A stretch of 64,000 nucleotides of DNA from contig NIVC01001604.1 in assembly GCA_002269645.1 (NCBI GenBank), positions 186,001 through 250,000 of the forward strand. Direction: 5' to 3'. The translations under genes were made by a program, and so were the position numbers. The notes under the pieces are model-generated. The model was not told where the DNA came from, did no database searches, and saw nothing but the letters and a program-made list of their open reading frames with translations. This document shows positions 1 through 64,000 of this stretch, one piece after another. How positions within the stretch are numbered: position 1 is the first letter of the stretch; the number at the start of each line of letters is the position of its first letter. This DNA comes from Macrostomum lignano (lineage: Eukaryota).

Positions 1-130
1 CCCAAAGGGGATCATTAGGGACCCAAAGGGGATCATTAGGGACCCAAAGGGGATCATTATGGACCCGGAGGGAATCATTAGGGACCCAGAGGGGATCACT
101 AGGGGCCCGGAGGGGATCATTAGGGGCACC
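1..130. repeat. About 22-bp minisatellite
   Basis: cccaaaggggatcattagggac-like units. Confidence 0.8.
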
Positions 131-293
131 TGTGGGGAGCATGAGGGATTCCATCAATTATAAAATACCAATAAATCAGAGAAAAAGCCATGTGGTTTGA
201 GAAATGCAGATGCATAAATCAATCTTAAAGGTACTCATAGGGGATTAGGAACTCGATGGGATTAAGGAACAGCAGATTTTGATCTGGACTCGC

Positions 294-1653
294 CTCCTCC
301 GCAAGCACGGCCGGCTTGTTCAGCGCGTGAACGCAGACCTCCAGCACGTAGGCAATCTGGCGCTCCGTGGTCTTCAGGTGCTCGTCCAGATCGATGCGGT
401 AGCAGGGGCCGCTTGTGCGGGAGATCCTGGCCAGCTCGGCCTCCAGCTGGCGGTCTTTCTCTGCCAAAATCTTGGCGCACTCTTGATGATAGGCCAGGCG
501 GGCTCTGAGCATGGCCTGCAGGTCAGAGCAGCATTCGGAGTGAAGGTGGGCGACGCTCATCAGGTTTTCCGAGTACACGTCTCGCTGCCGCCGGAGCTCC
601 GCCACTTTGTCACTCAGATCAGCCCGAAGATCTTCAATTGCCTGCTGCTGCTGCTGCGTCTGCGGCTGCTGCTGCTGCTGCTGAGCGAGGCGCTTCCTGC
701 GGTGAGTGAGTGGGTCGGATTTTTAAATTAAGGATCCTCAAGGTGTCCGGAGCTGAGTGAGGATCCTTAAGGTGTCCGGAGCTGAGTGAGGATCATCAAG
801 GTGTCCGAAGCTGTGAGGATCCTCAAGGTGTCCGGAGCTGTTTGAGGATCTTCAGGGTGTCCGGAGCTGTCTGAGGATCTTCAGGGTGTCCGGAGCTGTG
901 AGGATCTTCAGGGTGTCCGGACCTGTCTGAGGATCTTCAGGGTGTCCGGAGCTGTGTGAGGATCTTCAGGGTGCCCGGAGCTGTGTGAGGATCTTCAGGG
1001 TGCCCGGAGCTGTGTGAGGATCTTCAGGGTGTCCGGAGCTGTCTGAGGATCTTCAGGGTGTCCGGAGCTGACTGAGGATCTTCAGGGTGTCCGGAGCTGA
1101 CTGAGGATCTTCAGGGTGTCCGGACCTGTCTGAGGATCTTCAGGGTGTCCAGAGCAGTTTTCTTTCAAAGGTGGGCTTCAATAAGAATACCAAAGGAGGG
1201 CTGAGGCGGTGGGTATTTATAGTGTGCGGGATGACATGAGCAGCAACGAACTTCGTCTTAGCCAGATCCTCGGTCAGTTTATTGATGTCGCGCTTCTGTT
1301 TTGAAACCGCTTTGAGCGTGTTCTCGCGCGGCTTGAATTTATCCCTGGTGACGGCGGTGAGCTGCTCGTACATGTGAGCCCGGCTGCGCAGCTGTGAGCT
1401 CTCGGTCTCGTACAGCGCCTGCAGCAGGCAGGACAGCTGGGGAGCACCGGCGCCCAGATTATCGCCAGCCAGGCGGAACGCCTCGGCCAACGCCTCGTCG
1501 GGCTTCTGCTTGACGGCGCACTTGTCCAGCCGCTTGCCGATCTTCTCCAAGCCTGTCTGCAGCGGCTCCACCGTTTGCTCCACCTTCTGGCACATGGGCG
1601 GCAACTGATAGTCGTCTACGATGCCAGGCATTGCGCCTTGCTCTGGCTGCAGC
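294..1653 (-). CDS. BAR + RhoGAP protein of the ARHGAP17/ARHGAP44/SH3BP1 family, 5' exons only (1653-1252 and 696-294); gene continues left of the window
   Basis: Exon 1653-1252 (cag acceptor; in-frame ATG at 1631) encodes a BAR-like helical region. A phase-2 intron (AA|GTTCGT at 1251 to cag at 697-699) joins it to exon 696-294, which ends in CYRIDLDEHLKTTERQIAYVLEVCVHAL...LAEE. This matches the family RhoGAP start FGxxLEEHL...IAxxxExCV...EEGLFR. The exact orthologue cannot be assigned. Confidence 0.8.
732..1150. repeat. About 29-bp intronic minisatellite
   Basis: gaggatcttcagggtgtccggagctgtct. Confidence 0.9.
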
Positions 1654-4600
1654 CTGGGTGCAGGAGTGGGTGGTGAGGCTCTGATGTCAAGACAGGAGGA
1701 TTTAAAATTTTAAATCAGGCAACTGAGCCAAATCAAACAAAAAATATCAGTGTCTGAGATGCCAAGGCTCAAGGGGGAGGGGGTTGCTGAAGTGCCAAGA
1801 CAAAGAAAATATACTAAGGCTTGAATCAGAGAAGCTGATATCTCAGGCTAGAAAAATAGTATACTTGATTGAAAGTATTAATAGAAATAAGCTTTTTATC
1901 AAAGTTAAGCATGCAGCATATTAGAGCCTAAAATTATAGCTCAAGAATTTTCAACTATATGAAACAATTTTTATAAAGATGCTTTCTCAGTTACACCAAA
2001 AAGGGGGTTATTGGCACTATTTATTATAGTTGTAGTTTAAATATAAGTTACACTAAAACATATGAATTATAGCATCAATAAAAGCAAACATAGGATTAGA
2101 GACTAGGCCTCATAAAAAAATAAAACAATAGAAGCCTAACTAAAAAGGTACCAACAGAAAGGTACCAAAGCAAAGAAACCAAAAAAGGAAAAATGCAAGA
2201 CTATAAATTAGTAGAGAAGCAGAAATTCAAAAGGCAAAACAAAACAAGATGCAGTGAAAAAGACAAATTTAAACCACATATAAATAAAGCTAATAAATGG
2301 AGTTTAGATAGGCTTTATGATTTATATTTATAGCTTTGCATTTTTAGTAGCTTGTACTATTAATAATTCAAAGTACAAAAGGTGTTAGAAATAAAATGAT
2401 AAATGACTTATTTACCTTTAAAAGGATAGATTTGTGATAGTCAAGTGTAATTTGATTTGACTTTGAATTTTAGTTGCTATGTAAATAATGTCAATGAATC
2501 CAATGATAATACTATTTATATGATACTATGTGTCTATGCAAATAATGAGTGCCACAAAACTAGTTATAATTATAGTCAAAACTAGGGCCTATGCCTAAGT
2601 TGCATAGTAATACAATTTAATTTCAAAGGCTATATAGATAGGACCCATATACATAAAGCTTAGAAAATTAGAAATATCAAATGATCTTATTTTATTATGA
2701 TATATACTTACAATATATATTATAGGCTTATTTTTTATCATAACACAAGGCATATGTTAGGCCTTAATTTTAATATAAAAATGATGTTTACATACTATAC
2801 TAATACTATGTCTATAGACACATACGCTTGTAGGCTATATAAAATAGGTAACAACAAAAACAAGAAGGAGGTCTAACAAGAATTTATTTATTTTTGTATT
2901 AATTAATTTGAAAATAGTTTTGACAATTAAGATTAGGCCTAATATTTTTTAGGCCTAGGCTCTAATAGGCAAATTGGCACTCACCTATTCCACAATGCAT
3001 TTAAAGCATTATTGGCCATTACTAATATTGATATGAAGTTATTTTGTCGTTCTAGTCTGTTATTATCAGTATATACCTATAAAAACTGAATAAAACTCTA
3101 ATTTAAGTCCTAAAATTAGGGGGCCTATAACAACCTCATGGATTCGTAAGTACAGTAGAGTAAACTATGACCTCAAGTAGGCCTAGTAGATTAGTAGGCG
3201 GCTAGGCGGTATAGCCAAGTGCTATCAAAAGAAATAGTACACAGCAGGACCTAGTCGGATTAGAAAAGGCACAGCATCAATGTTTGGATTTTATGGATTT
3301 TAAGAACCATTTGTTCAAGAATCACGATTGTTATAAGGAACAGGCCGCGCACGAAAAGTTTTGTAGACTTTCATGGAAAACTTCAACCACTTTAAAATCA
3401 GGAATTTTAATTTCTTGGCAGGATGACAATATCGTAAAAAACGAGCTCTTTAACTTGTTTACTCGAGGAAGCTTTGCTACTAGTAGTAGTAGAAATTAGC
3501 TTTTGCAAGACAGGCTGTTTAACGAATAGATGATTCGGGTTTTTATTTCTGGCTTTTGAAAATCTTTTTTCTGATTTTTAAATATATTTTTAATCTATTA
3601 ATTTAAATTCTAAGGATATTTTTGCGTTTGAAAAACTAAGCTTTAGACAAACGGCTTAAATTAGTTATACTACTTAGTTAGACTGTTAGCCCAAATGCAC
3701 TTGATTAGATTCTGCTAACGTAAAAACAAGTGACTTACTTAACATTCTAGTGGTCCTTGTGTAAAAAATTGATAAGCATGCACTTTTCAACCATTGTAAG
3801 TTGCGATATGTACATGTACATATAATACATCGAGAAACACTACAAGGGCATACAAGTATACGTTCCTTGCAGGCAATTTGTTTTCGCATTTATTGCATCA
3901 GAAATGCAATAAACCCGTCTCATGCAACTGGAGTTGCATCAGAAATGCAATAAACCCGTATGATGCAACTGGAGTTGCATCAAAAATTGTTCTATGCATA
4001 GGTATGTATGCGCACACAAAAGCTTTCTATTGAACTTAAGTCTCATTTCAGCGATAGAAATAAGGCGGGCCCCTTTTTCGTTATGCTTATCGCGGTGGGA
4101 TGTTAGCGTCGCATACCATTACCCTCCAAGTTGTATCTGCACATGTAAGTATAACACTTCTTATATTAATTGTAACCGTAATGCATAATGCTAAAAACAT
4201 TGAGTGCTCGAGCTGTCTGATCCCAGGCAACTTCGCGTCCTGCATAAAAGTAGATTGAGCGACCGCATTGAGAGGTCAGTACACGAGCCTGAATTCGGCA
4301 GAGAATCCCAAGAGTTCCTTCTCCGTGTTCCAAATTATACATGGATGCATTCAGGTAATTAAAACTATTTTAGAAATGCATATGCTTTTCTTTCTACATG
4401 TATTCAAATAGACTGCAAAACATGCAGACACATGTACCATGTGCATTGTACGCTTACATGTAGTTTAGATGAACAATTTAGCATGAAATTGAGTATAAAA
4501 CTCAAGTGAAAGGTATTTCGAATGAATTTCTTTTAATCTACAGATGTAAACATGATTTTACTATTTCCATCTGCGCTGCCATGTGTCAACGCAGTTGCGT

Positions 4601-5334
4601 TGCGTGTCAGGAAGTTTCACACGTGAACGAACAGGCAGAGGCGCGAGCTAGAAAGCAAATATGCATTACATCTGCATGCAACTAAATGTACAGGCAATAA
4701 TTGAACTGAACCTGCCATACACACAAACCAAAAAAAAGCAAATCATTGAAAAGCTCAAACGTTTAGTTTTCATATGCAATGCATGCAGTAAGTTATATGC
4801 TTACACGTATGTATTTGAGCAGAGACTGCCGTATTGACTTGCAAAGCAAGAAGCTCGAATCCGGGTGGGGTTGCAGTTAGGGTTGAAGTTATTTAAGGAA
4901 TAACATCTAAGTGTAATTAGTACTGCGCCAGGCTTACACGCATCAGTCAGTAGCTCGAATGAAAGCTTCATGTATTCGAAATACAGGATTAGTAAGACAA
5001 AATAATGTTAGATTGATCGCTTCGGCCACTACGGAAGCCACCTGCAGCCGGTCTGTTAGACTAGACCAAATTATTAATAAGTATCTCAATGCGAATAATA
5101 CACTAGACTAAAAGCAGCACTGAAGCTAATTGAAAGCTTTAAAAATGATTTGTTTACAAAAAGCTAACATAACCGATGGAAATAGGGAGATCAAATCGAA
5201 TAAGGAGCGTATTGAGGCACTCGCTACTCTAGAGAACCATGGCAGTGGCAGAAGGCAGTGCTGATTCAGTACGGCAAACTGTGATGCTTTTGAGAAGGGT
5301 ACAGTAGGGGTAGTAGTTCAATTGATTAGGAGTG

Positions 5335-7165
5335 TACACTAGGGGTAGGGATTCAGTTGGTCTGGTGTACAGTGGGGTAGGGAGTGTACATTAGGGGTAG
5401 GGATTCAGTTGATCGGGAGTGTACAGTGGGGGTAGGGGTTCAGTTGATCGGGAGTGTACAGTGGGGGTAGGGATTCAGTTGATCGGGAGTGTACAGTGGG
5501 GGTAGGCGTTCAGTTGATCGGGAGTGTACAGTGGGGGTAGGGGTTCAGTTGATCGGGAGTGTACAGTGGGGGTAGGGGTTCAGTTGATCGGGAGTGTACA
5601 GTGGGGTAGGGGTTCAGTTGATCGGGAGTGTACAGTGGGGTAGGGGTTCAGTTGATCGGGAGTGTACAGTGGGGGTAGGGGTTCAGTTGATCGGGAGTGT
5701 ACAGTGGGGGTAGGCGTTCAGTTGATCGGGAGTGTACAGTGGGGTAGGCGTTCAGTTGATCGGGAGTGTACAGTGGGGGTAGGCGTTCAGTTGATCGGGA
5801 GTGTACAGTGGGGGTAGGGGTTCAGTTGATCGGGAGTGTACAGTGGGGGTAGGGGTTCAGTTGATCGGGAGTGTACAGTGGGGGTAGGCGTTCAGTTGAT
5901 CGGGAGTGTACAGTGGGGGTAGGCGTTCAGTTGATCGGGAGTGTACAGTGGGGGTAGGGTTTCAGTTGATCGGGAGTGTACAGTGGGGGTAGGGGTTCAG
6001 TTGATCGGGAGTGTACAGTGGGGGTAGGGGTTCAGTTGATCGGGAGTGTACAGTGGGGGTAGGCGTTCAGTTGATCGGGAGTGTACAGTGGGGTAGGGGT
6101 TCAGTTGATCGGGAGTGTACAGTGGGGGTAGGGGTTCAGTTGATCGGGAGTGTACAGTGGGGGTAGGGGTTCAGTTGATCGGGAGTGTACAGTGGGGGTA
6201 GGGGTTCAGTTGATCGGGAGTGTACAGTGGGGGTAGGGGTTCAGTTGATCGGGAGTGTACAGTGGGGGTAGGCGTTCAGTTGATCGGGAGTGTACAGTGG
6301 GGGTAGGCGTTCAGTTGATCGGGAGTGTACAGTGGGGGTAGGGGTTCAGTTGATCGGGAGTGTACAGTGGGGTAGGGGTTCAGTTGATCGGGAGTGTACA
6401 GTGGGGGTAGGGATTCAGTTGATCGGGAGTGTACAGTGGGGGTAGGCGTTCAGTTGATCGGGAGTGTACAGTGGGGGTAGGGGTTCAGTTGATCGGGAGT
6501 GTACAGTGGGGGTAGGGGTTCAGTTGATCGGGAGTGTACAGTGGGGTAGGGGTTCAGTTGATCGGGAGTGTACAGTGGGGTAGGGGTTCAGTTGATCGGG
6601 AGTGTACAGTGGGGGTAGGGGTTCAGTTGATCGGGAGTGTACAGTGGGGGTAGGCGTTCAGTTGATCGGGAGTGTACAGTGGGGGTAGGGGTTCAGTTGA
6701 TCGGGAGTGTACAGTGGGGGTAGGGGTTCAGTTGATCGGGAGTGTACAGTGGGGTAGGGGTTCAGTTGATCGGGAGTGTACAGTGGGGTAGGGGTTCAGT
6801 TGATCGGGAGTGTACAGTGGGGGTAGGGGTTCAGTTGATCGGGAGTGTACAGTGGGGGTAGGCGTTCAGTTGATCGGGAGTGTACAGTGGGGGTAGGGTT
6901 TCAGTTGATCGGGAGTGTACAGTGGGGGTAGGGGTTCAGTTGATCGGGAGTGTACAGTGGGGTAGGGGTTCAGTTGATCGGGAGTGTACAGTGGGGGTAG
7001 GCGTTCAGTTGATCGGGAGTGTACAGTGGGGTAGGGGTTCAGTTGATCGGGAGTGTACAGTGGGGGTAGGCGTTCAGTTGATCGGGAGTGTACAGTGGGG
7101 GTAGGGGTTCAGTTGATCGGGAGTGTACAGTGGGGGTAGGGGTTCAGTTGATCGGGAGTGTACAG
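5335..7165. repeat. 35-bp G-rich minisatellite, about 50 units
   Basis: ttcagttgatcgggagtgtacagtgggggtagggg. Confidence 0.95.
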
Positions 7166-7829
7166 TTGATCACTGAGGGCAGCTACATGTTTACAAACGC
7201 AAGAATGCCCTATCTCAGTCACTGAAATCAAGTACTGTTTCTGACAAAGCCACTAAGCTCAAAGTGATTTGGCGGATAACTCTCATCTGTGACAGCAAAT
7301 TAGCAATCGAGCAGCTAAATTGTTTTGCCTGGCTGCAAAAAAAGTCAAGGCAAAAAAGCTCAGAGATCAAAGCACCGACATACTAAGCACTGGTCCGATC
7401 GAAGAAAGTACATATGACAGCAAGTCAGATGGTGTGAATAATGTGATGGCGCGGATTCTGCACAATAAATAATTGAATAAGCTCATCAGGTAAAAGAAAA
7501 AATAGCACTAAGGCAAAACTCCATCCAAACAATATCCGATATACTAAAAATTTTCGTCACTAGGCTGACAAAAATTGGCGCACAAAAGCTCTGCTTACTA
7601 CTTAGTGCACAGTAGAAGTTGGGCATAAAGTTGAAATTTTACAGAAAGTTTTGTACAAAAATATGCTTCGAATCAGCCAGCTTGCGTGCTCTTGGGCCAA
7701 TGTGCTTTAGCGGCCATCATCTTCGGCCTGCGATTGTCGAACTCCGTTGGCCGCTAATAGAGCGTTTCTCGTGGAATTTTGTTGTAGCTCTGCTGATAAG
7801 GATAACCGAATCCCGGCCAAAAACAAAGA

Positions 7830-8185
7830 CTACAGCCAACAGACCCGATCCCAGCTGCCACCAAATCCTCCAGATAGAAACAAAGACTACAACCCACAGA
7901 GCAGATCTCAGCTGCCAGCAAATCCTCCAGATAGAAACAAAGACTACAGCCCATAGACCCGATCTCAGCTGCCAGCAAATCCTCCAGATGAAAACAAAGA
8001 CTACAACCCACAGACCAGATCTCAGCTGCCAGCAAATCCTCCAGATAGAAACAAAGACTACAGCCCATAGACCCGATCTCAGCTGCCAGCAAATCCTCCA
8101 GATGAAAACAAAGACTACAGCCCACAGACCCGATCTCAGCTGCCAGCAAATCCTCCAGATGAAAACAAAGACTACAGCCAACAGA
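7830..8185. repeat. 57-bp minisatellite just downstream of the PTK7 stop
   Basis: 19-codon period visible in the overlapping spurious ORFs. Confidence 0.9.
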
Positions 8186-8205
8186 TCGCAGTCAAAACAC
8201 AGAGT

Positions 8206-27720
<19,515 letters not shown>

Positions 27721-28549
27721 GTCGGAATCGGCGAGCAGATGGGGACGGCGGGGCCCCAGTTAGAGCATGGGGGAGCTGGACAGGAAAAAGCTATTGGAGC
27801 GAAGTGACGATGCTGTGAGGAAGCGGGGGTGCTCTGCAAGGCATTTGCAGTTATATGCAGAGTGCGCTGACAGAGCATGTGCAAATATCTCTATATATAA
27901 GTAATAAGCACTGCCAACCCAGCCAGGCCAGCCAACCAGCGCCAACCCTTCAGTCTGCGCCGCTTTGGCCCCCCTGCCCGGAGTCCCCAAAGCAGTGCCA
28001 GTAGCAATGGACACCCGCTCTCGCGAAAATGAAACGCGGAAAAGAAAAGCCCCACAGAATTGAACCGCCTTCTTTCTGGTCGTAAATCAAAATCAGGAGC
28101 GAGGGGGACACAGAGGGGGAGTCAGATAGCGGGAGACAGGGGGCGGTGCAGAGCGTGTGAGAGGCAGTAAGTATTATGCTGGAGCCAATGCAGTGCTGAA
28201 GTTTGCCAGCCTTTTTTAACTGACTGCTTTTGTTGAAGACCGCAGTAAAAGCTGCCAGCTAATAAGCATGCCAGGTGACCAGGGCTGAGCAGAGAGATAG
28301 CGGCAACTTCTGAGAGCACTGCGAATTTGAGTAGGCAGCAGCTTCTCTCTCCGCCAGGTATTTTATAAACTCAAATGTTAGGTGAGAAATACAATTGAAA
28401 TTTGTCAACCTCAGTTCGATAGTTGGCACACGTGCTGACAGGTGCGCTGAGTTGGCAGTAAAGTTTATTGTTTAAGCAATAATTTTATTTTTATTTGAAA
28501 GGAAAATTCTCCAAATATTCATCTAGGTTACAACACTGAGGCACAGAGT

Positions 28550-29470
28550 CTCAAACTGGCCTATGACCTAGTGTCAAACCGGCCTATGACCTAGTCTCAG
28601 ACTGGCCTATGACCTAGTGTCAAACTGGCCTATGACCTAGTGTCAAACTGGCCTATGACCTAGTCTCAGACTGGCCTATGACCTAGTCTCGAACTGGCCT
28701 ATGACCTAGTCTCAGACTGGCCTATGACCTAGTCTCAGACTGGCCTATGACCTAGTCTCAGACTGGCCTATGACCTAGTCTCGAACTGGCCTATGACCTA
28801 GTCTCAGACTGGCCTATGTCCTATGACCTAGTCTCAGCTAGTCTCAGACTGGCCTATGACCTAGTCTCAGACTGGCCTATGACCTAGTCTCAGCTAGTCT
28901 CAGACTGGCCTATGACCTAGTCTCAGACTGGCCTATGACCTAGTCTCGAACTGGCCTATGACCTAGTCTCAGACTGGCCTATGACCTAGTCTCGAACTGG
29001 CCTATGACCTAGTCTCAGACTGGCCTATGACCTAGTCTCGAACTGGCCTATGACCTAGTCTCAGACTGGCCTATGACCTAGTCTCGAACTGGCCTATGAC
29101 CTAGTCTCAGACTGGCCTATGACCTAGTCTCGAACTGGCCTATGACCTAGTCTCAGACTGGCCTATGACCTAGTCTCAGCTAGTCTCAGACTGGCCTATG
29201 ACCTAGTCTCAGCTAGTCTCAGACTGGCCTATGACCTAGTCTCGAACTGGCCTATGACCTAGTCTCGAACTGGCCTATGACCTAGTCTCAGACTGGCCTA
29301 TGACCTAGTCTCAGACTGGCCTATGACCTAGTCTCAGCTAGTCTCAGACTGGCCTATGACCTAGTCTCGAACTGGCCTATGACCTAGTCTCAACTGGCCT
29401 TTGACCTAGTCTCGAACTGGCCTATGACCTAGTCTCGAACTGGCCTATGACCTAGTCTCAACTGACCTAT
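28550..29470. repeat. 23-bp minisatellite
   Basis: ctggcctatgacctagtctcaga. Confidence 0.95.
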
Positions 29471-30384
29471 GACCCACCCTCGCTCAAACTCGCCGAAAAG
29501 TAATAAAAAAGTCCACCTCAAACTTGTCGAAGTCTTGGTGATAATCGGACTTCACGCTTGCCATGCCCTAGATACACTACATGCTCTCAGGTGCAAGAGT
29601 GAGAATAAAACCAATACCAAAAGCTTCTATTAATCTTAATTCGTGCTTTATCAAAGCGCAGCAATTTCAAAGCTATTTGCCTTCAGTTCAGATATCAAAA
29701 TCGCCCGAGTGATACTACTGACCAAGGAAAAGTAGCACAGACAGAAAGTCATCGCGTTTCTTCTATGGAGGAGCAAAGTACTCGTAAATATAAGGTCCGA
29801 TGCTGATTAGTTTTCGGTTAAAAAAACAACAGCCAAGCTTCCATAATGTCCAGTCTGCAACAGTTAAAAGTCCGAGTTGCCTCTCGGCCATCAGTCTCGA
29901 ACTCCCCTTCTTGCCCAACAAACAGAACTTTCGCTGATGGCAGGAAAAGGCGGAAAACGGCAGGAAAAAGCTGGTTTCTAATTCCAATACAGAATAGAAA
30001 GCCCGAGTCCAGACAGCCCGGGGGTTCCAGCCAAAAACTGTGCAAAGCGTTGCGGCACTCCATCTTCCTCCGACAGACTTTGACGGCCCGGCACCAGCTG
30101 CATGCTGGCAGTCAGCTTTGGCAGGCGGACAGACAGGCAGACAGCAGACACGGGCAGGCAGATACCCCCCCCCCCCCCCGACAAGCAGCAGGAGCTCGCG
30201 TTGCGCCAGGACTCTCGGAGAAGCTGCTTTCCAGCGTTAGACAGCCCAGCTGGAATTTGCCAGCTTTGACCCACCGGACCTTGGGAAAATGTTATACGCG
30301 ACTTAACAGCAGCAGGAAGGGCAGGTAATCGCCATTCTGATTCTGGCTGGGGGATTTACGAGCTGGCGAGGGAGATAAGTGAAA

Positions 30385-30992
30385 GATGTTAAAAGGGTGA
30401 GATGCGGGAAGATGAGAAGAGATAAAGGGTGAGATGCGGGAAGATGAGAGGAGATAAAGGGTGAGATGCAGGAAGATGAGAGGAGATAAAGGGTGAGATG
30501 CAAGAAGATGAGAGGAGATAAAGGGTGAGATGCAAGAAGATGAGAGGAGATAAAGGGTGAGATGCAGGAAGATGAGAGGAGATAAAGGGTGAGATGCGGG
30601 AAGATGAGAGGAGATAAAGGGTGAGATGCGGGAAGATGAGAGGAGATAAAGGGTGAGATGCGGGAAGATGAGAGGAGATAAAGGGTGAGATGCGGGAAGA
30701 TGAGAGGAGATAAAGGTTGAGATGCGGGAAGATGAGAGGAGATAAAGGGTGAGATGCGGGAAGATGAGAGGAGATAAAGGGTGAGATGCGGGAAGATGAG
30801 AGGAGATAAAGGGTGAGATGCAAGAAGATGAGAGGAGATAAAGGGTGAGATGCAAGAAGATGAGAGGAGATAAAGGGTGAGATGCGGGAAGATGAGAGGA
30901 GATAAAGGGTGAGATGCGGGAAGATGAGAGGAGATAAAGGGTGAGATGCGGGAAGATGAGAGGAGATAAAGGGTGAGATGCGGGAAGATGAG
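30385..30992. repeat. 32-bp minisatellite
   Basis: aagatgagaggagataaagggtgagatgcggg. Confidence 0.95.
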
Positions 30993-31664
30993 ATCGAGCG
31001 GCTAGATGGGTCGTCAAACTTAGCAGAAGCCCCTGAGGCGGCCATGGGAGTGCATCCAACAAAGTAAAGCTGCCAGAGCAGCCAAGCAAGTCGAGAAAAT
31101 GTGTGGCAGCTCCAGACAAATCTGAGTTGATGCCGCAGGCAAGATAAATCGAGCCCTCGAAAGGTTCGCATAGCCGACAGACAGAAGCAATCTAAAGTGA
31201 GCATAATTTGAGCACAGTTCTCAGCCCACAGCCTACAGCACTCATGGGCTGAAGGGGCGACAGTCGGCAAGGAATGATTTATGAGCAATCGACTCCGGAC
31301 ACCGGTTGACAGGCGCACAGATGTCAGGCGGACACGCCGGGTCTATGCTGGATCCCACTGGTCGCCGCACACGCAGGGTCGGTTGGAGATCAGGCCGCAT
31401 AGATACTCGCAGGCCAGGCAGAAGCAAGGGAAAGCAAATTGGGGTTAAACAAACTGTAAATGCATGCGCAGCCCTGACAGCGTGCTTGATCTCATTCTGA
31501 CCGATGCCCGATGATCAATGGGCTCCCATGGGAGAGCGAGGCAGAGAGCGGAAAGAGAAACTCCCTTGCCCCGGCTCACACAAGCAGAACCCGGGCCAAG
31601 GAGTGCGAAAGGACCGGTATTCGCTGCCTCGATACTGTGGCCTTTGAGCACTGAGGATCAGAAA

Positions 31665-32325
31665 GGGGTGAATCTGGGGCGGAGAGCAAATCTCATGGGT
31701 GAATCTGGGGCGGAGAGCAAATCTCATGGGTAAATCTGGGGCGGAGAGCAAATCTCATGGGTGAATCCGGAGCGGAGAGCAAACCTCATTGGTGAATCTG
31801 GAGCGGAGAGCAAATCTCATGGGTGAATCTGGAGCGGAGAGCAAATCTCATGGGTGAATCCGGTGCGGAGAGCAAATCTCATTGGTGAATCTGGAGCGGA
31901 GAGCAAATCTCATGGGTGAATCTGGAGCGGAGAGCAAACCTCATTGGTGAATCTGGAGCGGAGAGCAAATCTCATGGGTGAATCTGGAGCGGAGAGCAAA
32001 TCTCATGGGTGAATCCGGTGCGGAGAGCAAATCTCATTGGTGAATCTGGAGCGGAGAGCAAATCTCATGGGTGAATCTGGAGCGGAGAGCAAACCTCATT
32101 GGTGAATCCGGAGCGGAGAGCAAATCTCATGGGTGAATCTGGGGCGGAGAGCAAATCTCATGGGTGAATCTGGGGCGGAGAGCAAATCTCATGGGTAAAT
32201 CTGGGGCGGAAAGCAAATCTCATGGGTGAATCTGGAGCGGAGAGCAAATCTCATGGGTGAATCTGGGGCGGAGAGCAAATCTCATGGGTGAATCTGGAGC
32301 GGAGAGAAAATCTCATGGGTGAACC
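31665..32325. repeat. 31-bp minisatellite
   Basis: ggagcggagagcaaatctcatgggtgaatct. Confidence 0.95.
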
Positions 32326-33689
32326 GGAACCTCGGTGGAAGGGGCAAATCTCGTGAGGAAGGCATGCAATCTATATCCCCTGGCTGACAACCACTGCCAG
32401 ACAGTGTGGAAGTTCTGCAGTTCGGGCAGCCAAAACTTCAATAATGCAGTTGCAAGCCCTCAGGTTGGGGCCCTGTCTGGGAACCGAAATAACAGTTGCA
32501 GTTGCAGCTGAAATACAGTAACGGAGTCGAGCCCTATTCATCGCACAGTTTCTCACGTTAGCATTCCCTCTCTCTCAAGCTGCTTGGCGAAGACACATGG
32601 ATACAAGCCCGACCCGGTACACTGATAGTGCTTGCCGCAGCAGCCCTGCATTCAATTAATCCGCTAAAGTAAACAGTCGGGCGAGCTGGCTCAAGACAGG
32701 CCTCATTGATATTCAATGTAGCGAGTCTGCCTGTGCCTAACCAGCAAGCCTCATCAAATCACCCGGCTCCTCTGACTCGCAGCCTCTTGCTCTCATGCCT
32801 TCCATGGCTCTCAGCATCAGCATCCCATCCTCCTCTTCTCTGACTCTCAATCTCGCGACCTCACACACTGACTCTGACTCTCATGCACTATCTCCCTCTC
32901 TGACTCTACTTCTCACCTTTTCTGACTCTCTCACCATCCCACGATTTTCCCTCTCGCAAGTCTAGCACAATGTCCCAGATTAACGCGCTCGCTAAACTCG
33001 CTTAACAGATAAACTAGGCGTCAGAGGATCCAGAAAAATCACTTTTGGCCAGCAAATCAACTGAATAGCTGAACAGGCGTCATAATTCTTTATGCCCGAA
33101 CTCGAAACTTGCAGGGGTGCCACACTAAGCCAGACTTCTTCATCAGACCTCAGAAACCAACCGAGGGTTTCGAGGCCCGAGGCTCATGAGTGCGCACTTC
33201 TTGCACACGCATTGCGGCACTCCCCCCCCCCCCCCAGCTTTGCTATTCTTCCCCAACTTCTAAGTTCTAGCTAGCATGCACGCGAGGTCTTTGTTCGGAT
33301 GGGAACCAAGACAGAATAAAATATAGCTCAGCATATCCTAGTCGGATACGTTCGCTTGTACACAGAACGGCAGGTCATCAATCAAAACAGCTGCAGGGCG
33401 GCAAATCTTAGGGACAAATAGATGATTTGATGAAGAGAGGACGCTATATACACTAGCATACGCTTTGTATTAGCATATGAAACATTTTCTTGTTAGCAAT
33501 ATGAAACTTAATAATCATTCCTTTGTCCGAGTTTTGTTTAACTCATTTTCTGAGTCATAAAAACAAGATCACAGGGAGGGGGGATCACAACTCCAAAAAA
33601 CGCATTCCATCATAAATGCGAAATATCAGAACTCCGAAAATGCTATAGAAACGCCTAACGCCATATTTTGGTTTTCAGAGTTATGATTT

Positions 33690-33830
33690 CGGGTTTGTGA
33701 TATTTCGGGTTTCTGATATTTCGAGTTTCTGATATTTAAAGTTAGTGATATTTCGGGTTTCTGATATTTCGGGTTTCTGATATTTCGGGTTTCTGATATT
33801 TCGGGTCTGTGATATTTCGGGTTTGTGACG
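33690..33830. repeat. 16-bp minisatellite
   Basis: gatatttcgggtttct. Confidence 0.85.
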
Positions 33831-36800
33831 ACGACCCGATCCTAATTCAAGATTGTTGAAGATATTAAAATTCTCAATTCGCAGATAGCAGAGCTCCCTA
33901 TAGTTGAAACTCGCCTCAAACCGGAACTAAAGTCATTCAGACCAAGCGGGCGGCTCCCAGCAGTGCTGGCTGCCCAGTGCCCAGCACCAATCCATAAAGG
34001 GGAACTTTAAATAAATTTATACTTTTCTGAAATAACCCTCGGAGATTTTTTGAAGCAATAAAACGATTTCAGAACGCCAAGTCAGAGACCGTCATCGAGA
34101 CTCGAGTGGGCATCGGGAAGATTGGCAGCCCCGGGCCCGACCCCGCAATCTGCAGCGCATTAAGTAATTAAGGCGGTTAGCCGGTAGCTAATCGGGCAGT
34201 TGGGAGATAAGCTCAGGCAGGCCCAGGCCGAGCCACCCGCAGGCAGGACAGGAGCAATAAATCAGAGGCCATGGCAAATCTGCTGCCAAACTCATGAGAA
34301 TTGGCTGGCTGGGCTGCAGCCCGACAAAAATTTGAAGAAAAAAACCCATGAAGCAAAAAGCTTCTTTCCAGGGAGAAGTGTTGGCGCCGATTTGAATTTG
34401 TTAATCCCCCTCCTTCCCTGGGCAAGGTTGGGAAGTCCCACTGCTAGCCATGTCTCGAATCGGGGCTCGAATTGGAACCCCAGTCCGGTAGAACTGATAA
34501 GATAACAGCAGTTACAGGCAAGTGGCCCAGACAGCTGGCCGGACTCCAGCCTGAGATTTCGAGTGTGCACCTTGCGGAGCAAGTCTGAGCTAATAGATTC
34601 CCGAATAAAATCCCAGATTCCTGTCGGATCTAAATGTTGTGAGTCTGTGAGTTAAGACTCGGGAGGTTATTTAATTAGGCAGGGCTGGCAGACAGCAGGC
34701 GGTCAGCGACTTAAGCTCAAGCTCGCAGGTCGCAATCACTAGTCATAAATCATGAGCAGCGGTGTTAGGAATAAGAAGTCAAAATATATCAACTAGTATC
34801 CCGCAGCTTGGCTTTGCCATTTCCACGCATGCACACGAGTTTTGAGTCCTGAGTCCCGAGCTTGCTGGTTAGTGGACTGACTCTTGGCCCACCACGAGGC
34901 TCGTCTTTTAGAACCTCGCCTTACGCCTAATAGTGCAGCGATTTTAGTTCAGCTTCAGCGATTTGGCATTGGCAGCATGCCAAACAGGGAGACGGTGCTT
35001 CGGATTTTGGGACCTTATTTTTCATTTTCACCAGCAGATAATTTTCGATGATCGGATTAAGAAAAGCCGGGGAATAAGCCTACCGGCTGCCTTACGCTTG
35101 GAGTACATATAAGCGCTGGAAATCAACTGCCATTGCCAACTAGTCACACGAAAACAATAGGCTGTTAGACAGCTTAATGGCCAGTGCTCATGCTCACTGC
35201 TCAGCAAACACAACCAAAGACGAAGACTAACATTGCTTGATTATATTTAAGCTGAAACTAACATTCCTTAAACCATAAAATTCTTTAACATAATTATTAG
35301 ACTACGCCCCCATTACCGCATCTTGTACTTTTATTATAAATTCTACATACGCCCAAATATCATTATAGAAAATTATCTGATACTCGTTAAAAAATAACGA
35401 CCCCTGTCACCCTCTCAAACCACGGAGCCGATATATTATGCTAAGTTCAATAATAGAAATGGTGTGGGTCGAAGCGAGGGGGTCCAGGAATTATCGATCG
35501 GTCTGTCTGTACAATTGTGTACGCGCCTTGAGAGGCGGGCAGGGCCCCGGGGGGGTTTAGTTGTATAGTCCAAGTTCAGCAAATAATAATAGGGCCCCTA
35601 AGCTTGCCTTGGCCTTTACTGTCTGTCTGACTCGTTTGGACTAAAGCTAAGTCTAGTCTAGTCTTGTGAACCAATAGACTGTTATTTGTGTCTTTGTTAG
35701 AGTACATAATAAAATGACTACTAGACTACTTGTATTTTTCCTTTCCTATTCCTAACGTAAAACTACACAAACTGCAACTAAGATAGTTCTTGCGCTTTTT
35801 ACGAATTATAGTCAGAGACTCAGAGCCAAAAGCATCTAACTATAAGCATATAATAGTATTTACTCAACTAAATAGTCAGTCCCAGCATCAACATGTAACA
35901 GACCTGCATCTTTTAACAAAAAATCCCATGATCCTTTTTCAGCACTTTCGTATGGGAAACTTTTGGTTGACCGATAGAAATAAAAGATAATCGCATGGGG
36001 ACATTTCTGGGCTGTACGGGTATGCTGAATGCGGCAACATCTCCTAGCCCACGGCCCAGCTGCACCAGGCTACCAGCTACTGAACTGCCAAGTTAAAAAC
36101 TTGTAGATTTAGTTTATTTTCACAGCTGATAATTATGTTTTTTTAAATTAGAATATATAATTTAATTCATTCAAAAGACGGCGAATTTTTCTAACCGATA
36201 CTGCATTTTTTAAGATAAAGTGAATAAATTTATAAACAGAGCAACCAAAGCCAAAAAATAAGCGCAAAAACTTTCGGAATGAGTTGATGAAGTTTCGAGC
36301 TGTGAAAGCGACCCACCCATCTAAGCTAAACCGAGTTTTGCTGCAAAGTGGGCTTTAAAATAAGGAAGCATCGATTCTCCTTTGCCGCCTGAGGCTCGCT
36401 CTCAGATCAGTATGTATGCATTATGCAGTATGAATATGAATGACTCATCATGTCATATCATCTTTGCCCACAATAGGGTACAGGACAGCCCATGGGAGGA
36501 AATGACTGCGAATGATTGATGATGAGCGTCAGTCGCACCTTACGAATCGATGCATAAGAAGTTTTCGATACGAACAGCTAAGATCAAAGCATTTCATCTT
36601 ATGACAGCTTAAAAGCTTATTTCAACTGAAACTGAAAATCTTTTAAAGGCATTTTCAATTTGAAAAGTTCCTGCTCACTGCTCAGAGATTGAGCTGTTTT
36701 TTAAGAATCAATGACAAGGTAACTAAGAAAGGGCAAACGAAAAAATTCTGTTTCTCAGGAGGTGGGGCGGGGAGGGTCCTGAGTCCTGACCCCGGACCCC

Positions 36801-38278
36801 CTAATTTTCTCAAGGGGGGTCAGCCTACAGCCTACTGAGCCCGTGAGCCTACTACCTTGACCCCCTAGGCCTAGATCCACCAGTGAATATTACCACGTAT
36901 TTATTTTAATTTTCAGTGGATTTAATTGTTCCACCATTGGACCAACTAATATGTCATGGCACAGTGGCACATGATTTATGACTGGAATTGCAATTTGCAA
37001 CAAGCAAAATATAAATTCTCACCTGCAAACAGGAGTAAAAGCAAACATGCGAGAAACATGATCTGTTCCTGTGCAACTTCTGCAAGTCCGAGGCCAGGGC
37101 CGTGCGATTTCTCCTGATGACTGGTGGCGGAATTATGCTTATTGCTTGCTTACACAGAGTTATGGGTTGTTGCAAAGGCTCTGTTACTTTGCTGGAGTCG
37201 AAGAATAAGATCAGGTGGCTTTCTGCAGCAGTTTTTGGGCCACTTGCTCCGCTGCGTATAATAAAATAATGAATGGAGGTTGCTTTGAGTCGCTTTATGC
37301 CTTTGCTTCTCCGTAACAGAGGCCGGCGGCCTGTCAGCTAATAATCAAAATGAGAAGGCAAGCGGGTACAGCCGGGCCCGAGGGTAATAAATCTTTCTAG
37401 TGCCGGGCGCTACTTGACAGGCCCGGGCCGGAGGGAGGGTTGGGGGGTAGAAAATGCCGCTTGGGCGGGGCTTTAAAATGGCTGGGGGGTTCGGGGTGGG
37501 CGACCGATTTATATAAAAAGGTTTCTCCTCCCTCCTCTCCTCTCCTCTCCACTTTACGCGTTGCTCCGCACGGGTGGCATGAGAAATAAGGATTTCCCTT
37601 GTCCCCCATTGGCTCGGACCATCTGAAGGGGACTGGGTGGGCTGCTATTTTTAAGGCAGAGGCAAGAAATTAAGTTAGGGAGGGGTGGGAGGAGGCCGAG
37701 AGAAGCCCATTTATCAGAATAAACAATCCATCAAGTTGCAACTCCCCCGCGGGCTCCGCTGCACTTGTTTGTAAGGAATGACAGCCCCTTTGCGTCCGCC
37801 CCTTTCCGCGCCGCCTGCCCCCCACCTGCCCGCACCTGCCCCCCTGCTATATTACAATCGCAAACTAAGCGGGCCGATGCAAGTAGAGACTGGCAGGTAA
37901 GAAGAACTGTCAGTGTCTGCCGCTCTCTGTAGAAAATATCAGATATATGCGCTTCGCTATTCACGATGGATGGATTTCGGACGATGAACTAGAGGGAAAT
38001 AAATCATTGATACAAACCTGGTTGCTCTGCGGCAATCGTTTGACTTTGTGGCGTCGGTATCTTGGCGGCTTTGGCGGCTGCCGGCTGGGAAAGAGAGGCA
38101 GCCAGCCTCAGTTCAAGGCTCTCTAGGTCTTGTGGCGTCACTAAAAATCTTTCAAGTGTTCCCTGCTCAGTCAGGGAGTTCGGAATCTGCTAGCGGGCTT
38201 GTTACATACAACCACGCCGAAGCACAATCTTGGGCTGTCCAGTTTGACAAGGCAGACAAGCCCTGGTTCCTCTCTCTG

Positions 38279-39217
38279 GGGCCCGTGCTATAGAATCAGG
38301 AGTTAGGAGTTAGGATTCAAGAGTACTCTTGACAAGGAGTGATTGAATTTTGTGTGCTATAGATTTCAGGAGTTAAGAGTTAGGAGCTAGGAGTTCTTGC
38401 AAGGAGTGCAGCCTAGGAGTGGGGGTGTGTTCAATGAGTGTTGCGCAATCGTTTAAGGATGATAGAGGATGGTTGTGTGCTATATCACAATCCTAAATTT
38501 ACGGTCCTTAAGGATTGAATCTCAGGAGTGAAAATGCAAATTGCTCAAAAATATCATTTGTGAGAGCCGTCGCTGCACGCAAAGAGGTTCTCTTTGGTGC
38601 GTTTATAGTACAACCATAACTAAGAATGCGAAGATTGCTATGTGGCAAGACGTGATATTGGAATGTTGGAATTTGTTAGGACACACTGATGTTGGATGTT
38701 CGATTCTGTGTCGAATTCTATCTGTTAGCCTTGAAAGCTGGATATCGTTAAGTCTAAAACGCATAGCACTCTCGGCTGTATCTTCTTCAAAAATATTAAT
38801 TCTTGCCTTAAATTGTCGACGGCGTCTATCATTGACTCCTTCCTCATCAGAATCCGATTCGCTGTCCGAAAACATTATAATCCTGTCTAAGAGTGAAAAT
38901 TGGCCCTTGAACTCTTGCTTAGGAGTCAAGAGTTAGGAGCGAAATTTTCTCATTCTATAGGACACGCGCTCCTAGAATGACTCCTAAAAGCCAGCTCCTA
39001 GCTCCTAGCTCCTAGACTTCCTCTCCTAATTCTATAGCATGCCACGGACCTTAATGAGTTCTCCTAAATTCACCCAGGAGTCTCCTAACGTCCTTAAGGA
39101 GCCTCCTAGCTCTTAAAGTTTACTCTTGATTCTATAGCACAGAAAAGCCAGCTAGGAGCTAGGAGTTAGGACACTCTCAAGGATTTAGGAGTTAAGAGTA
39201 TTCTATAGCACGGGCCC
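38279..39217. mobile_element. PIF/Harbinger non-autonomous deletion derivative (939 bp)
   Basis: Perfect 18-bp TIRs GGGCCCGTGCTATAGAAT (38279-38296) and ATTCTATAGCACGGGCCC (39200-39217), 3-bp TSD CTG on both sides, and subterminal TAGGAG/CTCCTA arrays in opposite orientations. Confidence 0.88.
38603..38875 (-). pseudogene. N-terminal remnant of a Harbinger transposase
   Basis: MFSDSESDSDEE...RRRRQFKARINIF...MRFRL...LTDRIRHRIEHPT resembles the acidic/basic start and FRL helix-turn-helix region of Harbinger transposases; no DDE core follows. Confidence 0.6.
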
Positions 39218-40099
39218 CTGATCACCCAGCGCAAAGACATGCCCGCGGCCGCTTGCTTGCCTTCCCCACCTGAATAAAAACCAGCTCGGCCGGGTTGACG
39301 TGACTTCCACACGTCTCCGGCCCAGATGCTTCACTTCACTGCAGCAAGCAAATTAATCGCAAGTCTATCCGAGCGCGTTATCTCGATTTTCTCCAAGCCA
39401 TGCGGCTCGGCCAGCAATAGATAAGATTTTGGCCAGCAAAGTCCCGCAGCTCCAATCCCCACAGTTGCGCCAGCACAGAAATTGCTTTCTGTGGCTGCTT
39501 CTAAAAGATATTTATATTAGTTGGAATTGTCGTTCTTATCTACTGGCACTGCGGGCTCAAATGAATTTGCAATTGGCTCACCTGGTTTGGGTGTCGGGCG
39601 GACTAAACGGTGATATGTCTAAACATTGGCTCGCGTGCAGTGCAGCAGACCACCGAGCTGCAGATGCGCACAGATAGCAGCGAGCCTCCCTCCGGAGCGG
39701 GGCAGGTAGGTAAACGTCAATCAAAGAGACACAACCCTAGGATAGAGTGGACTTATTTAGATAATTTTGGTCGATCATAGGTTGCGATTTGAACCTTCTC
39801 TACCCGCCAGCCGCTGCCAATGCACAGGCGTACGTAATATGAAAATTGTACTATCGTAATTTCCAAATTAGGCTCAAGTACCTTGGTATTGGTGTATACA
39901 TATAACAAACGTATTGAACTACGAGCTATATTTATTAGTGTACCAACTCCTCGTGCATAAGTTACTACTTGTCTTACAGTAGAAGGTATTGTAGCTTTTA
40001 CGTATTGTTGTTGAAGTATCGGGCGTATATTGATGTAACTGCACCGCGCCTGATTCACCTGAGTTCAATTACGAGCAACTCTAACTAGCCAACCAGCCT

Positions 40100-41740
40100 A
40101 ACTACCCAAACCAAGCCCACGGGCAGCCTTGTCATCGTTTACTGGGCGAGACTTGACAATTTCGTCGCAAGCAAACAACTCCGAACTAAACTTGGATGAC
40201 CCAAGGACCACTAGGAACACTTCGCTATATATTCTAGTCTAGTCTAATCTAGTCTAGTAGTCCTTGGGATGACCCAGACACAGTCGAAGCCTGGCTGCTC
40301 AGCTTTGCGGCCGCCGCACGAACCAAGAAACTGACGGACACGGAAGAAGATCGGCAGATTACCGATCTAGTCCTCGCCAGGGTAGGTCTCAAGGCACTGA
40401 GAACGCTGTCCCTCATGGCAGCCCCGGCCAGCCTGGAGAAAAAAACACTCGCACAAATTCGAGACATCATCAAAGAGACAATCCGCCCCCAAAAAGCGGC
40501 GGCTACGTGCAGCTTCGAGAAGCTCGGTACGAAACAGTCAAGCGAGAACGAGCTCACTACCATGCGTCTCGTGGACAGACTCGCCTTTGTGGACCACAAG
40601 CATAGACTGTTGGAGAGAATGCAAGCTACCGACATGCCGCTGAACGACGTGCTGCAAAAACTTGACAGTCCCAATCATCTGTTTTCTAAAACCTAATGGT
40701 AATGTCAGAATTTGCGCAGACTATAAGGCTGATGTGAACCATCAGGTGTGCGGAGACACCTACCCCATGCCAACCGTGGAAACGATCTTCTCGGACGTCG
40801 CCGGAATGACTGCCTTTGCCACTCTTGACCTATCTGATGCCTACCTGCAGATCGAGCTCGAGGAGAAGAGCAGGGAGGCCACCACGATTGCAATTCCGTT
40901 AGGGCTTTTCCGCTACACCCGACTAGTGTCCGGCCTCAAGTCAGCATCCGCCATCTTTAAAGGCTATGGAGACGACTCTCGAGGACGTGAGCGGCAGGAT
41001 TATTTATCAAGACGAAATCCTGATCGGAGGACAATCTACCGAAGGTCTCAAGGCCAAAGTTGACGAAGTAATCAAGACCCTACAGGCAGCCGGCATGAAT
41101 ATAAATCTCGACAAATCCAACCTGGTCAGTCAAGTTCCTGGGCTACAAAATCAGCGCAGACGGAATCTCGCCAGACTCCGGCCGAGTCAGAAAAATCATG
41201 GAGATCTCAGCGCCACGCGACCATCGCCAGTTAGAGTCCTTTCTTGGTCTCTGCAATTTCTTCGGAAGGTTTGTCAACAACTATGCGCACCTTGTCGAGC
41301 CTTTGAACCAGCTGCGCAAGAAGGGAGCGGAGTTCGAGTGGGGAGCTGCGCAAGAAGCGGCCTTCCACCAGCTGAAGAAGCTGCTGAGCTCCGACCCGAT
41401 CATCCAGCCTTATGACCGAGCTAAAGAAACAGCGCTAACGACAGACGCCAGTGAAAAGGTGGTGGCCACCGTGCTCACACAAGACGGGTACCCCGTCATC
41501 TACTTCAGCCGGCGATTGACGCAGGCAGAGGTGCGTTATTCCAACATCGAGCGGGAGGCTCTGGCGATCGTATGGGCGATGGAGAGAGCCCGCCAATTCC
41601 TTCTAGGCAAGCGTTTTACTCTGCGAACGGACCACCGCCCTCTGGAGTTCCTGTTCGGAGCAAGACACCATGGCCTCATGGGGTTTGACTTCGCAATTGA
41701 GTACGTCCGAGGAGTCGGACAGGAGGAGGAGCAAATGTAT
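40100..41740 (+). mobile_element. Decayed Ty3/gypsy (Mag-like) internal fragment: gag, RT and RNase H pieces
   Basis: Frameshifted pieces include VRICADYK, TLDLSDAYLQIEL, GLFRYTRL, IYQDEIL, TDASEK, EREALAIVW and TDHRPL. Protease and integrase are absent and no LTR pair was found. Confidence 0.88.
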
Positions 41741-41845
41741 ATATTTATATATCAACATTTATATTCATCAAGCAGGTAGCACAGAGGCTATAATCTACGT
41801 ACTGTTTATGCCCGTACTATACAGTATATTCAATATCAAATATAA

Positions 41846-42351
41846 GCCCAAAACAGGAAGAGCGCTAAAGATGCCATTTCTGACCCAATCCAGTTTTTTC
41901 TGACCCTCCCTGACCCAATCCAGTTCTTGCTGACCCTTCCTGACCCAATCCATTTCTTGCTGACCCTTCCTGACCCAATACGGTTTTTTCTAACCCTCCC
42001 TGACCCAATCCAGTTCTTGCTGACCCTTCCTGACCCAATCCAGTTCTTGCTGACCCTTCCTGACCCAATACAGTTCTTGCTGACCCTTCCTGATCCAGTG
42101 ACCCATTCTGCCAGCCCCGACCTTTCCAGATCAAATGGAGCAAATCCCGCCATGAGTCAATCAGCCACAATCCTGACCCACTCCGATCCGCCACCGACCC
42201 ACCGACAGCTCGATGAGCGTGCACCCGGCAGCCTCGGCCAGACGGCGCACCAACAGCCTGGCTGGCAGTTCAACTGGCGGAGCTTCGACAGTGACGGCAG
42301 CGGCTGTGGCAAAGTTGGGTGCGACCACGGCAGAAGAACACCACTGTAAGA
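41846..42351 (+). pseudogene. Inverted partial duplicate of the nAChR gene (end of exon 5, intron 5 minisatellite, deleted exon 6)
   Basis: 42100-42350 matches the reverse complement of about 47941-48290. 41846-41877 matches the exon 5 end at 26 of 32 nt. The pseudo-exon 42209-42345 is 137 nt versus 219 nt and is out of phase. Confidence 0.9.
41880..42095. repeat. 30-bp minisatellite, family N (part of the inverted duplicate)
   Basis: tgacccaatccagttcttgctgacccttcc. Confidence 0.93.
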
Positions 42352-42929
42352 AAGACCAAATCTCTACAGTGCTTTTAGGCGTTGTGAAATTTAGGTGGTG
42401 TGAAATCTGCTGCATTGCTTGAGAGCCGTAACTCTCTTTAAAGGGGAAATTTACCCAAAGCATGAGCCAATGCCGCTAAAGCATCTACGAGCTCGCAGTT
42501 CTGTAGAAGACCATCGCAATCATCGCAAAAGGCACAAAAAGTGCAAATAATACTTCGCAACCGTCTGCACCATCGTATAAGCAGTGACAAGCGAGTGGCA
42601 TTTTCGGCTCGAGTTTGACAGGCACGAATGCATAGCCATGCTGTCACTTGTCAAGAACAGAGATGTAGTAAGACTTGTCAAGAGTGATATTCCAGGACTG
42701 ACAAGTCGTGAGACTATTAGCGGCTGCTTGGGATAACCGAACTCAAAGTCAACCTAATCAGTCAAGTATAGTTAGTCACCAGCTGCGGAAGGCTGCCCGC
42801 CCGAGAAGGCAACAAACTACTGAGGATCCAAATTTGACAGCACCAAATCGGGCAAGTGTTCGTTTCCCACGGCAGAAACAAATTACCGAGGCGTCTTCTG
42901 GAGCTCGCGAGACCTGTCTAAATTTTCTC

Positions 42930-42936
42930 TATATAA
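42930..42936 (+). promoter_or_regulatory. TATA-like box
   Basis: TATATAA about 60 nt upstream of the ATG at 42995; TSS not verified. Confidence 0.45.
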
Positions 42937-42994
42937 TTGGTGAGATTTACAAACAAAATTTCAGCCTCGAGCCTGCCTCGATAGACACTGCACG

Positions 42995-44512
42995 ATGAAG
43001 CTCGTCATTCTGCTCTCCCTTGCTGCCTTTGCGGCCGCTGGTAAGTCAATCAGCTCCAAATCGATTTGCATTACGTCGAGATATGTCTGTTACGTATTTT
43101 GAACACAACCAAGAACTTACAAAATGCATTCATTCACTACCAACTCTGACCTCGCAGAGAACACCTTCAGCGCCACCAACTACTACGGCTACGACTTCCA
43201 GCCGAAGCACCATGAAGTGTACCGCAACCCCGAGCCGTTCACCCGCGGACTGGGCCCGAAGCTGAAGACCTGGGCCGAGCGGTTCCCGAGCATCAAGAAC
43301 CTGATCGAATCGAAGAGCACCGCCCTGCCGGTCGAGCTGCAGAGGGTCACCAACAACGGCTACACCCACTACAGCCAGTCCGCCTCCATGCAGGCCATCG
43401 AGGGCGTGGACGCCGACAGCTTCGACGCCTTCGCCGCCTACCTGACCGACACCCTGGAGATCAAGAACGACAAGCGCGACGGCTTCCTGGCCAGCATGGA
43501 GATCATCAAGTTCGCTGATAACACCGACTGGAGCCTCATCGATATCATCTTCGATCAGGACAGCGGCTCCAACTGCAAGTACGTCTGCGTTCTGGGCCAC
43601 CGCGACTTGGTCCACAACACCTACGACTTCATGATTGCCGACTTCAAGAGCTCCTTCCAGCTGGCTCCGGACATCGTGCTGATCGAGGAGCGCAAGAGCT
43701 ACGCCTGGGGTCTGGTGCAGCGCGCCAACATCCGCGTTGAGCGCATTCCCGCCAAGCTGAAGCTGGAGGATGTCGAGCTGCTGAAGACCTTCTTCTGCCA
43801 GGCCGCTCTTGGCCGCTTCGCCAGAATGCTGGACATCGAAGTCCCTGGCATAGAGCAGGCTTACATTGACCCCATGACTGCCATCGGACTGATCAGCGCT
43901 GGTCTCGACATCGTCCCGAAGCTGATCAACATTTTCAAGACTACCAGCACCAGCACCATCATCAAGGAGGTCGCTGGCGAGGGCTTCTCCCGCTACGAGC
44001 AGACCGCCAAGACCTCTGTGACGATCGGCATCAACATGGACAATCTCCTGGGTACCTACCTCAGGGTTCTACCCAGGCTCATCAACCTCAACGCGGACGT
44101 GTTCCAGAACGTCGAGGACGCCATCATCATCGGCTCCATGGCAGAGTCCCAGACCTGGAACGACTTCGACATCGCCTTCAACGCTGACCGGTCCTCCACC
44201 AGCAAGGTCCAGTTCGTCGACGTCGTTTGCGCCAACCGTGGCGACGGCAAGTACAACGTCATCGTGGTGAACGTCGCCCAGGCCTTCATTCTGGCTCCCA
44301 ATGTGCAGTACATTCAGAACTCCAAGTCCTACGTCGGCGGAATTTACTCCAAGACCACCATTGAGCGCAAGGAGTACCCGAGGGACCTCACCGAGAAGGA
44401 CATGGAGGTGCTGATGGCATTCTTCCACATCACTGTGTTCAAGAGGCTGGCCATGCAATACGGCCTTGCTGTCCCACAGCTGCCCGACAAGCCGCCGCTC
44501 AAGCAGGATTGA
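42995..44512 (+). CDS. Secreted protein of unknown function with two tandem homologous domains (exons 42995-43040 and 43158-44512, about 466 aa)
   Basis: Signal peptide MKLVILLSLAAFAAA, a phase-1 G|GTAAGT...CGCAG|AG intron, an uninterrupted 1.35-kb exon with very strong C/G third-position bias, and a clear internal duplication. Confidence 0.88.
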
Positions 44513-45485
44513 GCAAATAATTTTGCTCCAGAGAACTAAGTTGGCTATCTTAGATCCTACCACTCGGTTTTCGAGCATCCAAATATAATATGTTCGATTC
44601 GCGATTGAAGAGATGATCTAAAAATCTGCCTTCTGTTCATTTATTTAAGTACTAACTAACCTATAGATAGAATCAATGCCATGAAAGGTGAAAGCGGAAA
44701 GAAAAATCACTTGAAGAAGACTCAACCAAAGTCAAGAGCAGCGCTATGAGCCCACCTGTGTACGAGTAAGTATGCAAGTGGTAGTTCAAGCCTTAACTCT
44801 ACATTACGCAGATACATTGAGTGCAGTTTGAGAAGAACTGAGGAACTTAACCGACATTGTCACACAACCGACATTGCTGCCCATTTTGCCGAATCCCCTG
44901 AGCAGGCACACAATGCACACATATACGTACAAGCGCGCGGATACGTTCGCAGTCATACGCGCAGTCACACACCACACAGGAGTGTACAGCGGCCCTAACT
45001 TTGTTTGTCGTCAGACATGTACACTTCACTGTGCCTTGGGGTTTGGCCCTCAAGTTCACTATTTGCACGAGCAGACCCAAGCCAAGATTCCAGTTTAGCC
45101 CCAATTGAATGTGACTGCACTTGGAATCGAGCCTGGGCCGCTGGGACATCAGAGCGCCGAACTGGACAACTGGGCTACGGCCCCCCTTCGAGAGATCCTT
45201 GTTGGTGGAACAGGGATTTATGGGACTTGCTGGTGTTAAAAACAACAAAACTCGCGTATAGTTGAGTAAATTTTTATTTTATAAACTGGGTTTTGAATCC
45301 TAGGAATTGTCAGAGAAAGAGCCAGTTTAGGATTCGAGAACATTGTATTTCGGGTATTGAGATGATTGATAACGAAAAAACTATAGCAGTTTTTATCACA
45401 CCATGAATTTTGTTCCTTGGAATCTTTAAGAATTCGATTTCTGCCGATGCCAGTACAGTCTGCTGCATTTTGAAATTCCACTGTT

Positions 45486-45831
45486 CAGGGGCGTCGCTAC
45501 CTGGGGGATAGGGGGGGACATGCCAATGCTTTGCCCCCCTCAAACCCCACCTTGTGACCCGTTGTGGAAATCAAGAATTTTGCATCAGGGCGCTAAAGTA
45601 TGCCAAAATGAGTGCCTGCGGCGCCAAAAATGAGTGCCTGCGGCGCCAAAATGAGTGTCTGTGGCGCTAAGATGAGTGCCTGCGGCGCCAAAAATGAGTT
45701 CCTGTGTGCGCCGCCAAAATGAGCGCTAACAACACCGATTCTCTAAATAATGTACATGTAGGAATTTAGTCATGTACATGTAGAATTCTTGGCTTTGTTC
45801 CCCCACCATAAAATTCATGGCGACGGCCCAG
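45486..45831. mobile_element. hAT-type MITE (346 bp)
   Basis: The left end CAGGGGCGTCGCTA and right end TGGCGACGGCCCAG form a degenerate TIR (11/14). The 8-bp flanks CCACTGTT and CTACTGTT match at 7/8. Internal AAAATGAGTGCCTGCGGCGCC repeats. Confidence 0.7.
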
Positions 45832-45926
45832 CTACTGTTAGTACTATCATCAGCAAAAAATTCACACGTTGCACAATTGAAAGTTTGTTCAAATTATGTA
45901 CTTTGTACTTTAGTGTAGTAGCGCTG

Positions 45927-48900
45927 TCAGACTTTGCTCTTGGAGCCGCTGCAGTTCCGCTGGATGGTTACTATGCGGTCCTGCGTGTTGTACCTGGTCA
46001 GCTGGTCCGTGTAGTCCGTGAGGCTGGGCGCCTGCATGAAGATGCCCAGTGCGCCTGTTTCGGGTGAGAGTGCGCGCTGTACTTACTACTGCCAGTATCA
46101 TGTCGATAACTCTGTAAGTTTCTAATGTCTGCTGCTGCGCTTTCGATATTTTTAATAGTTGGTTGTTTAAATGGCCTGTTGTAATTTTTACTAATACATT
46201 TACTAATACATTTGAGTGGTCAAAGCTTGTTCAAATCAGTTCTAAAAATTTGCTTGAACCAACTATAAATTGATTTGAGCAATCTACGACCCGTGGAGCT
46301 ACTAGCGGTGATTGCGAACTGGCCTTTACAAGGGAGATATGCACCCTTTACTGGTAGTTGTTTGGTTGGCGTTACCAAGGGGCCGATTGTCCCTTTGATG
46401 GTAGTTGTTTGGTTGGCGTTACCAAGGGGCCGATTGTCCCTTTGATGGTAGTTCTTTGGTTGGCGTTACCAAGGGGCCGATTGTCCCTTTGATGGTAGTT
46501 GTTTGGTTGGCGTTACCAAGGGGCCGATTGTCCCTTTGATGGTAGTTGTTTGGTTGGCGTTACCAAGGGGCCGATTGTCCCTTTGATGGTAGTTCTTTGG
46601 TTGGCGTTACCAAGGGGCCGATTGTCCCTTTGATGGTAGTTGTTTGGTTGGCGTTACCAAGGGGCCGATTCTTCCTTTGCTGATAATTCTTTGGCGGTTA
46701 GTTCAAATCCCCCAAAGTTCCTAAATGAGTCGCAGAAACTCTGTGTGTTTCTGTCACTTGCCAATAACAGCGGCGCTGCTGAAGAGCCACATGAACAGCC
46801 GGTCCAGCACCACGGCCACGTACTTCCATTCGTCCCGAATCTGCAAGCGGCAAATCGGCTTTGGTCTCACATTTCGGGGGGAGGCAAAGTGTATTTTAGT
46901 TTCTGTTTGAAAATCAGCAGGTTTGCTCAGCCGATCCGGGGCTGCAGGCCAACATTGGCAAATGAGCTGGAGGTGCCGGGAACGGGGTTGAACTCTGCCC
47001 TGAGCGGCTGCTCAAGAAGGGAAGCCAGATCAGATCAGATTGGCATGCAAGATAGCCGAGATAGTGAAGCACTCCCAGGAAGACGCAGAATGAAGTTGGC
47101 CTGCGCCCTCCAGCTTCGGTTTTGACTAAGAGTAAGTGTTTAAGTGCCCTCATGGCCAGATGTGCAAACGACATCTCAGCCGCAGCTATTGCGCGGCACA
47201 TCTGAAGGCTGCGTACGGCTGTTCAGTCCAAGGACTGGGGGGACCGCAACACACCCTCAATTACCCCAGCTAATGCTGGTAACCCATTTTACAGCTGGGT
47301 GAACTGAAGCAATGCAGAGTCAACTGTCTTCTTCAAGGACACAAATTGCTTCCAGTGGGTCGAGAATCGAACCCCAAACCTTCAGTCGTGAGTCCGACTC
47401 TCTAACCACTGGGCTGCAGCCCCTAGACTGCAACTAGGGAACAACCTGATCGATAATTCAGCTCCTTAACATAAAATGTGACAAGAAACTCAAAGAATTG
47501 GTGAGATAGTTGAAGAGCCCAAGGTCCGTGCCTTCGCCACCACCAGCACAAGTAAAGCAACTTTGGCTTAACTTGGCTTAACAGCGGGTTGCTGCCAGAG
47601 CGAGACGAAATTGCGTGATTGCGCTCAGGCAAAATGCTCATGGGCGCTTGTGCCGGGGCATATGAGAGTTTAACAACAGTTGAATAAGCTGCTTGCATAA
47701 AAATGCTGCGATAGGGTAGCAGCTCTGAGCTGCGAGTGATGCCACCTTGACCCAATCCAGTTCTTTTTGACCCTTTCTGACCCAATCCAGTTCTTTTTGA
47801 CCCTTTCTGACCCAGTCCAGTTCTTTTTGACCCTTTCTGACCCAGTCCAGTTCTTTTTGACCCTTTCTGACCCAATCCAGTTCTTTTTTACCCTTTGCCA
47901 TCCTGACCCCTGAGACTGCATAGTGGGTCAGCGGTCCAGAACTTACAGTGGTGTTCCGCTCAAGAAACTTCAAGTGGCTGGCGATGTTCCTGACACCAGT
48001 CAGCGCCATCTCGACGTCGCAAGCGATGCCGTGGTCGCAGCCAACCTCGCCGCAGCCGCCGCCGTCGCCGTAGCGACACTCGTCGAAGCTCCGCCAGTTG
48101 AACTGCCAGCCAGGCTGCTGCTGGTGCGCCGTCTGGCCGAGGCTGCCGGGTGCGCGCTCATCGAGCTGTTGGTGGGTCGGTGGCGGGTCGGAGTGGGTCA
48201 GGATTGTGGCTCATTGACTCATGGCGGGATTTGCTCAATTCGATCTGGAAAGGTCTGGGCTGGCAGAATGGGTCACTGGATCAGGAAGGGTCAGCAAGAA
48301 CTGGATTGGGTCAGGAAGGGTCAGCAAGAACTGGATTGGGTCAGGAAGGGTCAGCAAGAACTGGATTAGGTCAGGAAGGGTCAGCAAGAACTGGATTGGG
48401 TCAGGAAGGGTCAGCAAGAACTGGATTGGGTCAGGAAGGGTCAGCAAGAACTGGATTGGGTCAGGGAGGGTCAGAAAAAATTGGATTGGGTCAGGAAGGG
48501 TCGGCAAGAACTGGATTGGGTCAGGAAGGGTCAGCAAGAACTGGATTGGGTCAGGAAGGGTCGGCAAGAACTGGATTGGGTCAGGAAGGGTCAGCAAGAA
48601 CTGGATTGGGTCAGGAAGGGTCGGCAAGAACTGGATTGGGTCAGGAAGGGTCAGCAAGAACTGGATTGGGTCAGGAAGGGTCAGCAAGAACTGGATTGGG
48701 TCAGGGAGGGTCAGAAAAAATTGGATTGGGTCAGGAAGGGTCGGCAAGAACTGGATTGGGTCAGGAAGGGTCAGCAAGAACTGGATTGGGTCAGGAAGGG
48801 TCGGCAAGAACTGGATTGGGTCAGGAAGGGTCAGCAAGAACTGGATTGGGTCAGGAAGGGTCAGAAAGAACTGGATTGGGTCAGGAAGGGTCGGCAAGAA

Positions 48901-51900
48901 CTGGATTGGGTCAGGGAGGGTCAGCAAGAACTGGATTGGGTCAGGAAGGTTCAGCAAGAACTGGATTGGGTCAGGAAGGGTCAGCAAGAACTGGATTGGG
49001 TCAGGAAGGGTCGGCAAGAACTGGATTGGGTCAGGAAGGGTCAGCAAGAACTGGATTGGGTCAGGAAGGGTCAGAAAGAACTGGATTGGGTCAGGAAGGG
49101 TCGGCAAGAACTGGATTGGGTCAGGAAGGGTCAGCAAGAACTGGATTGGGTCAGGAAGGGTCAGCAAGAATTGGATTGGGTCAGGAATGACCAACCTTGG
49201 CATCTTCAGTGCCCTCCCTGTTGTCGGGCTTCTTCATGAACAGCAGTTTCGGCAAGGTGTGCAGGAACACCTGGCGAACCCAGGGTGCCATGATGTGCGT
49301 GTCCGGGGACCGCCAGTGCACATTGAGCACAATGACCGTGGCCATGACGGACAGCGTGACCAGGATCATAGTGAACAGCAGGTACTTGAGTATGAGCGGC
49401 ACCACCAGAGAGGTCGGTGGGCAGATGTCGAAGATGAGCAGGAAGAACACGGTGAGTGACAGCAGAATGTTGATTGACAGGGACATCTTCTCGCCAGAGT
49501 CGCCGGGCAGGTAGAAGACGAGGATGGTGAGGAAGCTGATGGCCAGGCAAGGGCAGATGAGGTTCACGCCGTAGAAGAGTGTCTTGCGGCGGATCTTCAG
49601 CGAGAACAGCAGGTCCAGGTAGGGCTCCGGGCAGCAGCGGTAGATCTGGATGTTCCGCTTGGCCGTCACCTCTGGGCGCGGGACGGTGGTCACGTGACGC
49701 TTAGAGGACAGCGAATTACAAACCGAATTTGACCTCCGTGAGAGCCGCTGTCCCCTTCCCGGGTGCTGCAGTGAGAGCCGCTGTCCCCTTCCCGGGTGCT
49801 GCAGTGAGAGCCGCTGTCCCCTTCCCGGGTGCTGCAGTGAGAGCCGCTGTCCCCTTCCCGGGGGCTGCAGTGAGAGCCGCTGTGCCCTTCCCGGGTGCTG
49901 CAGTGAGAGCCGCTGTCCCCTTCCCGGGTGCTGCAGTGAGAGCCGCTGTCCCCTTCCCGGGTGCTGCAGTGAGAGCCGCTGTCCCCTTCCCGGGGGCTGC
50001 AGTGAGAGCCGCTGTGCCCTTCCCGGGGGCTGCAGTGAGAGCCGCTACTAACTAATACACAGTTAGCAGTGATTTTCAGTCCAGCACTGCTCCCTCTCCA
50101 ATAGTCCTGGATCGAAATCTCCCGCGCCCAAAGATTTCGGGATTTGAGCTGTGGCAGGGAGCGCAGGAGCAGCCCTGCTCACAGCACACCCTCAAAGAGA
50201 GCTCAAAGCTCAGAGCTGCGGAGTGAGCTGGGCGGGTGAGGGTCGCAGTTATGATTAAGTCCCTGTCCGATTGATTGAGCCCAGGCCCTATGCTTATTGT
50301 TATTATTTGCATACTGAAGGGCCGGCCCGCTCGATCGGCCACTCAAGTTTCCCCTCGGCCGACCGACACGGAATCGGCGCTCCACTGAGCTGCCCGGGGC
50401 CGGCACCGGGGATCAGAGAAAATCTCCCACACGCCCACCCCCAGCCCCCAGAAAGTTTCCAGCGCAAATCCTCCCGGCGGGGAAATCCGCTGCCCCGCCC
50501 CGCCGCTCTCACCTTGGCCAGATGAGGGACGCCGCCCGGGACAGGGGGGGGAGGGGAATGGGAAAACGGGCACTCTCCGAGGCGAATCAATGTGATTAGC
50601 GTCCGCACGGAACTCCAGATCGAATTCCAAGGCCCAGCTAATTCCCCCCCCCCCGGAGAGAGAGAGCTGTTTGCAGCGGGCCACCCCCAGACACGAAGGA
50701 CCCGGCGAGGCGCCCCAGCAAGGAGGAGGCGAGATGGGCGAGGCTGCGACCCGGCTTGCCCGCCGGGGACGGCCGGGCGGCAGCAATTCAATTTGCTGGA
50801 AATCCCCAGCAGTTTTGCCTCCTCCATGCGCCTCTGTTTCAAACGCTAAATAATAGAGAGAGAGGGGAGGTCCGGGGGGTCCCGCCCGGAGGTCTTCTGC
50901 CCCCCCCAGGCCGAGATCGCGGAAATGCAATTTTCCGTCTGCGCAGCTCGAATTTATTCATCTGCCTCGGTGGTCAGGCGGGCGGGCAGCGGGTCAGGGG
51001 CAGATGGGGGTTCAGCCGGCAGGATTCGATTCACTGGCTGAGCCAATTTGGCAACTGTCTGTTTGGGTTAAGCGGGCGGGCCTCAGCTGACCGGCCTGGC
51101 TGATCTACGAGCAGGGGGGGGGCGTTCGCGCAGGCTGTCAGGCGGTCCTGTCTTGGCGAACTCCAGCGAGGAGGGCGGGGAACTCTGCCAGGGTTTGGTT
51201 TAGAAAATAGAAGGACAGGCGGGAACTTGCAAGCCAAGCTGAATGAAGTTCGTGCTTCTCTGTGCAGCTCTCTCCAAATGAGGCGAATCTGTGGGAAACC
51301 AGCTTCCATCTACCAGCTCCATCTACCAGCTTCCATCTACCAGCTTCCATCTACCAGCTTCCATCTACCAGCTTCCATCTACCAGCTCCATCTACCAGCT
51401 TCCATCTACCAGCTCCATCTACCAGCTTCCATCTACCAGCTTCCATCTACCAGCTTCCATCTACCAGCTTCCATCTACCAGCTTCCATCTACCAGCTTCC
51501 ATCTACCAGCTCCATCTACCAGCTTCCATCTACCAGCTCCATCTACCAGCTTCCATCTACCAGCTTCCATCTACCAGCTTCCATCTACCAGCTTCCATCT
51601 AACGGCTTCTATCTAACAGCTTCAAAATCCAGTTTTCATCTGATTCAACAGCTCCCAGCTTCCGGCTGAGCAGCCTCATCAAGCCAGCTCACCAAGGATG
51701 TCCCACTCCACGTTGTCCACAAACTGGCTGAGGTCCACCGCGTAGTCGATGAACGCCTCGCAGTTGTCGAAGTTTTTCATGCCGGTCCGGTCGGCCTCGG
51801 CCTTCTGGGCCACGTGCCGGAGGTCGATGAGGTAGCCGTTGTGGGTCCACGTGCCCAGCTTCAGGGTGCAGATCTGCGTGTCGAATGGGAAAAACTCCAC

Positions 51901-54900
51901 GTTGATCTCGCACTGGCTCTTGAAGATGATCGGCGGCCGCCACAGCACGGTGCCGTCGCTCAGGACGTTCACCTTGTTCGCCGAGCTGCCGAGGTCCCAG
52001 TCGCCACCGGCGCTAAGGGAGTTGTGAGCACATGAGTATTTGATAAATGAGTAACTAAGCAACTGAGTATTGGTAGTTGAGCAACTGAGTATTGGTAGTT
52101 GAGCAACTGAGTATTGGTAGTTGAGCAACTGAATATTGGTAGTTGAGCAACTGAGTATTGGTAGTTGAGCAACTGAGTATTGGTAGTTGAGCAACTGGTA
52201 GTTGAGCAACTGAGTATTGCTAGTTGAGCAACTGAGTATTGGCAGTTGAGCAACTGGTAGTTGAGCAACTGAGTATTGGTAGTTGAGCAACTGAGTATTG
52301 GCAGTTGAGCAACTGAGTATTGGTAGTTGAGCAACTGAGTATTGGTAGTTGAGCAACTGGTAGTTGAGCAACTGAGTATTGGTAGTTGAGCAACTGAGTA
52401 TTGGCAGTTGAGCAACTGGTAGTTGAGCAACTGAGTATTGGCAGTTGAGCAACTGGCAGTTGAGCAACTGGTAGTTGAGCAACTGAGTATTGGTAGTTGA
52501 GCAACTGGTAGTTGAGCAACTGAGTATTGGCAGTTGAGCAACTGAGTATTGGTAGTTGAGCAACTGGTAGTTGAGCAACTGAATATTGGTAGATGAGCAA
52601 CTGAATATTGGTAGTTGAGCAACTGGTAGTTGAGCAACTGAATATTGGTAGTTGAGCAACTGAGTATTGGTAGTTGAGCAACTGAATATTGGTAGTTGAG
52701 CAACTGAATATTGGTAGTTGAGCAACTGAATATTGGTAGTTGAGCAACTGGTAGTTGAGCAACTGAATATTGGTAGTTGAGCAACTGGTAGTTGAGCAAC
52801 TGAATATTGGTAGTTGAGCAACTGAATATTGGCAGTTGAGCAACTGAGTATTGGTAGTTGAGCAACTGGTAGTTGAGCAACTGAATATTGGTAGTTGAGC
52901 AACTGAGTATTGGTAGTTGAGCAACTGGTAGTTGAGCAACTGAATATTGGTAGATGAGCAACTGAATATTGGTAGTTGAGCAACTGAATATTGGTAGTTG
53001 AGCAACTGAATATTGGCAGTTGAGCAACTGAGTATTGGTAGTTGAGCAACTGGTAGTTGAGCAACTGAATATTGGTAGTTGAGCAACTGAGTATTGGTAG
53101 TTGAGCAACTGAGTATTGGCAGTTGAGCAACTGGTAGTTGAGCAACTGGTAGTTGAGCAACTGGTAGTTGAGCAACTGGTAGTTGAGCAACTGAATATTG
53201 GTAGTTGAGCAACTGAGTATTGGTAGTTGAGCAACTGAGTATTGGCAGTTGAGCAACTGGTAGTTGAGCAACTGAGTATTGGTAGTTGAGCAACTGGTAG
53301 TTGAGCAACTGAGTATTGGCAGTTGAGCAACTGAGTATTGGCAGTTGAGCAACTGAGTATTGGTAGTTGAGCAACTGGTAGTTGAGCAACTGGTAGTTGA
53401 GCAACTGGTAGTTGAGCAACTGAATATTGGTAGTTGAGCAACTGAGTATTGGTAGTTGAGCAACTGAGTATTGGCAGTTGAGCAACTGGTAGTTGAGCAA
53501 CTGGTAGTTGAGCAACTGAGTATTGGTAGTTGAGCAACTGGTAGTTGAGCAACTGAGTATTGGCAGTTGAGCAACTGAGTATTGGCAGTTGAGCAACTGA
53601 GTATTGGTAGTTGAGCAACTGGTAGTTGAGCAACTGGTAGTTGAGCAACTGAATATTGGTAGATGAGCAACTGAATATTGGTAGTTGAGCAACTGAGTAT
53701 TGGTAGTTGAGCAACTGAATATTGGTAGTTGAGCAACTGAGTATTGGTAGTTGAGCAACTGAGTATTGGTAGTTGAGCAACTGAGTATTGGTAGTTGAGT
53801 AACTGAGTATTGGTAGTTGAGCAACTTAGTATTGGCAGTTGAGCAACTGGCAGTTGAGCAACTGGTAGTTGAGCAACTGAGTATTGGCAGTTGAGCAACT
53901 GAGTATTGGTAGTTGAGCAACTGGTAGTTGAGCAACTGAGTATTGGCCGCTGAACGGCCGGTTTTAGCAGCTGAACGCAGCCCGGACCCCGTACTTGTTA
54001 TAGAGCACCAGGTCCGGCGTCCAAATTTCGTCCGACGGCACGTGCAGCTCGTGGATGCTGCCGTAGTGGCTCGGGTCCCACTGGAAGTTCGGGTCGAACC
54101 ACTGCTGGAACACCCACATGTTCAGCGTCACTATCTGGTTCTTTTCGTCCTGGAATTTGAAAAATGCCAAGATATGAAGTTGCTGAGGCCGGAGAGCATT
54201 TCGTTCGGGAGCTCACCACGTCAAGGATCTGGGTGAGGCTGAGGTTCATGTACAGCAGCACCGGCTGCGAGTGGTTGGTCACGGGGCGCACATAGGACCT
54301 GTAGTTCGTGCGGTTCATCAGGTCCGTGAACAGCTTCTTGGCGGCCTCGATGGCAAGCGCTCCTGCGGGTTCAGCGGCGGGTTCGGGGGTCGCTCGAGTC
54401 CGGAGCCTCGTGACTTGGGGGGCCTCGAGCTCCACTGACAGCATTGTTCACCTTGTTTGGAGCAAAAATGACCTAGGCCATCTACACCTATGGCCAGAGT
54501 CCCCTATAACTCTTGATGGCCTCTCCTAAGACCCTTGGTTCCACGGCTCGTAGACACCCTGGAAGGACTGGCTGCCCGCCTTTCCTCCAGGCCACAATCT
54601 CTCCATGGAAACCCTGGCTGCTCCGCACCACAATCCCATAGAAATTCTGGCTGCCCTTCACCACAATTCTATGAAAACCCTGGCTGCCCCACACCACAAT
54701 CCCATTGAAACCCTGGCTGCTCCGTACCACAATCGCATGGAAATTCTGGCTGCCCCGTACCACAATCCCATGGAAACCCTGGCTGCCCCGTACCACAATC
54801 CCATGGAAACCCTGGCTGCCCCGCACCACAATCCCATGGAAACCCTGGCTGCTCCGTACCACAATCCCATGGAAACCCTGGCTGCTCCGTACCACAATCC

Positions 54901-55605
54901 CATGGAAATTCTGGCTGCCCCGTACCACAATCCCATGGAAACCCTGGCTGCCCCGTACCACAATCCCATGGAAACCCTGGCTGCCCCGCACCACAATCCC
55001 ATGGAAACCCTGGCTGCCCCGCACCACAATCCCATGGAAACCCTGGCTGCCCCGCACCACAATCCCATGGAAACCCTGGCTGCCAGCACAATCCCACGGA
55101 GACCCTGGCTGCCTGCACAATCCCATGGAAACTCTGGCTGCCCCGTACCACAATCCCATGGAAACCCTGGCTGCCCCGCACCACAATCCCATGGAAACCC
55201 TGGCTGCTCCGTACCACAATCCCATGGAAATTCTGGTTGCCCCGCACCACAATCCCATGGAAATTCTGGCTGCCCCGCACCACAATCCCACCGAGACCCT
55301 GGCTGCCAGCACAATCCCACGGAGACCCTGGCTGCCAGCACAATCCCACGGAGACCCTGGCTGCCTGCACAATCCCACGGAGACCCTGGCTGCCTGCACA
55401 ATCCCACGGAGACCCTGGCTGCCTGCACAATCCCACGGAGACCCTGGCTGCCTGCACAATCCCATGGAAACCCTGGCTGCTTACACAATTCAAGGTCAAG
55501 CATCGCACACGGCCGCTCACCTGAGTTGAGAGCCACGCCAAAGAAAATAACGCAGAGCCACAGAGCGGACGCTGTCGCGGGCGCGAACCCCCGGCTCCGG
55601 TTCAT
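45927..55605 (-). CDS. Nicotinic acetylcholine receptor alpha-type subunit (cation-selective signature), 8 exons, 559 aa
   Basis: Exons: 55605-55521, 54434-54217, 54149-53995, 52012-51693, 49671-49196, 48165-47947, 46840-46762, 46054-45927; the sum of 1680 nt is in frame. Motifs: [11 protein letters not shown], Cys-loop [15 protein letters not shown], loop C YRCCPEPY (vicinal Cys = alpha), GEKMSL before TM2, MA helix [13 protein letters not shown], and [15 protein letters not shown]4. Confidence 0.93.
46345..46670. repeat. 47-bp intronic minisatellite
   Basis: gatggtagttgtttggttggcgttaccaaggggccgattgtcccttt. Confidence 0.93.
47200..47423 (-). mobile_element. tRNA-derived SINE with CORE-like central domain, in nAChR intron 6
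   Basis: The minus strand starts GGGGCTGCAGCCCAGTGGTTAGAG (box A-like) and contains GGTTCGATTC (box B), then TGTGTCCTTGAAGAAGACAGTTGACTC...CAGCTGTAAAATGGG. A second copy lies at 57644-57751. Confidence 0.75.
47748..47905. repeat. 30-bp minisatellite, family N, nAChR intron 6
   Basis: tgacccaatccagttctttttgaccctttc, about 5 units, inverted relative to 48280-49188. Confidence 0.9.
48280..49188. repeat. 30-bp minisatellite, family N, nAChR intron 5
   Basis: gggtcaggaagggtcagcaagaactggatt, about 30 units. Confidence 0.97.
49737..50047. repeat. 33-bp intronic minisatellite
   Basis: gtgagagccgctgtccccttcccgggtgctgca. Confidence 0.93.
51300..51600. repeat. 14-bp intronic minisatellite
   Basis: ccagcttccatcta. 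Confidence 0.93.
52040..53945. repeat. 22/15-bp mixed intronic minisatellite
   Basis: gagcaactgagtattggtagtt and gagcaactggtagtt. Confidence 0.95.
54605..55480. repeat. 33/29-bp intronic minisatellite
   Basis: ggaaaccctggctgccccgcaccacaatcccat. Confidence 0.93.
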
Positions 55606-56314
55606 TTCTCTCAAAGCGGGACTATTTTTAAAAAATGACAGCTCAAACTTTTAAACCTCAGTCGATTCCTTCAAACGAGCCTCTCTATAGCTACTGCAGA
55701 AATCTCCCCGCCCAGGGGAGAAAATGTTCCCCTGATTAGAGGGCAGAGGCGGATCGCAGCGGGCAGGCCAGGCTGCCCCAATGGCCGCGGGAGATCGAGC
55801 GGGAAGCCGCAGCCACCCCCTGCTCAAGTGGGCGATTGCTGCGTGGCTGCCCCCCGTCCGAACTTCAATCGGAAGCAGCGGCGCGACTCGGGAAGGGACT
55901 CGAGTCCGTGCACGAGTGGCCAAAGACCTCCCCCAAGAAGCTGAGCAGAGCTTTGAGCTGGCAGCCCTGTCCCCTCTCGCCTTCTCAAGCGCAATTAAGA
56001 TCTCCGACGCGTGACGATTGGCAGCCAGCAGCCACCGGCTTGAGGGCAATATTTGCACCGGCGCTAAACACTGTTAATTACCTGAGGCAGGTGCGAGTGC
56101 CGGCTCATGAGGAACTGCCGCTTCTGACTCTATTGGAATGAAAATGTTTCATATTGCCTCTAGTCATGGCCTTACTATCGGGATATCCTCATTGGTCAGT
56201 CATACTGCACTGGGATAGCAATAACATTTATCCTCATTGGGCATTCGATCATGTAGGGATAATTCTGACGGAGTGAACTGTGAGGAATTGGCAATTAATC
56301 ACCAAATAGGATCA

Positions 56315-57632
56315 ATGAGGATAGATGACCATTATTATCTCCATAGGAGTTATCAGTGAGGATAGATGACCATTATTATCCCCATAGGAGTTATCAATGT
56401 GGATAGATGACCATTATTATCCCAATAGGAGTTATCAGTGTGGATAGATGACCATATTATCCCAATAGGAGTTATCAGTGTGGATAGATAACCATTATTA
56501 TCCCAATAGGAGTTATCAGTGTGGATAGATAACCATTATTATCCCAATAGGAGTTATCAGTGTGGATAGATGACCATTATTATCCCAATAGGAGTTATCA
56601 GTGAGGATAGATGACCATTATTATCCCAATAGGAGTTATCAATGTGGATAGATGACCATTATTATCCCAATAGGAGTTATCAATGTGGATAGATGACCAT
56701 TATTATCCCAATAGGAGTTATCAATGTGGATAGATGACCATTATTATCCCAATAGGAATTATCAATGAGGATAGATGACCATTATTATCCCAATAGGAAT
56801 TATCAATGAGGATAGATGACCATTATTATCCCAATAGGAGTTATCAGTGTGGATAGATGACCATTATTATCCCAATAGGAATTATCAATGAGGATAGATG
56901 ACCATTATTATCCCAATAGGAATTATCAATGAGGATAGATGACCATTATTATCCCAATAGGAGTTATCAATGTGGATAGATGACCATTATTATCCCAATA
57001 GGAGTTATCAATGTGGATAGATGACCATTATTATCCCTATAGGAGTTATCAATGTGGATAGATGACCATTATTATACCAATAGGAATTATCAATGAGGAT
57101 AGATGACCATTATTATCCCAATAGGAATTATCAATGAGGATAGATGACCATTATTATCCCAATAGGAATTATCAATGAGGATAGATGACCATTATTATCC
57201 CAATAGGAATTATCAATGTGGATAGATGACCATTATTATTCCAATAGGAATTATCAATGAGGATAGATGACCATTATTATCCCAATAGGAGTTATCAATG
57301 AGGATAGATGACCATTATTATTCCAATAGGAGTTATCAATGTGGATAGATGACCATTATTATCCCAATAGGAATTATCAATGTGGATAGATGACCATTAT
57401 TATCCCTATAGGAGTTATCAATGTGGATAGATGACCATTATTATCCCAATAGGAATTATCAATGAGGATAGATGACCATTATTATCCCAATAGGAGTTAT
57501 CAATGAGGATAGATGACCATTATTATCCCAATAGGAGTTATCAATGAGGATAGATGACCATTATTATCCCAATAGGAATTATCAATGAGGATAGATGACC
57601 ATTATTATCCCAATAGGAATTATCAATGAGGA
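56315..57632. repeat. 41-bp minisatellite
   Basis: aggatagatgaccattattatcccaataggaattatcaatg. Confidence 0.95.
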
Positions 57633-57643
57633 CAAATTCTGGA

Positions 57644-57751
57644 TGAACTGAAGTAATGCAGAGTTAAGTGTCTTGGTCAAGGACACAAATTGTTCCAGTG
57701 GGATCGGGAATCGAACCCCCAACCTTTCAGAGGCTCTAACCAATAGGCTAC
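57644..57751 (-). mobile_element. Truncated second copy of the same SINE
   Basis: Aligns by eye with 47300-47418 (TGAACTGAAG...CAAGGACACAAATTG...GAATCGAACCCC...CTCTAACCA). Confidence 0.72.
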
Positions 57752-57829
57752 CTCTTGTTCAAACATAGCCATTAAAAGTACATATATCTCCAGGCTAAAC
57801 ACGTAACCAACCTGGGTAACCAAAATTAT

Positions 57830-58330
57830 CCTCACAGGTCATTCCATCATCCTGACCATTCCGTCATTATCCTCACAGGTCATTCCATCATCCTGACCAT
57901 TCCGTCATTATCCTCGCTGGTCATTCCATCATCCTGATCATTCCGTCATTATCCTCGCTGACCATTCCGTCATTATCCTCGCTGGTCATTCCATCATCCT
58001 GACCATTCCGTCATTATCCTCGCTGATCATTCCGTCATTATCCTCGCTGATCATTCCGTCATTATCCTCGCTGGTCATTCCGTCATTATCCTCGCTGATC
58101 ATTCCGTCATTATCCTCGCTGATCATTCCGTCATTATCCTCGCTGACCATTCCGTCATTATCCTCGCTGATCATTCCGTCATTATCCTCGCTGGTCATTC
58201 CGTCATTATCCTCGCTGATCATTCCGTCATTATCCTCGCTGATCATTCCGTCATTATCCTCGCTGATCATTCCGTCATTATTCTCGCTGATCATTCCGTC
58301 ATTATCCTCGCTGATCATTCCGTCATTATG
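57830..58330. repeat. 24-bp minisatellite
   Basis: ttccgtcattatcctcgctgatca. Confidence 0.92.
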
Positions 58331-58809
58331 CCCACTACCAGTTCATCATCCTCACAGGTCATTCCCAGTTGGTTAAAATGGTCATTATCTCTGGTCAGCA
58401 GCTTGTCAATCCTTATTTTTTAGCGGCCTATAAGACAGTGGACCGCATTCTATTACTAGAAGTAGGCGGTGCGGAATCCAGTAATACACGACAAAAATCG
58501 AAGTGATTTAAACGGGTCTAGAGACACTTGTACTTTAGCAATATACACAAGCTTGAAGCAAACTACGAAGTATATTTGAACTAGAAAATAAAATAATCTT
58601 AGTCACGGGAGAAGCTATCGGTGAGAGAATGCGAAACTCGCAAAATGGGGAGCTTGAAATGAGAACTGGAAGATCAGCTCGAACTGAGCCGCCAATCTTG
58701 CCAAACTGTACCGCAAATAAAATAAAATATTTAAAGTATAAATGCTCTGCACTGGTAAGTCAGCAAGCAACCCCTCTCAATCACCTTCACCTGCCACCTG
58801 AACACAGCC

Positions 58810-59332
58810 ATCACCTGGTATGCCACCTGTACACAGCCATCACCTGGTATGCCACCTGTACACAGCCATCACCTGGTATGCCACCTGTACACAGCCATCA
58901 CCTGGTATGCCACCTGTACACAGCCATCACCTGGTATGCCACCTGTACACAGCCATCACCTGGTATGCCACCTGTACACAGCCATCACCTGGTATGCCAC
59001 CTGTACACAGCCATCACCTGGTATGCCACCTGTACACAGCCATCACATGGTATGCCACCTGTACACAGCCATCACCTGGTATGCCACCTGTACACAGCCA
59101 TCACCTGGTATGCCACCTGTACACAGCCATCACCTGGTATGCCACCTGTACACAGCCATCACCTGGTATGCCACCTGTACACAGCCATCACCTGGTATGC
59201 CACCTGTACACAGCCATCACCTGGTATGCCACCTGTACACAGCCATCACCTGGTATGCCACCTGTACACAGCCATCACCTGGTATGCCACCTGTACACAG
59301 CCATCACCTGGTATGCCACCTGTACACAGCCA
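58810..59332. repeat. 29-bp minisatellite downstream of the SBNO-like stop
   Basis: gccacctgtacacagccatcacctggtat. Confidence 0.95.
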
Positions 59333-59421
59333 CCAACTCAAGCTTGGCTGCCCAGCTGGCCCCAATCTCAAGCAGAAAAGCCAGGCCCAGAGCAGTTCTG
59401 AGCAGCTCCTAAACCCGGCAG

Positions 59422-62400
59422 CTAAGCTGCATCTCTGTCCAGTTTCTCTTGCTTTGGTTCCGCACCGGCCGGGCCGCTGGCCCCCACAACGAGGCAGACG
59501 GCCCAGTGGTCCCGGGGCCGCACGGAGGCCGGCAGCTGCTTGTCGCAGTTCGGGCAGACCGACTCGTCCGGCTGCCTGGCGGCGAACAGGTCGCTGATGC
59601 GGGCCTGCTTGGCCGGGCTGGGGGCGGCCGCCGCTGCTCTGCAGCTCTTCCGCTTGCTGGCCGCCGCGGCATGAACTGGCGAGGGCGAAGGTGAAGGCGA
59701 AGCGGCCGCCGGAGCGAAAAAGCTTCGAATGGTTGGCGGTGCCGTGGTCGCCCGGCGCTTCATCCGCTCGTCTACCGGCGCCACAGCCTCCTCCTTCGCT
59801 GCACCGGCCGCCGCTGAAGCTGCCGTCGGTCCCGAGGCCACCTCCGCCTGCTGGGCCAGCAGCCGCCGGCGCCCCAGCTCCGCCTCGGCGGCCCGCAGCA
59901 GCGCAGCGGGGAATCGGAGGCCAACAAACCGACGGCTGCCGCCAGCGGCGTCGGGGTCGGCTTCGCTATCGGCGTCGACGCGGGCTCGCAGGAACCGCAG
60001 GCGACGACGAGAGGCGGGCAGGCCTCGCAGGGCGGCCCAGTTGGCGGCCAGACAGGCCTCCAGCGCGGGCAGCAGCGGCAGCACGGAGCCGCAGAGCAGG
60101 GTGAGCCGCTCAGTCACTGTGCGCTGCGGAGTCCGCTGCTGGCTCTGGTGAGGCTGCTGATGCCGTAACCGCAGCCTCCTGGTGATCTCCAGGGTGACGG
60201 CGGTGACCTGGCGCGAGAGGAGGCCGGCCGGTAGGCAGCTCTGCTGAAACGCCTCGGCTGGCGGCGACACCAGCCGGATGGAGTCGGCGCGCAGCTCCGC
60301 CAGGCAGTCGTCGTCTGCTGTCGCCGATGCCGCCAGAGGGGAGCTGGGAGAAGCGGCGTCTGCGGGGCCTGCGGGAGGGGATTTGGGGATTCGAGTGCTG
60401 GCGAAGGGGGAGGGAGAGATACGCACTCGCATAGGGTGCATGGCGGCCCTGACTTTCTATTCGTCTCAAAACTTTCATACTGGAAGAAATGGAATGGAAG
60501 AAATGGAGGAATTCAGACAGGATTTGAAGACAGATGGGATGGATGGGAAGATAGGGAGATGGATGAGAAGATAGGGAGATGGGTGGGAAGATAAGGGAGA
60601 TGGATGGGAAGATAAGGGAGATGGGTGGGAAGATAAGGGAGATGGATGGGAAGATAAGGGAGATGGGTGGGAAGAGTGCTGGTGGGAAGAGGGGAGATGG
60701 ATGGGAAGATAGGGGAGATGGGTGGGAAGATAGGGAGATGGATGAGAAGATAAGGGAGATGGGTGGGAAGATAGGGGAGATGGATGGGAAGATAAGGGAG
60801 ATGGGTGGGAAGATAAGGGAGATGGGTGGGAAGATAGGGGAGATGGATGGGAAGACAGGGGAGATGGATGGAAAGATTGGGGAGACAAATGGGAAGATAG
60901 GGGAGATGGATGGGAAGATAGGTAAGATGGGAAGACAGGGAATGGGAGCATGGGAGGGAATGGGAGCAGCTCACCAAAGCCGGGCGCGGGCTCGAGCCCG
61001 CAGGCGGCCAGAAAGTAGCGGAACAGACAGGCCTGCTCAGCCACCAGCAGCCCCAGCAGCCTGTTCAAGAAGCGATTCACCGAGCCCGTCTCGCCATCGC
61101 GGAGGCGACACTTGCCGCTGGGCTCGGCAAGGCGCTCGAAGATGTCCATGTCCAGCAGACAGGCCTGCAGCCGCTGCGGGGCCAAGGCGGGAGCGGCATT
61201 TCAAATTAAAGTTAACAGAAAGTTGGGATTCTTCTCTGGCGACTCTGAGCCATGACTCTCACCTGAGCCATGACTCTCACCTGAGCCATGACTCTCACCT
61301 GAGCCATGACTCTCACCAGAGCCATGACTCTCCTACTTGAGCCATGACTCTCCTACTTGAGCCATGACTCTCCCACCTGAGCCATGACTCTCACCAGAGC
61401 CATGACTCTCCTACTTGAGCCATGACTCTCCTACTTGAGCCATGACTCTCCCACCTGAGCCATGACTCTCACCTTAGCCATGACTCTCACCTGAGCCATG
61501 ACTCTCCCAACTCACAAGGTGCCTCTCCAACATGACTCCCCCTGTATGCTCACCCGCACGCCCTCCTGCTCAGTCGAGACCTCGCCGTCGAAGACCTCCG
61601 GCAGGCTGACGCCCCGCAGCAGGCGGCCGGCCGCAGTGTACTGATACAGCCGGCGCAGGGCCGCCCTGCCGCGGCCGGTGTCACAGTTGAGGTGGCCGAG
61701 GTCGCCAACCAGGGCGGCCCGCCGGTCGGCCTTGGTCAGGGCGCCCAGAGTCTGCAGCCGCTTGGCAACACCGGAGCAGAAGCGGCGCTCGCCGGCCAGG
61801 TCCAGGCAGACCAGGCGGTAGACGGGGCCGCTGGACTGGCCTGAGCGGTGCGTGCGGCCCAGCTGCTGCACCTGAGTTGGGATTTGGGATGCTCAGGAAT
61901 GACCGAGCGGTTGCAGATACAAATCCCATATTTATTATCCCAAATGTGACTGAGAAATACCAAAAAGGAACGACAATACATTACCATCCAAATGGGATAT
62001 TTACAAATTTACCTAATGGGATGTTCACGCAGCTACCCAATGGGATATTCACAAATCTACATGTACTTAATGGGATATTCACAAATCTACTTAATAGGAT
62101 GTTCACAAAGCTACTCAATGGGATATTCACAAATCTACTTAATGGGATATTCACAAATCTACTTAATGGGATGTTCACAAAGCTACCCAATGGGATATTC
62201 ACAAATCTACTTAATGGGATGTTCACAAAGCTACCCAATGGGATATTCTCGAATCTACTTAATGGGATACTCACGAAGCTACCCAATGGGATATTCACAC
62301 AGCTACCCAATGAGACTTTCACGAATCTATCCAATGGGATATTCACAAAGCTACCCAATGGGATATTCACTAATCTATCCAATGGGATATTCACAAATCT

Positions 62401-63802
62401 ATCCAATGGGATATTCTCATATCTACCCAATGGGATATTCACTAATCTATCCAATGGGATATACACAAAATCCTGCATGCTTTCTAATAAGGATCGGCAT
62501 TCAGACTGCAGTGCATCGGGCTTCACCGCTTTCTCGGCAGACCAGGGCAGCTCGGCAGTCACGTGCACCCGCCGGCGGGTGTTGGCACAGCCGGGGTCGG
62601 CGTGCAGGCTGATGCCGGTGGAGGCCGCATCCGAGATGACGGCCGCCAGCTTCTGGCCCGCCATGAAGCGCTGCCGCTCGCTGGCGTTCACGCTCTGCGC
62701 ATCGCCGCTCTCCGCGTAACGGCTCTCCAGGCGGAAGCCGCCGCGGCCCTCGCAGCGGATGATGCGGCTGCGCCGGCCTGCACAGGGCCAATCAGACACC
62801 AGGTGAGATCCCGATTCTCCCACAGGGCCAATCAGACACCAGGTGAGATCCCGATTCTCCCACAGGGCCAATCAGACACCAGGTGAGATCCCGATTCTCC
62901 CACAGGGCCAATCAGACACCAGGTGAGATCCCGATTCTCTCACAGGGCCAATCAGACACCAGGTGAGATCCTGATTCTCCCACAGGGCCAATCAGACACC
63001 AGGTGAGATCCCGATTCTCTCACAGGGCCAATCAGACACCAGGTGAGATCCTGATTCTCCCACAGGGCCAATCAGACACCAGGTGAGATCCCGATTCTCC
63101 CACAGGGCCAATCAGACACCAGGTGAGATCCTGATTCTCTCACAGGGCCAATCAGACACCAGGTGAGATCCCGATTCCCTCACAGGGCCAATCAGACACC
63201 AGGTGAGATCCCGATTCTCCCACAGGGCCAATCAGACACCAGGTGAGATCCCGATTCTCCCACAGGGCCAATCAGACACCAGGTGAGATCCTAATTGTCC
63301 CACAGAATCGCAGAGGACTAATTACATATGAAAACCCCAAGATTCTACTACCTGTCATTTCTGCCACATCGTCAGGCCCCCCAAGGCCGTCAATGAGCAG
63401 GTCGAGTCCCCCGGCCGGCAGCTCGCAGGCCTCCAGCTCGTCCAGCAGGCGCTGTCTCTCGCCGCTGCTCCAGGTCTCGGGCTGGCCAGTCAGGGTGGAC
63501 ACGGCGGGGAAGTGCGACAGCAGGAACTGCCGGCACACGTGTCGACAAACCGACACGAAGCCGGAGGGCGACTGCAGATCGGCGGAGGCGTGCAGGCCGG
63601 CCTCTCCGGTGCTCTGCAGGCCCAGCACAGGGCAGAGGCCGATGTCCAGGGCCCGCTTGGCCTCGGCCAGCACGGCGGGCACCCGCAGCGACAGGCAGAG
63701 CTGCAGGAAGAAGCGCTGGTGGGCGGACCAGTAGCTGCGCAGGTGCTGGCCTGGAGAGCGAACTCGGCACAGGGAGCAGGCGCGGAGCAGGCTGGAGTGA
63801 AT
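59422..63802 (-). CDS. Strawberry notch (SBNO/FORGETTER1-like) helicase-family protein, 3' exons; gene continues right of the window
   Basis: Exons: 63802-63352, 62777-62527, 61871-61554, 61173-60975 (or 61164), 60368-59422, with compatible phases. Family motifs: [64 protein letters not shown]...AKRLQTLGALT, FLNRLLG, LCGSVL...VGL. Confidence 0.9.
60535..60935. repeat. About 22-bp purine-rich intronic minisatellite
   Basis: gggagatggatgggaagataa-like. Confidence 0.88.
61245..61510. repeat. 18-20-bp intronic minisatellite
   Basis: tgagccatgactctcacc. Confidence 0.9.
61985..62462. repeat. 24-bp intronic minisatellite
   Basis: aatgggatattcacaaatctactt. Confidence 0.9.
62781..63292. repeat. 40-bp intronic minisatellite
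   Basis: cacagggccaatcagacaccaggtgagatcccgattctcc, abutting the acceptor at 62778. Confidence 0.95.
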
Positions 63803-64000
63803 CTGCAGGGGCGGGGGAGATTGAGTGACATTTTTAATGGAGTGGAGTGACATTAGGCGCAAGTGGAATAACATTTGACTCAATTGAAGCAATATTTTGT
63901 AAGGATTAATTGGCATTGGGCATCAGCGAAGTGACGCTGGGAATTAACGGCGTGAAAATTTTATTCGACAGAGTGATATTAGGCATCAGTGGAATGACAT

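Follow-up and report, generated by a model that had tools for sequence, protein, structure and literature searches.

A two-domain, probably secreted protein of Macrostomum lignano and its apparently undescribed eukaryotic family

The gene Mlig009159 lies in a 64,000-nt stretch of the Macrostomum lignano genome (the window; all features below are on its forward, +, strand), where the existing annotation reads hypothetical protein BOX15_Mlig009159g1. Taken as a whole, its features are best explained by a constrained secreted protein with two domains of an undescribed family that would act as a binder, a reading to which we assign a probability of roughly 40%. Mlig009159 is a genuine, intron-bearing and selectively constrained M. 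lignano gene, and its domain defines a large eukaryotic family that neither Pfam (2025 copy) nor the PDB describes.

Gene structure and selective constraint

The product of 466 aa (~51 kDa) is encoded by two exons, with the ATG at 42995. A TATA box (TATATAA, 42930–42936) was located ~32 nt 5' of the point where the public transcript-derived model begins, in a region with 97% identity at the homeologous locus L003. The 5' UTR extends at least over 42962–42994, since the public partial protein (PAA65952.1, P0001 in our set) starts reading at 42962 and runs through it (QPRACLDRHCT-M), the translated UTR forming its N-terminal 11 residues. Exon 1 (42995–43040) contains the start codon, the signal peptide MKLVILLSLAAFAAA-/-E and the first base of codon 16, and is conserved in the orthologue P0002. 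It is followed by an intron of 117 nt (43041–43157; GTAAGT...CAG, phase 1, GT-AG, GC 0.39) whose position coincides exactly with the signal-peptide boundary. The orthologous contigs L001 and L002, which are transcript-like, lack this intron, and an intron-less transcript-like 1.5-kb contig encoding an 82%-identical protein confirms both the splice junction and the reading frame. Exon 2 (43158–44512, with the TGA at 44510–44512) encodes the mature protein, residues 16–466, and is a 100% match to PAA65952.1.

Several features proposed in an earlier note on this DNA were recovered in this model, including the single intron and a signal peptide marking a secreted protein, in which an n-region, an h-region and an AxA site were present by eye and by hydropathy. 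The extreme C/G codon bias was likewise evident, with a GC3 of 0.876 in the coding sequence vs a GC of 0.39 in the intron and 0.44–0.51 in the flanks. Judged by GC3, Mlig009159 may be highly expressed, and evidence of transcription is present. The GC3 comparison covered one paralogue, itself at 0.85. The gene is compact and repeat-free, as the note had described, but its surroundings, from which it was said to differ, are mostly minisatellite arrays and not repeat-containing genes. The protein is acidic (pI 5.3), has zero N-glycosylation sequons and lacks a conserved cysteine pair.

In addition to the 100% match PAA65952.1, the M. lignano assembly holds the homeologues g2 and g3, and the Mlig009159 locus family is thus made up of three homeologous copies. 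The homeologous locus is 93.6% identical across 41882–45520, with the intron at the same site (123 nt in L003), and synteny with a second M. lignano scaffold spans >14 kb of minisatellite-rich DNA. The dN/dS ratio was 0.198 against the 82% orthologue, which had been assembled from salt-marsh environmental samples, and 0.12 against the homeologue. A value of 0.20 against an 82%-identical relative indicates a constrained gene rather than a fast-evolving effector, which weakens the seminal or defence role that the earlier note had put forward. The gene identifier Mlig009159 was not found in the main text of any searchable paper.

The relatives of the protein come almost entirely from protists or environmental samples, as might be expected if the sequence belonged to a protist contaminating the culture, one of three ways, together with an assembly artefact and a dead pseudogene, in which it might not be a functional worm gene. 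However, the gene is interrupted by a spliceosomal intron and preceded by a TATA promoter, is flanked by M. lignano-type minisatellite DNA within the syntenic region, and exists in three homeologous copies, while its 82% orthologue was found in an independent environmental sample. A pseudogene is at odds with the intact frame and with dN/dS values of 0.12–0.20. Scaffold synteny and dN/dS effectively refuted the contamination and pseudogene readings, and we regard a non-worm gene as highly improbable.

Domain architecture and searches for known families

When the two halves of the protein were compared by BLASTP, they matched at E=9e-18 with 26% identity over 193 aa. The MAFFT alignment A1 placed the repeat units at residues 46–254 (43247–43873) and 255–466 (43874–44509), and hmmsearch envelopes with the same limits spanned the entire domain profile; both units are further delimited by the secondary structure of an AlphaFold2 model and are constrained (dN/dS 0.15 and 0.20, respectively). 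The two tandem copies recognised in the earlier note were therefore real, but each is ~205–210 aa long rather than ~190 aa. All six ordered motifs listed there fell into columns aligned between the copies, and GF..F, W...D..F, F.LAP[DN], [KR]S..GG and P..[LT]..D....FF are conserved columns in 166 domain copies. The N-terminal linker (residues 16–45, 43158–43246) showed low model confidence and relaxed constraint (dN/dS 0.74).

AlphaFold2 supplied with only the query and the 82% orthologue gave a pLDDT of 29, and a 48-row family alignment was needed for a model with a pLDDT of 77.4 and a pTM of 0.56, in which residues 1–39 had a pLDDT <50. The pTM of 0.56 leaves the packing between the two domains uncertain in this model. 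The model supports the alpha/beta character that had been proposed for the domain. In modelled order, each domain opens with a helical hairpin at its N-terminus and a short helix pair; a single strand and two helices follow, then an antiparallel sheet of five strands, and finally a long amphipathic helix at the C-terminus that bears a conserved FF pair. The opening hairpin is amphipathic and fairly hydrophobic, with Kyte-Doolittle values of up to 1.6 at residues 254–277. Columns conserved in >=55% of the 166 domain copies consisted almost entirely of Gly, Pro, Phe, Trp, Leu and Ala; polar conserved columns were limited to Ser196/406 (83%), Asp187/Asn397 (69%) and Asp220/430 (64%), and none of the columns at this threshold was a conserved His, Cys or Glu.

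The earlier note could not assign the protein to any known family, and our searches led to the same result. In Pfam (2025 copy, E<=10), the query gave nothing but a sub-threshold Polbeta match, and nothing recurrent was found with 10 long relatives, 58 domain copies and the paralogue. Sequence and profile searches of the PDB gave no match below E=1, and Foldseek on the PDB with the whole two-domain model gave nothing at E<=1e-3 (best E 0.15). No match to a characterised metazoan family emerged from these searches.

One public name for the locus, 'Lipase_3 domain-containing protein' (UniRef A0A1I8F1J1), was rejected. It belongs to an 887-aa fused model that gave no Pfam match at E<=0.1, with neither Lipase_3 nor an alpha/beta-hydrolase GxSxG nucleophile elbow recovered, and whose extra C-terminus is a frameshifted 3' UTR read-through joined to intergenic pieces at 45852–49624; the name is wrong.

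Relatives in other eukaryotes

A half-protein profile was searched against 1.84 billion proteins, with representatives clustered at 50% identity. This yielded 450 cluster representatives at E<=1e-3, of which 263 also reached E<=1e-10. Among them are a second M. lignano paralogue, a ciliate gene whose nanochromosome carries a telomere at either end, Ancoracysta twista and many environmental microbial eukaryotes, with genomic GC ranging from 0.25 to 0.66. Microbial eukaryotes are the source of most members, and the family is not lineage-specific as the earlier note had supposed. Among the ~35 clusters with a readable source, M. lignano was the sole animal, and no Paramecium or Tetrahymena names occurred. 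By comparison, a full-length word-indexed search retrieved 2 matches (the M. lignano cluster and one orthologue), the same kind of search with a 58-sequence alignment retrieved 15 proteins, and with the nearest outgroup P0007 as query it retrieved P0007 alone. When 185,579 prokaryotic species genomes and IMG/VR were scanned with two short motifs from the tighter alignment A5, neither set gave a relative, each a weak negative. At the 5' ends of GC-rich homologue transcripts, the sole match to the dinoflagellate spliced leader was the 7-nt GCTCAAG at the extreme 5' end of L024, which is suggestive but not evidence.

Architecture was assessed in 149 listed representatives of the 450. Of these, 137 begin with M, and a hydropathy heuristic found a strongly hydrophobic N-terminus in 94 of the 137. 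One full domain was present in 124/149 and >=2 in 19/149, and the last domain ended <=25 aa from the C-terminus in 137/149, a placement shared by the query, in which domain 2 reaches the last residue. Two relatives bear a C-terminal membrane anchor.

In a neighbour-joining tree, the first domain (d1) of the query fell among the d1 domains of other two-domain proteins, P0002, P0007 and P0008 included, and its second domain (d2) among their d2 domains, which shows the duplication to be ancient. It arose before the two M. lignano paralogue groups diverged and is common to protist-like two-domain proteins. The other group, Mlig000053 / Mlig031413 (PAA93599.1 and PAA93605.1), and its environmental relatives P0006 and P0007 likewise have both domains arranged d1-d2 (e.g. 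E=7e-68 to the domain profile, and 31% identity to the Mlig009159 protein over 432 aa). They also share the signal peptide, the very high GC3 (0.85) and a TATA box. In contrast to Mlig009159, they carry an extra ~200-aa N-terminal domain with a Cys-containing motif, for which Pfam gave no match, and the Mlig000053 gene is without an intron. All of these are uncharacterised.

The distribution of the family bears on two possible roles. Extrusive secretory organelles occur in ciliates, in Ancoracysta (the 'ancoracyst') and in Macrostomum (rhabdites), and the identifiable sources were the ciliate with the telomere-capped nanochromosome and Ancoracysta twista. The protein might accordingly be a cargo or matrix component with a structural or mucus-forming, and not a ligand-binding, role, densely packed in such organelles (epidermal rhabdites or gland granules in flatworms, extrusomes or mucocysts in protists) and set free when they discharge. 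The signal peptide, the acidic pI of 5.3 and the lack of glycosylation sequons and of a disulphide framework would suit this role, as would the very strong codon bias in both M. lignano paralogue groups and an orthologue abundant enough to be assembled from salt-marsh samples. However, the predicted fold is compact, globular and alpha/beta, without the coiled-coil, low-complexity and repeat features usual for matrix or mucus proteins, and the taxon pattern is drawn from very few labelled sequences and fits any function linked to phagotrophy or predation equally well. On balance, we consider a cargo or matrix role somewhat unlikely.

One study (PMC5977470) reports that the M. lignano prostate glands express numerous novel secreted proteins for which no homologues can be recognised. 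As the Mlig009159 protein is itself secreted and without family assignment, it might be a reproductive or seminal-fluid effector of this hermaphrodite, for example a prostate-gland product. Strong purifying selection is, however, unlike that of typical seminal fluid proteins, and since this is an old family found widely among unicellular eukaryotes, a reproductive role specific to the worm would need secondary co-option. We regard such a role as improbable.

Possible function and origin

A binding function is suggested by the modelled topology together with the absence of catalytic-looking residues. The conserved columns, almost all Gly/Pro/Phe/Trp/Leu/Ala with no conserved His, Cys or Glu, argue against an enzyme, and we tentatively propose that the secreted Mlig009159 protein acts as a non-enzymatic binder, possibly of a hydrophobic ligand. 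It would be released as an abundant soluble binder, in which the two ancient, diverged domain copies might behave as a pseudo-dimer; its ligand could plausibly be a lipid or hydrophobic molecule that sits between the sheet and the long helix with its aromatic lining. The Ser and Asp conserved on the beta4-beta5-beta6 hairpins of the model could form a candidate catalytic or metal-binding site.

Two known groups of proteins resemble this design. Proteins of the BPI/LBP/CETP type (TULIP; PF01273, PF02886) are secreted, ~450–480 aa long and equipped with a signal peptide, and consist of two ~200-aa alpha/beta domains in tandem that share very little identity, each of which joins a five-stranded antiparallel sheet to one short and one long helix. 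The Mlig009159 protein matches them in size and general layout, a likeness of architecture only. Unlike them, its domains carry an extra strand-helix-helix unit and the N-terminal helical hairpin. Neither LBP_BPI_CETP (PF01273) nor LBP_BPI_CETP_C (PF02886) was detected in the query at E<=10 or among 58 members, and there was no PDB sequence or profile match. The helix-grip fold of Bet v 1 / START proteins (SRPBCC) has the order beta-alpha-alpha-beta6-alpha (SCOP). The core of the modelled Mlig009159 domain is similar, beta-alpha-alpha-beta5-alpha (DSSP) with a long amphipathic final helix, but it is one strand short and has ~50 residues of N-terminal helices added, and no Pfam family of the SRPBCC clan recurred among the 58 members. 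With the whole two-domain model as query, the best 50 Foldseek PDB matches contained neither helix-grip structures nor BPI, CETP, LBP, Takeout or SMP structures of the BPI/TULIP type, and the lipid-binding analogy is therefore without support from a fold match.

The helical hairpin that opens each domain also fits a membrane-active effector for prey killing, digestion or defence, with the amphipathic N-terminal helices inserting into target membranes in the manner of a toxin or pore former. The protein is both soluble and secreted, and its family occurs in predatory or phagotrophic eukaryotes and has expanded to many paralogues. We consider this distinctly unlikely, as dN/dS is 0.15–0.20 in both domains with no arms-race signature, and as neither Pfam nor Foldseek on the PDB revealed similarity to known pore-forming toxin folds (aerolysin/ETX-MTX2, actinoporin, ClyA, MACPF). 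The C-terminal membrane anchor of two relatives would better suit a cell-surface binding protein.

The best structural matches to the model were ~200-aa giant-virus proteins in BFVD: Hyperionvirus A0A3G5A862, Borely moumouvirus A0A6G6ADX5 and Terrestrivirus A0A3G4ZN21 (Foldseek probabilities 0.99, 0.60 and 0.51; E 5e-3 to 4e-2; 156–273 columns). They have the size of a single domain, and these viruses infect protists, but target-normalised TM-scores were 0.24–0.36 and identity was 7–15%, and all three are uncharacterised. We take this similarity as a lead and not as a relationship.

The distribution of the sequences makes a protist-to-flatworm gene transfer possible, in line with the domesticated horizontal acquisition that the earlier note had listed as an option. 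The domain might represent a new fold and family of secreted proteins of predatory or phagotrophic eukaryotes, and an ancestor of Macrostomum would have obtained the two-domain gene from a protist, possibly via prey or a giant virus; as a full account of the gene, we judge this unlikely. The acquired gene would then have taken on an intron and the codon usage of its host, given rise to the two paralogue groups by duplication, and become an abundant secretory product of the worm. Alternatively, the pattern may reflect descent with widespread loss, sources having been read for ~35 clusters. Literature searches on Macrostomum horizontal gene transfer and on C4A3 ciliate telomeres returned nothing relevant.

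If the transfer reading is true, it would be a rare case of a whole secreted-protein family passing from protist to animal. The patchy spread, with protists and one flatworm genus among the labelled clusters, offers a clean test of eukaryote-to-animal transfer vs an ancient origin followed by massive loss. Should the family prove as unplaced as it appears, it also marks a sizeable gap in protein-family catalogues: hundreds of diverged, secreted members across eukaryotic supergroups, none of them characterised. For annotation, the lesson is that the internal repeats of a protein can be turned into a profile that recovers a family overlooked by a full-length search (450 vs 2). Since M. lignano is transgenic and RNAi-amenable, it probably offers the most tractable system for working out the role of this domain, with nanochromosome-bearing ciliates as a second option for functional study.

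Gene model and genomic setting

The gene at 42995-44512 encodes a secreted, constrained protein in which an autonomous alpha/beta module is present in two ancient copies. It lies on the + strand in two exons. Exon 1 (42995-43040) holds the ATG, the codons for MKLVILLSLAAFAAA and the first base of codon 16, and is followed by a phase 1 intron of 117 nt (43041-43157, GTAAGT...CAG); exon 2 (43158-44512) ends with the TGA at 44510-44512. The GC3 of the coding sequence was 0.876, versus GC values of 0.39 for the intron and 0.44-0.51 for the kilobases on either side. The N-terminal MKLVILLSLAAFAAA, the single intron and this GC3 bear out an earlier note, which had described a secreted, one-intron gene with strong C/G codon bias. 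The product is 466 aa long, with a mature mass of ~50.9 kDa, a pI of 5.3 and four cysteines; it lacks any N-x-S/T sequon.

Macrostomum lignano PAA65952.1 ('hypothetical protein BOX15_Mlig009159g1, partial') matches it at 100% identity, and the gene had been annotated previously, though only as hypothetical. Residues 1-11 of this public partial model are 5' UTR translated from 42962, and a TATATAA box (42930-42936, + strand) is located ~32 nt upstream of its first base. The PAA65952.1 cluster also contains two more copies, g2 and g3; no further copies were found within the window. The window is collinear with the g3 locus (scaffold NIVC01000291.1), with 93.6% identity across 41882-45520 and additional syntenic blocks reaching ~56.2 kb, and the 123-nt intron of g3 occupies the identical site. 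We take this collinearity to be the expected outcome of a partly duplicated M. lignano genome. The fourth cluster member, UniRef A0A1I8F1J1 (887 aa), is titled 'Lipase_3 domain-containing protein'. This older model fuses the gene to additional sequence (window 44478-49624, in pieces), its extra C-terminus being made of frameshifted 3' UTR read-through and four intergenic pieces at 45852-49624. A Pfam scan of the 887 aa gave zero matches; the Lipase_3 name of this fused model was therefore disregarded, and the entry is a probable mis-annotation.

Minisatellite arrays dominate the window (64 TRF rows, periods of 14-130 nt, up to 100 copies), for example at 5380-7166, 15591-17073, 48277-49187, 52058-53946 and 56311-57632. 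Most long 'ORFs' near the gene (e.g. 48221-49459 and 51679-53898) fall within such arrays and were rejected as repeat-containing genes, being reading-frame artefacts. One 30-nt unit (TGACCCAATCCAGTTCTT..GACCCTT.C) is present on both flanks of the gene, in direct orientation once upstream (41880-42097) and once downstream (47748-47896), and in inverted orientation in the 30-copy array at 48277-49187; the homeologous g3 locus shares this arrangement. A Ty3/gypsy-type LTR retrotransposon occupies 10091-14134 (+). Its 1001-aa ORF (11129-14134, +) carries RVT_1, RNase H, Integrase_H2C2 and rve domains, and the upstream 342-aa ORF (10091-11119, +), which had no Pfam match, is presumably gag.

Two tandem domains in a large family

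The halves of the protein matched each other by BLASTP with E=9e-18 (26% identity over 193 aa), confirming the two tandem copies proposed earlier. In an alignment of four halves, taken from the query and its orthologue P0002, all six ordered motifs reported in the earlier note fell among the 37 invariant columns. The homology of the copies thus stood, whereas the unit of ~190 aa was too short: the alignment extended the repeats to residues 46-254 and 255-466. When 166 domain copies were placed in a neighbour-joining tree, domain 1 joined the first domains of P0002, of P0007 (the nearest outgroup) and of P0008, and next those of other two-domain proteins; domain 2 joined the second domains of P0002, P0007, P0008 and P0035. 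The tandem arrangement therefore predates the split of the two M. lignano paralogue groups and was not created in the query gene.

The earlier note could not assign the protein to any family, and our searches agreed. Pfam gave a sub-threshold Polbeta match only, PDB sequences gave no match (best E-value 2), and a 58-sequence family profile found nothing under E=1 among PDB sequences. No recurrent Pfam family was found across 10 long relatives and 58 domain copies. The domain family appears to be undescribed. A word-indexed search with the full protein retrieved nothing beyond P0002 and the M. lignano cluster. A profile of the four half-proteins, run exhaustively with HMMER against 1.84 billion representatives, recovered a large family (NEVERTHELESS) of 450 proteins at E<=1e-3, of which 263 passed E<=1e-10 and 26 passed E<=1e-30.

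Architectures were counted in 149 representatives among the matches listed. One full domain was present in 124 of them and two or more in 19; the last domain ended within 25 residues of the C-terminus in 137. A Met start was likewise seen in 137/149, with a strongly hydrophobic N-terminus in 94 of these 137, and two of the 149 had a C-terminal transmembrane-like segment. About 15 of the listed representatives carry an additional N-terminal domain of ~200 aa that keeps a Cys-x-x-Cys-Trp/Phe...Cys-Cys-like motif. It occurs in the other paralogue group of M. lignano, Mlig000053/Mlig031413 (622 and 451 aa; NIVC01000024.1, 10001-11869 of locus L025), and in P0006, P0007, P0011, P0012, P0015, P0017, P0021 and P0047. 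It precedes the repeats in most carriers and lies between the two copies in P0017; Pfam scans of it in the long relatives and Mlig000053 gave no match. The Mlig000053 gene has no intron, a GC3 of 0.85 and an upstream TATAAAA box.

Two 1.5-kb contigs of independent origin encode P0002 (466 aa, 82% identical to the query), one from JGI sample 3300036508 and one from run SRR11829105. Run numbers adjoining the latter are those of meta-omic data from Spartina salt marsh (PMC11464771). Both contigs are intronless, start 1-9 nt upstream of the ATG and share a 3' end ~30 nt past an AATAAA. They are mRNA-shaped, which suggests transcription in a wild relative, and they confirm the query reading frame over the exon junction. 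That the query is an artefact is scarcely credible. By the Nei-Gojobori method, dN/dS against P0002 was 0.198 overall (dS 0.50), 0.15 in domain 1, 0.20 in domain 2 and 0.74 in the linker (residues 16-45); against the g3 homeologue it was 0.12. These ratios indicate purifying selection on both domains, which argues against a pseudogene and against a rapidly evolving effector of reproduction or immunity. The effector role proposed earlier fits poorly with values of 0.12-0.20, unlike those of a typical effector, and a seminal protein is very unlikely.

Predicted fold and possible roles

The AlphaFold2 model, built from a 48-row alignment, had a mean pLDDT of 77.4 and a pTM of 0.56, with residues 1-39 disordered. 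Each domain is predicted to comprise a helical hairpin (41-69; 254-277) and short helices, strand 1 (91-100; 299-308) and two helices, five antiparallel strands (140-211; 348-421) and a C-terminal helix of 22 residues (218-239; 428-449). Conserved columns among the 166 domain copies are chiefly Gly, Pro and aromatic residues. The short helices keep GF, and strand 2 opens with W; the turn between strands 4 and 5 carries F-x-L-A-P-[DN] and that between strands 5 and 6 S-x-x-G-G; a Pro precedes the last helix, which contains FF. Well-conserved polar positions are limited to Ser196/406 and, to a lesser degree, Asp187/Asn397 and Asp220/430. Foldseek with the whole two-domain model against PDB gave no match at E<=1e-3 (best 0.15, TM-scores 0.1-0.3).

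The domain shows no conserved catalytic constellation, which would favour a non-enzymatic role; the sheet is predicted to be clasped by a long aromatic-lined helix, and the two-domain, pseudo-dimeric layout is reminiscent of ligand carriers of the BPI/LBP and helix-grip types. On these grounds we tentatively prefer a secreted binding protein without enzymatic activity, whose ligand may be hydrophobic (probability roughly 0.3). The protein could instead serve as cargo or matrix in rhabdites, gland granules or extrusomes. This role is attractive in that the few identified sources of the family all possess extrusive organelles, but the protein appears globular, and we regard the role as less likely. 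A membrane-active effector in feeding or defence is unlikely, given that dN/dS is low and that no pore-former fold was matched.

Distribution and origin

The taxon pattern rests on ~35 clusters with readable source labels. Organism-named NCBI/UniRef entries among them were from M. lignano only, one EukProt cluster was from Ancoracysta twista, and the NCBI entry P0047 was titled 'hypothetical protein'; the remainder were environmental and SRA assemblies (ENA, JGI, Logan, Tara). P0058, a 369-aa member, is the sole gene of a ~1.3-kb contig recovered from at least 10 runs (L004-L013, SRR336775xx). The longer versions (L004-L007) bear 5' CCCCAAA and 3' GGGGTTT repeats, and these ends identify the contig as a ciliate macronuclear nanochromosome; we take the repeat to be of the Chilodonella type. 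Other relatives lie on gene-dense, AT-rich contigs (GC 0.26) beside eIF3a, RING, kinase and PUF genes, another adjoins a Ras gene interrupted by a short intron, and further ones lie on GC-rich contigs (GC 0.66). Overall GC runs from 0.25 to 0.66, which points to several distant eukaryotic lineages. P0007 is a transcript bearing a polyadenylation signal. Motif scans of prokaryotic species genomes and IMG/VR found no relative, a weak negative. The family is hence not Macrostomum-specific, and the lineage-specific status proposed earlier is contradicted by the 450 members, which include those from the ciliate and A. twista.

The GC-rich transcript of P0015 begins ...GCTCAAG (positions 5-11 of contig L024), presumably the 7 nt that end the dinoflagellate spliced leader; the match, too short to count as evidence, at most hints that some marine members may be dinoflagellate genes.

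The best BFVD Foldseek matches of the query model were ~200-aa uncharacterised giant-virus proteins, led by a Hyperionvirus protein (probability 0.99, E=5e-3), with weaker moumouvirus and Terrestrivirus matches. The only entries with appreciable probability were A0A3G5A862, A0A650DA38, A0A6G6ADX5 and A0A3G4ZN21, all uncharacterised and of about single-domain size; A0A650DA38 has no name, and the three named entries are from giant viruses of protists. These proteins might be remote family members, which would bear on gene spread between eukaryotes.

A protist-to-flatworm transfer is possible: it fits the source-label pattern, and the giant-virus matches would offer a speculative vector. Alternatively, it may be an old eukaryotic gene lost from most animals. 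Under either origin, the gene has long been resident in the worm lineage, as shown by its intron and host-like codon usage, by the existence of two paralogue groups and by the orthologue in a congener.
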